Below are positions 1 through 64,000 of a stretch of 64,000 nucleotides of DNA, one piece after another. Source of the stretch: Xenococcaceae cyanobacterium (lineage in GTDB: Bacteria > Cyanobacteriota > Cyanobacteriia > Cyanobacteriales > Xenococcaceae). The first letter of the stretch is position 1; each line of letters starts with the position of its first letter. The stretch spans positions 31,126 to 95,125 of the forward strand of contig JBFRWK010000058.1 in assembly GCA_051439545.1 (NCBI GenBank), given 5' to 3'. The translations under genes and the position numbers were made by a program. Below the pieces are notes generated by a model. The model searched no databases. It had not been told where the DNA came from and saw only the letters and a list, made by a program, of their open reading frames with translations.

Positions 1-1836
1 CTTGCTAACAAGCTTGGTCAATTTTTCCAGGTTGATGCTTGTCTAATTTTTTGTGATGAGATTGATTCTTTTAATCCTTTTAGAATTGGATTCTGGCATG
101 GGCAAACATTTCCAGTTTTGGATGAAGGTAAACTAATTCCTCTTTTATCTCAGCTTATAGTAGAGCAAAAAACGGCAACAGGATTAATGATTGTCAACGA
201 TCGCCAAAAAGATAGTGGTTATTTGCTTAACAAGCAATTTGACTATATACCTGCTGAAGCTTGGTTGGGGATAACAACAGAGTTTCAGTCCCAAGCTAAT
301 GGTTTAATTTTGTTGCTTAAATCTCAACCTTATCAATGGACTAAATCCGAACAACAATTATTTACTCAAGTTTCTGAAACGATGGCGATCGCTATTTCTC
401 AAATTCAACTCCAGCAACAAGCTAAAAATCGAACTAGATATCACACTTTATTCAATCAATTGGGTAGGGAAATTAGCCAAAATTCCGATATTAATTCTTT
501 ACTTCAACTTACTGTATCTGAAATTGGCAAAGCTCTAGAAGTCGATCGAAGTTCGATCTTGATGCTTAAATATAAAGACCCACGTATCACTCAAAGAAAT
601 ACGTCCCAGTCTATTAAAGCAAATGTTCTCATACCTTGTTATTGGACATCTACAACTCAAAAAGCGATCGCCGTAGATAATTATTCTTTTAATTTAAGCG
701 ATTCTCCTCTATGTCAAAAAGCTTTAGAAAAAGCTCCCGAGCCTCTAGCTATTACCGAACGCGCATCTTTTCTCGATTTACCTCCAGAGTTATTGCCTGA
801 TTTTGAGCAACAGCATAATTACTCTGCATTGTTAATGATGCCTTTGATGAGTAATTTATCTAACGATAGTCAAACGGGTTTAGTTATCGGTTTTATCGTG
901 TTGCAATATCATAAATCTCGTCTTTGGTTACTAGAAGAATTAGATTTAATCAATTGGATTGGTTTTCAAATCTCTACTGCCATTATTCACCATCAAACTT
1001 TAAATCAAGTCCAGTCTTTAGTCGAAGAAAGAACGGCTCAACTTAAATGGAGTTTAGATGTTCAAGCAAAATTGTCAGACAAAATGCGTCAGCAAATTGA
1101 GCAACTACGACAATTAAACGAGCTTAAAGACGATTTCTTGAACAGTATGAGTCATGAGCTAAAAACACCTCTGACTAGTATGAAAATGGCAATTAAAATG
1201 CTCCGTCAAGCACAATTGCCAGAGTCAATGAGGGAAAAATATCTTAATATTCTCGAACAAGAGTGGAATAGAGAGTATAGCCTCATCAAAGACTTACTGA
1301 CTCTACAAAAGGTAGAATCGGGAGAATTTACCATCGATCCTCAAGAACTAAATCTCAATCAAATTGTCCAAGATTTAGCTCAGTCTTTTAATCAAAAATG
1401 GCAACAAGAAAAAGGACTAACTCTAGAAACTGACTTTGCCGATGCCACTTTAAATCTTTATAGCGATTCTGAAAGTGTTCAACATATTTTTAATGAGCTA
1501 TTAGTTAATGCTGGTAAATATTCCGACCCAGATACGACTATTTATCTGCAAGTAGCTCCTCAAATTACCAGCAGAGGTAAGCGAGTAACTATTAAAATTA
1601 GTAATTATGGTGCTGGTATTGCCAAGGAAGAATTACCTCATATATTTGATAAATTTCGTCGGGGTCAAGGAGTTACTGACCGTGCCGTGCCAGGAACTGG
1701 TTTGGGATTGGCTTTAGTTAAATATTTGGTAGATCATCTCAATGGTGAGATTAACGTCAGTAGTGAACCGACGGGAGAACCTGAAGTCTTTCTTACTACT
1801 TTTGTTGTTATTTTGCCTCAGTTTCAATCTGCTTAA
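1..1836 (+). CDS. GAF-type sensor histidine kinase (5'-partial)
   Basis: Frame 1 has no stop between nt 1 and the first listed start (TTG at 118), so the CDS very likely begins upstream of the window. HisKA H-box 'MSHELKTPLTSM', N-box 'NELLVNAGKY', G-box 'GTGLGLALVKYLV'. The N-terminal two thirds look like GAF-type sensory modules. Confidence 0.8.
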   Translation, partial: LANKLGQFFQVDACLIFCDEIDSFNPFRIGFWHGQTFPVLDEGKLIPLLSQLIVEQKTATGLMIVNDRQKDSGYLLNKQFDYIPAEAWLGITTEFQSQANGLILLLKSQPYQWTKSEQQLFTQVSETMAIAISQIQLQQQAKNRTRYHTLFNQLGREISQNSDINSLLQLTVSEIGKALEVDRSSILMLKYKDPRITQRNTSQSIKANVLIPCYWTSTTQKAIAVDNYSFNLSDSPLCQKALEKAPEPLAITERASFLDLPPELLPDFEQQHNYSALLMMPLMSNLSNDSQTGLVIGFIVLQYHKSRLWLLEELDLINWIGFQISTAIIHHQTLNQVQSLVEERTAQLKWSLDVQAKLSDKMRQQIEQLRQLNELKDDFLNSMSHELKTPLTSMKMAIKMLRQAQLPESMREKYLNILEQEWNREYSLIKDLLTLQKVESGEFTIDPQELNLNQIVQDLAQSFNQKWQQEKGLTLETDFADATLNLYSDSESVQHIFNELLVNAGKYSDPDTTIYLQVAPQITSRGKRVTIKISNYGAGIAKEELPHIFDKFRRGQGVTDRAVPGTGLGLALVKYLVDHLNGEINVSSEPTGEPEVFLTTFVVILPQFQSA

Positions 1837-1983
1837 ACTGGAATAGCTTATAACTTTTAGCTCGTGGCGAGAAATTTTAATCGCTTTTGTGGTTGGTTTA
1901 ATGATTGTTGTAGTTGTGCGATCGCTATAATCAATAGTTTTTTTATAAATTTAATCTAAAACAATATTAATTAATAGATAATC

Positions 1984-2271
1984 GTGCAAACTATTACACC
2001 ATCGGGAGAGTTTAAAGAAGTAGCATTTACGACAACTCCCAAAATTGCCCGAGGAGGCAGAAGCGTATTATTAGATAATATTCAATACGAGCCTGGGAAA
2101 GAAGTAGCGGAAGACTTGACCAAAGCATTCCTAGATAAAGCTGGAAAAATGCTGGATTTGCGTAATTTTGAGAAACAAGGACTCGCTCTATCTATTCATA
2201 GCCTTACCGTAGAATCTGGACGGATAATACTTTCGGCGACGGCAGATATCACTCAATTTCCCACCCTTTAA
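1984..2271 (+). CDS. hypothetical small protein (95 aa, GTG start)
   Basis: Open frame in an otherwise non-coding gap, ending just before the convergent phosphatase gene. No motif recognised. Confidence 0.35.
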   Translation: MQTITPSGEFKEVAFTTTPKIARGGRSVLLDNIQYEPGKEVAEDLTKAFLDKAGKMLDLRNFEKQGLALSIHSLTVESGRIILSATADITQFPTL

Positions 2272-2282
2272 TTGATGAAAGC

Positions 2283-3092
2283 TTACTTGGCGGGAAACAA
2301 ACGTTCCAAACTATCTTGAAGATGTTTGTGGGGATAAATATCTGCTTTTTTACTCCAGATATAATTTTTGGCTTCCTGATAACTCCATTCGGGGTTTTTG
2401 TAAAAACAATAAGCCAAACCGATAGAACCGCTCCTGCCAATTCCCGCCCGACAGTTTATCAGCACCTTTTTCTTTCCTTGCTGGAGTTGTCGCTCGATCC
2501 AAGCGATCGCGTCTTTTATTATTTCATCGGCTATGGGATGTTGCGCTCCATCTTTTAGTTTGAGATGGTTGTAAGCAATGCCAGTATCGGGGGAAAAATC
2601 CAAGAGAAATTCTTCGGCTAAGTTAAGTACGGCATCAAACCCCAGTTCGACTGCATTAGAAGCTGCAATAAAATTACCGACGTAAACAGAAGGCATAACT
2701 TCAGCATGATTCGCCCCCTGAGTCCAAATCATCTCAGGTGAGGGTGCAGCAATACTAAGATAACCATTTTCGCCCAATTTTCCCGCCCACTGCCATTGTT
2801 CGGGTTGCCGTTTTACCCCCACTCGGTAAGTAAATTGATAATCGCCTTGACTGGTAGGAGTAAAAGAACCCTGAAAAATATAGGTATTCTCGGATTCGGA
2901 AGATTGATAGGACAGTTCGATCGGATGCCAATTACCCTCGCTATTGAATTTGTTTAGAGTATTTGTCCAAAGTTGAACCCATATCTCATCGGGAGAGTAG
3001 GTGCTAACCAATTTAACCGATGCTCCAAAAGTTTCTAGCATATAAAGCGTCACGATCGAGTTGAGGGGAGGATGAATCTGTTTAAACTGCAC
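2283..3092 (-). CDS. dual-specificity / Cys-based protein phosphatase with an N-terminal aromatic-rich beta-sandwich-like module
   Basis: CX5R P-loop 'NCRAGIGRSG'. Residues ~1-115 are Trp/Tyr-rich ('WVQLWTN', 'GNWHPIEL', 'YIFQGSF', 'YQFTYRV', 'QWQWAG') and resemble a carbohydrate-binding module. Confidence 0.7.
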   Translation of the reverse strand: MQFKQIHPPLNSIVTLYMLETFGASVKLVSTYSPDEIWVQLWTNTLNKFNSEGNWHPIELSYQSSESENTYIFQGSFTPTSQGDYQFTYRVGVKRQPEQWQWAGKLGENGYLSIAAPSPEMIWTQGANHAEVMPSVYVGNFIAASNAVELGFDAVLNLAEEFLLDFSPDTGIAYNHLKLKDGAQHPIADEIIKDAIAWIERQLQQGKKKVLINCRAGIGRSGSIGLAYCFYKNPEWSYQEAKNYIWSKKADIYPHKHLQDSLERLFPAK

Positions 3093-3211
3093 GAAAATAA
3101 AATCTCCTATCTATCTGCTTTTTAAGCTGTTATTTTATCTTTATCCATTAACGACTTAACTACTAACAAAAACACGCTTCTCAAACAGGTAATTAATTGT
3201 GCATCGACCAA

Positions 3212-3979
3212 TTATTTGACAGTGCCAATTAGAGCTATCCGTAAAAGTTGCTGCCAAATCGGCGCGAGGATAGCTTTAACGAGTAAGTCCCCTAATAGCA
3301 ACCCCAGTCCCATCAGAAAATACTGGCGCGGAAAGTCCAACTGGGGGAATTTTCGGCTGAAATGGTGACCGAGTTTTAAGGCTAAGGCAGTGAGAGCCAA
3401 GCCAGTGGAAATATAGCCAACTACTCGCAGTATAGACCAGGGTGGCCATCCTATCAGAGCAGCTAGCCACGGATAACTACTTTGGTAGACAAGCTGCCCA
3501 ACATAAAAATTCATATAATTGAGTAAATATGTTCCCAAAATTAAAGCTGCGCTACCAAAGGTAAGCAGTGATAATGTCGAAAACAGTGCGTATTCTTGCA
3601 AATGAATAGGCAGAAAAAGTTGAGGTGACCCCTCTGCTCCTTCTCCTGTGCGAATCCAGTGAAGCATATTCTCTGTGTAAACCGCCCCATGGAGTACCAC
3701 CACATTAGCTCGTTCTGGAGCTAAAATCGTTGCTATTGCTACGATAAAACTTTGACAGATAGCCCACCAAAGAACCCACCCCATTGCCCGCTTATAACAA
3801 CGGCGACCTACTAATAATAGATAAAAAGGATAAATAACTCCTGCTCCTAAAAAGGGCATTAGCTTGGGAATAGAGAAGCTAAAACTAGCAATGGTAGTCA
3901 GAACCGAGCCAATCCCCAAAAATATAGCGATCGAGATATTTTGTCTCAACCTAGATTTTATTTTGCCAAGAGCGGGCAT
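3212..3979 (-). CDS. polytopic integral membrane protein, function unknown
   Basis: Hydrophobic helices along the whole 255 aa. No catalytic motif recognised. Confidence 0.5.
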   Translation of the reverse strand: MPALGKIKSRLRQNISIAIFLGIGSVLTTIASFSFSIPKLMPFLGAGVIYPFYLLLVGRRCYKRAMGWVLWWAICQSFIVAIATILAPERANVVVLHGAVYTENMLHWIRTGEGAEGSPQLFLPIHLQEYALFSTLSLLTFGSAALILGTYLLNYMNFYVGQLVYQSSYPWLAALIGWPPWSILRVVGYISTGLALTALALKLGHHFSRKFPQLDFPRQYFLMGLGLLLGDLLVKAILAPIWQQLLRIALIGTVK

Positions 3980-4300
3980 AACTAAAAAACAAAATAGCTG
4001 ATGATTACTTCATACATCTTTTTGAAATGAATATGGCGACACTTAATAATTAAATAATTAAATGTACCGCATATTTTAATAAAGATTTACTAACTATTTT
4101 TTTATCGAAAGAAATTTTACAAGAATAACTTTTTGCCAGTCGCTCTCTAAGATTTTTAGCAGTCCGAAATACCTCGTTGTCGAACAAGGTCAGCCATACT
4201 TATATTCTTCCCAGACAATTTATGAAAATTAAAAGCTCTATTTAGTTTTTGTAATATGTAGAGATAGTAGTTTGAGTTATCGAATCAAAAAATTGACTTT

Positions 4301-5152
4301 GTGAAACCCTATATTTTTGCCTTGACCGCTATTATTTCCACCTTTTTAGTCTTATTAAGTACATTTAAAGAAGGAAACACTCACAATGATGCTTCAGTAA
4401 TCAGAGTAGGATTTGAGCAACATCGGGTTGGTACAGTCTACGATTATTACGCTCAAACCAAAGATTGGAATGTAGTTTGGTCTAAATCTGATTGGATGAA
4501 TAACTATACAATGATTACCGATAGTCAAGCTCATTCTCAGACAAAAGCTTTAAGAATAACTTATCCTGCCAATGCTACCGCAGGGGGTAGTGCAGCCTGG
4601 AAACTTCCAGAAGAGAAAGAATATTATCTTTCTTACTGGGTCAAGTTTGAAGAGGATTTTGATTTTGATGGTTCTAAGAAAAGTGGTGGAAAGTTACCAG
4701 GGTTAGCAGGTGCAGGAGGCTATTGTAGTGGTGGTCAGATTTGCACGGGGGAAAATGGATTTTCTTCTAGATATATGTGGGGCGAAAACGGAAGAGTAAA
4801 ATTATATTTGTACCACATGAATAAACCAACCAAATGGGGTGAAAACTTTTGGTTAGAAGATAGTGAGGGGCAAGATGTCTATTTCCAAAGAGGAAAATGG
4901 CATAATTTAATCCAACGAGTCAAAATAAATGACGGTATTCTAGCCAACGGCGAAATAGATGTTTGGATGGATGGAGAACAAATGCTTTCTCTGAGGGGTC
5001 TTCAATTCGTTAATAACTATAAAAGTATCGACAGTTTAATGTTTAGTACTTTTCATGGGGGTAATAGTAGCGATTGGTGGCCAGAGCGAGAAGTACACAG
5101 CTATTTTGATGATTTTGTAATTTCAACATCAGCCAGAGACGTTGGTTTATAG
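4301..5152 (+). CDS. exported concanavalin-like / polysaccharide-lyase-like (PL14-type) protein
   Basis: N-terminal anchor or signal 'YIFALTAIISTFLVLLST'. 'GGKLPGLAG' and 'GEIDVWMDG' resemble the polysaccharide-lyase family as I remember it. GTG start. Confidence 0.45.
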   Translation: MKPYIFALTAIISTFLVLLSTFKEGNTHNDASVIRVGFEQHRVGTVYDYYAQTKDWNVVWSKSDWMNNYTMITDSQAHSQTKALRITYPANATAGGSAAWKLPEEKEYYLSYWVKFEEDFDFDGSKKSGGKLPGLAGAGGYCSGGQICTGENGFSSRYMWGENGRVKLYLYHMNKPTKWGENFWLEDSEGQDVYFQRGKWHNLIQRVKINDGILANGEIDVWMDGEQMLSLRGLQFVNNYKSIDSLMFSTFHGGNSSDWWPEREVHSYFDDFVISTSARDVGL

Positions 5153-5349
5153 TCTTAAATTCTCAAAACCATTTACTTAATCTTTAGTTACAAAAAACAA
5201 CAATAGTTTAGTTTTTTCTCAGATAATTGCACGAAAACTGCACAAAGACCCTGATTGAATAGTTTTAGTCCAAAAGCCACTGACATCCTAACTAGTTAAG
5301 CAAGTTAGGATTCAGGTTTCTAAACATTTATTATTCAGGAGAAACTTTA

Positions 5350-5868
5350 ATGTTTGACGCATTTACAAGAGTTATTTCTCAAGCTGATGCCAGAGGGAAC
5401 TACCTTAGCAGCAATCAATTTGATGCTCTTAAAAATATGGTAGCGGAAAGTAACAAACGCATGGATGTTGTAAACCGCATCACTGGGAACTCTTCTGCTA
5501 TTGTTGCTAATGCTGCTCGTGTGCTGTTTGCCGAACAACCTCAATTAATTGCTCCTGGTGGTAACGCTTATACTAACCGTCGGATGGCAGCTTGTTTGCG
5601 AGATATGGAAATTATCTTGCGTTATGTAACCTATGCTATGTTTTCTGGCGATGCAAGCGTTCTAGAAGACCGCTGTTTGAATGGTTTGCGGGAAACTTAC
5701 GTAGCTTTAGGTGTTCCTGGTGGTTCTGTAGCTGAAGCTGTTAACAAAATGAAAAACGCTGCTATTGCTATTGCTAATGACAGAAATGGTATAACTCAAG
5801 GAGATTGTAGTTCCTTGATGTCGGAATTATCTGGCTATTTCGATCGCGCAGCAGCAGCTGTTGGTTAA
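5350..5868 (+). CDS. cpcB: C-phycocyanin beta subunit
   Basis: 172 aa starting '[16 protein letters not shown]'. Bilin-binding Cys contexts '[10 protein letters not shown]' and '[10 protein letters not shown]'. AGGAGA ribosome-binding site just upstream. Confidence 0.97.
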
Positions 5869-5934
5869 TTATCTCCTTGTTTAATTGTTTAGTTGTCGAT
5901 ATTAGAAATTTATTGTTAAGAGGTACATAACATA

Positions 5935-6423
5935 ATGAAAACCCCCATTACAGAAGCAGTATCTACTGCCGATTCTCAAGGACGTTTTCTCAGCAGCAGC
6001 GAAATTCAGGTTGCTTTTGGTCGTTTCCGTCAAGCCACTGCAAGTTTAGAAGCTGCTCAAGCATTAACTAATAAAGCTGACAGTTTGGTTAATGGTGCTG
6101 CTCAAGCAGTTTATCAAAAATTCCCTTACACCACTCAAATGCAAGGGCCTAACTATGCTTCCACTCCTGAAGGTAAGGCTAAGTGCGCTCGCGATATCGG
6201 CTACTATCTACGGATGATCACCTACTGTTTGGTTGCAGGTGGTACTGGCCCTATGGATGATTATTTAATTGCTGGAGTTGCAGAAATTAACAGCACTTTT
6301 GAATTGTCTCCTAGCTGGTATATCGAAGCTCTTAAATATATTAAAGCCAACCACGGTTTAAGTGGCGATCCTGCTGTAGAAGCTAACTCTTATATTGAAT
6401 ACGCTATTAACGCTCTGAGCTAG
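5935..6423 (+). CDS. cpcA: C-phycocyanin alpha subunit
   Basis: 162 aa starting 'MKTPITEAV'. Bilin-binding site '[17 protein letters not shown]'. Confidence 0.97.
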
Positions 6424-6438
6424 ATTTTTTTTCTAGTG

Positions 6439-6513
6439 GCTCGGAATAGCAGGTAGTTATTGAGCACCAGAAATGTTGTTTGACAATTGCCTGTAGTTCC
6501 GAGCAGTTTTTTT
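6439..6513 (+). terminator. long imperfect hairpin plus T-run after cpcA (intra-operon terminator/attenuator)
   Basis: Arms 'gctcggaatagcagg' (6439-6453) and 'cctgtagttccgagc' (6490-6504) pair except for a 3-nt internal mismatch. They are followed by 'agttttttt'. Confidence 0.55.
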
Positions 6514-6599
6514 AACCTTCGGTTAGCTATCAGCTATTAGTTTTTTTAACTACTCAAAGAGCTTATTTAAAAAATAAACAATATATAGGAGTATGACCA

Positions 6600-7418
6600 G
6601 TGGCAATTACAGCAGCAGCATCTCGTCTGGGAGTCTCGGCATTTAAAGATAGCAGTTTAGTAGAAATACGTCCTACTAGTAGTCAAGAGGATATTAAGAT
6701 TGCGATCGATGCTGTATATCGACAAGTGTTGGGCAACGATCATCTGATGAAATCCGAACGTCTTACTAGTGCAGAGTCTTTACTGCGCGATCGATCTATT
6801 TCCGTAAGAGAGTTCGTCAGGGCAGTAGCCAAATCAGAACTATACAAGGAAAAATTCTTCTATAAGAATTATCATCCCCGTACCATCGAGTTAAACTTTA
6901 AACATTTACTCGGTCGTGCCGTTTATGACGAATCTGAGATAATCGAGCATCTCGACATCTATCAGAATGAGGGTTTTGAAGCAGATATAGATTCTTATAT
7001 CGATAGTGAAGAGTATAGCGAGAATTTTGGTGACAATATCGTTCCCTATTATCGTGGTTTTTCGACTCAAAGGGGACAAAAAACTGTTGGTTTTACCAGA
7101 ATGTTTCAATTGTATAAAGGCTACGCCAATAGCGATCGCGCTCAGGGTAATAGCGGTAGTCCTCGTTTAACTTACGATTTGGCTCGTAATATACCTACTC
7201 CTGTGCGTAATCCAGGTATGGGAGGAGTTCTAAGCGGTACTACTACGACAGAAAGAGGCGGTTTATATAGAATTAGGGTTTCTAGGGGAGCAAAAGGAAG
7301 AGCACCCCAACTTCGTCGTAGTATTAATGACTATGTCGTACCCTACGAAAGACTGTCTCCCACCTTACAAAAATTGAATCAAAAAGGCTGCCAAATTCTT
7401 AGTATTACTAATGCTTAA
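6600..7418 (+). CDS. cpcC: phycobilisome rod linker polypeptide (first of two tandem paralogues)
   Basis: '[15 protein letters not shown]' N-terminus. PBS-linker motifs 'VYRQVLGN', '[11 protein letters not shown]', 'FKHLLGRA', 'VPYYRGF'. C-terminal CpcD-like domain ('LYRIRVS..VPYERL'). GTG start. Confidence 0.9.
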
Positions 7419-7487
7419 AGAGTTCGGAGCGATCGACAAAAGCTTAGAGCTAATTGACATTTTCAATGATATATAGGAGAAATATAA

Positions 7488-8348
7488 GTGGCAATTACAG
7501 CAGCAGCATCCCGTCTCGGAGTCTCGGCATTTAAAGATAGTCAGCCTATAGAATTACGCAATAACAGTAGTCAAGATGATATTCAGGCAGTTATTCGCGC
7601 AGTTTACTGCCAAGTATTGGGCAATGACTATGTGATGGCTTCCGAGCGATTGACAGCTACAGAATCTTTATTGTGCAATGGCTCGATTACCGTACGGGAT
7701 TTTGTACGGGCAGTAGCCAAATCGGAATTATATAAAACTAAGTTTCTCTATAACAATTTTCAAACTAGAGTAATCGAGTTGAACTTAAAACATTTACTCG
7801 GTCGCGCACCTTATGATGAGTCTGAGGTAATTTACCATCTCGATCTCTATCAAAATAAAGGTTTTGAAGCAGATATAGATTCGTATATCGATTCTGCTGA
7901 ATATGATGAAAACTTCGGTGACAATATCGTACCTTATTATCGAGGTTTTAATACTCAAACTCAGCAAAAAACCGTTGGCTTTACCAGAATGTTCCAACTA
8001 TATCGAGGTTATGCCAATAGCGACCGCGCTCAAGTAGCAGGGAAACAATCTCGCTTAGCCAAAGAACTAGCTCAAAATAATGCCTCGGCAGTGATTGCCC
8101 CTTCTGGCAGTAGTAGTGGTTGGGCATATCAAGAATCTAGCCGTGGTGTTACTCCAGAAAGAGCTTTTAGAAGTTCTAATCAAGAAGGTCGTATCTATCG
8201 CGTTGAGATAGCAGGTATGAGTCTAGCTGGATACCCGAAAGTACGCCGTGCTAGTCGGGCTTTACTCGTTACTTACGACCAGCTAACACCTACTCTCCAA
8301 AGAATCAACAAAATGGGCGGTAAAGTTGCTAGCATTTCTTTGGCTTAA
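7488..8348 (+). CDS. cpcC: phycobilisome rod linker polypeptide (second tandem paralogue)
   Basis: Same motif set as 6600-7418. C-terminal CpcD-like domain '[14 protein letters not shown]'. GTG start with the same upstream 'atatataggag' box at the same spacing. Confidence 0.9.
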
Positions 8349-8462
8349 ATACTCGCTTCGCTCAGACAAGCTATCAGCTCTTAGCTTTTAGCTCTTAGCT
8401 TTTTACTTCCATAGCTGATGGCTGTAGACTGACAGCTTAAAAATAGATAAGGAGATAAAAAA

Positions 8463-8738
8463 ATGTTAGGTCAATCTGTAATCGGTGGGAGAACTAGTTC
8501 CCCTGCCAAAAACCGTATTTTTGTCTATGAAGTAACTGGGTTAAAACAAAATACCCAAAACGATCGCAATAGTTATCCTTTTCGGAAGAGTGGTAGTGTT
8601 TTTATTCAAGTTCCTTACAATCGGATGAACGAAGAAATGCTACGCATTACCCGCATGGGTGGTTCGATCGTCAATATTAAACCTCTGGGTGCGCCAGAAA
8701 CTAATAATTCCAATGATGTTAATGATACCAACGAGTGA
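8463..8738 (+). CDS. cpcD: phycobilisome rod-capping small linker
   Basis: 91 aa with a CpcD-domain core 'RIFVYEVTGL..FIQVPYNRMNEEMLRITRMGGSIVNI'. It occupies the last position of the cpc operon. Confidence 0.85.
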   Translation: MLGQSVIGGRTSSPAKNRIFVYEVTGLKQNTQNDRNSYPFRKSGSVFIQVPYNRMNEEMLRITRMGGSIVNIKPLGAPETNNSNDVNDTNE

Positions 8739-8750
8739 TTAGCAAGCACT

Positions 8751-8778
8751 GTAAGGGCGAATCGCCATTCGCCCCTAC
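8751..8778. repeat. REP-like GC palindrome after cpcD
   Basis: 'gtaaGGGCGAATcgccATTCGCCCctac' has a perfect 8-bp stem (8755-8762 / 8767-8774) with partly pairing flanks. It may also act as the operon terminator, although no T-run follows. Confidence 0.5.
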
Positions 8779-8806
8779 TTATCCTTCATAATTCATCCTT
8801 AAGACA

Positions 8807-9544
8807 ATGGTTGCAACTATTCAATTTTCTCTCAGAGAACATCAACATATTCTCATTTGTCAGTTGGCCAACTTTATTGAAGAGATTTGGGAATGTAACT
8901 TAAGTTTATCTCTCTATAACATTCCCGAAGACTTGGGATATGTAGAAGGGAATTTAGAAGGAGAAAAACTAATTATCGAAAATCGCTGCTATCAAACTCC
9001 TCAATTCCGTAAGTTACATTTGGAGTTAGCAAGAGTTGGCGATCGCTTGGATATTCTCCACTGTGTTATGTTCCCTCGTCCTAATTATCCTCTACCTATA
9101 TTTGGGGTCGATCTCGTTGGTAGTCACAAGGGAATTTCGGCTGCAATTGTCGATCTGTCTCCTGTTACTGGCGATCGATTTTTACCTCAAAATTATCGTT
9201 CTATCTTAAAAAATCTCCCTACCCTTGAATTTTCTCAACCTAGAGATTTGCCAGCTTGGGGCAATATCTTCTCAGAATTTTGCCTCTTTATCCGTCCTGT
9301 AAATGGGGAGGAAGAAGGACTTTTTCTTCAGCGAGTTAGGCAGTTTTTAACCCTACACTGTCAAATTGCTATAGCTACCCTTCCTGTAGTTTCTAGTGGC
9401 GATCGAGCAGAACTACTGGCAGGACAACGTTATTATTGCACTCAGCAGCAACAGAATGATAAGACCCGCAGAGTTTTAGAAAAATCTTTAGGTAAGTCTT
9501 GGACGGATAGATATATGAATACTATGCTGTTTGATTCTCCCTAG
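8807..9544 (+). CDS. pcyA: phycocyanobilin:ferredoxin oxidoreductase
   Basis: '[17 protein letters not shown]', '[23 protein letters not shown]' and 'SAAIVDLSP' are ferredoxin-dependent bilin reductase (PcyA) hallmarks. 245 aa, directly downstream of the cpc operon. Confidence 0.85.
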
Positions 9545-9724
9545 AGTGAGTAATGAGTAATAAGTTTTTTGATTTATCAGCTATCACCAATAAACCACTA
9601 ACTACTAACTACTAACCACTAACTAATAACTTCCATTCAAATAAAATTAATTTTAATAACGCTTTGATTTAAGAAACTTTAATTTGAGTTAATATCAGTA
9701 AAAAACTTTAATAATATTTTAATT

Positions 9725-11824
9725 ATGGAGCAAGTAGGAAATTTTTCCAAACAGCAATTATTGCTCCAAGCTGTATTTGAACGCTCCTTTGAAGCAATTG
9801 TCATTGTCGATCGCGCTTTACGATTTGTGGAAGTTAATCCCTCGGCTTGTGAGTTATTTGGTTTGACCAAAGAAAAACTGATTGGTCGATCGATGACAGA
9901 CTTTTTTGTTTCTCCTTTACCGATGGAGGAGCAAGATATTACCAGAAGACAAATTAGAAATTCTCAAGGCACTATAAAAACTGTAGAGTATAGTCAAGTA
10001 AAAAATCTATTTTCTGAATACAATTTACTGGTTTTAAGAGACGTTACTAATCTTCAAAGAGAAGCAGAAGCAGAACTCAATCGCCAACACCAAAGAGTGC
10101 AGTTGTTTTCTGATGTTACCCTCAAAATTCGTCAATCGCTACAACTTAAAGAAATCTTGCATACTGCGGTTAAAGAAGTCCAAAGAATTCTTCAAGCCGA
10201 TCGAGTATTAATTTATCAGGTTTTTGCTAACGGGACTGGTATGCCAATTAGCGAGGCAGTTTTACCCGATTATGCTCCTATTTTGGGGGTAGAGTTTCCT
10301 GAAGAAGTTTTCCCTGAAGAATATCGAGAAATGTATGCAGGAGGAAGAGTTCAAGCGATCGCCGATGTCCATGATGCTGATGCGGGGTTAGCCGAATGTC
10401 TAGTTGAATTTATGGATGAGTGGATGGTAAAAGCCAAATTAGTAGTACCCATCCTGCAAAATCTCAAATCCCCAACTGAGGACACTCAATACTGCGATCG
10501 ATTATGGGGTTTGTTGATCGCCCATCAATGTGCCACCCCAAGAGAGTGGACTAATTTTGAATTGGAACTAATGGAACAGTTAGCCGATCAGATTGGTATA
10601 GCTTTATCTCAGGGGGAGTTACTAGAAAATTTAGAAGAATTAGTAGAGGAACGTACCACCAAATTAAGAGAAGCAAATCGTAATTTGCAACAAGAAATTA
10701 AGGATCGTCAGGAAGCAGAAGCAGCTTTACGTCGTAGCGAAGAACAGTTACGCTTAATTGCTAATGGACTGCCAGTATTGATTGCTTATGTAGATAAACA
10801 ACAGCGTTATCGTTTCAATAATGAAGTTTATCAAACTTGGTTGGGACTTAATCCCACTAAAATTTATAACCGTCATCTCGAAAAAGTCCACGGCGAGAAA
10901 GAATACCAGAAGATTCGCAAATATGTAGAGACAGCGTTATCAGGGAAGACAGTTAGATATGAAACCGATCGTGTTTTGCTGGATGGCTGTCTGCATTCTC
11001 TTAGCGTTACCTATATGCCTCATTTTAACGAACAGAATAAGGATATAGTACAAGGATTTTTTGCTCTCACCAGTGATATTAGCGATCGCAAGGCGATCGA
11101 AAGAATGAAAGATGAGTTTATTTCTGTTGTCAGTCACGAATTACGTACCCCTTTAACCTCAATTCACAGTTCTCTCAAAATTCTGGCAACGGGGAAACTA
11201 GGCAACCTTTCTAGCAAAGGGCAGCGAATGCTAAAGATCGCAGATGAACAAACCGAACGGTTAGTGCGTTTAGTAAATAATGTTCTCGATCTCCAGAGCA
11301 TTCAATCAGGCAAAATCGAGATGAATAAAACAGCCTGTAAAGCCACAGAATTAATGGTTGAAGCTACTCAAACCATGCAAACCATGGCCCAAGAACAAGG
11401 AGTTAAACTCTTAGCTGAGTCTGTGAATTTTATGGTCTGGGCAGATCCAGATTACATCGTTCAAACTCTTACCAATCTTTTGAGTAATGCGATTAAGTTT
11501 TCTCCTCCTGGTAGTACGGTATGGCTATCAGCCAGAAAAAAACATCAGGAAAAGTCGATTCCCTACATAATCTTTGAAGTTAAAGATCGAGGTCAAGGTA
11601 TTCCTGCCAATCAACTAGAAACTATCTTCGAGCGTTTTCAGCAAGTCGATTCTTCTGATTCTCGCAAAAAAGGCGGTACTGGTTTGGGGTTAGCTATTTG
11701 TCGTCAAATTATTGAAGAACACGGCGGAAAAATTTGGGCGGAAAGTCACTGGGGAAAAGGTAGCACTTTTTATTTCACCTTGCCAGCAGTTATCCAAAAA
11801 GGAGGCGATCGCTATGAACGATAA
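9725..11824 (+). CDS. PAS-GAF-PAS sensor histidine kinase
   Basis: PAS-like N-terminus, GAF ('DRVLIYQV..WGLLIAHQC'), coiled coil, second PAS. H-box 'VSHELRTPLTSI', N-box 'LSNAIKFSP', G-box 'GTGLGLAICRQII'. Confidence 0.85.
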   Translation: MEQVGNFSKQQLLLQAVFERSFEAIVIVDRALRFVEVNPSACELFGLTKEKLIGRSMTDFFVSPLPMEEQDITRRQIRNSQGTIKTVEYSQVKNLFSEYNLLVLRDVTNLQREAEAELNRQHQRVQLFSDVTLKIRQSLQLKEILHTAVKEVQRILQADRVLIYQVFANGTGMPISEAVLPDYAPILGVEFPEEVFPEEYREMYAGGRVQAIADVHDADAGLAECLVEFMDEWMVKAKLVVPILQNLKSPTEDTQYCDRLWGLLIAHQCATPREWTNFELELMEQLADQIGIALSQGELLENLEELVEERTTKLREANRNLQQEIKDRQEAEAALRRSEEQLRLIANGLPVLIAYVDKQQRYRFNNEVYQTWLGLNPTKIYNRHLEKVHGEKEYQKIRKYVETALSGKTVRYETDRVLLDGCLHSLSVTYMPHFNEQNKDIVQGFFALTSDISDRKAIERMKDEFISVVSHELRTPLTSIHSSLKILATGKLGNLSSKGQRMLKIADEQTERLVRLVNNVLDLQSIQSGKIEMNKTACKATELMVEATQTMQTMAQEQGVKLLAESVNFMVWADPDYIVQTLTNLLSNAIKFSPPGSTVWLSARKKHQEKSIPYIIFEVKDRGQGIPANQLETIFERFQQVDSSDSRKKGGTGLGLAICRQIIEEHGGKIWAESHWGKGSTFYFTLPAVIQKGGDRYER

Positions 11825-12194
11825 ACGCATCTTACTGATCGACGATGAAGAAGCTATTCAAGAAGTTGTACAAGTAGGCATCGAAATTGAAACTGGTTGG
11901 CAAGTAGCAATTGCCTCTTCTGGTTCAGAAGGAATTGCTAAAGCCGTCAGTCAACAACCCGATGCAATTCTTTTAGATGTGATGATGCCCGATCTCGACG
12001 GAATTTCTACCTTGTCTAAGCTAAAAGCTAATGTCAAAACTCAATCTATTCCTGTCATTTTTCTCACGGCTAAAACTCAAGCTGCGGATAAAAACTTGTT
12101 TCAAAGTTTAGGAGTTGTGGGCATAATTACTAAACCCTTTAACTCGATGACTTTAGCCAGTCGGATTGCCAAAATGCTTGAATGGAAAATATAG
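11814..12194 (+). CDS. single-domain (CheY-like) response regulator
   Basis: ATG at 11814 is preceded by 'aaaggagg' and overlaps the kinase stop. Receiver motifs 'ILLIDDEE', 'ILLDVMMPDLDG', 'FLTAK'. Confidence 0.8.
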   Translation: MNDKRILLIDDEEAIQEVVQVGIEIETGWQVAIASSGSEGIAKAVSQQPDAILLDVMMPDLDGISTLSKLKANVKTQSIPVIFLTAKTQAADKNLFQSLGVVGIITKPFNSMTLASRIAKMLEWKI

Positions 12195-12224
12195 ATGAGT
12201 AATGAGTAGTTAGTTTGGTTACGG

Positions 12225-14063
12225 ATGAGAATTTTATTAGTTGATGATGATGAAACTTTAATTGATGTACTTCCAAGAATGCTGGCAAAGCATAACTATG
12301 CTATCGATACGGTAACTGACGGGGAACAAGGATGGATTTATGGTTCAACCTATAATTACGATCTAATAATTTTAGACTGGTCTTTGCCCAAACTCGATGG
12401 TATTAGTTTATGTAAGCGTTTTCGCGCTCATGGCTTTGATACTCCCATCCTCTTGTTAACTGCTCGTAATACTAGCCAAGATAAAATTAGAGGACTGGAC
12501 GCGGGAGCAGATGATTATCTTTGTAAGCCTGTTGACGTAGAAGAGTTAGCAGCCCGTATCCGTGCTTTATTACGTCGCTTAAATTGCGATTTTCTGTCTG
12601 TTTTGAGTTGGGGAGAATTGAAACTAGATTCTGGTAATGGAGAAGTTACTTATCGGGGAAAATTACTATCTTTAACCGCCAAAGAATACAGATTATTAGA
12701 ACTATTTCTCCGTCACAGTCAGGAAGTTTTAAGTATTGAAGATATTATCGAACATCTCTGGTCATCCACAGAATATCCTGCCGAAGCAACAGTCCGTTCT
12801 CATCTCAGACGCTTGAGAAAAAAGTTACAATTAGCTGGTTTAGCTGAAGACCCCATTGACACTGTAAGGGGACGAGGCTATTGTTTAAAATCCCCCCCTC
12901 AGAATAATCAAACAGAGATACCACAAGAACGCCGAGAAAAGCATATAGAAGCTTTAACTACAGCTTGGACAAAATACCAATCTAAATCTCAACAGCAATT
13001 AATCACTTTAGAAACAGCGATCGAAGCTTTGAAGCAAGATAAGCTAGAAACAAGCGATCGCTTATCGGCAATCGTTACTGCTCATAGTTTAGCAGGGAAT
13101 CTGGGCTTGTTTGGTTTTGAGCAAGGTTCGGGGTTGGCAAGAAAAATAGAACAATTACTGCAAGGGGAACAAAATCTCCAAAAATTATGGCAATTAGAAA
13201 CGACTTTTAGTAATTTACGTCAAGAACTAACTAAGAAAAGTAATATTTCTCAGCAGATATCTTATCAATTAGAAAAACATTCTCCTCTAATTTTAATTAT
13301 TGATGATGACCCAATCTTCACCGAACAACTAGTCCAAGAAGCCGATATTTTAGGATTTAGAACCGCGATCGCACCATCTCCAGAATTAGCTAAACTTTGG
13401 CTAGAAGAACGCTCGGCAAACAACCTTCCTAATCTAGTTCTTCTCAGAATATCCTTTGCAGAATCTACTAATCCTCTATCTCGATGGAACAGTTTGTCTT
13501 TAATTGCGGAATTCAAATTAATAGAGCCATCTGTACCAGTTATCGTAATTGCCGATCGCGATCGCTTTCAAGATAGACTCCAAGTAGCCAGACATGGAGG
13601 TTATTTTTATCTGCAACAACCGATAACCCCCCTACAAACTCTTACTTTTTGCCAACAAGTTTTACGGGATTTTTCTCTCGGTAAAAAAGTAATGATCGTC
13701 GATGATGATGTAGAGTTATTAAGGGTTTTACCTGCTCTGCTAGAACCTTGGGGATTTCAAGTTACTACCCTAGAAGATTCTCGACAATTTTGGGATGTAT
13801 TGCAAGCTGTAGACCCCAATTTATTAGTACTAGATATTGAAATGCCTTACCTCAGTGGTATCGAATTATGTAAGGTACTCAGGACTCATCCTTACTGGTG
13901 TAAATTACCCGTTTTATTTCTGAGTATTCATACAGATATAGCTATTCGGGAACAAGTTTTTGCCACTGGTGCTGACGATTTTATTTATAAACCAGTCGTA
14001 GCTAAACGCCTTGCCGATCGCATTATTAATTGTTTGGGAAGGCGCAAGACTATTTCCTTTTGA
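12225..14063 (+). CDS. multidomain response regulator: REC - OmpR-type wHTH - HPt-like - degenerate REC - REC
   Basis: 'ILLVDDDE..IILDWSLPKLDG' (REC). 'LTAKEYRLLELFL..TVRGRGYCL' (Trans_reg_C). 'AHSLAGNLGLFGF' (HPt-like His). 'ILIIDDDP..LVLLRISF' (receiver-like, no Asp at the acceptor position). 'VMIVDDDV..LLVLDIEMPYLSG' (REC). Confidence 0.75.
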   Translation: MRILLVDDDETLIDVLPRMLAKHNYAIDTVTDGEQGWIYGSTYNYDLIILDWSLPKLDGISLCKRFRAHGFDTPILLLTARNTSQDKIRGLDAGADDYLCKPVDVEELAARIRALLRRLNCDFLSVLSWGELKLDSGNGEVTYRGKLLSLTAKEYRLLELFLRHSQEVLSIEDIIEHLWSSTEYPAEATVRSHLRRLRKKLQLAGLAEDPIDTVRGRGYCLKSPPQNNQTEIPQERREKHIEALTTAWTKYQSKSQQQLITLETAIEALKQDKLETSDRLSAIVTAHSLAGNLGLFGFEQGSGLARKIEQLLQGEQNLQKLWQLETTFSNLRQELTKKSNISQQISYQLEKHSPLILIIDDDPIFTEQLVQEADILGFRTAIAPSPELAKLWLEERSANNLPNLVLLRISFAESTNPLSRWNSLSLIAEFKLIEPSVPVIVIADRDRFQDRLQVARHGGYFYLQQPITPLQTLTFCQQVLRDFSLGKKVMIVDDDVELLRVLPALLEPWGFQVTTLEDSRQFWDVLQAVDPNLLVLDIEMPYLSGIELCKVLRTHPYWCKLPVLFLSIHTDIAIREQVFATGADDFIYKPVVAKRLADRIINCLGRRKTISF

Positions 14064-14133
14064 CTAGGATATATCGATCGCGAAGATGACGATCGAAGAG
14101 ATCGCGCCCTCAAATCTTCTCAAACTAGATAAT

Positions 14134-14901
14134 TTATGAAGTTTTAACAAAGCGGATAATTTCCCTAACGTGACCCAGAAATTGACTGTCTTCATTCAAT
14201 TGGGCGATCGCGTTTTTCGCTTCTCTGGATAATTGTTCGTGTGCGACTTTATTTTTAGCTTCAAACTCTTCTAGTAATGCTTTTAAACGGGCTAACTGAT
14301 GGCGATTTTCTTGAGATTGTTGCTGTTGTTTACTAACTAAAGAATCGGGATTTGCAGTATCTAGTCGGTTTTCTAAATTTTCGATCGCTATCTCTAGAGT
14401 TTTCACTCTATTTCTAAGTTCGATAGCGTCTTCGCGGGGATATTTAATTTCTTTTTTAATGCTTGATAATTTTGCAGTTAGATATTGATAACCGCGAATT
14501 GCTGGACGCAAAATTGTTAGTAATAAAGTCAAACCCGAACTAACATAACCCACATTACTAATACCAGTAGCAGCTAGTAAATAAAGAGCCATAGCCGAAA
14601 TAAAATGGAGAGCGATCGCGCCTAAAATCGACCAACGGGCTACCTTTTGGACATATTTTACTTGTTTTCGCTCGATTTCTAAACCTTTTTCTTGGGATAC
14701 TTGAGCCTCGGTAAGTGTTTCGCGGGCATCAAAATAGATATTCCAGGGAATAGTAACAATAACTAATAGCCACCAAAAACTAGCAATTCCAATTAACCAG
14801 TCAATTAAACTACCTGCGGAGATATTCAACCATTGCACGATTCCTCCTACAATTAATAGCAAAATACTTAAGCCAATACTGAAGCCAACATATCTAAACA
14901 T
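14134..14901 (-). CDS. membrane protein with C-terminal coiled coil, function unknown
   Basis: Four hydrophobic helices in the first ~135 aa, then a heptad-like charged region ('LEIAIENLENRLD..LARLKALLEEFEAKNK'). Confidence 0.5.
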   Translation of the reverse strand: MFRYVGFSIGLSILLLIVGGIVQWLNISAGSLIDWLIGIASFWWLLVIVTIPWNIYFDARETLTEAQVSQEKGLEIERKQVKYVQKVARWSILGAIALHFISAMALYLLAATGISNVGYVSSGLTLLLTILRPAIRGYQYLTAKLSSIKKEIKYPREDAIELRNRVKTLEIAIENLENRLDTANPDSLVSKQQQQSQENRHQLARLKALLEEFEAKNKVAHEQLSREAKNAIAQLNEDSQFLGHVREIIRFVKTS

Positions 14902-15043
14902 TTTTTAAGATCGGAGTATTTTTCCTGTCTTTTAATTGTCTAGAAATGATGAATTAATTTGGCATAATGCTGTGACGATTTGTTTGGTTGCATAACACAA
15001 TGATGTCGGTCTAATAATAAAGAGCGTTGTTTTTTCCTCATAA

Positions 15044-15703
15044 TTATTGAAGTAATTGATTTATCAACTCAACAACACCATCTCCGCAGCTTTCATTCAT
15101 AACCAAATCAGAAACTTCTTTGAGTAGGGGTAAAGCGTTAGCAACAGATACGGACAAACCGCATAAGTTTAACAAAGGTAGATCGTTTTCTCCATCTCCC
15201 ACTGCTACTACTTCATCGGGGGATAAGTCCATTTTACTCAGAGCAGTTCTCAATCCCCTATCTTTATCAACACCTTCTGGCAGCAGCATTACTGCCCCTT
15301 TGTTGTAACTAATCTGCCAAGCCAAATCTAATTCTTGTATGACTTCAGTCACCGTTGTATCGTGAGGCACATGAGTAGAAACAATTCCCTGTCCCACATT
15401 CAGGGGATTTACTTGTCGCTGTTGTAGGGCAAAGATGAGAGTATCGGGAGGAGCATCACCGAGTAAAATTGTCTCACCTGTCGTTGGAAATGAAAGTAAC
15501 GCTCCATTTTCGGCAACAATACAGTCAAAAGATTTAGCTTCTGGGAATACAGCATAGAGACTGTCAAGTCGTCTTCCAGTAACCAAAATTAGCGATCGCC
15601 CTGTTTGCTGCCAGCTATTAAGTGCTGAATAGGTAGTTTCTGTAACTAGTCCTTCTATTGCTATAGTTCCATCGTAATCGGTTGCTAGTGCTTTGTATAA
15701 CAT
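15044..15703 (-). CDS. HAD-superfamily (Cof/IIB-like) phosphatase
   Basis: Motif I 'ATDYDGTIA', motif II 'LVTGR', motif IV 'VGDGENDLPLL'. Confidence 0.7.
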   Translation of the reverse strand: MLYKALATDYDGTIAIEGLVTETTYSALNSWQQTGRSLILVTGRRLDSLYAVFPEAKSFDCIVAENGALLSFPTTGETILLGDAPPDTLIFALQQRQVNPLNVGQGIVSTHVPHDTTVTEVIQELDLAWQISYNKGAVMLLPEGVDKDRGLRTALSKMDLSPDEVVAVGDGENDLPLLNLCGLSVSVANALPLLKEVSDLVMNESCGDGVVELINQLLQ

Positions 15704-16213
15704 GAGCGTAAATATCTGAATGTCATCTTCAAAGATACTAAAGTTGATTAGATTAATTCCAATTAAGAAGTGATAAAGAGGAAATTAAATTCAAATCGCC
15801 TCTATAAACAAAAAATCGAGCGTAATTCATCCGCTAAAATACGGAAAACCTTACTATTTACTGACGGTTATCCTCAACCTTTAATTGAGTCAAAAAAAGT
15901 CAAGCTTTTAAGTAGAGCAATAAGTTGTAACATCTTCACCACAAGTATCAACGAGAAAACAAAGTGCGCGAAATCGCAGTCCTACTAATTGCTCGTATAG
16001 AGGATTAAATTTACAGAGAGCAGGAATGCGAAAAATAACTCGTCCAAATATCTTTATTTCGCGATCGAAACTGTGAGATTGGAAGGAGGAATAGGAAGAA
16101 GATTGTTGTCTTTCCCTATTCCCAATCACTTTTTAGCCGATCGCGGAGGCGGGATACCTGCTTTTTTACATCCATTCGTTATTTTTTTGATGTTTGATCC
16201 TAACTGAAGAAAA

Positions 16214-16624
16214 ATGAATCCTGATTTTATCGATCGAGTTGTCGAGCTAATCAATTTTGAACGAACAGAAGCTAATTTAGATCCTTTGCAAATAGATAGT
16301 CAATTATCTCAGGCTGCCCAAGTACATACTGAAAGCATGGCTAGTGATGATTTCTTTAGTCATTATGGAATTGATAATTCTTCACCTTTCGAGCGTATTC
16401 AAGATACGGGCTATCAATATTCAACTGCTGCGGAAAATATTGCTGCTGGATATCAAACTCCAGAAACAGTTGTAGAAGCATGGATGGGTAGTGCGGGACA
16501 TCGTGCTAATATTCTCAATCCCGATCTGACTGAAATTGGTGTCGGTTATGAATATTTAGCTAATGATACTGGTTCTGTCAACTACAATAGCTACTGGACT
16601 ACTACGTTTGGAACTCCTGTATAA
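16214..16624 (+). CDS. CAP/SCP (YkwD-like) domain protein
   Basis: 'LINFERTEANLDPL', 'HTESMASDDFFSH', 'ENIAAGY', 'WMGSAGHRANIL' are typical CAP-domain motifs. No obvious signal peptide. Confidence 0.7.
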   Translation: MNPDFIDRVVELINFERTEANLDPLQIDSQLSQAAQVHTESMASDDFFSHYGIDNSSPFERIQDTGYQYSTAAENIAAGYQTPETVVEAWMGSAGHRANILNPDLTEIGVGYEYLANDTGSVNYNSYWTTTFGTPV

Positions 16625-16917
16625 TCGAGCTTCTTGCTATGGCTCGATCGATTTGTTTCTAACTAATTTCTGATTTTCTCTCGCCAGCTGTCTCGTGAAG
16701 CGAGGCACTGGGCGACTACTTTCGTAGCAGAAGGGCGCGATCGCTTTTTTCTAACTGATGACACGCCCTAGTTCGAGCGTAATTGGTGCTTGCCTCATAT
16801 TACAAGTATATCTTTATTGCTTAAAACAGTACTATTTTACCGCATTTGAGCGTAAAGCACCATCCTTCTTAGGGCGGTGATTGCTCTGCGAAGCGACAAC
16901 TATAACGGACGGTTCTG

Positions 16918-17673
16918 TTGTGGAGGAGGAAGTCAAATCCAGAAGATTTAAAGGAAACACAAACTAAAGATGGTAAGGGCGAATGTCTTTCGTCCCAATT
17001 AAATGGGTTAGACAGCCTATCAGAAATCAAAAAAGCCGAATTAGAAAACCACTGGCGTAATGCCATGCAGCAAGCAACAGTAATTGCCCGCACTACTAGT
17101 CAGGGAAGATTACCCGCAGGAATAGAGAGAGAATTAGGTGCATTAGACCGAACAAAATTAGACTGGCGTAGTTATTTATGGCGATATTTAGTTAAAACCC
17201 CTACTGATTATACAGAATTCGCTCGACGTTTTGTTGGCAGAGGATTATATCTGGAAACTTTACAGGGAGAATCTGTCAAAGTATATGTGGCGGTAGACAC
17301 TAGCGGATCGATTAATAACCAGCAATTAAAAATATTTTTAAATGAAGTCAAAGGTATTTTAAATTCTTACCCCCATATCGAATGCGAATTATATTATGCC
17401 GATGCGTATGTTTATGGTGCTTATGAATTAAATCTGGGTAGTGATATCCCTAAACCCCAAGGTGGTGGTGGAACTTCTTTTATTCCTTTCTTTGACAAGA
17501 TTGGAGAGCGTCATAATAGCATCACTACAGGGGTATGTGTCTATCTTACCGATGGTTATGGTAAATTTCCCGATTACATACCAAAATTACCAGTCTTATG
17601 GGTAGTCACGCCTGGTGGTTTAGATTTGTCTCGGTTTCCTTTCGGTGAAGCCATTAGATTGTTAATGGCATAG
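16918..17673 (+). CDS. VWA-like domain protein (DUF2201-type), apparently lacking the N-terminal metallopeptidase-like half
   Basis: 'VYVAVDTSGSI' MIDAS-like motif, 'GGGGTSF', 'VYLTDGYG'. The frame starts only at a TTG, and the usual ~150-aa upstream domain is not encoded in 16625-16917. Confidence 0.55.
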   Translation: MWRRKSNPEDLKETQTKDGKGECLSSQLNGLDSLSEIKKAELENHWRNAMQQATVIARTTSQGRLPAGIERELGALDRTKLDWRSYLWRYLVKTPTDYTEFARRFVGRGLYLETLQGESVKVYVAVDTSGSINNQQLKIFLNEVKGILNSYPHIECELYYADAYVYGAYELNLGSDIPKPQGGGGTSFIPFFDKIGERHNSITTGVCVYLTDGYGKFPDYIPKLPVLWVVTPGGLDLSRFPFGEAIRLLMA

Positions 17674-17698
17674 ATGGTAGAAACTCCAGAAATATTCA

Positions 17699-18325
17699 TC
17701 AAAGCCTAATTAGTCCCTTTCGCAATCCCAAGGTAACTGCTTCGGTGCGACTAGAGACATCGAGCTTAGAGAGAATCGAACTGATGTGAAATTTAACGGT
17801 ATGTTTAGATATATGAAGTCGTGAGGCGATCGCTTTATTATCCAAACCGACTCCTAACAACTGCAATACTTCTACTTCTCTAGAAGTTAGATAAATTGCC
17901 GAGGGAGATTCTGGAGTAATAGCAGGCTCGCTTTCCCCAAAAGATGCTAACTCTGGATGAATTACGATCAATCCAGCCATTACAGCATCGATCGTGGCAA
18001 TCATTTCCTCGGTATTAATTAGACGGGGTAAGAAAGCCTTAAAACCGAGACTGAGATATTCCCCCATTTCTTCAGTAGTTATTGAATCGCTTAACAAGAT
18101 TCCTGCCAGCTTGAAATCTACTGTTAACAGCCATCGCTCCAACCACCATAAATCTCGATCGAGCATTCGTTCTAATAGTAATAGATCGAAAGGGCGATCG
18201 CTCAAAGCTATTAAACTGGTTTCATCGATAAAACTCCCTACTATTTGTAAATCGGAGCGAGACAGGATGCTCATAATTCCAGCGATGGTAACTGAGTTAG
18301 AGTCATATACTGCAATCCTAATCAT
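17699..18325 (-). CDS. LuxR/NarL-type HTH regulator with atypical (Glu-for-Asp) receiver domain
   Basis: C-terminal 'LTSREVEVLQLLGVGLDNKAIASRLHISKHTVKFHISSILSKLDV'. The receiver-like N-terminus reads 'PFDLLLLERM' where the phospho-Asp is expected. The ATG overlaps the upstream stop (ATGA). Confidence 0.75.
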   Translation of the reverse strand: MIRIAVYDSNSVTIAGIMSILSRSDLQIVGSFIDETSLIALSDRPFDLLLLERMLDRDLWWLERWLLTVDFKLAGILLSDSITTEEMGEYLSLGFKAFLPRLINTEEMIATIDAVMAGLIVIHPELASFGESEPAITPESPSAIYLTSREVEVLQLLGVGLDNKAIASRLHISKHTVKFHISSILSKLDVSSRTEAVTLGLRKGLIRL

Positions 18326-18990
18326 CGAGAGATGGTTTTGATAAAATGTTCTACTCTTTGAGAGGGTATTGCCAAAGCCAAACCACCAAAAATTGCTACA
18401 TTAATCCCAATCACTTCACCACGAGCATTAGCTAAAATACCTCCAGAATTACCAGGAGCGAGACGAATATCGGCAACGATCGAACCATTGGGATAACCGA
18501 GATCGTCAGATGTTTTCTCTGTCCCATTAAGTTTAGTTTCTGCAAATTTCTGCCTAAGCGAGGCGTGGATAACCCCCATAGTTAAAGTCCCACTAAAACC
18601 GTAGGGATTACCCATTGCTAAAACTATTTCTCCTGGACGCAAAAGTTGAGAATTGCCGATGATAGGAGTAGGTAAGACCTCGCTTTTCTCAATTTTTAAT
18701 TGGATGGCAGCTAAATCGGCATGGGGGTCACTGGCAATTACCGACCCTTCGATAACTCTACCATTTTCTAGTTTTACCGAGAGGGGCGATCGAGTTTCCC
18801 AATTTTGCCCAATTGAGGTTTTGACTGGCGACTTCGACCTCCCCACCACATGAGAATTGGTTACTACCAAGCCTTTACTCGACCAAATTACCCCCGAACC
18901 TCCAGTATAGCGATCGCTAATTTCCACGGTCGAGCTTCTCAATTTTTGGGAAATTACTACTAATTCAGATTCTATATTACTAACGCTCAT
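18322..18990 (-). CDS. PDZ-less trypsin-fold (S1C/HtrA-like) serine protease
   Basis: Triad contexts are intact: 'VVTNSHVVG', 'HADLAAIQL', 'APGNSGGILAN'. ATG at 18990 is preferred; the ORF track uses TTG at 19011. Confidence 0.75.
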   Translation of the reverse strand: MSVSNIESELVVISQKLRSSTVEISDRYTGGSGVIWSSKGLVVTNSHVVGRSKSPVKTSIGQNWETRSPLSVKLENGRVIEGSVIASDPHADLAAIQLKIEKSEVLPTPIIGNSQLLRPGEIVLAMGNPYGFSGTLTMGVIHASLRQKFAETKLNGTEKTSDDLGYPNGSIVADIRLAPGNSGGILANARGEVIGINVAIFGGLALAIPSQRVEHFIKTISR

Positions 18991-19909
18991 TTCTCTTTCC
19001 GCTATCACCAATAGTTAGAGATAAATTTTGTAATAAACCTGCGCGAATCAACTGTATTTTGATAGTTTTGCCTACATTTTGTGGTTCTAAATAGGCTTGG
19101 ACATCTCTTAACTTTTCTATAGGGGTATCTTCAATTGAAGTTAAAATATCTCCCAGTAAAACGCCAGCTTGTTCGGCGGGAGCTAATGGTTCTAAGTTGA
19201 CTACCATCAATCCTTGCTTGGTATTTAAAGACAACTTATCGACTAAAGAGTCGGGTAAATAAACGGGTTGCATTGCCAACCCCAGATAACCCCGACTAAT
19301 ATTTCCCGTGGACAACAACTGCTCGACAACGCGATCGACCGTAGTAGCAGGTATAGTCAAGACGCTGCGACGAGGGCCAGTAGTATTGAAACCTACAACT
19401 TTTCCTGCTGCATTGACTAAAGCACTACCGCCACTTCCAGGGTAGAAATTAAGGTCTAAACGAATAAAGCGATCGATCTTTCCCCCCAGACTGCTGCGCC
19501 ATGAACCACCTACAGTACTAATTACTCCCTGAGAGACAAACAAACCTCTATCTTTGTCTCGACCAACAGCAAGTGCCAAATGACCTACTTTAAGTTCGCA
19601 GTTGCTATCTATAGGTGCAATAGGTAGAGAAACTTCAGTTTGAAATACGGCTACATCCGTACTGCGATCGCGTCCCAATAGAGTAACGGGGGTAGTTTCA
19701 CCATCGGGCAAAATTACGCTAATTCCTTCAGAACGTTTGATATTTTCTTCAGAGGTAATAATTATGCCTTCACGCCAATAGATACCGCTACAAGGAAAAC
19801 GCTGCCCTTCGATCGCGACTACAGATTTACCCACATTTTCGGCAATATCGGCTAAAGAATCTGAAAAAGCTACTAAGGAATTATTAATTGAATTTGATGC
19901 TGATGTCAT
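18980..19909 (-). CDS. HtrA-like protein with PDZ-like C-terminus and degenerate catalytic motifs (probable pseudoprotease)
   Basis: Trypsin-fold similarity is present ('STDVAVFQ', 'GVISTVGG'). The His box reads 'IIITSEENI' and the Ser box reads 'YPGSGGSALVN'. The C-terminal region 'GYLGL..GLMVVNLEP..PAEQAGVLLGDIL' is PDZ-like. Confidence 0.65.
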   Translation of the reverse strand: MTSASNSINNSLVAFSDSLADIAENVGKSVVAIEGQRFPCSGIYWREGIIITSEENIKRSEGISVILPDGETTPVTLLGRDRSTDVAVFQTEVSLPIAPIDSNCELKVGHLALAVGRDKDRGLFVSQGVISTVGGSWRSSLGGKIDRFIRLDLNFYPGSGGSALVNAAGKVVGFNTTGPRRSVLTIPATTVDRVVEQLLSTGNISRGYLGLAMQPVYLPDSLVDKLSLNTKQGLMVVNLEPLAPAEQAGVLLGDILTSIEDTPIEKLRDVQAYLEPQNVGKTIKIQLIRAGLLQNLSLTIGDSGKRNER

Positions 19910-20008
19910 TGATTAGATATTGAACTTAACGCTATTTGTATTTTGCTCAATTTAATTACTCACCTACATCAGTTATTTGGGTAGATATTGACCTAGAAAT
20001 TCGGGTAG

Positions 20009-20161
20009 GTTGAAACTCTCTCTAACCAAATAAACCAACTTTTAACTACTATTGGTAGGGATATTAATAATTCTCCCGAAAAAACTCGCGCTATGGTTTA
20101 CGAATCCGATCCTGATGCAGAATGGGCAACTCAGGAAATACAAATTACAGTTACAGAGTAA
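20009..20161 (+). pseudogene. orphan 3' fragment of a caspase-family gene
   Basis: It encodes '..QLLTTIGRDINNSPEKTRAMVYESDPDAEWATQEIQITVTE*'. This is a paralogue of the tail of the caspase wreck at 24344-24494 ('..EKTRAMIYESEPEAEWATQQIQITVTK*'). Stops lie just upstream. Confidence 0.65.
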
Positions 20162-20215
20162 GGAATTTTGACTATTTAAAAAGATTTGAAGCTATAATCT
20201 TCTAATTTTACCTAT

Positions 20216-20395
20216 TTAACTGGAAGAAGCTTGATTAGTTAAACGTTGGTTTCGATTTTGACGGGAAACCATTTCTAACTGAACAATAATTTCTTCCAAT
20301 TCTAGGGTTGCTAATTCTAATTGTTGACGCGACTTACGGGATTTTGAGATCGTCTGTTGGATTTGTTCGCGATTAGGTAGAGGATACTTGTTCAT
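20216..20395 (-). CDS. hypothetical small protein (59 aa from the internal ATG)
   Basis: 'MNKYPLPNREQIQQ..'. Its ATG overlaps the stop of the upstream (MITE-disrupted) ORF in an ATGA arrangement. Confidence 0.35.
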   Translation of the reverse strand: MNKYPLPNREQIQQTISKSRKSRQQLELATLELEEIIVQLEMVSRQNRNQRLTNQASSS

Positions 20396-20906
20396 AATAA
20401 ACCCCAATCAGTTTTTATTTCTTGGGTGCTACGCTCTAGAGCAGGAATACGATTATCAATTGTAGCAATTCTCTCCTCTAATAACCTTAGCAGATCGGGA
20501 GTTATAGCTGGTTGTATCTCTGCTGTTCTTAAGAGTAATCTGGATATTTGAATGTAAAGATCGGCTGCTTGTTGAGAGATTGCGGTTAGTTCATCTAAGA
20601 GGATATCTGAAAAGTTTTTTTATACTGAATTTTGCCCCCCTAACCCCCCAATTCTGGGGGGAATATATAATAAAAGTCCCCCAACTTACCCCCAATGTTG
20701 GGGGTCACGGGGGCAGGGGATTTAGGGGGCTGAGATGTAACAAATTAGACTTCTCAGACAAGATCTAAAGCAATAATTGTTTCATTTGTCTCTCCAAAAC
20801 GTTCTAGAAGTAAAAACTCGGCTGCTTTGGCTTCATCGACAATATCCAGAAGTGTTTTCTGTAAATTTGCTAGGTTTAGTTTGAGTTCTGGGGAGATTTT
20901 TGCCAT
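20392..20906 (-). pseudogene. 114-codon ORF interrupted by a MITE
   Basis: 'MAKISPELKL..NETIIALD' (from ATG 20906) and 'ELTAISQQAADLYIQ..KTDWGLL*' are separated by the 164-bp element. Removing the element plus one ATCTAA copy leaves 345 nt, i.e. 115 codons in one frame. Confidence 0.7.
20599..20762. mobile_element. MITE (164 bp) with imperfect terminal inverted repeats and a 6-bp target-site duplication
   Basis: ATCTAA occurs at 20593-20598 and 20763-20768. Ends are 'gaggatatctgaaaagt' and 'acttctcagacaag'. The core 'ttttgcccccctaaccccccaattctgggggg..cccccaacttacccccaatgttgggggtcacgggggcaggggatttaggggg' is shared with 31431-31775. Confidence 0.75.
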
Positions 20907-21042
20907 TGCTATAAGATATTAACAACATCTAGACTTAACTCTATAATCGATATAAGCCTTGTTGTTGTGATGTATAAAGTATAATTACATTGACAATTAA
21001 TCGAAATAAATTTTTCCTAACCACTCCCCACTAAAACCTAAT

Positions 21043-22770
21043 GTGTCGGAAAGAAAATTATTAGCACAAGAAACTTCTAGCCAAGATAAGAAGATGGATA
21101 AATGGGCGGTAATAGTTGGTATCTCCGAATACCAATATCAACCTTGGAATCTGAATTATGCTCATCGGGATGCCGAAGAACTTTATAAATTATTGCTCAC
21201 CAAAAACGGCAGTCATTTTAAAAAAGAAAATATTACATTACTCACTAATCAACAAGCAACTAAACGCAACATCGGGATCGCACTTCATGATTTTCTGCAA
21301 AAACCAGACAGGGATGATTTAGTTATCATTTATTTTGCCTGTCATGGCGCACCCGATCCCAATAGACCCAATAACAACCTTTATTTACTGACATATGATA
21401 CCGAACCAGATAAAATAGCTGCTACTGGGTTAAGAATGCAGGAAATTAATGATGCCTTGAAAGATATATTGATAGCAGAAAAAGTAATTATCTTGGCAGA
21501 TACTTGTCATAGTGGCGGAATAGGCGGAAGAATCGGTAATAGAAATGCTTGCCAAAGCTCAGATTTGATGAATCGGTATTTACATCGTTTAAGTAATTCC
21601 AAAGGTGGAGTTGCTCTTTTAACTTCTGCCGAAGCCAGAGAAGTATCGCGAGAAGGAAAACAATGGGGAGGAGGACACGGAGTTTTTACCCATTTTGTTT
21701 TAGAAGGAATGCGTGGTGCAGCAGATGAAGATGGTGATGGAATAGTTACTACTGGGGAGCTATTTGAATATGTTCGAGAGAAGGTTAAACAAGAAACAGA
21801 TTATAGGCAGCATCCACATATTGGCTCGAATGGGTTCGATCGCAATTTACCCCTCGCAATTGCCAATAAACAAATCCAAATCTTAACTTTTCAGGTTATC
21901 ACAGTTAAAGAAGCAGAACTTTTCACCGAAGATTTAGGCGATGGCGTAACTCTAGAAATGGTCAAAATTCCTGGGGGAAAATTTTTGATGGGGACAGAAG
22001 ATGAGGAAATAGAAAAACTCTGCCAAACTTATAATGTGGAACATTTTAGAAGAGAAAGACCACAGCATGAGGTAAACGTTCCTAGTTTTTGGATGGGACA
22101 ATATCCCATTACGCAAGCACAATGGCGCATAGTAGCAGGATGGGAATCAATAGAAAGAGAATTAAACCCAGACCCCTCCTATTTTAAAGATAACTACGAA
22201 GGAAGAGACAGATGGACTAGACCAGTAGAAAATATTTCTTGGGAGGAGGCAGTAGAATTTTGTGCCAGGTTAAGTAAAAAAACCAATGGTAAATATCGCT
22301 TACCCACAGAAGCAGAATGGGAATACGCTTGTCGTGCTGGAACAGTAACACCATTTCACTTTGGCAAAACTATCTCTACTAAATTGGCTAATTATCGAGG
22401 CACTGACTTTGAATATGAAGGCAAAATGTATCCAGGGAATTATGGAAATGGGCTAAAAGGCATTTATAGAAAACAAACAACCCCAGTAGGATACTTTCAA
22501 GTTGCTAATGCTTTTGGTTTGTACGATATGCACGGAAACGTTTGGGAATGGTGTGCCGACTACCCGCACAATAGTTATGATGGTGCGCCAAGGGATGGCA
22601 GTGCTTGGGTGACAGGAGGAAATCCCGAACGCCGAATAGTACGGGGCGGTTCCTGGAACGATCTTCCTGCGAATTGTCGCTCTGCCCACCGCAACAATAA
22701 TACCCCCGCCAACCGCAACTTCATTATCGGTTTTCGGGTTGTGTGCGCGGTGCTGCCAGGACTCTTCTAG
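21043..22770 (+). CDS. orthocaspase (peptidase C14) fused to a C-terminal FGE-sulfatase / C-type-lectin-fold domain
   Basis: Caspase dyad contexts 'IIYFACHGAP' (His) and 'ILADTCHSGG' (Cys). C-terminal 'ERPQHEVNVPSFWMGQYPITQAQW', 'EAEWEYACRAG', 'HGNVWEWC', '[22 protein letters not shown]'. Start is GTG 21043 or ATG 21094. Confidence 0.85.
   Translation: MSERKLLAQETSSQDKKMDKWAVIVGISEYQYQPWNLNYAHRDAEELYKLLLTKNGSHFKKENITLLTNQQATKRNIGIALHDFLQKPDRDDLVIIYFACHGAPDPNRPNNNLYLLTYDTEPDKIAATGLRMQEINDALKDILIAEKVIILADTCHSGGIGGRIGNRNACQSSDLMNRYLHRLSNSKGGVALLTSAEAREVSREGKQWGGGHGVFTHFVLEGMRGAADEDGDGIVTTGELFEYVREKVKQETDYRQHPHIGSNGFDRNLPLAIANKQIQILTFQVITVKEAELFTEDLGDGVTLEMVKIPGGKFLMGTEDEEIEKLCQTYNVEHFRRERPQHEVNVPSFWMGQYPITQAQWRIVAGWESIERELNPDPSYFKDNYEGRDRWTRPVENISWEEAVEFCARLSKKTNGKYRLPTEAEWEYACRAGTVTPFHFGKTISTKLANYRGTDFEYEGKMYPGNYGNGLKGIYRKQTTPVGYFQVANAFGLYDMHGNVWEWCADYPHNSYDGAPRDGSAWVTGGNPERRIVRGGSWNDLPANCRSAHRNNNTPANRNFIIGFRVVCAVLPGLF
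22639..22769 (+). repeat. VR-like repeat: last 131 nt of the orthocaspase-FGE CDS
   Basis: 124/131 identical to 22956-23086. See findings. Confidence 0.7.
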
Positions 22771-22818
22771 CCCTTTACCCTCTTACCCTTTTGCCCTCTG
22801 CCCTTCTTTTCTTTGCCC

Positions 22819-22852
22819 TTTTTTTCGCGCGTAGCGCGAGCAATTTTTTTTT
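22819..22852 (+). terminator. GC hairpin flanked by T-runs downstream of the orthocaspase gene
   Basis: 'tttttt-TCGCGC-gta-GCGCGA-gcaattttttttt'. The stem is 22825-22830 / 22834-22839 and the T-run is 22844-22852. Confidence 0.6.
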
Positions 22853-22955
22853 CTATTTCAGACTCGATATCATTACTCATTACTTAATTTTTTAAGTAAT
22901 CTATACAAAATCGATTTAGGATCGCACTACAATTAATATCGGGGCAGGCATCAGT

Positions 22956-23086
22956 AAACGGGGCGGTTCCTGGAACAATAATCCTGCGAATTGTCGCTCT
23001 GCCCACCGCAACAATAATACCCCCGCCAACCGCAACTTCATTATCGGTTTTCGGGTTGTGTGCGCGGTGCTGCCAGCACTCTTCTA
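22956..23086 (+). repeat. TR-like repeat: non-coding, adenine-rich copy of the gene's 3' end
   Basis: Read in the VR frame it would encode '[43 protein letters not shown]', but it has no upstream coding context or start. Confidence 0.6.
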
Positions 23087-23238
23087 CTGTCAGAACTGGG
23101 CAATGGGAATTGTTCGGGCGTACTCAGAAGAGTCCAGACCTGTTCCAGCGAGGAAGGCAACGACCTCCGAAAATAAAACAGAGCCAGATAGCTTGGTAGG
23201 CGTGAGTCGAAGAGTTGTCTGGCTCATCTAATTTTAAA

Positions 23239-23408
23239 GCCCCCTAAATCCCCCAATCTTGGGGCAATACTGTTCGGTTAGTCTTTCAAGTTATTTCGTT
23301 CGCCCCCTAAATCCCCCAATCCTGGGGGACTTTAACGAATCTGACTCCCCCAAATTTGGGGGCTGGGGGGCTTAACCGAACGGTATTGAATCTTGGGGGA
23401 CTTTGACG
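23239..23408. repeat. MITE-like unit ('gccccctaaatcccccaatcYtgggggactttRacga') hosting a nested element
   Basis: The unit is split at 23264/23389 by the element below. An uninterrupted copy of the same motif sits inside that element (23302-23338). Confidence 0.6.
23265..23388. mobile_element. 124-bp MITE nested in another repeat, with 16-bp TIRs and a 10-bp target duplication
   Basis: TIRs are 'caatactgttcggtta' (23265-23280) and 'taaccgaacggtattg' (23373-23388), matching at 15/16 positions. A perfect direct repeat AATCTTGGGG lies at 23255-23264 and 23389-23398. Confidence 0.7.
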
Positions 23409-23453
23409 ACCAATGTAGATAAATCTACGCCTGATAAACAGTAAACAGCAAGC

Positions 23454-23651
23454 CTAATCATAAACCTCTTCTGTTGAAATGCCTCTAACTCCTGTTTTCC
23501 TACGCTTGCGAATTGCTAAAAGCTGTTGTTTAAACTCTTCTTTTACTGTCTTACCCTCATCTAGATCTGTCAGGAACTCCTCTAGAGTTTCCTTGACAGT
23601 TTCTCTAATTAGGGTTTTTAGTTCATCAAAGGTAAGATCTTTAACCTGCAT
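23454..23651 (-). CDS. small antitoxin-like protein (65 aa), orphan
   Basis: 'MQVKDLTFDELKTLIRETVKETLEEFLTD..' resembles small acidic antitoxin-type proteins common in cyanobacteria. An overlapping ATGA start opens a downstream ORF that runs only ~19 codons before entering MITE sequence. Confidence 0.4.
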   Translation of the reverse strand: MQVKDLTFDELKTLIRETVKETLEEFLTDLDEGKTVKEEFKQQLLAIRKRRKTGVRGISTEEVYD

Positions 23652-23877
23652 AGTTGAGATTTTAAGATTTTAAAGTAACGTTCTTAAGTTAAGTGTAGTC
23701 GAGCGATAATTATCTTTGAGGTATTAAAAAGACCACAATTATTCAAGATATGATTTGATCAAAACAGGAGCAAACCTATTTTGTAGCAGTTTCGCGATCG
23801 CTAACCAAGATCGGACTCTAAGCAAAATAAAAAAATTTAAGCTCTTGCTACATAAAAAGTAGCGTGAGAACAGAATT

Positions 23878-24494
23878 ATGACTGAATTAAGCAAATTTTA
23901 TGCTTTATTAATTGGGATCGATCGCTATGAACCCAATAGATATTACAAAGATTTGAAAGGTTGTGTTAGGGATATCGATCTAGTAGATGAATATGTTCGC
24001 AATACCCTCAAAGTACCGACAGAGCAGATCTGGAAATTGACCTCTCCCTTTGAAGAGACTTCGATTCTTTCTGAAATTCGATCGACACGACAGGAAGTAA
24101 AACCAACCTATGCCAACATAGTCCAGGCATTTAAGGAAATAACCGATACAGCGCGATCGGGAGGGTGGACAACACCACGGTGCATTAACTTACTGGATGA
24201 TGGACACTCTGACTAGCAGTACTTCTGTCTTAACCTACAAATCCCTCTACAATCGGATTAAGGGAATGATTCAGAGTAAATTTCCTCAACAATTACCAAT
24301 GTTGATAGGAGATAGCGGCAGAAGAATTGAGAACAAGAGGAGAAGCTCAAACTATTAATCCTCTCAATAATCTCTTGACTGCTATTGGTAGTGATGTTAC
24401 TAATCCTCCAGAAAAAACTCGCGCTATGATTTACGAGTCAGAACCAGAAGCAGAATGGGCAACTCAGCAGATCCAAATTACGGTTACAAAGTAG
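23878..24494 (+). pseudogene. caspase-family gene wreck (catalytic core deleted, frameshifted)
   Basis: N-terminus 'FYALLIGIDRYEPN..LKGCVRDIDLV'. After a frame change it reads 'HGALTYWMMDTL..LTYKSLYNRIKGMIQSKFPQQLPMLIGD', then the tail 'EKTRAMIYESEPEAEWATQQIQITVTK*'. The His/Cys dyad region is absent. Confidence 0.7.
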
Positions 24495-24503
24495 AGAAGT
24501 TCG

Positions 24504-25415
24504 ATGAAAAAAATTCTGATTTTATACTCAAATCCTAGAGGCGATCTCAAGTTAACTAGAGAAATCAAAGACTTGCAGAATGTCATCAAACGCTCCAAAA
24601 ACCAGTCTCAATTAGAGACGGAGTTAGAGTTAGATGTACATCCAGAAGAGTTGCAGGATTTATTACTAGAACACGAACCAAGAATTGTTCATTTTTGTGG
24701 GCATGGAACTGGAGAGTCAGGTTTGGTGCTAGAAGATCAAGCTGGACAGGAACAAGTAGTTAGTACAGAAGCTCTATCTAATCTGTTTGAGCTTTTTGAC
24801 AAGGAGGTTGAGTGCGTTTTGCTCAATGCTTGTTATAGCGAAATCCAAGCTAAGGAGATTGTGCAACATATTAACTATGTGGTGGGCATGAGTCATGAGA
24901 TTAGGGACGATGCAGCGATCGCTTTTGCCACGGGTTTTTATCGGGCATTAGGCTGGGGGAAATCCATTGAGGAGTCTTACAAGTTTGGTCGCAATGCGAT
25001 TCAAATTCAGATTGCCAAAGCTAATACTTCCCGTTCCCGAAGCTCTGGAGAAAGTCGCAAGTTGATAGCTGTCGATGTCGCCGAGCCAGTTATCATTCCA
25101 GAAGACTTAAAACCAGTTCTGAAGAAGAAGTCACCTCTGACTCCTTTCCCAAAAAAAGTGACCTCCGCTCCCTCAGTTGATTATCCAGATTCGTTAACTC
25201 AATCTCATTTTCCCCCCGAACTGATCGCAGCAGTTGAATCAGAAGAGCGTTATAAGGGATATCGAGAGCGGGCAAGAGAGACTTGGGATGAGTTTGGGCA
25301 ATCCCATCTTGTTGAGAGAGAACCCATAGGTCAAAATGAATATCGTCAGCGCAAAACCTTATTAAATAAAGTCAAAGACTTCTGGATCGAAGGTTTTCTC
25401 AAGCCTTCTTTATGA
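24504..25415 (+). CDS. caspase/CHAT-like (His-Cys dyad) N-terminal effector domain typical of cyanobacterial STAND NTPases; truncated before the NTPase
   Basis: 'ILILYSNPRGDLKLTREIKDL', 'RIVHFCGHGTGESGLVLED', 'VECVLLNACYSE', 'YVVGMSHEIRDDAAIAFATGFY'. It ends at '..VKDFWIEGFLKPSL*', exactly where a NACHT/NB-ARC module normally starts. Confidence 0.6.
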   Translation: MKKILILYSNPRGDLKLTREIKDLQNVIKRSKNQSQLETELELDVHPEELQDLLLEHEPRIVHFCGHGTGESGLVLEDQAGQEQVVSTEALSNLFELFDKEVECVLLNACYSEIQAKEIVQHINYVVGMSHEIRDDAAIAFATGFYRALGWGKSIEESYKFGRNAIQIQIAKANTSRSRSSGESRKLIAVDVAEPVIIPEDLKPVLKKKSPLTPFPKKVTSAPSVDYPDSLTQSHFPPELIAAVESEERYKGYRERARETWDEFGQSHLVEREPIGQNEYRQRKTLLNKVKDFWIEGFLKPSL

Positions 25416-25563
25416 AAGCTTGGTTTTAATTTATGAAGTTTATTCGCCAGAAGACATGAGAGGGCGAGTTGAATTTTTGTAGTGCGATCGCTTTTCGAGC
25501 GGTTTTGTTTGTGCGTACCAAAAAGCGTACGATATTAAATATAAGTATTCAAACACTTAAACT

Positions 25564-25812
25564 ATGGAAAATATCTCAGTTTCTAACGCCCGTAGTAACC
25601 TTTATCGCCTCATCGATGAAACCGCAGAATCTCATACGCCGATCGCGATCGTGGGCAAACGCAACACGGCAGTTTTAGTATCTCTAGAAGATTGGGATGC
25701 CATTCAAGAAACCCTTTATCTAATGTCAATTCCTGGCATGAGAGATTCAATTGTTGAAGGAATGGCGACTCCTTTATCAGAATGTGCAACAGAGGATGAA
25801 TTGGAGTGGTAG
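25564..25812 (+). CDS. Phd/YefM-family antitoxin
   Basis: 'MENISVSNARSNLYRLIDETAESHTPIAIVGKRNTAVLVSLEDWDAIQETLYL'. Confidence 0.8.
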   Translation: MENISVSNARSNLYRLIDETAESHTPIAIVGKRNTAVLVSLEDWDAIQETLYLMSIPGMRDSIVEGMATPLSECATEDELEW

Positions 25813-25946
25813 AATCTCAACCTTGGGAACTTCGCTACACCAAACAAGCTCTTAAAGATGCTAAAAAGCTTAGTTCAGCGAATTATGACTATTTAACAGG
25901 ATCTGATATTATTATCCCTCAAGAGCGCAAGGGTAAACAAATTTGA
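25806..25946 (+). pseudogene. truncated RelE/ParE-type toxin remnant
   Basis: A GTG overlapping the antitoxin stop opens 'VVESQPWELRYTKQALKDAKKL..', which stops after 46 codons. The 3' part overlaps the end of the convergent kinase gene. Confidence 0.5.
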
Positions 25947-27199
25947 AAGGTAGTTCCTTTGCCTATTGTACTTTCTACGCTAATTTGACCGTTATGAGCT
26001 TGAATAATTTGTTGGGCGATCGCCAGTCCCAAGCCAAAACCGCCTGTTTGTCTGGTACGGGCTTTATCTACTCGGTAAAAGCGATCGAAAATATGGGGTA
26101 AGTCTGAAGCGGGAATACCAATACCAGTATCTTTAATTTTAATAAAAAGACGGCGGGGTTTAACCATTAACTCCAAAGTAATACTTCCCCGATCTGTATA
26201 TTTGATGGCATTATCGAGTAAATTACGAATAGCTTGTTGCAATAGATCGCGATCGCCACAAACTTTTAATGAGGTAGTTGGTAAATTTAAATTAAACTGC
26301 AAGTTTTTCTCTATGCTGCGAGTTTGATATTGTTTAGCCAAATAATTTAATAATTCGACTATGTCTGTTTTGGTGAGATCTTTGGGGTTTAATTTCCCTT
26401 CATGACGAGCTAAAAAGAGCAAGTTAGCAATTAACCCACTCATCAATTTACTTTGAGTGACAATATTGGCTAAACGCTGACGGGGTTGTTCCCTATCTTC
26501 TGGGGGAGCGAGTAAACCTACTTGAGCATTACTGAGAATTGCTGCTACTGGGGCGCGTAATTCGTGGGAAGCATCGGCAGTAAAACGTTGTAATTGTTCG
26601 TAAGAGTGTCTGACGGGTTGCATAGCTAATCCTGCTAGAAACCAACCGACAATACCAGTAAAACCAAGGGTAATTGGTACTCCTAAAGAGAAAAACAACC
26701 TCGATCGCCTTAAAGACTCTTCCAAAGAATCGATCGAAACCGCAACCTGTACATAACCAACTAAAGAGAGATCGTATTTTAGAGGAAGGGTTAAAGTACG
26801 CAGATTCTTTTGAGATATCGTATCTCCATAACTGCACTCATACTCTAAGGTTTGCCATCCAGGTATGACGAAAGACTGAGAGGAGGTACAATTACCAATA
26901 AATTGTAAAAGACGCTTGCGAGAATCGTACCAGCGAATGCATTTTAAGTTTAACTCCGTTGAAAAAACTTCTCGATCTAATAAAGAGACGTTTTCTGTAT
27001 TAACCTGCCAACTGTTGTCTTGTTGTTGATAACTCGTTTGGGAGGCAATTTTTTTAGTTTGAGCATAAACATTGGCATCAAATTCTCGCATTCTATCTTG
27101 TACCTGACGGTGATAAACCGTAAAAGCAAACAAAATTAAAATGCTGCCCATAGAACAAGCAAACCAGTAAGCCATGCGAAGACGAGAGCGATCGAACAT
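25919..27199 (-). CDS. membrane sensor histidine kinase (OmpR-partner type), no cognate regulator adjacent
   Basis: Two TM segments. H-box '[14 protein letters not shown]', N-box 'LLDNAIKYT', G-box '[14 protein letters not shown]'. Confidence 0.8.
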
Positions 27200-27238
27200 T
27201 GAGACGCAGTAATAATTTATCCCGATCGTAACGAAAAA

Positions 27239-28297
27239 CTAATTTTGAGGTTTTTGCTCGTTGATAATACCTCTAGACTGTAATAGCCTCTGTCTTTTTT
27301 TGCGGGCAATTTCTTGGAGATCGACACTGCGATCGGTTTCGTCAACAATTTCCCCTGTTAATACTTCTAAAACATCTTCTAAGGTTACAACCCCTGCGAC
27401 TCCACCATATTCATCTAAAACTACGGCTAAATGTTCTCTGGTTTCTTGAAAAACTTTTAGTAATTTATCGGCTCTAATAGTTTCGGGAACAAAACGAACT
27501 TTACGCACGAGATTGCTGATTTTTTGGTCTTTATTACCTTCAATCATGGCAGTAAGTAAGACATCTTTTAAGACCAAACCAACTACATTATCGATCGAGT
27601 TTTCAATAACTAAAATGCGGGTGTGCTGCGAAGCAATAATTTCTTGTTTGCATTCTTCTAGGGTTAAGTCTCCTTTTAAATAAGTAACAATAATTCTGGG
27701 AGTCATTAAGTCAGATGCAGTCAAATCATTCAGTTGAAAGACGTGCTGAATCATTTCTGCTTCATCATCTTCGATTACTCCTTCTTGATAGCCAATTTTT
27801 GTTAAAAATTTAATTTCTGCTTCATTGGTAGTAGGAATTGCTTTTCCTTTGGTTATGGGTGCAGTGACTCTTTCGACAATCCACACTAAAGGCATTAAAG
27901 CAATAGTCAAAAATTGAACTGGCATGGCGATAAATAGAGCAATATTGGTTGCGTAACGCTCACCTAAAGTTTTCGGGATAATTTCCCCTAAGATGATGAT
28001 TAAAAACGTGAGAATACCAGAAAATACTCCCAGCCAAGTATCACCTAATGCCTCTACTGCCAGACTACCAATGACAATACTCCCAACAATATTAAAAATA
28101 TTATTAAGGATCACGATCATGGCGATCGGACGATTAATTTTAGTCCGAATTCCCAGTAGTGCTAAAGCAGGGGGTTTTTTCGATTGTGCTAGTTGCCGAA
28201 CTTTAATTAAAGGAACGGATAATAGCGCAGTTTCTGAGCCAGAACAAATTGCTGAACCCAAAATAACGATCGCAACGGCAATAATAAGAGCTAGCAT
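27239..28297 (-). CDS. CNNM/DUF21 transmembrane domain + CBS pair protein (hemolysin/CorC-like family)
   Basis: N-terminal DUF21-like helices ('GSETALLS'). A CBS pair follows ('DLMTPR..', 'VIENSIDNVVGLV', 'LAVVLDEYGGVAGVVTLEDVLE'). Confidence 0.75.
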   Translation of the reverse strand: MLALIIAVAIVILGSAICSGSETALLSVPLIKVRQLAQSKKPPALALLGIRTKINRPIAMIVILNNIFNIVGSIVIGSLAVEALGDTWLGVFSGILTFLIIILGEIIPKTLGERYATNIALFIAMPVQFLTIALMPLVWIVERVTAPITKGKAIPTTNEAEIKFLTKIGYQEGVIEDDEAEMIQHVFQLNDLTASDLMTPRIIVTYLKGDLTLEECKQEIIASQHTRILVIENSIDNVVGLVLKDVLLTAMIEGNKDQKISNLVRKVRFVPETIRADKLLKVFQETREHLAVVLDEYGGVAGVVTLEDVLEVLTGEIVDETDRSVDLQEIARKKRQRLLQSRGIINEQKPQN

Positions 28298-28333
28298 ATA
28301 AATCGAATTAATTTGTAATTATATAATTATCCA

Positions 28334-31291
28334 TTAGTCGAGAATCTCTACAACTCCTAATAGACCATTTATTCTTACTTTTTGACCATTGTGCAGAATT
28401 TGATTAATGTTAGGAATATCCATAACCGCAGGGATACCATATTCACGAGCGATAATTGCTCCATGAGATAATCTTCCACCTACTTCGGCAATTAATCCAC
28501 CAGCACGAACTAAAATAGGCGACCATCCTGCATCAGTATAAGGAACAACAATAATCGTCTCTTTATCTATCTGGTCGATATTAGCAAAATCTGACAGGAT
28601 TTTAACTTCTCCTTCGATCGTACCTGGACTCGTACCGATACCTTGCAATACTTGAGCATCATTGCTAACGGGAGTATTAGAGAGGGATATAGCAGGAGTG
28701 CGATCGCCATAAACTAGATAGGGAATGCGCTTTAACTGCTTATTTTCTGCTAATTTGGCGCGTCTTTCCATGATTAGCTGCCATAGTCTTCGTTGCAGTT
28801 TATCGGTGGAATTTGTTTGTAATTCCCTAATTTCTAGATTTTCTAAGTAAAAGATATCTTCTGGTGCATTTAACTTTCCTGCTTCTAGCCATTGTGCTTC
28901 TAAAGCCAGAAAACTCCATCGTAAATGAGCGAGTAACTTGTTATAAACTTCGCTAACTTTACCTTTTAAGTTCAGTCTATTTTGCACTAATTGAGCTTTG
29001 TAGCTGGTGATTTGCTTTTCGCTAGTTGCTCGTGCTTGTTGGCGATATTGGCGATCGCTAAAAAAGCGGGTAAACATTTCTCTAGCAGGACGGGGATTAT
29101 CGCGCCAACGAGGAATGGCAATATCGGTAGCTACTTGACTTAAATAACCGTATTCATCTAACCATTGGTTAAATCTGTTTAAAATACTTTCTCCTTCAGG
29201 ATGTTCTGAGATCTGAGCAAATAAAGAAGCACTCGAAACGGTATTGATTTCGGCATTAGATAACACTTTAAGCGCATCAGCAGCGAGTTCCGCTAGCGAT
29301 CGCATCGATTCTATTTCTGGAGTTTTGCTGTTATCTAGTTCTGCGTCGGCTACTTTCAGGATTGTCTGTCTGAGGGCAAAGCTTAAAGGTGCGAGAATAC
29401 TATAGTAGGTGGCGTGTTCTAATACTTCTAAAATTGTTTCTATTCGCGCCAAAATTTCGTCGGGGGTTAATTCTGTTGCTGGTGTTTCCTCAATATCTGC
29501 CAAAGTCGAGGCGAATAATTTGTTGTAATCTTCCTGAAAATCTTGAACCAGATTCCACTCTCGCTTAAATAATCGCCATAAACCAGGTAAGTTCGCTACA
29601 GTAGATTTTAACGGTGGTTTGGTAAATTTTTCTCCTCTAGTTAAAAATTCTAGACTTTCTGGCGGTAGACCCATTCTCAGAAAGATAGTACCTATAAGAG
29701 TGGCATTAAAATAGGCGTGATTGAAATGGAGGGTAGCAGTTTGTTGAAAATTGAGATCGTGTCCTTTTTTACCCAAAACTAAATGAAAAATTTCACCCCA
29801 GACTCCACAGGTTAAGGGTTTATTAATCGACCAAGTTAAAGGTTTAATTAGTCCAGGAATAACTTCTGCTGCAATTTTGCGCGTCCAAATCGGTTGTAGA
29901 GTAGTAATGGAACGAGCTTGTAATAACCATAATTTTTCGCCATCATAAGTCCATTCTATATCTTGGGGTATGCCTTGGAATATTTCTTCTAGTTCCCTGG
30001 CAATGAGAGCTACAGATTCTAGTAATTCTGTGGGAATATCGGCAGGAGTAGCTCTATAATCTTCTTGAGTGACTAATATGTTACTATTAGAGCGATCGCC
30101 TGCGTTCTTTAAACTAACTTCAGGCAGATTGACTAAATATCTTTGGGGAGTGACTTTACCCGAAACTACTCGTGCTGCTCCTCCTGGCAAAACTTCGATC
30201 GCCACTGCCTGACTGAACTGATTGAGGGGATCGCGACTAAAAGCTACCCCCGAAAATAATCCCTCGATCTGTTGTTGCACGATTACCGCCATTCCTTCTG
30301 AAGTTTTCTCCTTATTATTACTTTTCATAAGTCGGCGATATTCTACTGCGTTAGCCTGAATATAAGAAGCCTGACAATCGATAACTGCTGTTTCTAAGGC
30401 TTCACGACTAGTAACGTTAGGAATACTTAAATATTGTCCTGCTGCCGAAGCATTGGCTGAATCTTCCCCTAGAGCAGAAGAACGAACAATTACAGGATTG
30501 GCAACAGAAGGACGCACGAATTTGGCTATAGTTTTCGGGTCGTCTCCTGGGGGAATTACCCAGCCAGGGGGAACTGCATAACCCAAACGTTTTAGTAAAG
30601 CTAAATTGGCAGCTTTTTGTCCTACTTTAGCAGCATCTAATTGACGATCTAAAGAAAGAATTGCTTTATCTCCGCGAAAAAAACTAAACACAGTTTTAGA
30701 ATCAGTTGTTACTCCCGTATTAGGTAAATCCAAATCATCGGGTATTTTTTGATAAATCCATGCCATTAAACTGGCAAGAGCAGTAGCTGCTACAAAATAC
30801 TCTAATCGATCGGGGTGACGTAGTCCCACAATAATAGCAAATAAAAAGAGTACGCCCAACTTACCTACTCGGCGATCGCGATTAATTGTAAAACTAATTC
30901 CCCCAATTAAAAAAACTAGCGCAAATGTAATGACATCATGAACTAATACCCCCCACACCATATTAGTCGTTCCTGCCCCTTTTCCCATCCAGTAACGACC
31001 CATAATTAGGGCAATTAGGGCAATTATCTCCCAAACAGAGCCAACGGGGAAAAATGCCCTAGCGAGTAATACGGCAATAATGCCTTTTGCTGCTTCTGAG
31101 ATGACGGCTAAAATCCCAACTAACTTACCGCCATGGTAAAAAGCTGCGGATACAGAAATATTTCCAGTGCCTAGTTTAGATAACTGACGACCAGTAATCC
31201 CATAAGTAATCCATTCGATTAAGGGTAATCCTCCCAATAAAGGACATACCACTAAGACAATTAAAGCACCCCAAACCTCTGAGAGTATCAT
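28334..31291 (-). CDS. fusion protein: PlsY-like membrane domain + PEP/pyruvate-binding (ATP-grasp) domain + PEP-utilising swivel (phospho-His) domain
   Basis: N-terminus 'LGTGNISVSAAFYHGGKLVGILAVISEAAKGIIAVLLAR' (PlsY-like). 'GQKAANLALLKRLGYAVPPGWVIP' (PPDK_N-like). C-terminus 'PYTDAGWSPILVRAGGLIAEVGGRLSHGAIIAREYGIPAV'. ATG at 31291 is preferred over the TTG at 31342. Confidence 0.7.
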   Translation of the reverse strand: MILSEVWGALIVLVVCPLLGGLPLIEWITYGITGRQLSKLGTGNISVSAAFYHGGKLVGILAVISEAAKGIIAVLLARAFFPVGSVWEIIALIALIMGRYWMGKGAGTTNMVWGVLVHDVITFALVFLIGGISFTINRDRRVGKLGVLFLFAIIVGLRHPDRLEYFVAATALASLMAWIYQKIPDDLDLPNTGVTTDSKTVFSFFRGDKAILSLDRQLDAAKVGQKAANLALLKRLGYAVPPGWVIPPGDDPKTIAKFVRPSVANPVIVRSSALGEDSANASAAGQYLSIPNVTSREALETAVIDCQASYIQANAVEYRRLMKSNNKEKTSEGMAVIVQQQIEGLFSGVAFSRDPLNQFSQAVAIEVLPGGAARVVSGKVTPQRYLVNLPEVSLKNAGDRSNSNILVTQEDYRATPADIPTELLESVALIARELEEIFQGIPQDIEWTYDGEKLWLLQARSITTLQPIWTRKIAAEVIPGLIKPLTWSINKPLTCGVWGEIFHLVLGKKGHDLNFQQTATLHFNHAYFNATLIGTIFLRMGLPPESLEFLTRGEKFTKPPLKSTVANLPGLWRLFKREWNLVQDFQEDYNKLFASTLADIEETPATELTPDEILARIETILEVLEHATYYSILAPLSFALRQTILKVADAELDNSKTPEIESMRSLAELAADALKVLSNAEINTVSSASLFAQISEHPEGESILNRFNQWLDEYGYLSQVATDIAIPRWRDNPRPAREMFTRFFSDRQYRQQARATSEKQITSYKAQLVQNRLNLKGKVSEVYNKLLAHLRWSFLALEAQWLEAGKLNAPEDIFYLENLEIRELQTNSTDKLQRRLWQLIMERRAKLAENKQLKRIPYLVYGDRTPAISLSNTPVSNDAQVLQGIGTSPGTIEGEVKILSDFANIDQIDKETIIVVPYTDAGWSPILVRAGGLIAEVGGRLSHGAIIAREYGIPAVMDIPNINQILHNGQKVRINGLLGVVEILD

Positions 31292-31517
31292 TTGTCTAAT
31301 TTCAAGTTTTTTTCTTCCCTTCTTTTGTAAGATTACCTCCAAAAGTATGACCGTGCATCAAACAATTAGATGATAGTCTAGCAACTTCTGACAAGACTGT
31401 TAATAATCAAAGCAAAAAGCGATCGCCTCATAGTCGAAAAAATCTCTAACAAAATGATAAAATATTCATTTTTGCCCCCCTAGCCCCCCAAATCTGGGGG
31501 GAATATATGACAAAAGT

Positions 31518-31627
31518 CCCCCAACTTACCCCCAACTTACCCCCAACTTACCCCCAACTTACCCCCAACTTACCCCCAACTTACCCCCAACTTACCCCCA
31601 ACTTACCCCCAACTTACCCCCAACTTA
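31518..31627 (+). repeat. tandem repeat (CCCCCAACTTA) x10
   Basis: Counted directly: ten perfect 11-bp units, ending at the palindrome 'cccccaatattggggg' (31628-31643). MITE copy 1 has one unit. Confidence 0.95.
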
Positions 31628-31643
31628 CCCCCAATATTGGGGG

Positions 31644-31733
31644 TCACGGGGGCAGGGGTCACGGGGGCAGGGGTCACGGGGGCAGGGGTCACGGGGGCAG
31701 GGGTCACGGGGGCAGGGGTCACGGGGGCAGGGG
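31644..31733 (+). repeat. tandem repeat (TCACGGGGGCAGGGG) x6
   Basis: Counted directly: six perfect 15-bp units. MITE copy 1 has one unit. Confidence 0.95.
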
Positions 31734-31823
31734 ATTTAGTCCCGCTTGAATGTATAAAATTAGACTTCTCAGACAGCCTCTTAGATTTAGGTCAATACTC
31801 AGAGTAAAGAGCAATCTCAAAAT

Positions 31824-32033
31824 ATGAGTTTTAGTGATGTAGTCGAAGCGATTAAAGAACTATCAACCGAAGAGAAACAACAAATACAGCTATTGTTGAG
31901 TCAATACCTGCGTGAGGAAAGACGCGAGGAAATTTATCGAAATCTTCAATCAGCAAGAGAAGAACAGCAAAATCATCAACTACAATTCTCATCAGAACTT
32001 GATGAACTTAAACAGATGCTTGATTTTAGTTAG
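31824..32033 (+). CDS. small antitoxin-like protein (69 aa), orphan
   Basis: 'MSFSDVVEAIKELSTEEKQQIQLLLSQYLREERREEIYRNLQ..' resembles small helical antitoxin-type proteins. No toxin ORF follows, because the convergent HEAT ORF ends 6 nt later. Confidence 0.4.
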   Translation: MSFSDVVEAIKELSTEEKQQIQLLLSQYLREERREEIYRNLQSAREEQQNHQLQFSSELDELKQMLDFS

Positions 32034-32038
32034 TCATT

Positions 32039-32956
32039 TCAAGGTAATTTAGCTAATGCTTTCTTGGCAAACTCTCTGACTCTTTCATCTGGGTCATTTT
32101 GAGATCGATCGATTAATAAATCTTTAGTCTTAGGGCGAGCGGAAAAATATTCAATAATTTGTTCTAAAGCTGTTTGTCGGGGGTTAGTTTGCCATTCATA
32201 TTCACGTATAAAAGGATCGTTAACTGCACAGTTCGCCAACAATTCCAATATTTTAGGGCGATCGTGCCAACCTCTAGCTAATTCTTCCATGGCAGTTCTT
32301 CTGAGATACTCATTAGCATCGGAGTGGGCGCGTTGTTTCAGGATAGGTAAGGTTTCGGGGTCATCTTGCCAGCCTCTAGCTAATTCCTCCACGGCAGTCC
32401 TTCTGACAACCCCATTAGCATCGGATTGGGCGCATTGTTTCAGCCAAAGTAGGGTCTTTGGGTCATCTTGCCAGCCTCTAGCTAATTCCCGCACCGCAGT
32501 GCTTCTGACATACTCATCAGCATCGGATTGGGCGCGTTGTTTGAGAATAGGTAAGGTATCGGGGTCATCTTGCCAGCCTCTAGCTAATTCCTCCACCGCA
32601 GCACTTCTGACAACCCGATCGGCATCGGATTGGGCGCGTTGTTTCAGCCAAGGTAAGGTCTCGGGGTCATCTTGCCAACCTCTAGCTAATACTTCCACCG
32701 CAGTGATTCTGACATCCCAATTAGTATCAGATTGGGCGCGTTGTTTCAGGATAGGTAAGGTCTCGGGGTCATCGTGCCAGCCTCTAGCTAATACTTCCAC
32801 CGCAGTGATTCTGACAACCCGATCGGCATCGGATTGGGCGCGTTGTTTCAGCCAGGGTAAGATTTCAGGATGATTATGCCAGTTCGAGGCGATCGCATTT
32901 ATTACTTTTTCAGATAATTCTGCCTTTAGTTTAAATTGTTCCTCAATTCGTTTCAA
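32039..32956 (-). pseudogene. HEAT-repeat C-terminal part of an eroded NACHT-family STAND gene
   Basis: About seven 32-aa (96-bp) repeats 'LPxLKQRAQSDxxxxVRxxAVExLARGWxDDPET'. The frame starts only at a TTG, right after an in-frame stop that ends the NACHT fragment. Confidence 0.65.
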
Positions 32957-33142
32957 TTGTTCCTTACTTCCACTAGCCTAAGGATTAACGGCTAACTGTT
33001 GAATTGCCTGGGATTCTTTAATCGCTTTGGTAATACGTTGTTGACGGTCTTGTTTTTTCTGGTTTTCAGTAGCTTCGTTATAAGTCAGGTCATGCCATTT
33101 TTGCAAAAAATCCTTAATTTGTTCTGGTTCTAAATCCTGCAA
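32957..33142 (-). pseudogene. NACHT-domain middle fragment
   Basis: The minus strand reads '(K)LQDLEPEQIKDFLQKWHDLTYNEATENQKKQDRQQRITKAIKESQAIQQLAVNP*'. This continues the reading of 34513-34646 across the TnpB element. Confidence 0.6.
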
Positions 33143-34512
33143 CTTGACATCCTCCCTCGTTTTAACGAGGGATTCCCAAACATCACTATTTGGGTTTCTG
33201 TTTCTTTCTCGTAGAACGAGTCTTTCGCAACTGCCCTTTAGAGCTATGTCTATCAGGTCTTACGTCCGCTCCACAGACAGCAACTGCTTGCCCAGCAGCC
33301 AAAATATTTTTCCCAGCGTTGATGTCTCTATCAATGTCTGTAGTTCCACAGCTAGGACAATCCCAACTGCGAACATCCAAAGGCAGTTTTTCAACTAGAA
33401 ATCCGCAATGGTGACATCGCTTACTGCTCGGAAAAAATCGGTCAATCTTGACCAGTTTTCGCCCGTACCATTCACACTTATATTCAAGTTGACGAAACAT
33501 TTCACCCCAAGCAGCATCGGAAATAGACCGAGACAACTTGCGGTTTTTGACCATGTTTCTGACTGCCAAGTCCTCAATAGCAATCAAGCTATTATCTCGA
33601 ACCAAGTCCGTTGTCAACTTATGGAGAAAATCGGTACGAGCATCTTTAATTTTGGCGTGTATTTTAGCTACTTCAAGTCGTGCGCGATTTCGATTACTAG
33701 AGCATGATTGTTTTCCGACTCAGTTCTCTTTGCGCTACTTTGAGCTTTTTGTACAGCCGATTAAAATGCTTGGGATTGGCTATTTTTTCCCCATCGCTGG
33801 TACTAATCAAACTTGTTACACCAGCATCAATACCAATCTGTTTAGATGTTGGTGGCAGAGTCTCGATAGTGTAGTCATCTACCAACAGAGAGACAAACCA
33901 ACGCCCAGAAGGGTCGAGTTTGACGGTAACAGTAGATGGTTGACACCCTTCGGGAAGATATCTAGACCAAACTATATTAAGTGGTTCAGAACACTTAGCC
34001 AGCCAGACCTTACCGTCTCGGTATTTAAAAGCCGACTTGGTAAATTCTGCACTACCACCATTTCGCTTTTTCTTAAAGCGAGGATATTTAGCTCGTTTCC
34101 CCCAGAAGTTAGCCAACGCTTTTTGCAGATGTCTAAGGCATTGCTGCAAAGGCACGCAGCTAACCTCATTGAGAAAATCGAGTTCATCGGTTTTCTTCCA
34201 ACTGGTCAGCAAGCTAGAGGTTTGCTTGTAGTCAATCCTCTCTTGTCTTTCATACCAAGCTTCGGTTCGCTTAGCCAAAGCTTTGTTATAGACCAAACGC
34301 ACACAGCCCATTGTTCGTCGCAAGAGATTTTCTTGCTCGTCAGTTGGGTAAAAGCGATATTTGTAGGCACGTTCGGTCATGTCTCACATTATAGAGTGCC
34401 TGTCGCCTGGGGTCTCCCCAGGCGTTTATACGGCACGTCCAGATTAAATGTAAATCCGATAATTGGAGGTGCGCATTCCTCCCTCAATAAATTGAGAGTC
34501 TCCTGCGCCAAT
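33143..34512 (-). mobile_element. TnpB-only IS200/IS605-family (IS1341-like) element, ~1.37 kb; ends +/- ~5 bp
   Basis: Boundaries are inferred from where the host NACHT reading frame breaks ('..EFHHFIL|') and resumes ('|LQDLEPEQ..'). Structured ends include 'gcctggggagaccccaggc' upstream of tnpB and the 'tccctcgt-tttaa-cgaggga' hairpin (33153-33172) near the 3' end. Confidence 0.7.
33186..34380 (-). pseudogene. tnpB: tnpB (RNA-guided RuvC-like nuclease) with a 1-nt frameshift near 33700-33720
   Basis: N-terminal part 'MTERAYKYRFYPTDEQENLL..IGIDAGV'. C-terminal part, in another frame, '..NRNRARLEVAKIHAKIKDARTDFLHKLTTDLVRDNSLIAIEDLAV..CHHCG..CPSCG..DRDINAGKNIL'. Confidence 0.8.
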
Positions 34513-35230
34513 AAGATGAAGTGATGAAACTCGGCATCTTTGAGTTGTTGGGGTTTGTAACCAATAATTCTAGAAGTAACGATTACTTTGACCTGGGGAT
34601 AGGTTTGGGTAAAGCTATGGATTTGAGTAATAAGATTAGCTCTTTGCTAAGGCTCGAAAACCTCATCTAAACCATCAAATTGTTGAAGCTTAATCTTGAG
34701 TATTTCTCTTAATTCATCTGATTCTTGGTAAATAGCTTTAACTTTCTTGAGATATTTTTTACTTAATCTATTCCAGTCAAAATCATCGGGTAGGGGTAAT
34801 AAATCAAGCTTTTCCCAAGTTTCTTTGAGAGTTTTTTGGTATCTAAATAGGAACAATCTTCTTGAAAGGGACTACCCAAAACCTGACGGACAGACTTTTC
34901 TTTGAGTAATTTTTTGATTGACTGAGTATATTCGGCGATCGCGTTATTATCTAGATCGGCATCATCTAAACAATCTTGTACTATTTCCAAAAAACCTTTA
35001 ATTGCCTTCCCTGCTGCAATATCTAAAGGTTCTCGATGAATTCGACTTAAAAATTTGCTATAACCTGCTGAAGAACTTGCGGATAATCTTTCTTTAAAAA
35101 AATCCTTTACCCAGTCTTCTGTGGCATCTTTGGTTAACTCTTTTAGTTCCTGATATAAATCTTGGAGAATTGGCTTAAAAATTAATCCCGCAGCACTGGT
35201 AACTCCCCAAGCAGTTAACAAATCAATCAT
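34513..35230 (-). pseudogene. N-terminal fragments of the NACHT-family STAND gene (frameshifted, P-loop region missing)
   Basis: Three pieces lie in different frames, ending with 'FDGLDEVFEP' (Walker-B-like) and 'QVKVIVTSRIIGYKPQQLKDAEFHHFIL'. No GxxxxGK[ST] is present anywhere. Confidence 0.6.
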
Positions 35231-35404
35231 ACAAATTCTTGTAACGCGATCGTATTTTCCGATCTTAGCGATTACTTGGTTGTATCTAAAAATAAATTAA
35301 TTTCTATTCCATAATTGCCTTTTACCTTGGCTCAGCCAATAGGATAAAGATCGGAAGTTAGAAGTCATAATAGGCATGAACAGAATTAAGAATGCGGTGA
35401 AATT

Positions 35405-38400
35405 TTGTCAACAAGTCTAACCCTACAACAACAAGAAGCTGCCTACGCAGATACCAGTATAGTAGTCACAGCAGGAGCGGGAACTGGTAAAACTCATATG
35501 CTGGCAGAGCGATATTTGTATTACATAGAAAAATGTAATTTATCCCCATTACAGATAGTAGCAGTTACCTTTACCGAAAAAGCAGCGATAGAATTGCGAT
35601 CGCGCATTCGTTCTCTTATTAACCAAAGATTACCTGAAAGAAGAAAAATTTTAGCAGAATTAGAAGCAGCGCAAATTAGTACAATTCATGCTCTTGCTAG
35701 TCGTATTTGTGAGGAACATTATGAATTTGCGGATGTAACTGCAAGTTTTACCGTACTCGATGATATTCAAGACAAAATTTGGTTAACTGACAGTTTACAA
35801 ACTGCTTTATCTAAATTGCCCAGACAATTTTATGAGACAATTCCTTACTCTTTAATGTCTGAGAGTCTTAATAATTTACTAAACGATCCTTACACGGCTA
35901 AAAAGGCACTCGATCGAGGTATTCAAGACTGGTCAAAATTAATAACTAAAGCACGTCAACAAGGGTTAATTGAGTTAGTAAATCATCCTGTTTGGCATAA
36001 TGCCTGGTCTATTTTACACCAACATCAAGGAAAAGCAGGAGATAAATTAGAAACTCTCCGTCAGCAAGTAGTAATAGCTATGACGGATCTAGAGGCAGAG
36101 GAGAATATAGCTGAAGCTCTAGCCATTTTAAATAAAATAAAAGTAAATATGGGCAGTAAAAAAAGTTGGGAAGAAGGAATTCTGCCAATTGTTAAAGAGA
36201 CACTGACATCTTTACGAGAATTAGTTAAAGAAATAAGTAAACAGGGATTAATTGACTTGGATTTGGGTGCAGCAGATGAACAACTCCAGCAAATGTTACC
36301 TGCTTTAAGCACCGCTTATCAGGAAGTTTTTACTTATTTAGCAAAACAAAAAAAACAACAGAGATTATTAAGTTTTACCGATTTAGAAATTTACGCAATT
36401 CAAGCTTTAAAGCATCAAGAGATAAGAGACTACTATCAGCAAAGATGGCAAGTATTTTTAGTAGATGAATTTCAAGATACAAATCCCACCCAAGCAGAAT
36501 TAATAGCTAATTTAACCCAAAAAGCATATTTAACTATTGTTGGAGATATTAAACAGTCAATTTATGGTTTTCGCCGTGCGGATATTAAAGTTTTTGAATA
36601 TTTTAAACAACAAATTCTGAATAATAAAGGTAAAGAAGTTATTCTCAGTGAAAGTTTTCGCACCCATCAAACCTTAGTAAAGCAAATTAACAATATTTTC
36701 GCTGGTTTATTTGGTAAATATCATCAGGAATTAAATGCTGTCCGTCAATGGGAAAATAGTAAAGAAACTCAATCGATCGAGTCTTTTATCCAAGTATTTG
36801 CCGTTGAAGCCGATAAAGAAAATAATAAAAACGAACGCCAACAGGTAGAAGCTACTCATCTAGCTAATAAACTTCAACAAATGTTAGCAGAAAAGACCCC
36901 AGTATATGACAAACAGACGCAAAAACTACGCCCATTACAACCAAAAGATATTGCTATTTTAACTCGTACTTGGCAACCCTTAGAAACCTATAGTGAAGCC
37001 TTAGCAGCAGTGGGAATTCCTGTTGCACCTGCGGGGGGTGGTAATTTACTCGCAACCAGAGAAGCTAAAGATGGTTATACTCTATTGCGTTTTTTAGTCG
37101 ATCGCCGCGATAATATTGCTTTAATTGCCCTGTTAAGAAGTCCTTTTTTTGCTATAAGCGATCGCCTTTTCTTTAAACTAAGTAGAGAAGTAGAAACTAA
37201 GGAGATTGATTGGTGGACGATAATTAAAACTAACCCTATAAAAGAACTAGAACATCCTCTAGAAGTACTGAACCAATTACTCGATCGAGCAAAAGAAGAA
37301 GCCCCTTCGCGTATTTTACAACTAGTCGATCGCTTGACGGGATATACTGCGGTTATTGCTAACTTAAATAGAGCCAAACGCAGATTAGCAGACTGGCAGG
37401 GATTTATCAATTTAGTTAAAGAATTAGAACAGGGTACAGACGATCTCTTTGGAGTAGTGCGCCGTCTCAAGCGTTTATTTGAGGAAGAAATAACCATTCC
37501 TTGCCCTCTTCTAGAAACAGATAATGCAGTTTCTTTAATGACTATTTTTGCTGCCAAAGGTTTAGAGTGGTCATTAGTAGTGGTAGCGGATTTAAGTAAA
37601 GAACGTCCCAATAAATCTCCCTCAGTATATTTTGATGCAAATTTAGGAGTTGCCCTCAAACATCAAGATGAACGAGGAGAAACGCAAAAACCCGTCCTCT
37701 ATACTTGGTTGGAATATCGACAAAAACGAAGAGAAGCAGAAGAAGCAATTCGCATTCTTTATGTAGCCTTAACTAGAGCGAGAGATTATCTCATTCTCAG
37801 CGCAACCGAACCAGATAAAGGAGATTTCGCTAGATTAAGCCCTGGTTTAGAATCTGCCCAAATTCCCATACACCTAATATCCACCTCTGTCCTCCAGCAC
37901 CCCAGCACCCCAGCACCCCAGCACCCCCACAGCCCCACAGCCGTATCCCTACTCCTCAACCATTTAGGTTCTGGTATATCCGAACTACCCGTAACGGCGT
38001 TAAGTGAATATGCCCGTTGTCCCCAACGTTTTTACTTTCGGTTTATAGAAGGGCATCCAGGTTTAGGAGAAGGTGTTGCTTACAGTATGCAGGTAGGAAC
38101 TTTAGTCCATAAAGCCTTGGAACATAATTTATTTAATGTGATGAGTTTATCTCCTTTTGCCGAAGCTAGTTGGAGTCACGAAGTTATTCAAGAAGCAGTT
38201 AACCTGGCACGGAGATTTCAACAAGCCCCAGTTTATGAACCATGGCGTGAAAATGCTATCGCTAAAGAAAAACAAGTTAGGTTGCAACTAAAAGAAATAA
38301 CTTTTATTGGTGTAGTGGATTTAGTCGGAGATAATTGGATCTTAGATTATAAAAGCGATCGATCTATTTCTCCTCACCATCATCGGTTTCAACTATGGGC

Positions 38401-38614
38401 TTATGCTCGTGCTTTAGAATACCCAGAGGCACATATTGCCTATCTCCGTCACGACTATTTACATAGTTTTACCGCAGCAGAATTAAACAGTCTCACTCCA
38501 GAAGTAGAAAAATTAGTCACTCAAATTAGTGCGGGTAATTACCAAGCCAAACCTTCAGAAGATAATTGTTGTGTTTGTCCTTATTTGGCTATATGTGATT
38601 TTGCTATTTTTTGA
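35405..38614 (+). CDS. UvrD/Rep-type helicase fused to a C-terminal PD-(D/E)XK (Cas4/AddB-like, Cys-rich) nuclease; AddA/RecB-like
   Basis: Walker A 'AGAGTGKTHMLAERY', 'LVDEFQDTNP', 'TIFAAKGLEW', 'LYVALTRAR'. Nuclease part 'YARCPQRFYFRF', 'VDLV..LDYKSD', terminal 'CCVCPYLAIC'. TTG start. Confidence 0.8.
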   Translation: MSTSLTLQQQEAAYADTSIVVTAGAGTGKTHMLAERYLYYIEKCNLSPLQIVAVTFTEKAAIELRSRIRSLINQRLPERRKILAELEAAQISTIHALASRICEEHYEFADVTASFTVLDDIQDKIWLTDSLQTALSKLPRQFYETIPYSLMSESLNNLLNDPYTAKKALDRGIQDWSKLITKARQQGLIELVNHPVWHNAWSILHQHQGKAGDKLETLRQQVVIAMTDLEAEENIAEALAILNKIKVNMGSKKSWEEGILPIVKETLTSLRELVKEISKQGLIDLDLGAADEQLQQMLPALSTAYQEVFTYLAKQKKQQRLLSFTDLEIYAIQALKHQEIRDYYQQRWQVFLVDEFQDTNPTQAELIANLTQKAYLTIVGDIKQSIYGFRRADIKVFEYFKQQILNNKGKEVILSESFRTHQTLVKQINNIFAGLFGKYHQELNAVRQWENSKETQSIESFIQVFAVEADKENNKNERQQVEATHLANKLQQMLAEKTPVYDKQTQKLRPLQPKDIAILTRTWQPLETYSEALAAVGIPVAPAGGGNLLATREAKDGYTLLRFLVDRRDNIALIALLRSPFFAISDRLFFKLSREVETKEIDWWTIIKTNPIKELEHPLEVLNQLLDRAKEEAPSRILQLVDRLTGYTAVIANLNRAKRRLADWQGFINLVKELEQGTDDLFGVVRRLKRLFEEEITIPCPLLETDNAVSLMTIFAAKGLEWSLVVVADLSKERPNKSPSVYFDANLGVALKHQDERGETQKPVLYTWLEYRQKRREAEEAIRILYVALTRARDYLILSATEPDKGDFARLSPGLESAQIPIHLISTSVLQHPSTPAPQHPHSPTAVSLLLNHLGSGISELPVTALSEYARCPQRFYFRFIEGHPGLGEGVAYSMQVGTLVHKALEHNLFNVMSLSPFAEASWSHEVIQEAVNLARRFQQAPVYEPWRENAIAKEKQVRLQLKEITFIGVVDLVGDNWILDYKSDRSISPHHHRFQLWAYARALEYPEAHIAYLRHDYLHSFTAAELNSLTPEVEKLVTQISAGNYQAKPSEDNCCVCPYLAICDFAIF
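37895..37926 (+). repeat. (CAGCACCC) x4 octanucleotide repeat inside the helicase-nuclease CDS
   Basis: Counted directly, and followed by the related 'ccacagccccacagcc'. It encodes the Pro/His-rich linker 'QHPSTPAPQHPHSPTA'. Confidence 0.9.
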
Positions 38615-38657
38615 TTAGTTTGTATTTTAGATAAATTATAAGAGTAAATAAACTTGT

Positions 38658-39761
38658 CTAATGAATTTGATATTGCATTCCTGGTAACTGAGTAATTAAT
38701 CCCATTAATTCTAGTTGAGATAGAGAAGCTAAAACAAAACCTGTTTCTAATTTTGTTTGCTGTACGATCGCATCTAAGGAAATAGGTACAGTAGTAATAG
38801 TTTGATAGATTTGCGCTAATTTTGGTTCTAATTCTGGTAGTGGCGATGAAGTCGATTTGGGTGTGTCTAACTGGGGTATAGTTCCCAACATTTCTAACAA
38901 ATGTGCCTCACTTAAAATAAGATGCGCCCCGCGATTGAGTAATTCTAGACTACCAAGACATTTTTGATTATCCAAAGCACCAGGTAAAACATAGACATCT
39001 CGCCCAAATTCGTTAGCAAAACGAGAGGTAATTAACGCTCCCGATTTTATAGGTGCTTCCATAACGATCGCTGCCCGACATAAACCAGCAATAATTCGAT
39101 TACGAGGGGGAAAATTAGCCGAATTTGGGGGTGTACTCGCAGGATATTCGGTTAAAATAAGACCTTGCTCCTGAATTTGTTGATATAGCTGACGATTACT
39201 AGCAGGATAAATTATATCTACCCCCGTACCGAGGACAGCAATAGTCCTGCCTCCTGCTGCAAGACAAGCTAGATGGGCTTCTGTATCTATTCCTGCTGCC
39301 ATCCCCGAAACGATAGTAAAATCATGCTCCGCTAAAACCTTACTAATTTTGCGCGTCCAGCGTTTACCATATTCGCTAGGATAGCGTGTCCCTACGATCG
39401 CGATCGTTTTTTTAACTCCCAGATTTTCATCTAAGTTCACTTTTCCTCGATAGTGCAGAATTGGCGGAGGACTGGGTATTTCTAGTAATAGACGGGGATA
39501 TTCTGACTCTGTCGGTGTCCAAAAGTGAGAATTTTGACGACTATATTCTCTAAGTATTTTGTCGGGATCGAGGCGCGATCGCTCTTGTTCAATTTTAGCA
39601 ATTAATTTTGTACCAAAACCTTCTATGGCAGCAAATTCATGTCCTGGTGCAGTCCAAGCTAATGCCATATTGCCGAAGTGTTTGTGTATCCTTTGGAGTA
39701 AAATTGCACCCAGACCATTTATTTGTAACCAAGCTAGCCAATAGGCTTTGTCATTTGTCAT
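38658..39761 (-). CDS. dprA: DNA-processing protein A (Smf)
   Basis: 'IAIVGTRYPSEYGKRWT', 'IVSGMAAGIDTEAH', 'TIAVLGTGVDIIYPASN', 'PRNRIIAGL' are typical DprA Rossmann-fold motifs. Confidence 0.85.
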   Translation of the reverse strand: MTNDKAYWLAWLQINGLGAILLQRIHKHFGNMALAWTAPGHEFAAIEGFGTKLIAKIEQERSRLDPDKILREYSRQNSHFWTPTESEYPRLLLEIPSPPPILHYRGKVNLDENLGVKKTIAIVGTRYPSEYGKRWTRKISKVLAEHDFTIVSGMAAGIDTEAHLACLAAGGRTIAVLGTGVDIIYPASNRQLYQQIQEQGLILTEYPASTPPNSANFPPRNRIIAGLCRAAIVMEAPIKSGALITSRFANEFGRDVYVLPGALDNQKCLGSLELLNRGAHLILSEAHLLEMLGTIPQLDTPKSTSSPLPELEPKLAQIYQTITTVPISLDAIVQQTKLETGFVLASLSQLELMGLITQLPGMQYQIH

Positions 39762-39774
39762 TGGTTGGTTGGTA

Positions 39775-39793
39775 GGGGCGCAAGGCTTGCGCC
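39775..39793. repeat. REP-like GC palindrome immediately upstream of dprA
   Basis: 'GGGCGCAAGgCTTGCGCCC' has 9-bp perfect arms. Its style matches the palindrome at 8751-8778. Confidence 0.5.
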
Positions 39794-39926
39794 CGTTGTT
39801 AGTGGTTATCCAAGCTAAAAGCTAAGAGCTATGAAAGCTTTTTTTAATTAGTAAAGTATACTCCGATCGACAAGAAACTATTAACAAAAAACAGGGTTTT
39901 AATGTACCTCAACAATATAATAATTG

Positions 39927-40757
39927 CTATAATTTTTTTCTACGTAACCAGATGCCAAATCCTGTCAATGCTAATCCTAGAGTAGGAGAAAAGTTAAAAG
40001 GTACAGAAGAAACAGAAATAGCTCCTAAAGTAAAATTGCCATAAGCTTGACCTGTATTATCTCCGAGAAACAGAAAATTTTCTGTTTCGTAGGGATTAAA
40101 AAGAAGAGGGGGATCGCTAGCGGAAGGAGTGAAATTATAAATACGTAAAGCACCATTTAAAATTGGCGTTGTTGTGGAATTAGCAAATAGCTCATATCCA
40201 TTACTATCGACTTTTAATTCATAACTGTTAAAAGTACTAGTTGGAAAATTATTAGTAGTTTCTTCTCTAATAAAATTGCTACTTTGAGCAAAAATTCGAT
40301 CGCGATCGAATCCCAATTCTATACCTTCATTATTTGTGCCTATGACAGTAATGCTAAAAGCTGCGCGATCGTCACTTAGATCGGTAAAATCATTATTATT
40401 ACTATCCAAAGCAACAGTAAAAAAGATACTGTAGCCAGTGTCTCGATCGAGACGGGGAAATCCTGAATTAATCGGGACTAATTCTGAAGTATTTAAGGGA
40501 TTAGGAAGATGATTTGTGTAACCCGAATATTCCGCATTATTGGCATTACTAACTATTTCTACGCCATTAGCAACGATACTTTTTTGCATAAGTACAGGTT
40601 GCCCTGCTGAATCTAAGGCTGCGGAATCTAGATAGTTTTGGCTTTCTGGTAAGCCCGAACCATTATAAAGATTAACAGATAAGGCTTGAGTAGGATTAGT
40701 TTGAAATAGCAAAATTGAACTTAAGCTAAGTATACTTACTATCTGTCTATTATTCAT
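39927..40757 (-). CDS. secreted protein with a PEP-CTERM-like C-terminal sorting signal
   Basis: Signal peptide 'MNNRQIVSILSLSSILLFQTNPTQALS'. C-terminus 'SVPFNFSPTLGLALTGFGIWLRRKKL' (motif + TM helix + basic tail). Start moved to the internal ATG. Confidence 0.55.
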   Translation of the reverse strand: MNNRQIVSILSLSSILLFQTNPTQALSVNLYNGSGLPESQNYLDSAALDSAGQPVLMQKSIVANGVEIVSNANNAEYSGYTNHLPNPLNTSELVPINSGFPRLDRDTGYSIFFTVALDSNNNDFTDLSDDRAAFSITVIGTNNEGIELGFDRDRIFAQSSNFIREETTNNFPTSTFNSYELKVDSNGYELFANSTTTPILNGALRIYNFTPSASDPPLLFNPYETENFLFLGDNTGQAYGNFTLGAISVSSVPFNFSPTLGLALTGFGIWLRRKKL

Positions 40758-40857
40758 TAAATATAAAGGATTAATAAAGTTATACTCGCCTAGTATAACC
40801 AATCATTTTTTAACGATCGATATAGTAAAAATACTCGAATATTTAATAAATAAACTA

Positions 40858-42033
40858 TTAATTAGTCTGTAAGAATACCGATATTTTTTCTGCTGCTAAT
40901 TCTAATATTTCTGGTTCTGTTACTAAGGCAAAACGAACATAACCTTCTCCTGCTTTACCAAAACCAGCCCCAGGAGAAACCGCTACACCAGTTTGAGCTA
41001 CTAATTTAGTACAAAAATCGATCGAATTATGCTGCCAAGGTTCGGGTAATTTTGCCCAAATATACATAGTTGCTTCTGGTTTGGGTACTTGCCAACCAAT
41101 TTTATTTAATGCAGTAATAAAAGTATCTCTTCTAGCTTGAAAAATTGCTACAGTTTTCTCTACAGATTCTGGGGAACTAGATAGAGCAGTAACTGCACCA
41201 TTTAAAATACCTAAATACTGATTAAAATCGACTATAGCTTTGATTTGTCTGAGGGCTTTAATTAAATCTTGATTGCCAATAGCATAACCAACCCGAAAAC
41301 CTCCCATACTATAAGATTTAGACATCGTAAAAAACTCGATCGAAATTTCTTTATCGGGATCGGCTTGTAAAATTGATGGTGGTTTAGCTTGGTTTTCAAA
41401 GACAATATCCGCGTAAGGAAAATCGTGAACCAAAACTAAATTATGTTGACGACAAAAATCTACTGCTTCTTTAAAAAAAGATAAAGAGGCGATCGCTGTT
41501 GTAGGATTATGAGGATAACTCAAGACCATCATTTTCGCCTGAGATACAACAGCATTGGGAACATCGGCGAAAACTGGTAAAAACTGATTTTCTGCCAGTA
41601 AAGGCATCGGGTAAATTTGCCCTCCTGCTAGATATACGCCACCAGCATGGGAAGGATAACCAGGATCGAGCAAAAGAGCAAAATCTCCAGGATTGATGAT
41701 AGCTAACGGTAAATGTGCCGTACCTTCTTGAGAACCAATTAAAGATAATACTTCGGTTTCCGCATCGACAACAATCCCAAATCTATCTGTATACCATTTA
41801 GCTGCTGCCTGACGAAAAGCTTTTGTACCATTATGGAGTAAATAACCGTGAGTTGCGCGATCGCGTAAAGAATTTTCTATAGCTACAATGGTATCCTCGT
41901 CTACAGGTAGATCCGACGAACCTAAAGACAAATCGATAATTTCTTGTCCCGCAGCCTTAGCTTGAGCCTTGGCTCGATCCATATCTGCGAATACATTGCT
42001 AGACAAAGATTTTAAACGATGAGCGAATTGCAT
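40858..42033 (-). CDS. class I/II PLP-dependent aminotransferase
   Basis: 'SYPHNPTT', PLP-Lys context 'FTMSKSYSMGGFRVGY', 391 aa. Confidence 0.8.
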   Translation of the reverse strand: MQFAHRLKSLSSNVFADMDRAKAQAKAAGQEIIDLSLGSSDLPVDEDTIVAIENSLRDRATHGYLLHNGTKAFRQAAAKWYTDRFGIVVDAETEVLSLIGSQEGTAHLPLAIINPGDFALLLDPGYPSHAGGVYLAGGQIYPMPLLAENQFLPVFADVPNAVVSQAKMMVLSYPHNPTTAIASLSFFKEAVDFCRQHNLVLVHDFPYADIVFENQAKPPSILQADPDKEISIEFFTMSKSYSMGGFRVGYAIGNQDLIKALRQIKAIVDFNQYLGILNGAVTALSSSPESVEKTVAIFQARRDTFITALNKIGWQVPKPEATMYIWAKLPEPWQHNSIDFCTKLVAQTGVAVSPGAGFGKAGEGYVRFALVTEPEILELAAEKISVFLQTN

Positions 42034-42298
42034 AGTTTATTTAAACTTTTCTTATAATTCATTTTGGCAGGTAATCTAAATTTTAACTATAGCAACGTAT
42101 AATCGCGTGTAAGAATGTGAGCATCAATGTCTTTTGTTGATAGTTGTATAGTTGAACGAGTAGTTTAAATTTAGTTTTTCTTTAATAATCGCTCCTGATT
42201 GCTATAAAATAAGAAGTTGGTCTTCTGAAGCTTTGGAATCGAACCTAAACTTAAACTGTTGCAACTATTGTCGAGATTGACTGACTAACTAAAATATT

Positions 42299-44404
42299 AT
42301 GGTAGACTCTATTCGCATTCTGATGTGTACTCCCGACCACTACGACGTGGATTACGTAATTAATCCTTGGATGGAGGGAAATATTCACAAATCTTCTCGC
42401 GATCGCGCTGTAGAACAATGGCAAAAATTACACTATATTCTCAAAGATTTAGCCGTTGTCGATTTAGTCACTCCGCAAAAAGGTTGGCCAGATATGGTAT
42501 TTACCGCCAATGCAGGGTTAGTCTTGGGAAATAATGTGGTTCTCAGTCGCTTTTTCCATGAAGAAAGACAAGGAGAAGAACCCCATTTCAAAGAATGGTT
42601 TGAAGACAATGGCTTTAACGTTTATGAACTAGACGAAGATGTACCCTTTGAAGGTGCAGGGGATGCCCTATTAGATCGAGAAGGACGTTGGTTATGGGCG
42701 GGCTACGGTTTTCGTTCGGAATTAGATTCTCATCCTTCTATTGCCCAGTGGTTGGATATCGAGGTACTCTCTTTACGTTTAATCGATGAGCGTTTTTATC
42801 ATCTCGATACTTGCTTTTGTCCCCTAACAGGCGGTTATCTCCTTTATTATCCTGGGGCTTTTGATTCCTATTCCAATCATCTGATCGAAATGCGCGTACC
42901 TGCACAGAAGCGTATTGCCATAGAAGAAGCAGATGCAGTTAATTTTGCTTGTAATGCAGTTAATGTCGATCGCACCATTGTGATGAATAAAGCCAGCGAT
43001 CGTCTGAAACAAAGACTGCAAGCAGTTGGCTTTACCATAATAGAAACTCCCCTAACAGAATTTTTAAAAGCTGGTGGTGCAGCTAAATGTCTGACTCTAA
43101 GGATCACCGAACCTGTTTTAGAAGATGTTCATGCCAATAAACCCCTTGAAACCCGTATTATTCGCATGGAAGGGCATCTACTAGACGCAGGAATTATGAA
43201 TAAAGCCCTCGATTTAGTTGTGGAAAATGGGGGGAGTTTTAAAGTACTGAATTTTAATTTGGGTATCGAAAGGCAGAGTACCTCTGTCGCTGATGTGAGA
43301 ATATCTGCCCCTTCTCATGAATTAATGGAAGATATTTCGCAGCAGCTAATTGAATTAGGTGCATTTACGCCTCCAGAAGATATTCGCGATATTACAACCG
43401 AAACTGTAACTAAAGCAGGAGTAGCCCCCGATGATTTTTACGTTACGACCATTTATCCCACAGAAGTACGAGTAAATGGGGAGTGGGTAAGAGTCCAACA
43501 ACAGCGAATGGATGGAGCAATTGTAGTTGGAGAAACTAGTAATGCCACCTCAGCCCGTTGTAAAATTTTACGGGATTTAGCCATAGGCGATCGCGTAGTT
43601 GTCGGCAGTGAAGGTATTCGCACCGTCAGAAAACCCGAATCACGGGAACAACGTAGCAGCCAAGAATTTAGCTTTATGGGGGCTGGAGTTTCCAGCGAAC
43701 GCAGAGTCGAGTTAGTTGTCGAACAAATTGCCTGGGAACTCCGCCAAATTCGCGATCGCGGTGGTAAAGTTGTAGTAACTGCCGGCCCTGTGGTAATTCA
43801 TACAGGAGGAGCAGAACATTTATCTAATCTTATTAGTAATGGTTATGTTCAAGCTCTTTTAGGTGGAAATGCGATCGCCGTCCATGATATCGAACAAGCT
43901 TTGATGGGAACTTCTTTAGGTGTAGATATGCAAAAAGGAGTACCTGTTAGGGGAGGACATCGTCACCATCTCAAAGTAATTAATACTATTCGTCGTTGTG
44001 GTAGTATCCCTCAAGCTGTAGAACAAGGAATCTTGACCCAAGGAGTGATGTACCAATGTGTCAAGCATAATGTACCCTTCTGTTTAGCTGGCTCAATTCG
44101 CGATGATGGCCCTCTACCAGATACAGAAATGGATTTAATTAAAGCTCAAGCCAGATATGCTGAGTTACTAGAAGGTACAGACATGATCTTAATGCTTTCT
44201 ACTATGTTGCATTCTATTGGTGTGGGCAATATGACCCCCGCAGGAGTCAAAATGGTTTGTGTCGATATTAATCCTGCGGTCGTAACCAAATTAAGCGATC
44301 GAGGTTCGGTAGAATCAGTAGGCATAGTGACTGATGTTGGTCTTTTCCTCAGTCTACTAGTCAATCAATTAGACAAGTTAACTAGTCCCTATAATCTTGT
44401 TTAA
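42299..44404 (+). CDS. argZ: bifunctional arginine dihydrolase / LOR-SDH-type C-terminal domain protein (ArgZ/AgrE family)
   Basis: 701 aa. N-terminal guanidino-group-modifying fold ('MCTPDHYDVDYVINPWM', 'HLDTCFCPL', 'GGAAKCLTL'). Long C-terminal domain as in Synechocystis Sll1336 / Anabaena Alr4995. Confidence 0.75.
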   Translation: MVDSIRILMCTPDHYDVDYVINPWMEGNIHKSSRDRAVEQWQKLHYILKDLAVVDLVTPQKGWPDMVFTANAGLVLGNNVVLSRFFHEERQGEEPHFKEWFEDNGFNVYELDEDVPFEGAGDALLDREGRWLWAGYGFRSELDSHPSIAQWLDIEVLSLRLIDERFYHLDTCFCPLTGGYLLYYPGAFDSYSNHLIEMRVPAQKRIAIEEADAVNFACNAVNVDRTIVMNKASDRLKQRLQAVGFTIIETPLTEFLKAGGAAKCLTLRITEPVLEDVHANKPLETRIIRMEGHLLDAGIMNKALDLVVENGGSFKVLNFNLGIERQSTSVADVRISAPSHELMEDISQQLIELGAFTPPEDIRDITTETVTKAGVAPDDFYVTTIYPTEVRVNGEWVRVQQQRMDGAIVVGETSNATSARCKILRDLAIGDRVVVGSEGIRTVRKPESREQRSSQEFSFMGAGVSSERRVELVVEQIAWELRQIRDRGGKVVVTAGPVVIHTGGAEHLSNLISNGYVQALLGGNAIAVHDIEQALMGTSLGVDMQKGVPVRGGHRHHLKVINTIRRCGSIPQAVEQGILTQGVMYQCVKHNVPFCLAGSIRDDGPLPDTEMDLIKAQARYAELLEGTDMILMLSTMLHSIGVGNMTPAGVKMVCVDINPAVVTKLSDRGSVESVGIVTDVGLFLSLLVNQLDKLTSPYNLV

Positions 44405-44536
44405 TTAATAGATAAGTTGCCAATGCTACCTCCTGATGATGAGATACAAGGTAGTATGGTTTTCTTTCTCATACTCATATTCATAAAATCCTCAATCTCG
44501 GTCAACTTGGGGATTTTTTACTTTTTTGACCTCTAA

Positions 44537-44743
44537 ATTTTAACCGAAAAAACTCTTACCAATAATACTCATAATATGCAGCAAGCCACCAGGGTGGCAG
44601 ACATGACCGCTTTTTTCAATGCAGAAGAAGGAGAATCGGGCAATCGCTTTGGTTATTTAGTAGAGTACGAGCGCACGGAAAATATCTTTCAAAATCCCCA
44701 AGAAGAATCTACCCAGAAATATGTTAGCGGACATTTTGGCTAA
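44537..44743 (+). pseudogene. pstB: 3' remnant of a phosphate ABC transporter ATPase gene
   Basis: It encodes '..[58 protein letters not shown]', which is the PstB C-terminus (H-loop 'THNMQQA' onward). No Walker A/B part lies upstream. Confidence 0.7.
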
Positions 44744-44837
44744 AAGTTAATTCGTAGTTTGGCGATCGAGTTAGCTAGACTAGAAAAAAGATCGTATTAT
44801 TCAAAAACTATTATTTAATTTTTAAGTAGGATCGAAT

Positions 44838-45383
44838 ATGAAACGCCAAGATAGATACGATTACGATCGTTATAGTCCACCTAAATCTAAATCCTTGGAA
44901 ACTAATAATCCTTTCAGTGTAGCCAAAGCAGCAATTTTAGCTAGCGTTTTTGTCTTAGGTATTGTAGTCGGCATTGCCCTTAACTTTGGAGATAACTCCA
45001 ATCCAGCGAGTATTGATTCTCGCTTAGAGATCGATCGACAAGCACCTAATCCAGAATTATGTCAACAGTTTGGTGCTAGTGCGATCGTAGCAGATATGCG
45101 CTTTTTCCTGACTTTAAATCCTTTTAATGTGTTTGTGAGCCAACCCATGATGCAACCAGGATGTGTTCTCAGACAAAACAACTGGTCAATTCTCGAACAA
45201 CAAAAACTTGTCACTTCCGAACAAGTAAGAGACTGTAAAAGACGGATGAATACTTTTGGCTTTATTAATAACTTAGAAAATTCGCCTAAAATTGACTGTA
45301 TATATCAAAATGATGCTGCTGGTAATTTATTCCTCAATAAACTAGGCAATAATGGAGTTAGACCCGAATCAGAGAATTTTTAG
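44838..45383 (+). CDS. conserved cyanobacterial membrane-anchored protein (DUF3172-like)
   Basis: One TM helix, then 'CQQFGASAIVADMRFFLTLNPFNVFVSQPMMQPGCVLRQNNWSILEQ..CKRRMNTFGF'. Family assignment is from memory. Confidence 0.5.
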   Translation: MKRQDRYDYDRYSPPKSKSLETNNPFSVAKAAILASVFVLGIVVGIALNFGDNSNPASIDSRLEIDRQAPNPELCQQFGASAIVADMRFFLTLNPFNVFVSQPMMQPGCVLRQNNWSILEQQKLVTSEQVRDCKRRMNTFGFINNLENSPKIDCIYQNDAAGNLFLNKLGNNGVRPESENF

Positions 45384-45458
45384 CGATTGTTAATCATGGT
45401 GTGGCGTAAATAAACAACTTTGGTAATCTAGAAATTCAGAGCTAGTAGCTTATAGCTA

Positions 45459-45941
45459 TTAGCTTTTAACTTTAAAGTGGCACTGTTTATATTTTTTCCC
45501 ACTACCACACCAACAGGGTTGATTACCTTTAGGAATTGTTCCAGGTAAAATATCGCCATCTACATAAAACCATTTACCATCAGTCTTAATAAACTTAGAA
45601 CGTTCGTGGAGTTGTCTTAGTTCATTTGCTTGTTGATACACTGCCTCAAACTCGACATAGCCTACAGAATCATTTTTTTTTCCTTTACTTGTATTAATTA
45701 CAATTAAACTCAACCATTGGATTTGGTTAATAGTTTTAGTTAATTCTGCTCGATCGCTTTTTGTTCTTTTGTCGGGGTGAAGAGTCTCAATGAGATAATC
45801 GATATTACCTTGACAGAAAGCAGTATAGCGCGATCGCATGAGTTTTTCTGCCGTTTCTGCCGTTGCTTTACCAGCTAAATATTTACCACAGCAGTATTGA
45901 TATTGTTTTTTACTTCCACAGAAACAAATTGCTTTAGACAT
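45459..45941 (-). CDS. YchJ-family protein with two SEC-C metal-binding motifs
   Basis: 'CFCGSKKQYQYCCG' at the N-terminus and 'CWCGSGKKYKQCH' at the C-terminus. Confidence 0.75.
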   Translation of the reverse strand: MSKAICFCGSKKQYQYCCGKYLAGKATAETAEKLMRSRYTAFCQGNIDYLIETLHPDKRTKSDRAELTKTINQIQWLSLIVINTSKGKKNDSVGYVEFEAVYQQANELRQLHERSKFIKTDGKWFYVDGDILPGTIPKGNQPCWCGSGKKYKQCHFKVKS

Positions 45942-45991
45942 TAGTTAGGGCGATCGAGTATTTAGAATATTTCGGTCAAACTGCTTAAATG

Positions 45992-47236
45992 TCAAGGAGA
46001 TATAGCACTTAAGTTAACTGTTTCGCGATCTTGTAAGGGTCTATTACTACGAACGACAAATTTTGTTTCTGGTTTAATCCCTGTAATTATCTCTACTTTA
46101 CCATTAGCGCGATCGCCTAATTCTACTGGTTGTTTGGTAACAGTAGTTTGTCTGTTGGTGGTAATTTCATCAACAGTAAAAATATAGTTAGCACTATTTT
46201 CTTCGATAATCGCTGATTCTGGCACGATTACTCTCGGCTGTTTACTAGAGTCAAAAGTAACTCTAGCCAGCAATCCACCTTTAATTTTTCGCTCGATATT
46301 GGGGATGGTTACTTCTACCGATAACTGACGTGCGTTGGCATCTGCTAGAGGAGCGATGCTAGTTATTTTACCCACAAAAGAATCAGTCATAAAAGCATCT
46401 AACTTAACTTCTGCGGTTTGTCCGAGACTGATACTGCCTAAATCCAGTTCGGATAGAGGAACGATTACTTTAACGCGACTAAAATCACCGATTTGTAATA
46501 TTTCTTCTCCTGGCTGAATTAAATTTCCTGGCTCTTCTGTTGTTGTTAATATTACCCCGTCAATGGGCGCAGTTAAGCTGGTAAAAGCCTGCCGTTGTTG
46601 TTGTTCGGCGATTACCGCTTTTTGAGCAGCAATTCTACCCCTGGCAGCAGCAACCCCTTGTTTTTCGGTATTAACTTGTTCTCTGGCTGAAAGTACAGCT
46701 TTTTGGGCTACTTTAGCTGCTGTTTGATAAGATTCTGCTTGTTGTTGGGCAATTAATCCCGTTTTCGCCAGTTCTACATATCTGGTTGCGTCGCTTTCTG
46801 CTTGTTCTAATTGTACTATGGCTTCTTCTAAACGAATTTGTGCGTTTTTGACTTGAATTTCGGCTCTGGCTAATTCTGATTCTAAAGCAGCTAATTCTGC
46901 TTGTTCTCGATTGACTGCTACTGCCAACAAATTATCCTCTAGTTCGGCTAAAACTGTTCCTTTTTGGACAAAATCCCCCGTATCAACGGCTAAATTAAGT
47001 AATCTTCCTTCTACTTGCGATCGCACGGAAATTTGCTGTAATGGTGCAGTTGTGCCAACATAGGCAATTTCTCGGGTAAGCGAACCTAAATTCGCCGTTT
47101 CTACATCTACATTATTAGTTCTGTTCTCAAAAGAAGGAGTTTCTTGAGTTTGGGCGGAAGTTTGGGACTGGGGTAACAGGGTACATCCTGTAAGGGGAAA
47201 TAAAGCAGAAATTACTAAAAATAACCAACTTTTCAT
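45992..47236 (-). CDS. efflux-pump periplasmic adaptor (HlyD/MFP family)
   Basis: Lipoprotein-like signal ('FPLTGCT'), lipoyl-like 'GDFVQKGTVLAELED', a long alpha-hairpin, and a beta-barrel region. No pump gene is adjacent. Confidence 0.75.
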   Translation of the reverse strand: MKSWLFLVISALFPLTGCTLLPQSQTSAQTQETPSFENRTNNVDVETANLGSLTREIAYVGTTAPLQQISVRSQVEGRLLNLAVDTGDFVQKGTVLAELEDNLLAVAVNREQAELAALESELARAEIQVKNAQIRLEEAIVQLEQAESDATRYVELAKTGLIAQQQAESYQTAAKVAQKAVLSAREQVNTEKQGVAAARGRIAAQKAVIAEQQQRQAFTSLTAPIDGVILTTTEEPGNLIQPGEEILQIGDFSRVKVIVPLSELDLGSISLGQTAEVKLDAFMTDSFVGKITSIAPLADANARQLSVEVTIPNIERKIKGGLLARVTFDSSKQPRVIVPESAIIEENSANYIFTVDEITTNRQTTVTKQPVELGDRANGKVEIITGIKPETKFVVRSNRPLQDRETVNLSAISP

Positions 47237-47293
47237 AAAAAATAGAATCTAAAACTAATTAAAGTATTTCATTTATTGGTTGTTGGCGATCGA

Positions 47294-48295
47294 CTATAAA
47301 AAAGTAAGGTGCTTGTTTAAAGATTGGTAGGTAGTTTTTATTTCAGCTACTAGTCGATCGATAATCTTCGATGAACTATCAAGATTATTAATCAGTCCAA
47401 CACTCTGACCCCCATACAAAGCCAAAGCCTCCAAGTTACCTTGCATCTGAGGTAGAGGAATCGTATCGCTGTAGCGAATAATTGCCTTACCCGTACTAGT
47501 GTAACCAATTGTTTCCCCTTCCTTTGGTCGATGCCCTTTTTCTGGACATCCTGCCTTTTCCCACATCTCTACCGTGCTATTTCTTAATGTGCGATGGGGT
47601 GCATCTTCCCAACCAAGATTAAATAGTTTGGAATAAATCGTATCTTCAACTTTGGCAGCAAGGAGTTTTTCTCGATAAGTTGTATGAATATTAGCTTCTT
47701 TACTTGCTAGAAATCTCGTTCCCAACCAAACCCCTGAAGCTCCCAGTGCTAATGCTGCTACAATTCCTCTACCATCTGCAATACCCCCCGCAGCAACTAC
47801 AGGTATTGGGTTGACGGTATCCACTACCGCAGGTACGAGGGCCATAGTGCTTATATTACCTCTGACGTGTCCCCCTGCTTCCCAACCTTGAGCGACTATT
47901 ACATCTACACCAACTTGGGCAGCCTGTTTTGCTTCTGCCGTGCTACCAACAGAGTGCATCACTACTGCACCAGCTTGATGAACTAAATCGATATATCGAT
48001 CGACTGCGCCCCAGAAAAATGAAACTATTTTAACTCCTTCCTCCAGACATACTCTTAGTTTACTCATCACCTCAAATTCCAGGACGAGATTGATACCAAA
48101 AGGTTTATCTGTCAAAGCCTGAGTCTGTCGAATGAGTTGCTTTATTTCCGTTTCAGTTCGCCATGTAACCGACAACATCCCTAGTCCCCCTGAATTTGAG
48201 ACAGCAGCAGCTAATTCTGGGGTAGTTGCACTACCAATAGGAGCTTGAATGATGGGAAGCTCGATACCAAGAGTGCTACAAAGGGATGTTTTCAT
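47294..48295 (-). CDS. nitronate monooxygenase / FabK-like FMN oxidoreductase
   Basis: 'LGIELPIIQAPIG', 'VIVAQGWEAGGH', 'VVAAGGIADGRG'. Start moved to the internal ATG. Confidence 0.75.
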   Translation of the reverse strand: MKTSLCSTLGIELPIIQAPIGSATTPELAAAVSNSGGLGMLSVTWRTETEIKQLIRQTQALTDKPFGINLVLEFEVMSKLRVCLEEGVKIVSFFWGAVDRYIDLVHQAGAVVMHSVGSTAEAKQAAQVGVDVIVAQGWEAGGHVRGNISTMALVPAVVDTVNPIPVVAAGGIADGRGIVAALALGASGVWLGTRFLASKEANIHTTYREKLLAAKVEDTIYSKLFNLGWEDAPHRTLRNSTVEMWEKAGCPEKGHRPKEGETIGYTSTGKAIIRYSDTIPLPQMQGNLEALALYGGQSVGLINNLDSSSKIIDRLVAEIKTTYQSLNKHLTFL

Positions 48296-48351
48296 GAAAA
48301 AATAAAGTCTATGGCTAAATTTAATTGTAGCTAACAAATATCGGGAAAATA

Positions 48352-48813
48352 CTAGTCATTAGGGGATGGATAAGGTTGGGCAAAAGTAAAACTTTGAGGG
48401 GAATCTCCATGCAACTCCAGATACTCCAGTTTGGCTTTACCTTCTTCTACGGTAGGTAAATATCCAGATCGAATCCACCACATAGCAAAATGCTCGCCTC
48501 GATATTTCTCAAACCATTGACGGCGACGCACAAAAAAATCGCCATGCAAACTCTTGTAAACGTAGACTTTTAGCTGTTCTATACTTTGCCAAACTGAAAC
48601 ATTAACCAGCATTTTGGGATTGGGGTATGCTCTAATATCGGTAGTTCCTTGATAGTAGTTACCCCCTACTCCAGACTCGATAATACCAATTGAGTAACCT
48701 GGATGAGAGTGACGCGCATAATTGTAGTGGATTGCTTTCGCTCGAAATAATTCTAAGTTATCGAATTCTCGAATCAACCAAAATTTAGTATTCAGACCCG
48801 TCCAATTAGCCAT
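48352..48813 (-). CDS. apparent chimera: AraC-type ligand-binding (cupin) N-terminal fragment + DUF3291 C-terminal half
   Basis: 'LELFRAKAIHYNYARHSHPGYSIGIIESGVGGNYYQG' is AraC-binding-like. 'MLVNVSVWQSIEQLKVYVYKSLHGDFFVRRRQWFE..AMWWIRSGYLPTVEEGKAKLEYLELHGDSPQSFTF' is DUF3291-like. Confidence 0.45.
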   Translation of the reverse strand: MANWTGLNTKFWLIREFDNLELFRAKAIHYNYARHSHPGYSIGIIESGVGGNYYQGTTDIRAYPNPKMLVNVSVWQSIEQLKVYVYKSLHGDFFVRRRQWFEKYRGEHFAMWWIRSGYLPTVEEGKAKLEYLELHGDSPQSFTFAQPYPSPND

Positions 48814-49003
48814 AGCAATTTGTTACGTTGCCAAGTTTACCCAGATTTTAGCAGCGATCGATCGCTTTTGAATCCAATAACCAAAGAATAATAACTAATG
48901 ACTCGACTAACCAATTAATTAAAAAGAGTATAAATAATACCAAACAATTATTTTTTTTGCTAAGTATTATTAAAGTGAACACTAGAATTATTAAAGTGAG
49001 TGT

Positions 49004-49960
49004 ATGACTGCCCAGTCTAGTTCTGTAGAATTATCTATAGTCGTTCCTCTGTATAACGAAGAAGCCAATATCGATTATTTAATAGAGCGACTTGTAGCGG
49101 TTCTAAATAATCTTAAGACTACTTATGAAATTGTTTGCATTAATGATGGTAGCCGAGATAACACTCTCAAATTATTAATAGATTATCATGCTCGTAATCC
49201 TGCAATTAAAGTAGTTAATTTATCTCGTAATTTTGGCAAAGAAATTGCCTTAACCGCAGGTATAGACTATGCTGATGGTGCAGCTATTATCCCTATCGAT
49301 GCAGATTTACAAGACCCACCCGAACTGATCGAACAATTGGTAGCCAAATGGCGAGAAGGATATGATGTAGTTTATGCTACCAGACGCTCGCGCTCGGGAG
49401 AAAGTTGGCTCAAACAGTTTACGGCTAATTCTTTTTATCGCACTATTGGTAAAATGAGTCCCGTAGCTATTCCCGCCAACACGGGTGATTTTCGCTTACT
49501 CGATCGACAAGTAGTAGAAGCAATAAAACAACTACCCGAAAGAACTCGTTTTATGAAAGGATTATTCGCTTGGGTAGGTTACAAACAGACTTCTGTTTTA
49601 TTCGATCGCTCTCCTCGTTTTGGGGGTAAAACTACCTGGAATTATTGGAAACTCTGGAATTTTGCTTTAGATGGTATTACTTCTTTTAGTTTATTTCCTC
49701 TCAAAATTTGGAGTTATATTGGCTTAGTTGTTTCGTTTATTTCTTTAATATATGCTTCTTTTTTAATTATTCGCACTCTCCTTTTTGGAGTTGATGTTCC
49801 TGGATATGCTTCTTTGATGGTAGCAGTTCTATTTTTTGGCGGAATACAGTTAATTACCTTGGGAGTTATCGGTGAATATTTAGGTCGTGTCTACGAAGAA
49901 GTTAAAAGAAGACCTTTATATTTTGTGAGAGAGTCCTATGGGTTTAAAAATAAAAAATAA
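49004..49960 (+). CDS. GT2 polyprenyl-phosphate glycosyltransferase (ArnC/DPM1-like)
   Basis: 'SIVVPLYNEE', 'NDGSRDNT', 'DADLQDPPE', and two C-terminal TM helices. Confidence 0.8.
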   Translation: MTAQSSSVELSIVVPLYNEEANIDYLIERLVAVLNNLKTTYEIVCINDGSRDNTLKLLIDYHARNPAIKVVNLSRNFGKEIALTAGIDYADGAAIIPIDADLQDPPELIEQLVAKWREGYDVVYATRRSRSGESWLKQFTANSFYRTIGKMSPVAIPANTGDFRLLDRQVVEAIKQLPERTRFMKGLFAWVGYKQTSVLFDRSPRFGGKTTWNYWKLWNFALDGITSFSLFPLKIWSYIGLVVSFISLIYASFLIIRTLLFGVDVPGYASLMVAVLFFGGIQLITLGVIGEYLGRVYEEVKRRPLYFVRESYGFKNKK

Positions 49961-50061
49961 TTTAATAATTGCTTTTAGCTCGGTAATCTAGTTAAATTTA
50001 ATCGATCGGCATCAGTTACTCGACTAAATTAATAAGCTCAAATAAATTTTCCTAATTTTCC

Positions 50062-51819
50062 ATGTATTCTCAGCTATCTAAAGTTTCACCATCAAAGTCA
50101 CCAGATAGGCAACAATTTTTGCCATCTTATTTAACAGAATTATTTATAGTTTTGCTATTAGTTTTAGCTACGATATTCATCAATTTTAGAATGATTCGTG
50201 ATGGGCTAAATGGGATGACAGATATGAGATGGCACATCATGTGGTTACAACATTTTTCTAAGCAATTAGCTGAAGGAATTTGGTATCCTCGCTGGTTAGC
50301 TGGTACTAACTATGGCTATGGTAGTCCGACTTTTGTTTTTTATCCCCCACTGGTTTACTATTTAGGTTCGCTGCTTAAATTTAGTGGTTTAAATATAGAA
50401 AATACTCTGATAACTCTATATTCTCTATCTGTTTTTTTAGCGGGATTTAATTTTTATATTTTTGGTCGTCATCGTTGGGGAATTATCGCTTCATTTATTG
50501 GTGCATTAGCTTATATGACTGCCCCTTATTTAGCTTATAATCTTTATTGGGTTAGTAGTCTTTCTGTTGCCTATGCGATCGCTTGGATTCCTTTAGGTTG
50601 GTATCTTACAGATCGCGCTTTAGCTAAACCAAAGTGGAAAGTTAGCATTGCTATTTTTTGGGCATTGTTGGCTTTAACTCATTTGCCTAACTTACTGTTA
50701 TGTGGAATAGTTTGGCTATTTTATACTCTGTTTTTTTTGTTCTCCTATTCTTGGAAAAATGTAATCACTACAATTCTGTTTGCAGGATTGGGTTTGGGTT
50801 TAGCCTCTTTGTTTTTAATTCCCGCAATCTTAGAACAGCCATTAGTAAATATAGCTAGTATGCAAAACGTAATTGGCGATATAACTAACGGTATTTTTGG
50901 TGCGGGATTGCCCTTTATTCCTAAAAAATTAGACTTTCAGGTTTCTCATATTTTTGCCCATCAAACTTTAGTTATTTTAGTTTTAATTGCGATCGCTATT
51001 TTTTATTGTCGTCAGGATAATCCTACTGCTTCAGAAAGTAAAAGATGGATCTTATTTACTCTAGCTATAGCTATAATGATGAGTTGGTTATCTGTACCTA
51101 TTTGGGAAGCTAGTACGACTCTACAAAAAGTACAAGCACCTTGGCGATTATTTAGTCTTTATGCTTTTGGTAGTTCGGCATTGTGTGGAGTAGTAGTCAG
51201 TAAAATTATTAAACTTAAATTACCTGGTAAGATTTTCGGCTCTTTAATAATCGTCGCAATTTTATTATTTAATACTAGTTATGGTTATCAACTTGCTCGT
51301 AAATTTCCTACTTTTCGTAATTCAGGTCAAGCTAATCTCGAACATTTAGAACCAGCTAAATTAGCCATAGAAGAACCATTCACAGATAAATTAATAGATG
51401 TAGGAGAATATCGTCCCCTAGTCAAACCAGGTATTCCTTCTGCCGAACCTATTTTAGGCCAACCAAAGCTTGCTGTAGTTGAAGGTCAAGCAAAAATAGA
51501 ATTAGAAAGTTGGAAAAGTTATGAAAGAAAATTTCAAGTTGTAGACGAAGAAACATCTACTATTAGGGTTCGCACTTATTATTATCCTGCTTGGCATTTA
51601 TATGTAAACGAGCGACCCTATTCGATAGATATACTTGACGATGGCACAATTTCTTTTACAGTCAAACCAGGGAATTATTCGGTTAAATTAGTTTATCAAA
51701 AAACCTTCGCTTTTACCGTGGGAATTTTAGTTAGTTTACTAAGTAGTTTAATTTTATTGATTTACTGGTTGACTATAACTAAAAAGACGAAAATAGAGCA
51801 TATACCAAACCAGGAGTAA
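50062..51819 (+). CDS. large polytopic GT-C-like membrane protein (COG5617-type, ArnT/PMT-like role inferred)
   Basis: About 12 TM helices. 'MRWHIMWLQHFSKQLAEGIWYPRWLAGTNYGYGSPTFVFYPPLVYYLG'. It has a C-terminal soluble domain and lies directly after the GT2 gene. Confidence 0.5.
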   Translation: MYSQLSKVSPSKSPDRQQFLPSYLTELFIVLLLVLATIFINFRMIRDGLNGMTDMRWHIMWLQHFSKQLAEGIWYPRWLAGTNYGYGSPTFVFYPPLVYYLGSLLKFSGLNIENTLITLYSLSVFLAGFNFYIFGRHRWGIIASFIGALAYMTAPYLAYNLYWVSSLSVAYAIAWIPLGWYLTDRALAKPKWKVSIAIFWALLALTHLPNLLLCGIVWLFYTLFFLFSYSWKNVITTILFAGLGLGLASLFLIPAILEQPLVNIASMQNVIGDITNGIFGAGLPFIPKKLDFQVSHIFAHQTLVILVLIAIAIFYCRQDNPTASESKRWILFTLAIAIMMSWLSVPIWEASTTLQKVQAPWRLFSLYAFGSSALCGVVVSKIIKLKLPGKIFGSLIIVAILLFNTSYGYQLARKFPTFRNSGQANLEHLEPAKLAIEEPFTDKLIDVGEYRPLVKPGIPSAEPILGQPKLAVVEGQAKIELESWKSYERKFQVVDEETSTIRVRTYYYPAWHLYVNERPYSIDILDDGTISFTVKPGNYSVKLVYQKTFAFTVGILVSLLSSLILLIYWLTITKKTKIEHIPNQE

Positions 51820-51825
51820 TTAGTT

Positions 51826-52506
51826 TTGAATCTAAAAAATAGTATTTTTATACTAACTATTATCTGTATTGTTGCCACGGGAATAGGTGTTTTTCTCCTG
51901 GGAGGGATCGATCGCGAACAGCTAGAAGCTTGGTTACAGCAAATGGGTGCTTTAGCTCCTATTATTTATATTTTGCTATACACTGTAGGAACATTACTAA
52001 TTTTGCCTTCTACGCCGCTTAATTTAGCAGGAGGAGCGATTTTCGGGGCAACTTTAGGCACGGTTTGGACTACCATAGCAGCTATCATAGCAGCAATAGT
52101 TGCTTTTGCTTTTACTCGGACAGTAGGCAGAGAATTAATTGCTCAAAGATTAGCAGGACGTTGGGAAGCGATCGATGCAGAAATGCAGGCAGGGGGCTTA
52201 TTTTATATGTGCGCTATCCGTCTGTTACCCATTATTCCCTATGGATTAGTAAATTTTGCTGCGGGTTTAACTTCAATTCGTTTTCGAGATTATTTGATCG
52301 GTACTGTCTTAGGTACAGTGCCAGGAGTATTACCTTTTGTGATGATGGGTTCGGGATTACAAGCACTTTCTGAAGGTAATATTTTGCCCTTAATGGTGGC
52401 TTTTACTTTAACAGGAATGTTAGTAGGTGCTGCTACCTGGTATCGTCGCCGTCGTCAAAACCCAGAAGCAGCTTTGAAAAAAACAGAACAAAAACGTCGC
52501 GATTGA
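51826..52506 (+). CDS. TVP38/TMEM64 (DedA-superfamily) membrane protein
   Basis: 'APIIYILLYTVGTLLILPSTPLNLAGGAIFG' and 'FRDYLIGTVLGTVPG'. Confidence 0.75.
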   Translation: MNLKNSIFILTIICIVATGIGVFLLGGIDREQLEAWLQQMGALAPIIYILLYTVGTLLILPSTPLNLAGGAIFGATLGTVWTTIAAIIAAIVAFAFTRTVGRELIAQRLAGRWEAIDAEMQAGGLFYMCAIRLLPIIPYGLVNFAAGLTSIRFRDYLIGTVLGTVPGVLPFVMMGSGLQALSEGNILPLMVAFTLTGMLVGAATWYRRRRQNPEAALKKTEQKRRD

Positions 52507-52523
52507 TTAGATCTTCAAATATC

Positions 52524-54926
52524 TTAACTGGCAATTAAAATCAGGTTAGACCAAATAGCAGGATGAATAGTACGAGTACCAATCATCTTAATTTGAGTCT
52601 GGCGTAATGCTTCAGAAGGAGACATTCCTGCTAGAAATAAACGATCGTAAAAATCATCTACTAAATAAACTGCTGCTCGATCGTTAACCGACCACAAACT
52701 ACCAATAACATTAACTACACCAGAACGAATAGCAATTCCTGCTAAACCTAATACTGCACGTTCATTACCTGCTGCGGTTTCACAAGCACTTAATACCAAA
52801 AGTTTAATTGGATTCTGAGGAAATCTAAGTTGATTTTGATTGAGAATTTCTTCTAAATTGCTTAAGCTGATTTGACCTTGGTAAGTACTCAAGAAAGAAT
52901 CTTCTGCTGTACCACCAAATTCCCCATGAGTAGCAAAATGAATTAGACGAAAATTATTATTAACTAGTTCTTGTTTGACAGTATTAGGAGTGAATTCAGA
53001 ATTTAAAAATCCTTCGACTTCGACTAGTTCGCTAATCGAGCGTATTTCTTGTTCGACATAGGGTAAAGCAGGAAAATTAGCTGTTTCTTCTGATAAGCCA
53101 AAGGCAAGTATCTTGGTTTCAGGGTTAAAGGTAGGATTTTCTTTTGCTGGTGAATTTAAATTTAAAGAGTTAATAACAGCATAATTTTCAACCAAAAACT
53201 TTTGACCATCGTGTAATGCAGCCATTGGTACGTTTTTGAGGATTCCATCGTTAACAAAAATCAAAGTTTTTAGTTTATTTTTAGGCAACTCCGACTCAAT
53301 TGGTTTAATGAGTAGATCGTACATTTTTTGGCTTAAAGGCAGATAATTCTCTTCGGTTCGATCTTCTAGGCTATAACGCCACTTTTTGACTAATTTTTCT
53401 AATTCAAGCTGAGTAATATCTATTTTGGTATGGGTAACTCCATCTGTCTGTTTGAGAATTAGATGGGTAGCTTGAGGAAAAACGAGGGTATAGATAAATA
53501 CCTCCTGAGGGTTTGGTAATGTTTTTGATTCAGAGATAAATTCTAAGCAATCATCACCGAAATAATTTTCTAATTCACTAAGTTGGAGTAAATCTCTAAT
53601 GACTAAAGCTCGATCTAGTTGTTGGGGAGTAGGATTATAAAGTAATAGTTGTAATAATTCTCGATAAACAGGCTCTACTTTGGTGGTAAAATCGATTTTT
53701 TCATTAGTAGTTTTTGCCAATTCACCTCTAATTGTTTGTAAAGAAGCGATCGCCTGACTATATACATCGATCGCTTTTTCTATATCTCCCAAAGAATTGT
53801 AAATACGTCCTTTTTGCCAATACCATTGATATAAACTTTGCCCAGTTTGAGCGCGAGAAGCTGCTAAAATCGCTTTATCTGTCCAATCCAATGCTAGGTC
53901 ATATTGGTTTATTTGTTCGTAATACGTACCTAAACGACCTAAGGCAAAAGAAGCAGCGCGATCGTCTTGAAGGCGATCGGCTATAGTTACAGCAGAAGTT
54001 AATAGATAAACTGGCTTTGTTCTAAATTCACTTAAATCGATTAAACTATAAACTTTATGGGTAGAATCTGGTAGTTTGGCTAATATTGTTTCTGCTCGCT
54101 CTACATAAGGATTAGGATTAAAATCCTCAGCTTCAGCACCCAATCTCAGTATCTGTAACAAAGCATCTACCGTGACAAAAGATTCTATATCTTGACTTAA
54201 TTCGAGGGCAATTCTGGCATTAGACAAAGCTTTTTCTCGATCGTTAATCGATCGCTTTTTAACAGCTTTTATATCTAAATCTTCGGCAACCATATTGGTT
54301 TTTGTTTGCTCTATGGTTTGAGATTTAGCTTGAAAAACCTGGCTGAGATTGCGATAAACTATTACTTTTTCTTCCCGATCGGCAGCATATTTAATACTCT
54401 CTTGTAAATTATTCTCTGCTTCTAAATACTTCCCCTCAATTTTATTAATATTACTCCAAGTCAAATAAGCCGAATACAATACTCGATCGAGCTGTTCTGA
54501 TGTGGCAATTTCAATTGCTTCTCTTAATCTTTTAATAGCTAAACGAGTTTTACCTAAACTTAAATATGCTTTAGCTATATCGCTTAAATTAGCAGCTAAT
54601 AGTCTTTTTTGCTGGCTTTTTTCTAAAAATTCTAGGGTAGAATACCAATAATCTTTTGCTTCTTCATATTTACCCATCTCGAAATAGCTACTCGCAATCT
54701 TAGATTTAATCGAAACTAGTTCTTCTGGTGCAAGAACCTCTCGATCTTGTTGGAGTATTTTTAGCCATAATTCAACACTAATTGGCGTTTTATTTGTTAA
54801 ATTTTCTTGGCTCAATAATTGGCTACTTTGCCTAATTTTCAAGTCATTGGCTAGTAATTTAGGGCAATTTATAACAGAAAAAAAAGCCAGAAAAACTAGT
54901 ACAATATATTGCAGTTGCTTAGACAT
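52524..54926 (-). CDS. exported TPR-repeat CHAT-domain (caspase-fold) protein
   Basis: Signal-like N-terminus and TPR-like repeats. CHAT dyad contexts 'IHFATHGEF' (His) and 'LLVLSACETAAG' (Cys). Confidence 0.8.
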   Translation of the reverse strand: MSKQLQYIVLVFLAFFSVINCPKLLANDLKIRQSSQLLSQENLTNKTPISVELWLKILQQDREVLAPEELVSIKSKIASSYFEMGKYEEAKDYWYSTLEFLEKSQQKRLLAANLSDIAKAYLSLGKTRLAIKRLREAIEIATSEQLDRVLYSAYLTWSNINKIEGKYLEAENNLQESIKYAADREEKVIVYRNLSQVFQAKSQTIEQTKTNMVAEDLDIKAVKKRSINDREKALSNARIALELSQDIESFVTVDALLQILRLGAEAEDFNPNPYVERAETILAKLPDSTHKVYSLIDLSEFRTKPVYLLTSAVTIADRLQDDRAASFALGRLGTYYEQINQYDLALDWTDKAILAASRAQTGQSLYQWYWQKGRIYNSLGDIEKAIDVYSQAIASLQTIRGELAKTTNEKIDFTTKVEPVYRELLQLLLYNPTPQQLDRALVIRDLLQLSELENYFGDDCLEFISESKTLPNPQEVFIYTLVFPQATHLILKQTDGVTHTKIDITQLELEKLVKKWRYSLEDRTEENYLPLSQKMYDLLIKPIESELPKNKLKTLIFVNDGILKNVPMAALHDGQKFLVENYAVINSLNLNSPAKENPTFNPETKILAFGLSEETANFPALPYVEQEIRSISELVEVEGFLNSEFTPNTVKQELVNNNFRLIHFATHGEFGGTAEDSFLSTYQGQISLSNLEEILNQNQLRFPQNPIKLLVLSACETAAGNERAVLGLAGIAIRSGVVNVIGSLWSVNDRAAVYLVDDFYDRLFLAGMSPSEALRQTQIKMIGTRTIHPAIWSNLILIAS

Positions 54927-55010
54927 AAAAGATAAATAATTATTGAATATACTGAAGGATTTCTAGATAATATTACTTAATTAATCTAAGTAAACTAAAA
55001 TGAGGTTGAA

Positions 55011-55694
55011 ATGAAGAAAAGTATATTAATCGGGTCAGTCGGTATAATTTTGACTTTTATTAGTCTTTTTTGCGGTGACTTATATCTTGCTGCACAGACA
55101 GAGAATCTTCCCCCCACCAAACCTCGCACTCAAACCAGAAAAAGCGGTGGCACGAGAGGAAGATGTATAGATAGTGACAATAGGCTCGTTCTCATCGTTC
55201 CAGAAAATAAAGAGTCACTCTCGGCTGTTCCTAAAACAACTTTATCTCATCCTACTTTTTTCTGGCACATAGCTCAAAAATCTTCTTTACCCGTCAAATT
55301 TACTTTAGTCGAACCTGGTAGAACTATCTATACTAAGGAACTAAATTTAGACAAGTCTGGGTTAGTAGCAGTAACTTTACCCAAAACCGTCCCTCCTTTA
55401 GAGATTGGCAAAGAATATCGTTGGACTGTTTCTGTTATCTGTAGTCGGCAAAATCCTTCTCAAAATCCTTACACCCAAGCTTGGGTAAAAAGAGTTTCCT
55501 TATCTTCAATGGTTGAAACAGAAGAAAAGTTAGGTTGTGATACATACGAAAAAGCTGAAATTTGGTATGATGCTTTAGCTTGTCATCTAGAAAGTAATTC
55601 TACAATTAATACAGCGCGACTATTTCAGCAAATTGACCTGGGTTATTTGTTTGAAGGCACGTCTGTTTACAAAAGCGATTTGAATTTAAATTGA
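55011..55694 (+). CDS. DUF928-family exported protein
   Basis: Signal peptide, 'GGTRGRC', 'HPTFFWHI', 'LEIGKEYRWTVSVIC'. Confidence 0.65.
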   Translation: MKKSILIGSVGIILTFISLFCGDLYLAAQTENLPPTKPRTQTRKSGGTRGRCIDSDNRLVLIVPENKESLSAVPKTTLSHPTFFWHIAQKSSLPVKFTLVEPGRTIYTKELNLDKSGLVAVTLPKTVPPLEIGKEYRWTVSVICSRQNPSQNPYTQAWVKRVSLSSMVETEEKLGCDTYEKAEIWYDALACHLESNSTINTARLFQQIDLGYLFEGTSVYKSDLNLN

Positions 55695-55700
55695 ACTATC

Positions 55701-57830
55701 TTGGCTTGGATTAGTAAAAAATCATTATTGATATCTTTGTTGACTCCCTCAATAGTTTATTTAGTTATGTTTGCTTTGGGGTGGTTGAGAACGGTAGAGT
55801 ACGACTTTTATGATTTTTATCTGAAATTACGCTCTATTCAACCCCCCGATTCTCGGATTGTAATTGTGGGAATAACAGAACAAGATTTAAGAGAACTCAA
55901 TCAAAGTACTCTAGATGATGGTACTCTAGTTGAATTAATTGAGAAAATTAAAACTCAAAATCCTAGAGTCATTGGGCTAGATCTGCATCGCAACTTACCA
56001 GTCTGTTACGATATCAAGACTTGCGATCGCGATCGTGCCAAACTAGCTACTCTATTTCGGAATACTCCCAATCTAATCGGCATAGAGACAACCTCAATAG
56101 TCAGCAAACCCGAACAAGCAATCTTAGCTCATCCAGAATTGGCTAAAGCCCAAAGAATTGGTGCTAGTGAACTTATTGAAGATAAAGATCGTCTAGTACG
56201 GCGCAGCTATTTTTATTTTAGGAAACCCAACCAAGAAAACATCTTTAGTTTTGGTGCAGCAGTCGCTCTAAAATATCTAGAAGCAGAAGATATTAAGCTT
56301 GTGGTTGAGGGTCAATCGTTAAAATTAAATAATACTGTTTTCCCTAAAATTCCCGATAAACTAAAGTTTTATCCGTCTCAAGAAATTGATGGCTATCAAA
56401 TTTTACTTAACTATCATACTCGAAATCATCCTTTTGAGTTTTTATCTATCTGTAAAATACTTGATGGTGAGTTTTCTGCTGATGATTTACGAGATAAAAT
56501 TGTTTTAATTGGTGCAGCTTATGAACTAAGTAAAGATATTTGGTATCTTCCCAATTCTAACTCTGAGGAAAATTCGCAAAAGTTTACTTATGGCGTAGAA
56601 GTCCATGCACAGCTAATTAGTTCGATCCTTGATGCTGCTTTTCAAGAAAGAATTGTTTTAAAATTTATGCCTGGGCTATGGGAAAATGCGATCGTAATTT
56701 TGTTATTACTCGAACCTGGGTTGTTTATTTACTGGTTAATTAAAACAACAAAGAAAGATCTAGATTTATTTAATCTAACCGTAGTCCAGCTATTGCTTAT
56801 TTTAGGGGGTGGTTGGGTAAGTATAATTTTAGGTTATTGGCTACCTGTCGCGAATTTTATTTTTATTACCTTAGTTAACGCAACTATTATCAGTATTTTA
56901 ATTTATCAAAATAGACATGAAGAAGAAAAGTTAAGATTAGAAAAACAAGTCGATCGCCAAACTAAAGAATTACAAAAAGCTTTAGCCGATTTAAAAAAAA
57001 TTACCAGAGAAGCAGTCAAACAAGAAAAATCAGCTTTTTTTCTGGCAAGTACTGCTTTTTTAGACCATGAAATCAAGAATCCTTTAGGTTTAATTTTAGT
57101 TTCTAGCGATGCAGTAACGGCTCAAGCTTATTCTTTAGTTGAATCTTTAGAACAAAATAATGGTGATGGACAAAACCTACTTGTTGATGAAGAAACTAAA
57201 GAAGTAGTTGCCGAAATAATTTCTAATAATGCAAGTATTCGCGAACAAGCTAAGAGAATACAAGATTTAATCCAATTAATCGATACTCAAAGCTATCAAA
57301 AACAAGAAAATCTCTCTCTACATAATATTGATGATTTCCTCGATCGAGTTTGGGAGGTTTCTTGGTACACCTTCAATAAAAAAACGGATTCTCAGCTAAA
57401 AGTCGAAATAATCTGGGAAAAATCTAATAGTTCAGAAAAAATAAACATCTATCCTAAGAGTTTACATATAGCCTTAAACAATATTTTGGAAAATGGTTTA
57501 TATAGTTTAGCTCAAAAAAGTCAAAAAACTAATACTTTAAGTCTCTTTAAGCCAAGGATTAAAATTAAGAGTCACAAAACCAATAAGTATTGGTCGATCG
57601 TCATAGAAGATAATGGAGAAGGTATTAAACCCGAAAATCAACAAAAAATTTTCCAAGAATTTTATTCGACTAAAGAAAAAAGCTTGGGATTGGGATTATT
57701 TATTACCAAACAAATCATCGAAACCCAACATCATGGTTCTATTAACTTAGAAAGTCGCTTGGGAATTTTCACGAGATTTACGATTAAAATACCGACTGTA
57801 CTCGAAAAAAATAACGCTCGATACTCCTGA
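55701..57830 (+). CDS. CHASE2-domain sensor histidine kinase
   Basis: N-terminal TM helix. Extracytoplasmic 'IVIVGITEQDL..VIGLDL' (CHASE2), three TM helices, coiled coil. H-box-like 'FLDHEIKNPLGLI' and G-box 'LGLGLFITKQIIE'. TTG start. Confidence 0.75.
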   Translation: MAWISKKSLLISLLTPSIVYLVMFALGWLRTVEYDFYDFYLKLRSIQPPDSRIVIVGITEQDLRELNQSTLDDGTLVELIEKIKTQNPRVIGLDLHRNLPVCYDIKTCDRDRAKLATLFRNTPNLIGIETTSIVSKPEQAILAHPELAKAQRIGASELIEDKDRLVRRSYFYFRKPNQENIFSFGAAVALKYLEAEDIKLVVEGQSLKLNNTVFPKIPDKLKFYPSQEIDGYQILLNYHTRNHPFEFLSICKILDGEFSADDLRDKIVLIGAAYELSKDIWYLPNSNSEENSQKFTYGVEVHAQLISSILDAAFQERIVLKFMPGLWENAIVILLLLEPGLFIYWLIKTTKKDLDLFNLTVVQLLLILGGGWVSIILGYWLPVANFIFITLVNATIISILIYQNRHEEEKLRLEKQVDRQTKELQKALADLKKITREAVKQEKSAFFLASTAFLDHEIKNPLGLILVSSDAVTAQAYSLVESLEQNNGDGQNLLVDEETKEVVAEIISNNASIREQAKRIQDLIQLIDTQSYQKQENLSLHNIDDFLDRVWEVSWYTFNKKTDSQLKVEIIWEKSNSSEKINIYPKSLHIALNNILENGLYSLAQKSQKTNTLSLFKPRIKIKSHKTNKYWSIVIEDNGEGIKPENQQKIFQEFYSTKEKSLGLGLFITKQIIETQHHGSINLESRLGIFTRFTIKIPTVLEKNNARYS

Positions 57831-57853
57831 CCTTACTTATAAATAGCTCTTTT

Positions 57854-58252
57854 TTATTTACTACTTCTAAAATTTTCTTGCCAGACTTGTTTAATAAAGC
57901 GATTGAGATATTCTCTAGCTACTTGTTGCTTTTTAGGCGATAAATCTAAATTATTTAGCTGACTAATTAAAGGAATAATTTCTGTATCTAGAGCAGGGCG
58001 GAAAAAACCAATGGGAAGAAGTAAATCCGAGCTTTCTCGCAAATCTACGATCTGCTCCCTTGTAATTACATCTACATCTAATCTCGGATTAGGATCGTTA
58101 AACTTAACCAACAATAATGGTCTAGCCCAACAAGATTGTCTTTCGACAACAACTTGAATCACCTCACTATACAAAAAAGCTTTTCGAGCTTCAATACAAA
58201 CGATTTGGTGAGATGTAAACCGAGCAGAATCTTGACTAGACTGTTTTTTCAT
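57854..58252 (-). CDS. hypothetical protein downstream of the RNase gene
   Basis: 132-aa ORF, 28 nt after the RNase II/R stop on the same strand. No motif recognised. Confidence 0.45.
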   Translation of the reverse strand: MKKQSSQDSARFTSHQIVCIEARKAFLYSEVIQVVVERQSCWARPLLLVKFNDPNPRLDVDVITREQIVDLRESSDLLLPIGFFRPALDTEIIPLISQLNNLDLSPKKQQVAREYLNRFIKQVWQENFRSSK

Positions 58253-58280
58253 TTATTTAATAATTAATCATGATTAATTA

Positions 58281-60299
58281 TTAACTAGCTGTTGGTTGAA
58301 TTACGGTAGAATTAATTTCCCGAAAACGAACTTCATCTCGATGGGGATCGGCGCGAGTTACTTGCACTTCTAAGCGATCGCCCAAAGCTACAGAGCGTTC
58401 AAAACGATGAGGTAATTCTAACCCTAATTCTTCCAATAAAATCAAACCTAAGTTATCATCTTCTCTTAACCAGCGCAGTACTAAAACCTGCCAACTGCGA
58501 TCGGCATTACGACGTAAATATTCTAATCCCCAATAACGATTGGTTTGACGCTCTACTAAAGTTGCCTCGTAAGCAGATGTAGTTACACTAAAAAGTATTT
58601 CTTGTAATTCTTCGAGAGAAAAAGGCAAGGGATCGCCTCGAAGATGGGCTTTAATTTGAAAATGAGCTAGTAAATCTGTATAACGGCGAATTGGGGAAGT
58701 AACCTGAATGTAACTATCTAATCCCAAGCTGGCATGGCGGACAGGAGTAGTACCCATCTCACTGCGGGGCATACAGCGACGTAAAGCACAGAAACGCACT
58801 GGCCCTGCGGGTAATTGGGACAGTTCTTCTTTAGGGGGTAATTCTGGTTGAGGCTGTCCTCTAAAGGGTAGGGGTAAAGTATGTTCTTTCCCATAACTGC
58901 CTGCTACTTCTCCTGCTAGGATCATCATTTCTGCTACTAGCTGACGGGATTGAGATATATCGAGTAACTCAATTGTAATTTCTTCGTCATCTCTAACTTT
59001 AATCTGAGATTCTGGCATTTGAATTTGAATCGAACCTTGAGCTTTGCGCCATTGTTTTCGCAGTTGAGCTTGTTTGGCTAGCTCGGCAATTTCTAGCTCT
59101 TTTTGTACTCCTAACTCTAGGATTTCATCAACATCTTCATAGGTGAGGCGATAGGTTGGCTTAATCAGAGTTGGATGAATACAGTATTCTTTAACCGATC
59201 CATTTTCTGCCAGGATGACACCAAAACTAAGGGCAGAACAAACTTGACCCTGAACCAAACTCATTAAGCCTGTTGCTAGCTCGTTAGGGAACATAGAAAT
59301 CATACCCGTCGGCAAATACATACTAGTACTGCGACGACGCGCTTCTAAATCTAGTGGATCTCCTGGAGTAACTAAACGGGTAGGATCGGCAATATGAATC
59401 CACAGCTTTGGCATTTGCCCTTCACCACGATATTCAATGCTCAAACCATCATCGATTTCTTCCGTACTTTCGTCATCAATGGTGTAAACTTTTAGATGAG
59501 TTAAATCGAGACGTTGAGAATCGGGGTCTTTAGGGGGAGATTGTCGGCAAGTTTGCGCCACTTCAAGTACCTTTTTAGGAAAGTTGACAGGGTAAGAACT
59601 ACGAAGTAAAAACAGATTTTCATGTTTACTCCACCATCCTATCTCTACTAGTAAGTTAAAAGCAGCATTATAATCTGCTTTGCGCCCTGCTAGGGCTAAA
59701 ATTTCTTCAGCAGAGCGAGAATAAACCTCTGGTTCGAGTGCTGCCTTTTCCAATATTTCTAGGCGAGAGCGATCGCTATCTGTCCATTGTACGGGTTCTC
59801 CTGCTAATGCTTGTTGAAGATGAGCGACAAATTCTGTTTTTTCCCGATTTTTTTGGGCTTCTATTTCTAGTTGATGCTTAATTTCTGCTACCTGACTAGT
59901 CGATCGAGGCTCGTAAGCATCTCCTTTTTTCTTGAAGTAAACTTTATCTTGACATAAAAGGCTATGAGCAGCGTAGCACAAAGCTGGACTTTCTTCTGAA
60001 AATAACAGTTCTGCCATTTGTTGCGGAGTAACTGTTTCTCCTTCTTCTACTAGAATTTCCCAGGCTATTTCTAAATTACTGGGATCTAGATAGGGTTCTA
60101 CTTTTTGCCTAAAGTCGGGGATATCTTCAGGTTTATAAGCATCACCAGTTACTGTATAGTCCACTCGCTGAGGACGAATTTTGTGAGATTGTCCGTTTTC
60201 ATCTATCACTAGCCAATCTCTTTTGCCTTCTGGACGTTCCGCTACTGCAAGACGACGTTCTCCCTGTAGTCTGAATTCAATCAGCGTTCCTTTTTCCAC
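58281..60299 (-). CDS. RNase II/R-family 3'-5' exoribonuclease (RNB domain + C-terminal S1-like domain)
   Basis: 'YTIDDESTEEIDDGLS', 'IHIADPT', 'SPIRRYTDLLAHFQI'. GTG start. Confidence 0.85.
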   Translation of the reverse strand: MEKGTLIEFRLQGERRLAVAERPEGKRDWLVIDENGQSHKIRPQRVDYTVTGDAYKPEDIPDFRQKVEPYLDPSNLEIAWEILVEEGETVTPQQMAELLFSEESPALCYAAHSLLCQDKVYFKKKGDAYEPRSTSQVAEIKHQLEIEAQKNREKTEFVAHLQQALAGEPVQWTDSDRSRLEILEKAALEPEVYSRSAEEILALAGRKADYNAAFNLLVEIGWWSKHENLFLLRSSYPVNFPKKVLEVAQTCRQSPPKDPDSQRLDLTHLKVYTIDDESTEEIDDGLSIEYRGEGQMPKLWIHIADPTRLVTPGDPLDLEARRRSTSMYLPTGMISMFPNELATGLMSLVQGQVCSALSFGVILAENGSVKEYCIHPTLIKPTYRLTYEDVDEILELGVQKELEIAELAKQAQLRKQWRKAQGSIQIQMPESQIKVRDDEEITIELLDISQSRQLVAEMMILAGEVAGSYGKEHTLPLPFRGQPQPELPPKEELSQLPAGPVRFCALRRCMPRSEMGTTPVRHASLGLDSYIQVTSPIRRYTDLLAHFQIKAHLRGDPLPFSLEELQEILFSVTTSAYEATLVERQTNRYWGLEYLRRNADRSWQVLVLRWLREDDNLGLILLEELGLELPHRFERSVALGDRLEVQVTRADPHRDEVRFREINSTVIQPTAS

Positions 60300-60522
60300 C
60301 AGCTTTGTGCTTCTACACTTAACAACTTAATTTTCAGTCTACCTTGCGCCTCATCAATTTGCTTAGATTAAAATTAACTCAAGTTGTCGCGATCGAGTTG
60401 GCAATAGCGAAATTTAGGTCTAAAAAGAGGTTATTTACGCTAAAAAAGCAAAATGGCTCGGTTTGGCGACAAGATATTTAATTACTCGATCTGACTCCTA
60501 ATGTTTGCACTACCCGAGATAA

Positions 60523-60738
60523 TTACCCTTCTTTATTAATAAATGGTAATAAAGCTAATATCCGTGCCTGTTTGACGGCTTCAGTTAAATCTCTTTGCTG
60601 TTGTGCTGTTAATCCTGTAATCCGCCGAGGGAGAATTTTACCTCGTTCGGTAATAAATTTGCGTAATAATTCTACATCTTTGTAGTCGATAGGATCGCTT
60701 GGTTTAATAGGAGAGAGACGTTTGCGGTAATATGCCAT
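60523..60738 (-). CDS. rpsR: 30S ribosomal protein S18
   Basis: '[43 protein letters not shown]'. Confidence 0.95.
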
Positions 60739-60834
60739 GATTTTTCTGGAGTAAAATATTTATTTTCTTTAAATTATTCAATATTTACTTACTTTCAAAA
60801 AAGGTAAATATTTTTGATTTTAAGGGAACAAAGA

Positions 60835-61029
60835 TTATTTGATTTCTTTATGTATTGTGTGTGTATTGCAGTGAGTACAGAACTTTTTAAGCTCTAATCT
60901 CCCTGTCGTGTTACGGCGGTTTTTGCTGGTGGTATAGCGAGATACACCAGGCGATCGCTTGTTATTATTACTGCGACATTCGGTGCATTCTAAAGTAATA
61001 ATTATTCGGACACCTTTTTTACTTGCCAT
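60835..61029 (-). CDS. rpmG: 50S ribosomal protein L33
   Basis: '[53 protein letters not shown]'. Confidence 0.95.
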
Positions 61030-61078
61030 ATTTTTAATTCAGACTACTGTACTAGTTACTTATATTGAGACACGCAAA

Positions 61079-61609
61079 TTAATATTTTTGCATATTTTTC
61101 TTCAATTCCGCAAATATTTTTTTTAATCTTAAGTCAAGAGAAAAGCCTCTTTGAGTTGGTACTATTACTGTATCGGTAAAGCGATCGTGCAGAGCTTGAT
61201 TAAAATCTCCATCAACTAAAGCTGCTAGGCAGTCTACTAGCAAAGGAACATTGAGCAGTAGTATGTACAATAACCCTTTAACTATGCCTTGAAATCCATA
61301 CATTGCTAACATAGCAGCAAAGCCAACAATACTTTCCCTTTTGATTAGAGTCATTAATTCGGGCATTCTTTCGTAACGAAAGTCAATTACTCGCATATTC
61401 AACGCCCATCTGCCTAAGCTTTGTCCTTGGTTTTTGTCTACTAGCACTACCCGCATACCCAACCATGCCAGCAAAAAGATTAGCCACTGAAAAGCACCAA
61501 AAAAAGAACTGAGTAACCAAACAGCTATAAAATCAATTAAAAATGCTCCTATTCTGCGCTCAAATGCTAGTTTAGGAAAGTCGCCATTTCCTGAATTATC
61601 TTGGTACAT
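61079..61609 (-). CDS. RDD-family membrane protein
   Basis: 'FERRIGAFLIDFIAVWLL' and three TM helices. Confidence 0.6.
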   Translation of the reverse strand: MYQDNSGNGDFPKLAFERRIGAFLIDFIAVWLLSSFFGAFQWLIFLLAWLGMRVVLVDKNQGQSLGRWALNMRVIDFRYERMPELMTLIKRESIVGFAAMLAMYGFQGIVKGLLYILLLNVPLLVDCLAALVDGDFNQALHDRFTDTVIVPTQRGFSLDLRLKKIFAELKKNMQKY

Positions 61610-61734
61610 TCTTTTTTATATATCATTCAAAATATACTATTACCTTAAAGTTTAGCTCTGACTTTAGAAGTCAAGAGGAAGTTTATATAGAACTTTCCTA
61701 CAGAAGTTGTTCAATTAATTTAACCTAGTTACTT

Positions 61735-62979
61735 ATGTTGCCAGTTAAAGATGCCGAATCGATTATTCTCTCTCTAGTCGAGTCGATCGATTTACCAGAC
61801 AAGACAGAAACAGTAAATTTGGATGCTGCGGTTGGACGTATTTTGGCAGCACCAGTTACTAGCAAACTAGATTTTCCTTACTGGGATAATTCGGCGATGG
61901 ATGGTTATGCTGTCCGTTACGAAGATGTCCGAGAATGTAACCAGGATCGACCTATCACTTTAGAAATAGTAGAAGAAATTCCTGCGGGTTATTGCCCTAA
62001 ATTGACCATAGGAACGGGACAAACAGCCCGAATCTTCACTGGGGCAATGATGCCAACAGGGGCAGATACTATTATTATTCAGGAAAATACTCAAAGAGAA
62101 GGCGATCGAGTAAAAATTTTTACTTCTCCCAAATTTCAAGAATTTGTCAGACATAAAGCCTCATTCTATCAAGCGGGGACTCCGATGTTGCGCTCGGGTA
62201 TTCAACTTGGTGCAGCGGAAATAGCCATAATTGCTACGGCACAATGTACGGAATTAACTGTCTATCGTTGTCCTAGAGTAGCGATTTTATCTACGGGAGA
62301 TGAGCTAGTTTCCCCTGAAACCCCGCTTCAACCAGGACAAATTGTTGATTCTAATCAATATGCTTTAGCTAGTGCAGTCAGGCAAAATGGAGCGATTCCC
62401 ATTAAGTTGGGTATTATCCCCGATCGACCAGAAGAGTTAAAAAAAGCGATCGCTCGGGCTATAGATGCAGCGGATCTAGTTTTATCTACAGGGGGGGTAT
62501 CTGTCGGGGATTATGATTATGTCGATCGCCTTTTAGAAGAGTTAGGGGGCAAAATCCATATTCGTAGTGTAGCAGTTAAACCAGGCAAACCACTTACTGT
62601 AGCTACCTTTGCTAATTCTTGTCTTTACTTTGGTATACCTGGTAATCCCGTGTCTGCTTTGGTTAGTTTTTGGCGTTTTGTCTTACCAGCCCTCAAAAAA
62701 CTATCAGGATTAAGCAATAATTGGCAACCAGCCTTTGTTAAAGCGATTACTCGCCAAGATCTACGTGCTAGTGGAAAACGCGAAACCTATCTTTGGGGAA
62801 AACTACATATTATTGATGGTAGTTATGAATTTGCCTTATCTGGGGGTAGTCATAGTTCTGGTAATTTAATCAATTTAGGAGAAACTAATGGTCTTGCCAT
62901 AGTACCTATGGGAGAAAATTTAATTACGGCGGGGACAAAAATAGATGTAATGCAAGTTGGTTTTCCCTTAGTTGATTAG
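61735..62979 (+). CDS. moeA: molybdopterin molybdenumtransferase
   Basis: 'NSAMDGYAV', 'TGAMMPTGADTII', 'STGDEL', 'TGGVSVGDYDY', 'GIPGNPVSA'. Confidence 0.9.
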   Translation: MLPVKDAESIILSLVESIDLPDKTETVNLDAAVGRILAAPVTSKLDFPYWDNSAMDGYAVRYEDVRECNQDRPITLEIVEEIPAGYCPKLTIGTGQTARIFTGAMMPTGADTIIIQENTQREGDRVKIFTSPKFQEFVRHKASFYQAGTPMLRSGIQLGAAEIAIIATAQCTELTVYRCPRVAILSTGDELVSPETPLQPGQIVDSNQYALASAVRQNGAIPIKLGIIPDRPEELKKAIARAIDAADLVLSTGGVSVGDYDYVDRLLEELGGKIHIRSVAVKPGKPLTVATFANSCLYFGIPGNPVSALVSFWRFVLPALKKLSGLSNNWQPAFVKAITRQDLRASGKRETYLWGKLHIIDGSYEFALSGGSHSSGNLINLGETNGLAIVPMGENLITAGTKIDVMQVGFPLVD

Positions 62980-63375
62980 AGTACCTTTAGTATCTTTCGA
63001 GCGTCTAGAATAAGGTGTTCGCCGTTGCCGATTCGCAAGCTCTTCGCGCTCCTGTTCTTCATGGTGTTGTCCCAAGTATTCTATATTAATCATAATTTTA
63101 GGGCCAGAACTAGCCAAACGCATAACCATTCCGTCTACTACCAGAGTTTTGGTAATTCGCTTACCATCAACATATGTACCATTAGCACCCAAGTTTACTA
63201 GTTCCCATTCATTTCCGGCTTTCCTAATTTCTACGTGATGACGAGAAACTACTGCACTGTATAAGACTACTTCATTACTTGTCGAACGACCGATACTAAT
63301 TTTAGATTCGTTTTTAAATGTCCAACTTTGAACGGGAACTGGTTGGAGGGGATGTAAGAGAGTTAAAGTAATCAC
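62968..63375 (-). CDS. FHA-domain protein
   Basis: 'ISIGRSTSNEVVLYSAVVSRHHVEI..LVNLGANGTYVDGKRI'. Confidence 0.8.
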   Translation of the reverse strand: MITLTLLHPLQPVPVQSWTFKNESKISIGRSTSNEVVLYSAVVSRHHVEIRKAGNEWELVNLGANGTYVDGKRITKTLVVDGMVMRLASSGPKIMINIEYLGQHHEEQEREELANRQRRTPYSRRSKDTKGTLIN

Positions 63376-63649
63376 CGATATATTGTCTTTATATTTTTAA
63401 AATTTATAAGAACGCTGCTAAATTCGTTCTCTGACTTTCTGGCTGCTTCTTCTAGATAGTATATTACTTACCCAAAAATATACATGAGATAAAAAGGGAA
63501 GGTAAAATCCTCTACTTTGACTTCTGTTTTGACTGATTATTTGACTAATTAAAATTTTAGGTAATTATATTTTAGTCAATAAATTTATTCTATGTAATTT
63601 AGGTAAACTTCATTAAATTTTAGCTTTCTTCGATCGAGTCGGTTGAGTT

Positions 63650-63973
63650 TTATCGCCATTGTTTATTTTCTAAGTCTCTAATTTGACGCTCCAGGCGATC
63701 GATCCGACCCCTCAATTCATCCATTTCTGACTGACGGGGAACGCCTAAATCTTGTAGCATATTTCTCATTTGTCGTTCCATCTGTTTTTGCCAGTTTCCT
63801 TGTTCTGAATTAATTTGATCGGTAAGTTCATCCATAAAAGCTTTTGCTTGTTCTGGATTGATCTTTCCTTCTTTAACCCATTCTTCGCTAACTTCTTTAA
63901 TTTTTTCAGCTACTAAAGAGGTTGTACCTACCCCTACCATCAATAGCTGTTTGAGCCAGTCCTTGCTTTCCAT
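63650..63973 (-). CDS. phasin-like small coiled-coil protein
   Basis: 'LLMVGVGTTSLVAEKIKEVSEEWVKEGKI' followed by a charged coiled coil. It resembles PHA-granule phasin-type proteins. Assignment is tentative. Confidence 0.45.
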   Translation of the reverse strand: MESKDWLKQLLMVGVGTTSLVAEKIKEVSEEWVKEGKINPEQAKAFMDELTDQINSEQGNWQKQMERQMRNMLQDLGVPRQSEMDELRGRIDRLERQIRDLENKQWR

Positions 63974-64000
63974 TCTCTTATTGCCTCGGTTAGATATCTT

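Follow-up and report, generated by a model that had tools for sequence, protein, structure and literature searches.

In the window analyzed here (the whole stretch of DNA, 64,000 nucleotides), three tightly coupled minus-strand genes encode a pseudo-HtrA with a PDZ domain (A), an active PDZ-less HtrA (B), and a LuxR regulator (C), and they very probably constitute a real, conserved, and self-regulated unit in which A is catalytically dead, B is live, and C has a pseudo-receiver. HtrA proteases are textbook extracytoplasmic quality-control and stress-signaling enzymes; if true, a conserved pair of cytoplasmic HtrA proteins linked to a transcription factor of their own would carry the HtrA paradigm into the cytoplasm, and the recurrence of the cassette points to an intracellular protease-linked gene switch. 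No published description of the cassette was found in the literature on cyanobacterial LuxR, HtrA, and PDZ proteins, the operator sequence, pseudoprotease HtrA, or MadR, and an eLife paper on conflict systems gives no account of an A-B-C cassette. In public annotation, the genes carry labels no more specific than "S1C family serine protease" or "PDZ domain-containing protein," and the label "LuxR family transcriptional regulator," which also occurs, is wrong.

Organization of the cassette

Pfam-type domain searches assign Trypsin_2 and PDZ_2 to A, Trypsin_2 only to B, and a GerE helix-turn-helix (HTH) to C. The open reading frames and the translational coupling described in an earlier, sequence-only reading of this DNA are borne out: A, with its TAG stop at 18980-18982, overlaps by 11 nt the reading frame of B, which begins at ATG 18988-18990, and B's TGA stop shares the ATGA at 18322-18325 with the ATG start of C. 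For B, the N termini of orthologues favor ATG 18990 over the alternative TTG 19011. In the window, the cassette adjoins an island of caspase-like genes and a DGR target.

Table 1. Features of the cassette and its upstream region
Feature	Positions	Strand	Size or sequence	Description
Gene A	18980..19909	-	309 aa	HtrA-like pseudoprotease, predicted cytoplasmic, single C-terminal PDZ
Gene B	18322..18990	-	222 aa (counted from ATG 18990)	HtrA-like serine protease without PDZ
Gene C	17699..18325	-	208 aa	NarL/LiaR-type regulator with GerE/LuxR HTH
Bipartite conserved element	19967..20009	-	43 nt	Putative C operator, upstream of A
Repeat 1	19992-20008	-	CTACCCGAATTTCTAGG	Followed by a 7-nt spacer
Repeat 2	19967-19984	-	CTACCCAAATAACTGATG	After the spacer
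-10 hexamer	19940..19945	-	CAAAAT	Putative; assigned by alignment to the conserved GCAnnAT block

Gene A encodes a conserved pseudoprotease

In a phmmer alignment to the DegP-like structure 7xs0, the His, Asp, and Ser columns of the catalytic triad are occupied in A by E55, D85, and G160, respectively. This comparison with a DegP-type structure, suggested earlier as a check, thus finds no His or Ser at the catalytic positions and agrees with the claim that A is a true pseudoprotease; since E55, D85, and G160 stand in place of the triad, A is not an active member of the HtrA/DegP group. The fold assignment itself is clear, with E values of 3e-20 for Trypsin_2 and 6e-12 for PDZ_2 and matches to DegP, DegS, and HtrA1 structures at 1e-32, and the scores against the curated family models stay far below their cutoffs (156 bits versus 416 for TIGR02037; 136 versus 450 for HhoA/HhoB/HtrA). 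The AlphaFold model of A, built from a 17-sequence alignment, reached a mean pLDDT of only 54 and was therefore left out of the fold search.

Two segments of A are invariant, namely, the carboxylate-binding loop of the PDZ domain (R206-G-Y-L-G210) and a segment of the L3 loop (W137-R-S..G-G.I-D146). A is also the most constrained gene of the cassette (dN/dS of 0.08 to 0.19), in genomes lacking B as well, and its reading frame is unbroken in all 84 loci. Neither A nor B has a signal peptide or an N-terminal hydrophobic segment, so both are predicted to be cytoplasmic; this call is a hydropathy measure rather than the output of a trained signal-peptide predictor, the 19-residue maximum within the first 70 residues being 0.68 for A and 0.67 for B, against 1.3 to 1.9 for the five canonical HtrA paralogues of the genome.

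Gene B encodes a dispensable PDZ-less protease

The triad residues H47, D92, and S182 of B align intact and the protein ends directly after the protease domain; B is, as had been proposed, active and PDZ-less. It matches Trypsin_2 at 4e-25 and the DegP, DegS, and HtrA1 structures at 3e-24, and scores 126 bits with TIGR02037 (cutoff, 416) and 108 with HhoA/HhoB/HtrA (cutoff, 450). The dN/dS of B is 0.25 to 0.36, and its orthologues are long (with a PDZ domain), short, or missing. At least 12 loci lack B, and the genomes concerned have no copy of it elsewhere, only canonical HtrAs of approximately 400 aa; A and C remain under purifying selection at these loci. B is dispensable, and the A-C pair is the core of the cassette. 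The sequence-only reading had suggested a proteolysis-gated switch or a heteromeric protease with a dead regulatory subunit. The combination of a dead PDZ subunit with a live PDZ-less one does fit the present lineage; however, because B is absent from at least 12 loci, neither a heteromeric protease nor a proteolytic gate can be the core function.

Gene C encodes a regulator with a degenerate receiver

When the C family is aligned by profile with LiaR and NarL, the acidic pair of the phosphorylation pocket corresponds to D8-S9 in C, the acceptor Asp to E52, the Thr/Ser to S79, and the Lys to R101, which confirms the reported Glu52 at the phospho-acceptor position as well as the degenerate acidic pocket and Lys. 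In the family, the acidic pair is A-S, the Lys column is variable, and the acceptor column holds D (38 orthologues) or E (31), followed by Q, H, A, or V. The degenerate pocket, shared by the orthologues, supports a phosphorylation-independent receiver; the further idea that Glu52 is phosphomimetic finds no support, given that the acceptor column is mixed and the pocket is degenerate family-wide. The lack of a neighboring kinase extends to some 80 loci, where no kinase gene lies inside the conserved cassette.

C has no match to Pfam Response_reg. Its model (pLDDT of 86.6) nevertheless comprises five strand-helix units in a receiver-like (βα)5 arrangement followed by four helices, and Foldseek retrieved LiaR, VraR, NarL, and DesR with E values of 3e-12 to 1e-9, VpsT also being among the matches. 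The GerE domain is recognized at 1e-19, with the recognition helix HTVKFH, and the score of C with the MadR family response regulator model NF047785 is 75.7 bits (cutoff, 300). Comparison of the orthologues reveals no conserved ligand-binding motif in the receiver-like domain.

C ends in GLIRL, and the last six residues are nonhelical in the model. A terminal GLIxL-COOH or a closely similar hydrophobic tail occurs in nearly all 75 C orthologues, the single clear exception being cut by a contig end. LiaR, VraR, and several of the genome's other LuxR-type proteins (17 compared) also end in GL[IV] plus 0 to 2 residues, and because such an ending is common in these controls, we keep the tail as a PDZ ligand as a hypothesis only; the argument that it offers for PDZ binding is a weak one.

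A conserved element upstream of A

Upstream of A lies a bipartite element that the earlier reading had missed and that is new relative to it. The family consensus is CCTAGCCATTTTTCTAGG-N7-CTCCCCATTTTTCTGATG, and the element is found upstream of A at nearly every locus, including those of Chloroflexota. Over the 7.05-Mb genome, a 45-nt PWM detects only the operon's own site (46.3 bits), all other positions scoring 8 or less. A 17-nt half-site PWM gives 117 matches versus about 70 in shuffles, and the best ten all sit inside open reading frames, so these matches are taken as chance. The element is probably the operator of C, and together they make up a compact, apparently orthogonal genetic switch, common to two phyla with many filamentous, large-genome members. 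The block was also considered as an RNA element, but it has no Rfam match and its CCTAG/CTAGG arms vary without compensation (TTTCCAGG variants), and a DNA site is preferred. A covariation of the recognition helix of C (ISKHTV versus ISEHTV) with the CCCAAATAAC operator variant was rejected as well: it reflects an event in one lineage, whereas ISE/ISD is retained in other lineages with CCCAAAT.

A consensus scan of the region upstream of A finds no canonical sigma-70 promoter. As the -35 consensus is absent, the promoter looks activator dependent; the GCAnnAT block to which the putative -10 hexamer is aligned follows repeat 2 at a distance of 21 nt in 70 loci. Against activation, a repressor could make equal use of repeats that overlap the -35 region, and repeat 2 does end at the -35 position. 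C would then repress its own operon until A and B, after a signal, lift the repression by cleaving or sequestering C, and protease-repressor pairs with the logic of ImmR/ImmA or DdrO/IrrE are known. We consider this arrangement improbable, however, since a promoter without a -35 consensus and with a weak CAnnAT -10 suits activation, and since cleavage cannot be general in a family where A is dead in most members and B is missing in many.

The uniqueness of the operator bears on a further alternative, in which C is a dedicated regulator with a signal of its own, perceived through the pseudo-receiver, while A and B act as cytoplasmic holdase and protease on other substrates, without contact to C. 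If C targets its own operon only, control of C by A or B is not required, and an operator unique to the operon means that A and B themselves must constitute the physiological output. One genome also has a solo second copy of A that still bears the element, with C sitting in a full cassette elsewhere, and HtrA proteins whose catalytic Ser has been mutated still act as chaperones. On the other hand, the regulator is translationally coupled to A/B in nearly every locus of two phyla, as is typical of partner-controlled regulators, and the receiver-like domain has no conserved ligand-binding motif. On balance, this alternative appears unlikely, although its chance of being right is appreciable.

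Distribution and evolution of the cassette

A-B-C or A-C synteny is found in approximately 80 genomes from many cyanobacterial orders, and the same cassette with its element is present in 16 of 21 genomes of one Chloroflexota class. The cassette is therefore spread across cyanobacteria, where its co-occurrence had been proposed as a check, but is not restricted to them. With A lacking the catalytic His and Ser and the three genes co-conserved, the sequence-only reading stands on both of the points on which it had staked itself. Gene order is kept in approximately 75 of 84 loci in spite of unrelated flanks, an arrangement far beyond chance.

In the tree, A and B form two distinct paralogue clades of old origin. 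A was active in the ancestor; its His was replaced by Glu once, after which the Glu is invariant (65/65), and its Ser was lost at least eight times, while B lost its PDZ domain several times. The family is thus an unusually clean pseudoenzyme series, from two active PDZ proteases through a fixed His-to-Glu change and repeated Ser loss to loss of the partner's PDZ domain and then of the partner. Fischerella muscicola PCC 7414 has an eroding B and a C reduced to a 40-residue remnant. Such erosion, together with the lost catalytic residues, might suggest that A is the product of a decaying pseudogene and that the cluster currently serves no function; this has next to no probability, as it is contradicted by selection, namely, by the low dN/dS of A, the invariance of Glu55 and many loops, and the intact frame.

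The distribution of the cassette is patchy and commoner in large genomes; the tree of A broadly tracks the orders, which suggests mostly vertical descent. Patchiness with enrichment in large genomes, as well as the neighboring caspase-like island and DGR target, would be in keeping with an anti-phage or conflict system in which the regulator gates a protease effector. PADLOC, however, gives no system match and only weak domain-level ones (RT-Protease_XI at 6e-10 for B; a CARF-HTH region for C), the flanking genes differ from lineage to lineage, the A tree follows the orders, and the key protein, A, is catalytically dead, all of which makes a defense role very improbable.

Proposed mechanism

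The best explanation as a whole, mechanism included, is in our view an autoregulated cytoplasmic cassette in which A, with B where present, controls C; we hold it tentatively, at somewhat less than an even chance. C, with its unphosphorylatable receiver, most likely binds both direct repeats at about -35 to -78 of the A promoter, and its binding to the genome's only promoter with these repeats would drive A-B-C. The main conserved product, A, may serve as a noncatalytic PDZ sensor or adaptor, with its PDZ peptide loop and L3 "sensor" loop unchanged, and B as an accessory catalytic subunit that has lost its own PDZ domain in this lineage; an ancestral pair of complete proteases would thus have been divided into a sensing/adaptor subunit and a catalytic subunit.

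We infer that C binds the element and activates, that A binds either C or clients, that A and B form a mixed oligomer, and that B cleaves C. Physical control would then mean that A binds C and that B could remove it. Clients with exposed hydrophobic C termini would compete with C for A, and therefore free C would rise when clients accumulate, a titration feedback. That A is a cytoplasmic PDZ sensor directly holding or presenting C, a binding-based form of HtrA signaling that arose from an active pair via the fixed His-to-Glu change and is conserved with the operator in Cyanobacteria and Chloroflexota, seems to us rather unlikely.

Comparison with known systems

DegS-RseA-sigmaE of Escherichia coli and AlgW-MucA-AlgU of Pseudomonas resemble the cassette in that an HtrA PDZ domain and L3 loop sense hydrophobic C termini and are tied to the control of a transcription factor belonging to the same regulatory circuit. 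However, those systems are periplasmic and membrane anchored and rely on a single active protease together with an anti-sigma substrate and a sigma factor, whereas in the cassette A and B are predicted to be cytoplasmic, the protein that carries the PDZ domain is dead, the transcription factor is a LuxR-type pseudo-response regulator, and many lineages can do without proteolysis. The proposed logic, an effector that restrains its own activator and is titrated away by clients, would be that of PspA-PspF and DnaK-sigma32, which have no sequence or fold relation to the cassette and serve as a circuit-design analogy only. C itself recalls atypical NarL/LuxR regulators (Streptomyces BldM/WhiI-type; VpsT), in which a receiver fold without a working phospho-pocket is fused to a GerE HTH and activity depends on partners or ligands instead of a kinase; no such regulator is known to be accompanied by an HtrA pair, and inspection of C by eye did not show the c-di-GMP motif of VpsT.

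An active HtrA and a degenerate, noncatalytic trypsin-fold paralogue share one gene cluster also in magnetotactic bacteria, where MamO is the noncatalytic paralogue promoting MamE function. MamE is the active HtrA protease of that pair (bioRxiv 10.1101/047555). Unlike the cassette proteins, which score far under the cutoffs of the NCBIfam MamE and MamO models, these two proteins belong to the magnetosome membrane and have no transcription factor dedicated to them, and MamO has been repurposed for metal binding. In plant Deg5-Deg8 (PDB 4ic5, 4ic6), a PDZ-less HtrA paralogue acts with a PDZ-bearing one, but in the thylakoid lumen, with the triad kept in both subunits and no linked regulator gene; both chains are among the sequence matches of B.

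Organization of the cassette

The three minus-strand open reading frames (ORFs) of the cassette, encoding a dead HtrA-like protein with a PDZ domain (A), a live PDZ-less HtrA-like protease (B), and a LuxR-type regulator (C), are present exactly as the sequence-only reading had placed them, including their overlaps. A and B overlap by 11 nt, from the ATG of B at 18990 to the stop codon of A, and an ATGA at 18322-18325 is common to the B stop and the C start. Orthologues of B begin six residues ahead of a conserved motif, E[TS]EL; ATG 18990 lies at that same distance and was therefore taken as the B start. Pfam assigned Trypsin_2 plus PDZ to A, Trypsin_2 alone to B, and GerE alone to C, and the nearest NCBIfam models for A and B were Do/HtrA, with scores at one third of the cut-offs. 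The convergent gene downstream of C encodes a DUF2201 VWA-like protein with an only partial metallopeptidase-like N-terminal region; its adjacency to the cassette is not conserved in other genomes.

Features of the cassette and its surroundings in the window
Feature	Positions	Strand	Description
Upstream element	19967-20009	minus	Conserved block matched in the window
A	18980-19909	minus	ORF, 309 aa
B	18322-18990 (ATG) or 19011	minus	ORF, 222 aa from ATG 18990
C	17699-18325	minus	ORF, 208 aa
DUF2201 VWA-like gene	16918-17673	plus	Convergent, downstream of C

Catalytic status of A and B

In a phmmer alignment with Protein Data Bank chains, IIITSEENI, STDVAV, and YPGSGGSAL of A lie opposite IVTNNHVI, ESDLAV, and NPGNSGGAL of a DegP-like protease; the triad positions of A are therefore E55, D85, and G160, which confirms the proposed loss of His and Ser. 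The triad of B (H47, D92, and S182) is in place, and this alignment together with Pfam bears out its description as an intact protease without a PDZ domain. An N-terminal hydrophobic segment was looked for in A and B and found in neither; because all five canonical HtrA paralogues (~400 aa) of the same genome have one, A and B are predicted to be cytoplasmic. The two proteins thus depart from canonical HtrAs in triad (A), PDZ domain (B), predicted location, and cut-off scores. Among the columns of A that never vary are those of the PDZ carboxylate-binding loop (R206-G-Y-L-G210) and of a segment, W137-R-S..G-G.I-D146, that matches the L3 loop of DegS and DegP in the alignment.

Degeneracy of the receiver-like domain of C

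The AlphaFold model of C, computed from an input of 30 orthologues, is confident (pLDDT 86.6) and has five strand-helix units with four helices after them; its best Foldseek matches were full-length LiaR, VraR, ChrA, DesR, and NarL. Alignment of the C family profile to LiaR and NarL places the acidic pair at D8-S9, the acceptor at E52, the Thr/Ser position at S79, and the Lys position at R101. Most of the 75 orthologues have A-S as the acidic pair; at the acceptor they have D (38), E (31), Q, H, A, or V, and at the Lys position the residue varies. The entire family is thus one of pseudo-receivers. The degeneracy first noted for the acidic pocket and Lys of one protein therefore extends family-wide, but Glu52, once read as phosphomimetic, is one state of an unconserved, free-running column. 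Neither the phospho-acceptor pocket nor the linked kinase of a true response regulator was found for C. The C terminus is GLIxL-COOH or a very similar sequence in almost every orthologue and is non-helical in the model; this tail was given little weight because similar hydrophobic tails are common among LuxR-type proteins.

A putative operator upstream of A

Almost all loci whose upstream sequence is long enough carry a block of 43 to 45 nt located 39 to 151 nt (median, 62) before the A start. Its consensus, CCTAGCCATTTTTCTAGG-N7-CTCCCCATTTTTCTGATG, is a pair of direct repeats with a period of 24 nt. A GCAnnAT block is conserved 21 nt past the element; its A and T are ~90% conserved, the level expected for positions 2 and 6 of a -10 element, and the -35 consensus is absent before A. 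With a position weight matrix (PWM) built from 73 sites, the window site scored 46.3 bits and nothing else in the 7.05-Mb genome exceeded 8; half-site matches elsewhere were barely above shuffles and lay inside ORFs. Because Rfam gave no match and changes in the palindromic arms are not compensated, the element is read as a protein-binding DNA site.

The element accompanies the cassette in two phyla. In one genome (G433) it is also retained by a solo copy of A, with C encoded at another site, which suggests regulation in trans. C is for these reasons the obvious candidate binder. Its recognition helix (TVKFH) resembles TVKVH of NarL, and the half-site core (TACCCAT/TACCCAA) resembles the NarL heptamer, TACYYMT. 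In two loci (L016 and L018), the element, ~108 nt upstream of A, has three repeats instead of two owing to a half-site-like insertion, CTACCCATCTACTACCCATTTATCTGATG.

Distribution and synteny

Close relatives of A number in the hundreds. A scan of one genome per species matched 403 stretches, the best 80 of which came from Pleurocapsales, Nostocales, Coleofasciculaceae, Leptolyngbyaceae, Oculatellaceae, Chroococcidiopsidaceae, Gloeobacteraceae, and others. In ~75 of 84 loci, B and C, or just C, come after A on the same strand, which bears out co-conservation, the check proposed in the sequence-only reading; the exceptions are mostly loci cut by contig ends, and the flanking genes are unrelated from lineage to lineage. 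In an even sample of the phylum, A occurred in 15 of 401 genomes and 8 of 156 genera, all 15 carriers having genomes of 6 to 8.5 Mb. The cassette is not confined to cyanobacteria: in the Chloroflexota class to which locus L071 belongs, 16 of 21 genomes have A at E <= 1e-80, together with B, C, and the upstream element. No phycobilisome genes were found in the L071 metagenome-assembled genome (MAG) or in an "Acetothermia" MAG.

Several loci differ individually. The MAG titled "Rhizobium sp. Q54" (L059) has 11 phycobilisome-protein genes and is therefore a mislabelled or mis-binned cyanobacterium. The "Acetothermia" MAG encodes an additional A-like paralogue (L033:6520-7428; 302 aa, 29% identity) after C on the same strand, and G433 combines a full cassette with a short B and the solo A paralogue on another contig (L027 and L099). 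C lies 4.3 kb further downstream of A in two Chamaesiphon genomes. Between A and C of two Chamaesiphon genomes (G432, L101:749-4747; also L069 and L073), a 1332-aa polytopic membrane protein takes the place of B; it has ~14 hydrophobic segments, matches no Pfam family, and its gene overlaps the C start at the 3' end. A full-length homologue (34% identity) is encoded in the window's own genome (contig C126:3427-7386). Fischerella muscicola PCC 7414 (L062:3998-5000) holds a decaying copy, in which A and the element are intact, B is absent, and all that is left of C is 40 N-terminal residues immediately following A.

Evolution and selection

A and B form separate monophyletic clades versus canonical HtrAs (support, 92 and 99). 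B always retains H, D, and S, whereas the His column of A holds E in 65 loci, H in 18, and Q in 1, and its Ser column holds A (34), S (20), G (15), E (9), and others. With B as the root of the A tree, the His column changed twice, H to E once at the base of the 65-row clade (support, 92) and H to Q once, and the Ser column at least eight times. Basal A proteins (Leptolyngbya, Phormidesmis, Oculatella, Gloeobacteraceae, and Chloroflexota) read VTADHTV...YPGFSGGPL, and B in basal lineages is long and PDZ bearing. E-D-S intermediates occur in Coleofasciculus and some Rivularia; Nostocales have E-D-A and the clade of the window E-D-G. Several clades lost the PDZ domain of B independently, and no Pleurocapsales copy retains it; B itself is missing in at least 12 loci, and six B-less genomes have only canonical HtrAs, in frames of ~350 to 440 aa.

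Within the clade of the window, dN/dS was 0.08 to 0.19 for A, 0.25 to 0.36 for B, and 0.11 to 0.27 for C, and in pairs both without B, it was 0.09 to 0.17 for A and 0.09 to 0.20 for C. These values indicate that the dead A is the best-conserved member and works without B.

Proposed mechanism

Although unable to cut, A is under the strongest constraint of the three and retains the PDZ domain and L3 loop, the parts with which HtrAs sense C-terminal peptides. In the window, A (PDZ and L3, no triad) and B (triad, no PDZ) are complementary, as would be predicted if the two formed mixed oligomers, with A sensing and B cutting; in DegS and DegP, activation passes between protomers. Since A and C persist without B, proteolysis is probably accessory, so the earlier idea of a proteolysis-gated switch or heteromeric protease stands in its components (dead A, live PDZ-less B, and pseudo-receiver C) but not in making proteolysis the core. 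The only target of C detectable in the genome-wide PWM search is its own operon, and the physiological output would therefore be A, plus B where present. The main rival holds that C senses something by itself and that A and B act solely on other substrates. We consider a titration design most likely, in which A would bind C, B where present would remove C, and client proteins would compete for A, providing feedback.

PADLOC found no defence system at the cassette, and a literature search yielded no description of it. The closest parallels are DegS-RseA-sigmaE and AlgW-MucA, which link PDZ sensing to a transcription factor; MamE/MamO, which pair an active HtrA and a dead paralogue; plant Deg5/Deg8, in which one paralogue lacks the PDZ domain and the other has it; and, for C, atypical NarL-family regulators. 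The cassette would thus represent HtrA-linked control of a transcription factor, but in the cytoplasm, with a pseudoenzyme at its core and a predicted operator of its own. Database names for its genes are generic or wrong; several A orthologues titled "LuxR family transcriptional regulator" in NCBI and UniRef (the Nostoc records P0121, P0132, P0140, P0147, and P0148) apparently carry a name taken over from the neighbouring gene.

Follow-up and report, generated by a model that had tools for sequence, protein, structure and literature searches.

A 64 kb stretch of a Xenococcaceae cyanobacterium genome (referred to here as the window) carries the variable repeat (VR) of an orthocaspase-lectin gene together with the template-RNA gene of a cyanobacterial-clade DGR, an assignment to which we give a probability of about 95%. 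It is founded on a repeat confined exactly to the VR, homology to units of template repeat (TR) and spacer that are linked to a reverse transcriptase (RT), a covarying spacer fold, an open frame that is not conserved, VRs in relatives that depart from the templates mainly at adenines, and an IMH/IMH* difference kept across genomes. Neither an RT encoded with the TR nor an adjacent Avd (bAvd), both of them regular parts of a DGR, is present within the 64 kb window. We consider it somewhat more probable than otherwise that the locus is still served in trans and is not dead. The features of the locus are collected in Table 1.

Table 1. Coordinates of the DGR-related features and their neighbours, numbered from the first letter of the window.
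Feature	Position	Strand	Basis or remark
DGR target gene, Peptidase_C14 and C-terminal FGE-sulfatase / C-type-lectin-fold domain	21043-22770	+	Pfam, translation, homologues
Variable repeat (VR), last 131 nt of target CDS	22639-22769	+	Direct repeat; rewritten in relatives
IMH-like VR 3' end: GC-rich GCGCGGTGCTGCCAG, then GACTCTTCTAG	22744-22769	+	TR end is CACTCTTCTAC
Conserved target 3'UTR module	22771-22895	+	Alignment with L001-L004
GC-rich inverted repeat TTCGCGC GTA GCGCGAG, then T-run	22824-22850	+	Terminator scan
Putative template-RNA promoter, -10-like TACAAT at 22928-22933	22905-22939	+	Conserved with L005/L006
DGR template RNA gene (leader 22940-22955, TR, spacer)	22940-23232	+	Homology, fold
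Template repeat (TR), 28 adenines, reading NNN..N..H.NNN..N.NFII	22956-23086	+	Base-by-base comparison
Spacer RNA with conserved helices, ending in a long hairpin	23087-23232	+	RNAalifold, 7 units
Helix H1	22940-49 with 23137-47		
Helix H2	23079-84 with 23127-32		
Helix H4	23096-104 with 23109-17		
Helix H5	23150-56 with 23161-67		
Helix H6	23181-93 with 23213-25		
MITE-like palindromic repeat array (GCCCCCTAAATCCCCCAATCTTGGGG and relatives)	23239-23409	.	Repeat families D3 and D8
Internally deleted pseudogene of a 706-aa caspase-domain protein	23878-24500	+	tblastn with L006 protein

The original prediction started from a VR/TR-like pair of repeats 317 nt apart, and both a repeat search of the window and a base-by-base comparison recovered it. 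The repeat search aligned 22641-22769 with 22958-23086 at that offset (125/129 identical, 97%), and the homology plausibly reaches out to 22639/22956. Over the resulting 131 nt we count 125 identities instead of the 124 first given, the seventh mismatch (22770/23087) lying just outside the span. The remaining mismatches (VR/TR: 22639 G/A, 22640 T/A, 22660 G/A, 22663 C/A, 22664 T/A and 22760 G/C) are concentrated at TR adenines, as in DGRs: five of the six fall there, as had been claimed along with the total of 28 adenines (P = 0.002 for at least five of six by chance), and in the conservative 129-nt core the figure is three of four (P = 0.03). The two boundary mismatches (22639 and 22640) are probably real: both templates read A at 22639, a site occupied by G in the window VR and by C in that of a relative. 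The predicted codon changes, AAA to GTA and AAT-AAT to GAT-CTT, were found as described, and so was the string TTC ATT ATC common to both copies. A 116-nt pattern with adenines masked occurs exactly twice in the window (0 expected by chance), and an adenine-free 29-mer of the repeat had no exact match in genome or metagenome contig collections. The usual DGR software requires at least seven adenine mismatches, a threshold below which this pair falls.

The target gene is an orthocaspase-FGE gene, as originally proposed: Pfam places FGE-sulfatase at residues 305-567 of 575 (1.9e-54) and also recognises Peptidase_C14 (1.1e-17). The GTG start at 21043 is favoured, as a homologue (P0003) opens with MSERKL. 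With either start codon the protein had no exact database match; Pleurocapsa sp. MO_226.B13 carries an orthologue with 86.7% DNA identity. The VR encodes 43 residues at the very end of this FGE-fold protein, the position and type of target expected of a DGR, and only 185 nt separate the target stop codon from the TR. At the IMH-like end, VR and TR differ by a single G/C substitution (22760/23077) after the GC-rich run; the same distinction holds in relatives, with G in the VRs of loci L001 and L017 and C in the TR of L005/L006. In DGRs the difference between IMH (VR end) and IMH* (TR end) sets the direction of transfer.

Downstream of the VR, the target 3'UTR is near-identical to that of a CHAT-FGE target of other architecture in relatives (L001-L004) until 'aattttttaagtaa', and divergent beyond. 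The inverted repeat within it is the target-gene terminator. It is also a possible counterpart of the hairpin/cruciform of DGR targets, a role we only infer, since its distance of 54 nt from the VR end exceeds the 4-34 bp of phage DGRs (PMC3240598). The repeat (22824-22840) has a 3-nt loop and doubles as terminator; in L001 the stem is kept with a GGA loop instead of GTA, and after the L017 VR it is missing.

The downstream copy is a non-coding TR followed by a structured spacer RNA, the arrangement found in DGRs. Across seven units, 50 spacer base pairs are kept, with 94% of cells paired and compensatory changes in 18 pairs; none of 500 shuffles scored as high and slid controls were 39-51% paired. 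The fold is the conserved one of RT-linked DGR RNAs: leader and spacer form a helix that encloses the TR, whose 3' end is itself paired to the spacer. Rfam at gathering thresholds returned no match for the template RNA gene or elsewhere in the window, and a 22-mer across the TR/spacer junction had none in viral contigs. An open frame of 104 codons runs through TR and spacer; we reject it as a small protein because it is interrupted at differing sites in other units. The idea that the leader is where an RT gene ends was likewise discarded: it gave no alignment with RT C-termini, and RT-linked units become homologous only from GGGGCAGGC onward. The putative promoter differs from the L005/L006 sequence at three positions, with homology beginning abruptly at 22905; a consensus promoter scan did not call it. 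The RNA start that it implies, near 22940, coincides with helix 1 and with the onset of homology to RT-linked units. The template RNA would have a promoter of its own, and its transcript would run from about 22940 to the hairpin near 23232.

The TR and its 3' spacer of ~145 nt align to units of TR and spacer placed immediately behind the RT stop codon. Such units come from complete avd-RT-TR cassettes of Nostoc (UHCC 0926 pn2), Microcystis (FD4 p1FD4) and Xenococcaceae (a MAG), and from two metagenome DGRs. Identity to these units (L008-L015) is 69-72% by blastn and alignment, and the best tblastn match reached E = 5e-23. A closer RT-linked copy of the window TR was sought in relatives, and the five units recovered were all only 69-72% identical. 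The original reading, in which the VR and TR of a DGR have no RT close by, now has homology behind it as well as pattern, the downstream copy carrying a conserved DGR spacer RNA. TR+spacer units of this kind are carried as 'hypothetical proteins' in RefSeq cyanobacterial records.

A much closer match, 95.4% identical, is itself a stand-alone template unit in a Xenococcaceae MAG (L005/L006), which has no target gene beside it and no RT within 6.8 kb downstream, its upstream side being cut off by a contig end inside an IS. Its spacer is 98.6% identical to that of the window (2 of 145 nt differ) with all helices intact; for comparison, identity is 77-91% in the neighbouring caspase gene and 87-90% in the target gene. 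Conservation of the spacer above its neighbours suggests purifying selection on an RT-less unit, in a comparison of two genomes to which recent transfer of the unit is an alternative.

The VRs of relatives have been rewritten far more extensively than that of the window. In the L001 VR, 13-14 adenine sites are changed relative to the templates, and there are also 8-13 non-adenine differences, which we attribute to lineage divergence. The L017 VR is, by inspection, rewritten mainly at AAY codons, and in P0001 and P0018 the VR segment is also rewritten mainly at TR-adenine positions. All 3-5 adenine-site differences of the window VR, by comparison, lie at the 5' end, within the first 9 of 28 adenines (clustering P = 0.0013). 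At a change probability of 0.48 per adenine, taken from a relative's VR, five or fewer changes among 28 would have P = 0.0009, and none in the last 20 would have P = 2e-6.

The window template has changes of its own. Five set it apart from relatives. Four fall at adenines (23004 A>C, 23037-38 AA>TT and 23041 A>T) and in canonical AAY codons (AAC>CAC, AAC>TTC, AAT>ATT), and all five are also present in the window VR. The codons TTC ATT read AAC AAY in six other TRs, the nearest relative's included; judged by these templates, the TTC ATT common to both copies represents derived A-to-T changes in the window template. The shared CAC we infer to be derived as well, on the basis of AAC in the nearest relative and of relatives' VRs, the RT-linked TRs being uninformative at that codon. 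TGC is ancestral according to L017 and the RT-linked TRs, and GCC-AAC is shared with both the L001 and the L017 VRs; a polarisation of the TR changes with the L001 VR as outgroup was revised in the light of L017 and the RT-linked TRs.

Because the VR bears every lineage-specific substitution of its own TR, sequence has recently been exchanged between the two. Moreover, since the VR differs at only 3-5 adenines, all near the 5' end, most of it must have been reset without mutagenesis; confinement of the differences to the first 9 of 28 adenines indicates that the 3' 95 nt were homogenised in this way, most simply by gene conversion between repeats 317 nt apart. We also entertain, as an unlikely further step, that the template itself was rewritten by adenine-mutagenised sequence flowing back into the TR. 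One possible route is gene conversion from VR to TR, favoured by a spacing of 317 nt; another is cDNA homing into the TR, which an IMH/IMH* difference of one base might allow. The rule in DGRs is that the TR stays invariant. If back-flow took place, by conversion or by homing, that rule would be breached; together with a promoter-bearing, RT-less RNA gene kept in two genomes, the picture would be one of a split DGR in which template and target drift jointly.

The absence of RT and Avd from the window, as originally reported, held up in a YxDD scan, in tblastn and in Pfam. No RT-like ORF with YxDD was found in the 64 kb, tblastn of the window with Brt and the Nostoc and Microcystis DGR RTs gave a best E of 0.7, and the RVT_1 domain is absent from 19 window ORFs; for Avd, tblastn of the 64 kb with three Avd proteins gave a best E of 0.04. 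The template unit has no RT within 22 kb upstream or 41 kb downstream in the window. Two candidate ORFs were rejected: one of 112 aa (23878-24216), considered as Avd, is the 5' end of the caspase pseudogene, and one of 303 aa (24504-25415), considered as RT, is a CHAT protein. The pseudogene matches amino acids 1-95, 245-304 and 644-703 of the L006 protein at 73-83% identity. The gene for this 706-aa protein follows the relative's template RNA unit, so both genomes keep the TR unit and its downstream neighbour in synteny. The MITE debris that was said to lie in place of an RT does consist of palindromic repeats, but it is not the site of the missing avd-RT, since in the cyanobacterial DGR clade avd-RT is upstream of the TR, between target and TR. 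The array is outside the DGR, and more MITE-like copies occur at 20634-20703, near 31485 and near 31628.

By analogy with the Bordetella model, a locus served in trans would work as follows. An RT-Avd complex encoded elsewhere in the genome would bind the spacer and copy the TR, making its errors at adenines; the resulting cDNA would replace the VR, guided by the GC-rich IMH end. Avd, TR and brt function when supplied in trans from a plasmid, and RT-less loci diversified in trans have been described (PMC5758913, PMC10907252). Service in trans is favoured by the occurrence of the stand-alone unit in a second genome, by the conserved spacer and by a VR that carries all TR-specific changes. The competing account is a fossil DGR, made of the same parts but with its cognate RT gone, in which TR and VR are alike only through RecA-type gene conversion and the few adenine-site differences are leftovers of the last mutagenic event. 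We give this account appreciable weight, short of an even chance. It draws on the lack of RT and Avd in the window, on adenine mismatches that are few, clustered and below the usual detection thresholds, on the loss of four adenines from canonical AAY codons of the TR, and on a decaying neighbourhood of pseudogene and MITE arrays; degenerate DGR loci with MITE arrays in place of the RT are documented (PMC10907252). The promoter, for its part, is proposed from two sequences and went uncalled in the consensus scan, which also weighs against service in trans. The fossil account has difficulty, however, with a spacer that kept its helices whole and changed at 2 of 145 nt while neighbouring coding DNA fell to 77-91%, and with a stand-alone arrangement shared by two diverged genomes, since an RNA gene whose RT was lost long ago would be expected to decay.

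Rejected as far less probable is a reading in which both copies are VRs of a remote template, or in which a paralogous target gene was deleted and left its tail as the downstream copy. The former was raised in the original prediction and the latter named there as a scenario that would overturn it. The non-canonical CAC, TTC and ATT in both copies, where a canonical template has AAY, and a frame open for ~104 codons through the downstream copy could be so explained, but that frame is not kept in other units. Homology between the copies ends exactly at the VR boundaries, and the downstream one has the TR-type end CCAGCACTCTTCTAC, the same as in the relative's TR, and continues into TR-specific spacer, not into the conserved target 3'UTR of VRs. 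Nor does coding homology extend upstream of 22956; in this copy tblastn aligns the FGE domain to 22959-23084 only. A local duplication of the ordinary kind, copying the 3' end of the gene with no retroelement involved, would account for a close direct repeat of 97% identity, but we regard it as highly improbable given repeat boundaries that equal the VR and TR limits, mismatches skewed to adenines, a flanking spacer that is homologous to DGR RNAs and covaries, and a template unit present in another genome without an adjacent target gene.

In summary, the locus adds a Pleurocapsales case to the cyanobacterial DGRs known to diversify proteins of the orthocaspase-lectin type, presumed sensors in cell-death or conflict pathways. 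It indicates that a template RNA gene can persist away from an RT, with its fold intact and a promoter-like leader, in at least two genomes. Because RT-anchored DGR finders seek the TR near an RT, loci of this kind, and the targets that go with them, would escape detection. The adenine-biased template changes shared with the VR hint that transfer from TR to VR is not strictly one-way at short distance. Published examples already exist both of orthocaspase-lectin DGR targets in cyanobacteria and of loci with MITE arrays but no RT (PMC7517822, PMC10907252).

The known systems to compare include Bordetella phage BPP-1 (avd-TR-brt, with its VR in mtd; PMC3240598, PMC12875486), which has no detectable sequence similarity to the window. 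It resembles the locus in TR-to-VR flow with changes at adenines, in a GC-rich end with a small IMH/IMH* difference, in an inverted repeat downstream of the VR and in a structured spacer 3' of the TR. Its gene order differs from that of the cyanobacterial clade, the TR lying between avd and brt; its hairpin stands 4-34 bp from the VR with a GRNA loop, compared with 54 nt and a 3-nt loop here; and the window, unlike BPP-1, has only one differing IMH/IMH* position within the shared stretch. Also comparable are the degenerate or incomplete DGR loci of Thiohalocapsa PB-PSB1, a multicellular bacterium. They lack RT or other parts and carry MITE-like arrays, and a complete DGR at another site diversifies their targets in trans; the targets belong to conflict systems and bear peptidase effectors (PMC10907252). 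Thiohalocapsa belongs to another phylum and RT clade, and trans activity in the window is putative. Its MITE arrays replace the RT, whereas those of the window are downstream of the RNA gene and the absent avd-RT would be expected upstream.

In Trichodesmium erythraeum IMS101 the TR is a discrete, abundant ncRNA of ~265 nt with its own start site, and it serves many remote CLec-type targets with common VR and 3'UTR sequence (PMC4143802). The window unit is predicted at ~295 nt; the Trichodesmium TR lies just downstream of the RT gene, in contrast to the RT-free 22 kb upstream and 41 kb downstream here. Also close are the cassettes of Nostoc sp. UHCC 0926 plasmid pn2 and Microcystis aeruginosa FD4 plasmid p1FD4, which follow the order target - avd - RT - TR/spacer (for a cyanobacterial review, see PMC7517822). 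Variable proteins with an orthocaspase N-terminal domain form one of the classes described from cyanobacteria. The window locus departs from them in having no avd or RT in cis, an RNA directly after the target with an apparent promoter of its own, and very few adenine mismatches. It shares with them a like FGE / C-type-lectin target with the VR at the extreme 3' end, and a homologous TR and spacer (69-72% identity) with helices in common.

In this window of 38.8% G+C, a repeat search recovered a two-copy direct repeat (22641-22769 and 22958-23086, 97% identity, offset 317 nt). Column-by-column comparison of the full 131-nt span, from the variable repeat (VR, 22639-22769) of the orthocaspase target gene to the downstream copy (22956-23086), found six mismatches: 22639 G/A, 22640 T/A, 22660 G/A, 22663 C/A, 22664 T/A and 22760 G/C. 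Homology ended abruptly past both ends. Identity is thus 125/131 and not the 124/131 originally counted, because the seventh mismatch lies outside the span. The adenine bias noted originally held: five of the six mismatches fall at an A of the downstream copy (28 A in 131 nt; P = 0.002), as do 3/4 within a conservative 129-nt core (P = 0.03). An A-masked 116-nt pattern matched only these two copies within the window, where none was expected by chance.

A degenerate pattern built from the repeat matched one GTDB genome, Xenococcaceae cyanobacterium MO_188.B29 (L005), and a junction 22-mer led to a metagenome contig (L006) with the same sequence. Their units, 95.4% identical to window 22905-23231, consist of ~35 nt of upstream sequence, a 16-nt leader, the template repeat (TR) and a 145-nt spacer with a long terminal hairpin. 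Upstream of these limits the window has nothing in common with L005/L006, in which a contig end and then the 3' end of an IS transposase precede the unit. With Brt of phage BPP-1 as query, cyanobacterial diversity-generating retroelement (DGR) cassettes were recovered on plasmids, and the avd-reverse transcriptase (RT) loci of Nostoc sp. UHCC 0926 and Microcystis aeruginosa FD4 were compared. A Nostoc 'hypothetical protein' 21 nt past the RT stop codon, in truth TR plus spacer, matches window 22959-23225 (tblastn, E = 5e-23); in nucleotide comparison, too, the units of both plasmids align with the window across TR and spacer. RT homologues led to further RT-linked units, in a Xenococcaceae MAG (L010, avd-RT-TR) and in metagenome DGRs (L011-L016), with 69-72% identity to window 22959-23200/23219 for L010-L015. 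On the decisive evidence of these relatives, in sequence and in RNA structure, a bona fide DGR template RNA gene occupies window 22940-23232. Breaks in the TR reading frame vary in position from unit to unit, so the gene encodes an RNA, not a protein; the unit had no match in Rfam.

RefSeq lists a 92-aa 'hypothetical protein', WP_337961485.1, directly after the DGR RT of Nostoc plasmid pn2 (L008 7078-7356). The entry is probably an annotation artefact in which TR and spacer RNA were translated in the frame of the VR, since other units do not conserve that frame. A called 102-aa gene in a metagenome DGR (L011 6998-7306) looks like the same misannotation.

An RNAalifold consensus was computed from an alignment of seven units, and helices outside the TR were tested by pair counts. 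Across 50 pairs, 94% of cells were paired, against 39-51% with the partner slid; compensatory change occurred in 18 pairs against 2-4 when slid, and none of 500 shuffles scored as high. In 7/7 units the IMH*-like CTCTTC at the end of the TR is predicted to form a helix with spacer GAAGAG, which could fix where cDNA synthesis begins.

Features of the target and template region (window coordinates)
Feature	Position	Details
Target ORF	21043-22770	575 codons; Peptidase_C14 and FGE-sulfatase domains; last 131 nt are the upstream repeat copy
GC-rich inverted repeat + T-run	22824-22850	conserved in L001; 54 nt from VR
Leader-spacer helix (predicted)	22940-22949 with 23137-23147	encloses TR
TR-end helix (predicted)	23079-23084 with 23127-23132	
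Hairpins (predicted)	23096-23117, 23150-23167, 23181-23225	
Caspase pseudogene, internally deleted	23878-24500	keeps aa 1-95, 245-304, 644-703
Second copy of pseudogene C-terminal end, 83% identical	20024-20158 (repeat D2: 20039-20171 with 24372-24504)	upstream of target gene
Palindromic MITE-like repeats, core CCCCCAAnnTTGGGG	20634-20703, 23239-23409, ~31485, ~31628	intergenic
CHAT-domain ORF, 303 aa	24504-25415	starts at very end of caspase pseudogene

Three related target genes were recovered, including a CHAT-FGE protein (P0018, L001-L004), which in its VR and ~125 nt of 3'UTR is nearly the same as window 22641-22895 outside adenine positions, and an orthologue in Pleurocapsa sp. MO_226.B13 (P0001/P0241, L017; 86.7% DNA identity), which has no TR downstream. 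The L001 and L017 VRs are heavily rewritten, chiefly at template AAY codons (L001 VR against L006 TR: differences at 14 adenines and at 8 further sites), a pattern that marks, at the sequence level, a working DGR family in nature. In every genome seen VRs end in CCAGGACTCTT(C/G)TAG and TRs in CCAGCACTCTTCTAC, which lends support to the suggestion of IMH and IMH* ends. The inverted repeat downstream of the VR recalls the DGR target hairpin (PMC3240598), but its role is uncertain given its distance from the VR and its absence after the L017 VR. The four independent CHAT-FGE assemblies all stop within a few bases of one another, ~240 nt past the stop codon, which suggests that a repeated element just past the conserved 3'UTR breaks them.

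All complete relatives share the order target, avd, RT, TR/spacer, with the TR beginning ~20 nt past the RT stop codon; in Trichodesmium, too, the TR RNA is found downstream of the RT (PMC4143802). In the window the gap between target stop codon and TR is just 185 nt. The original observation that no RT or Avd follows the downstream copy extends to all 64 kb: no RT-like ORF turned up in a regular-expression search for YxDD, the best E values were 0.04-0.7 in tblastn searches with three RT and three Avd queries, and Pfam found no RT domain in 19 window ORFs. The MITE debris noted in their stead (23239-23409) is not where the missing module belongs, however; the relatives' order places it upstream of the TR. 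In L006, no RT was found within 6.8 kb downstream of the unit. One metagenome DGR, L016, was left out of the comparison of units: the sequence after its RT (5061-5276), which reads RGGSWDNNPNNCRSAVRYVNYARVVRLLNFGVRVVC, matches the TR over its first ~106 nt only, has no match to the spacer, and resembles a diversified VR and not an adenine-rich TR; its cassette order may be unusual or the contig rearranged. Two four-helix-bundle accessory genes, one with a 23S_rRNA_IVP match and one with a bAvd match, lie upstream of the RT in L013 (3128-3824) and L016 (2516-3252).

We favour, with a probability of roughly 0.55, the view that an RT encoded elsewhere continues to serve the locus in trans; there is precedent both for such action and for loci that lack an RT (PMC5758913, PMC10907252, PMC12875486). 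The spacer differs from that of L006 at 2/145 nt, one a G-U/G-C change within a helix, whereas identity is 77-91% in the adjacent caspase gene and 87-90% in the target gene. All helices are intact, the 35 nt upstream of the inferred RNA start are conserved, with TACAAT at 22928-22933 (although a consensus promoter scan made no call in that region), and the VR carries every lineage-specific base of its own TR. These observations speak for function. A fossil locus, a credible if less probable alternative, draws support from the adenines: only 3-5 of 26-28 differ, all among the first nine (clustering P = 0.0013), and zero change at the last 20 has P = 2e-6 at the L001 per-adenine rate of 0.48. 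Because the changes are so few and so confined, the 3' 95 nt of the VR must have been homogenised without mutagenesis, for which gene conversion between repeats 317 nt apart would be the simplest route. That the downstream copy is a second VR descended from a remote TR, as originally offered, or the tail of a deleted paralogue, named as a refutation, is rejected on its homology to RT-linked template units, and further on the absence after it of the target 3'UTR conserved after VRs and on an FGE-domain tblastn match around it confined to 22959-23084.

The template itself has diverged more than the spacer (9/131 against 2/145 nt). The differences between the two TRs, polarised against five RT-linked TRs and the VRs of L001 and L017, include five window-specific changes (23004 A>C, 23015 C>T, 23037-38 AA>TT, 23041 A>T), of which 4/5 are at adenines (P = 0.01; small numbers and a post hoc test) and 5/5 are common to the VR. 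Adenine-mutagenised sequence might have entered the template by VR-to-TR conversion or self-homing; given the small numbers and post hoc test we keep this as a reading, less likely than not, and not as a finding.

In both the window and L006 the downstream neighbour of the unit is a 706-aa caspase-domain gene, intact in L006 and an internally deleted pseudogene in the window, so the stand-alone unit and this neighbour predate the lineage split. Target, TR unit and MITEs sit between the two caspase fragments of the window, and MITE-like clusters flank the target/TR region on both sides. Other neighbours (25564-25812, 17699-19909) encode a LuxR-type regulator, a Phd/YefM antitoxin and, in two tandem ORFs, trypsin-like peptidases, of which the second carries PDZ domains. 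The neighbourhood is protease-rich, of a kind linked to conflict systems.

The locus is of modest value as a clean case of a template RNA gene outliving its RT linkage, with a hint that the template drifts. Its best matches are Pleurocapsa and Xenococcaceae MAGs, and its source is a Pleurocapsales-like cyanobacterium. Already published are cyanobacterial DGRs whose variable proteins are of the orthocaspase-CLec type (PMC7517822), discrete TR ncRNAs that serve numerous distant targets (PMC4143802) and degenerate DGR loci, riddled with MITEs and lacking an RT, that are diversified in trans (PMC10907252); the locus joins these kinds.
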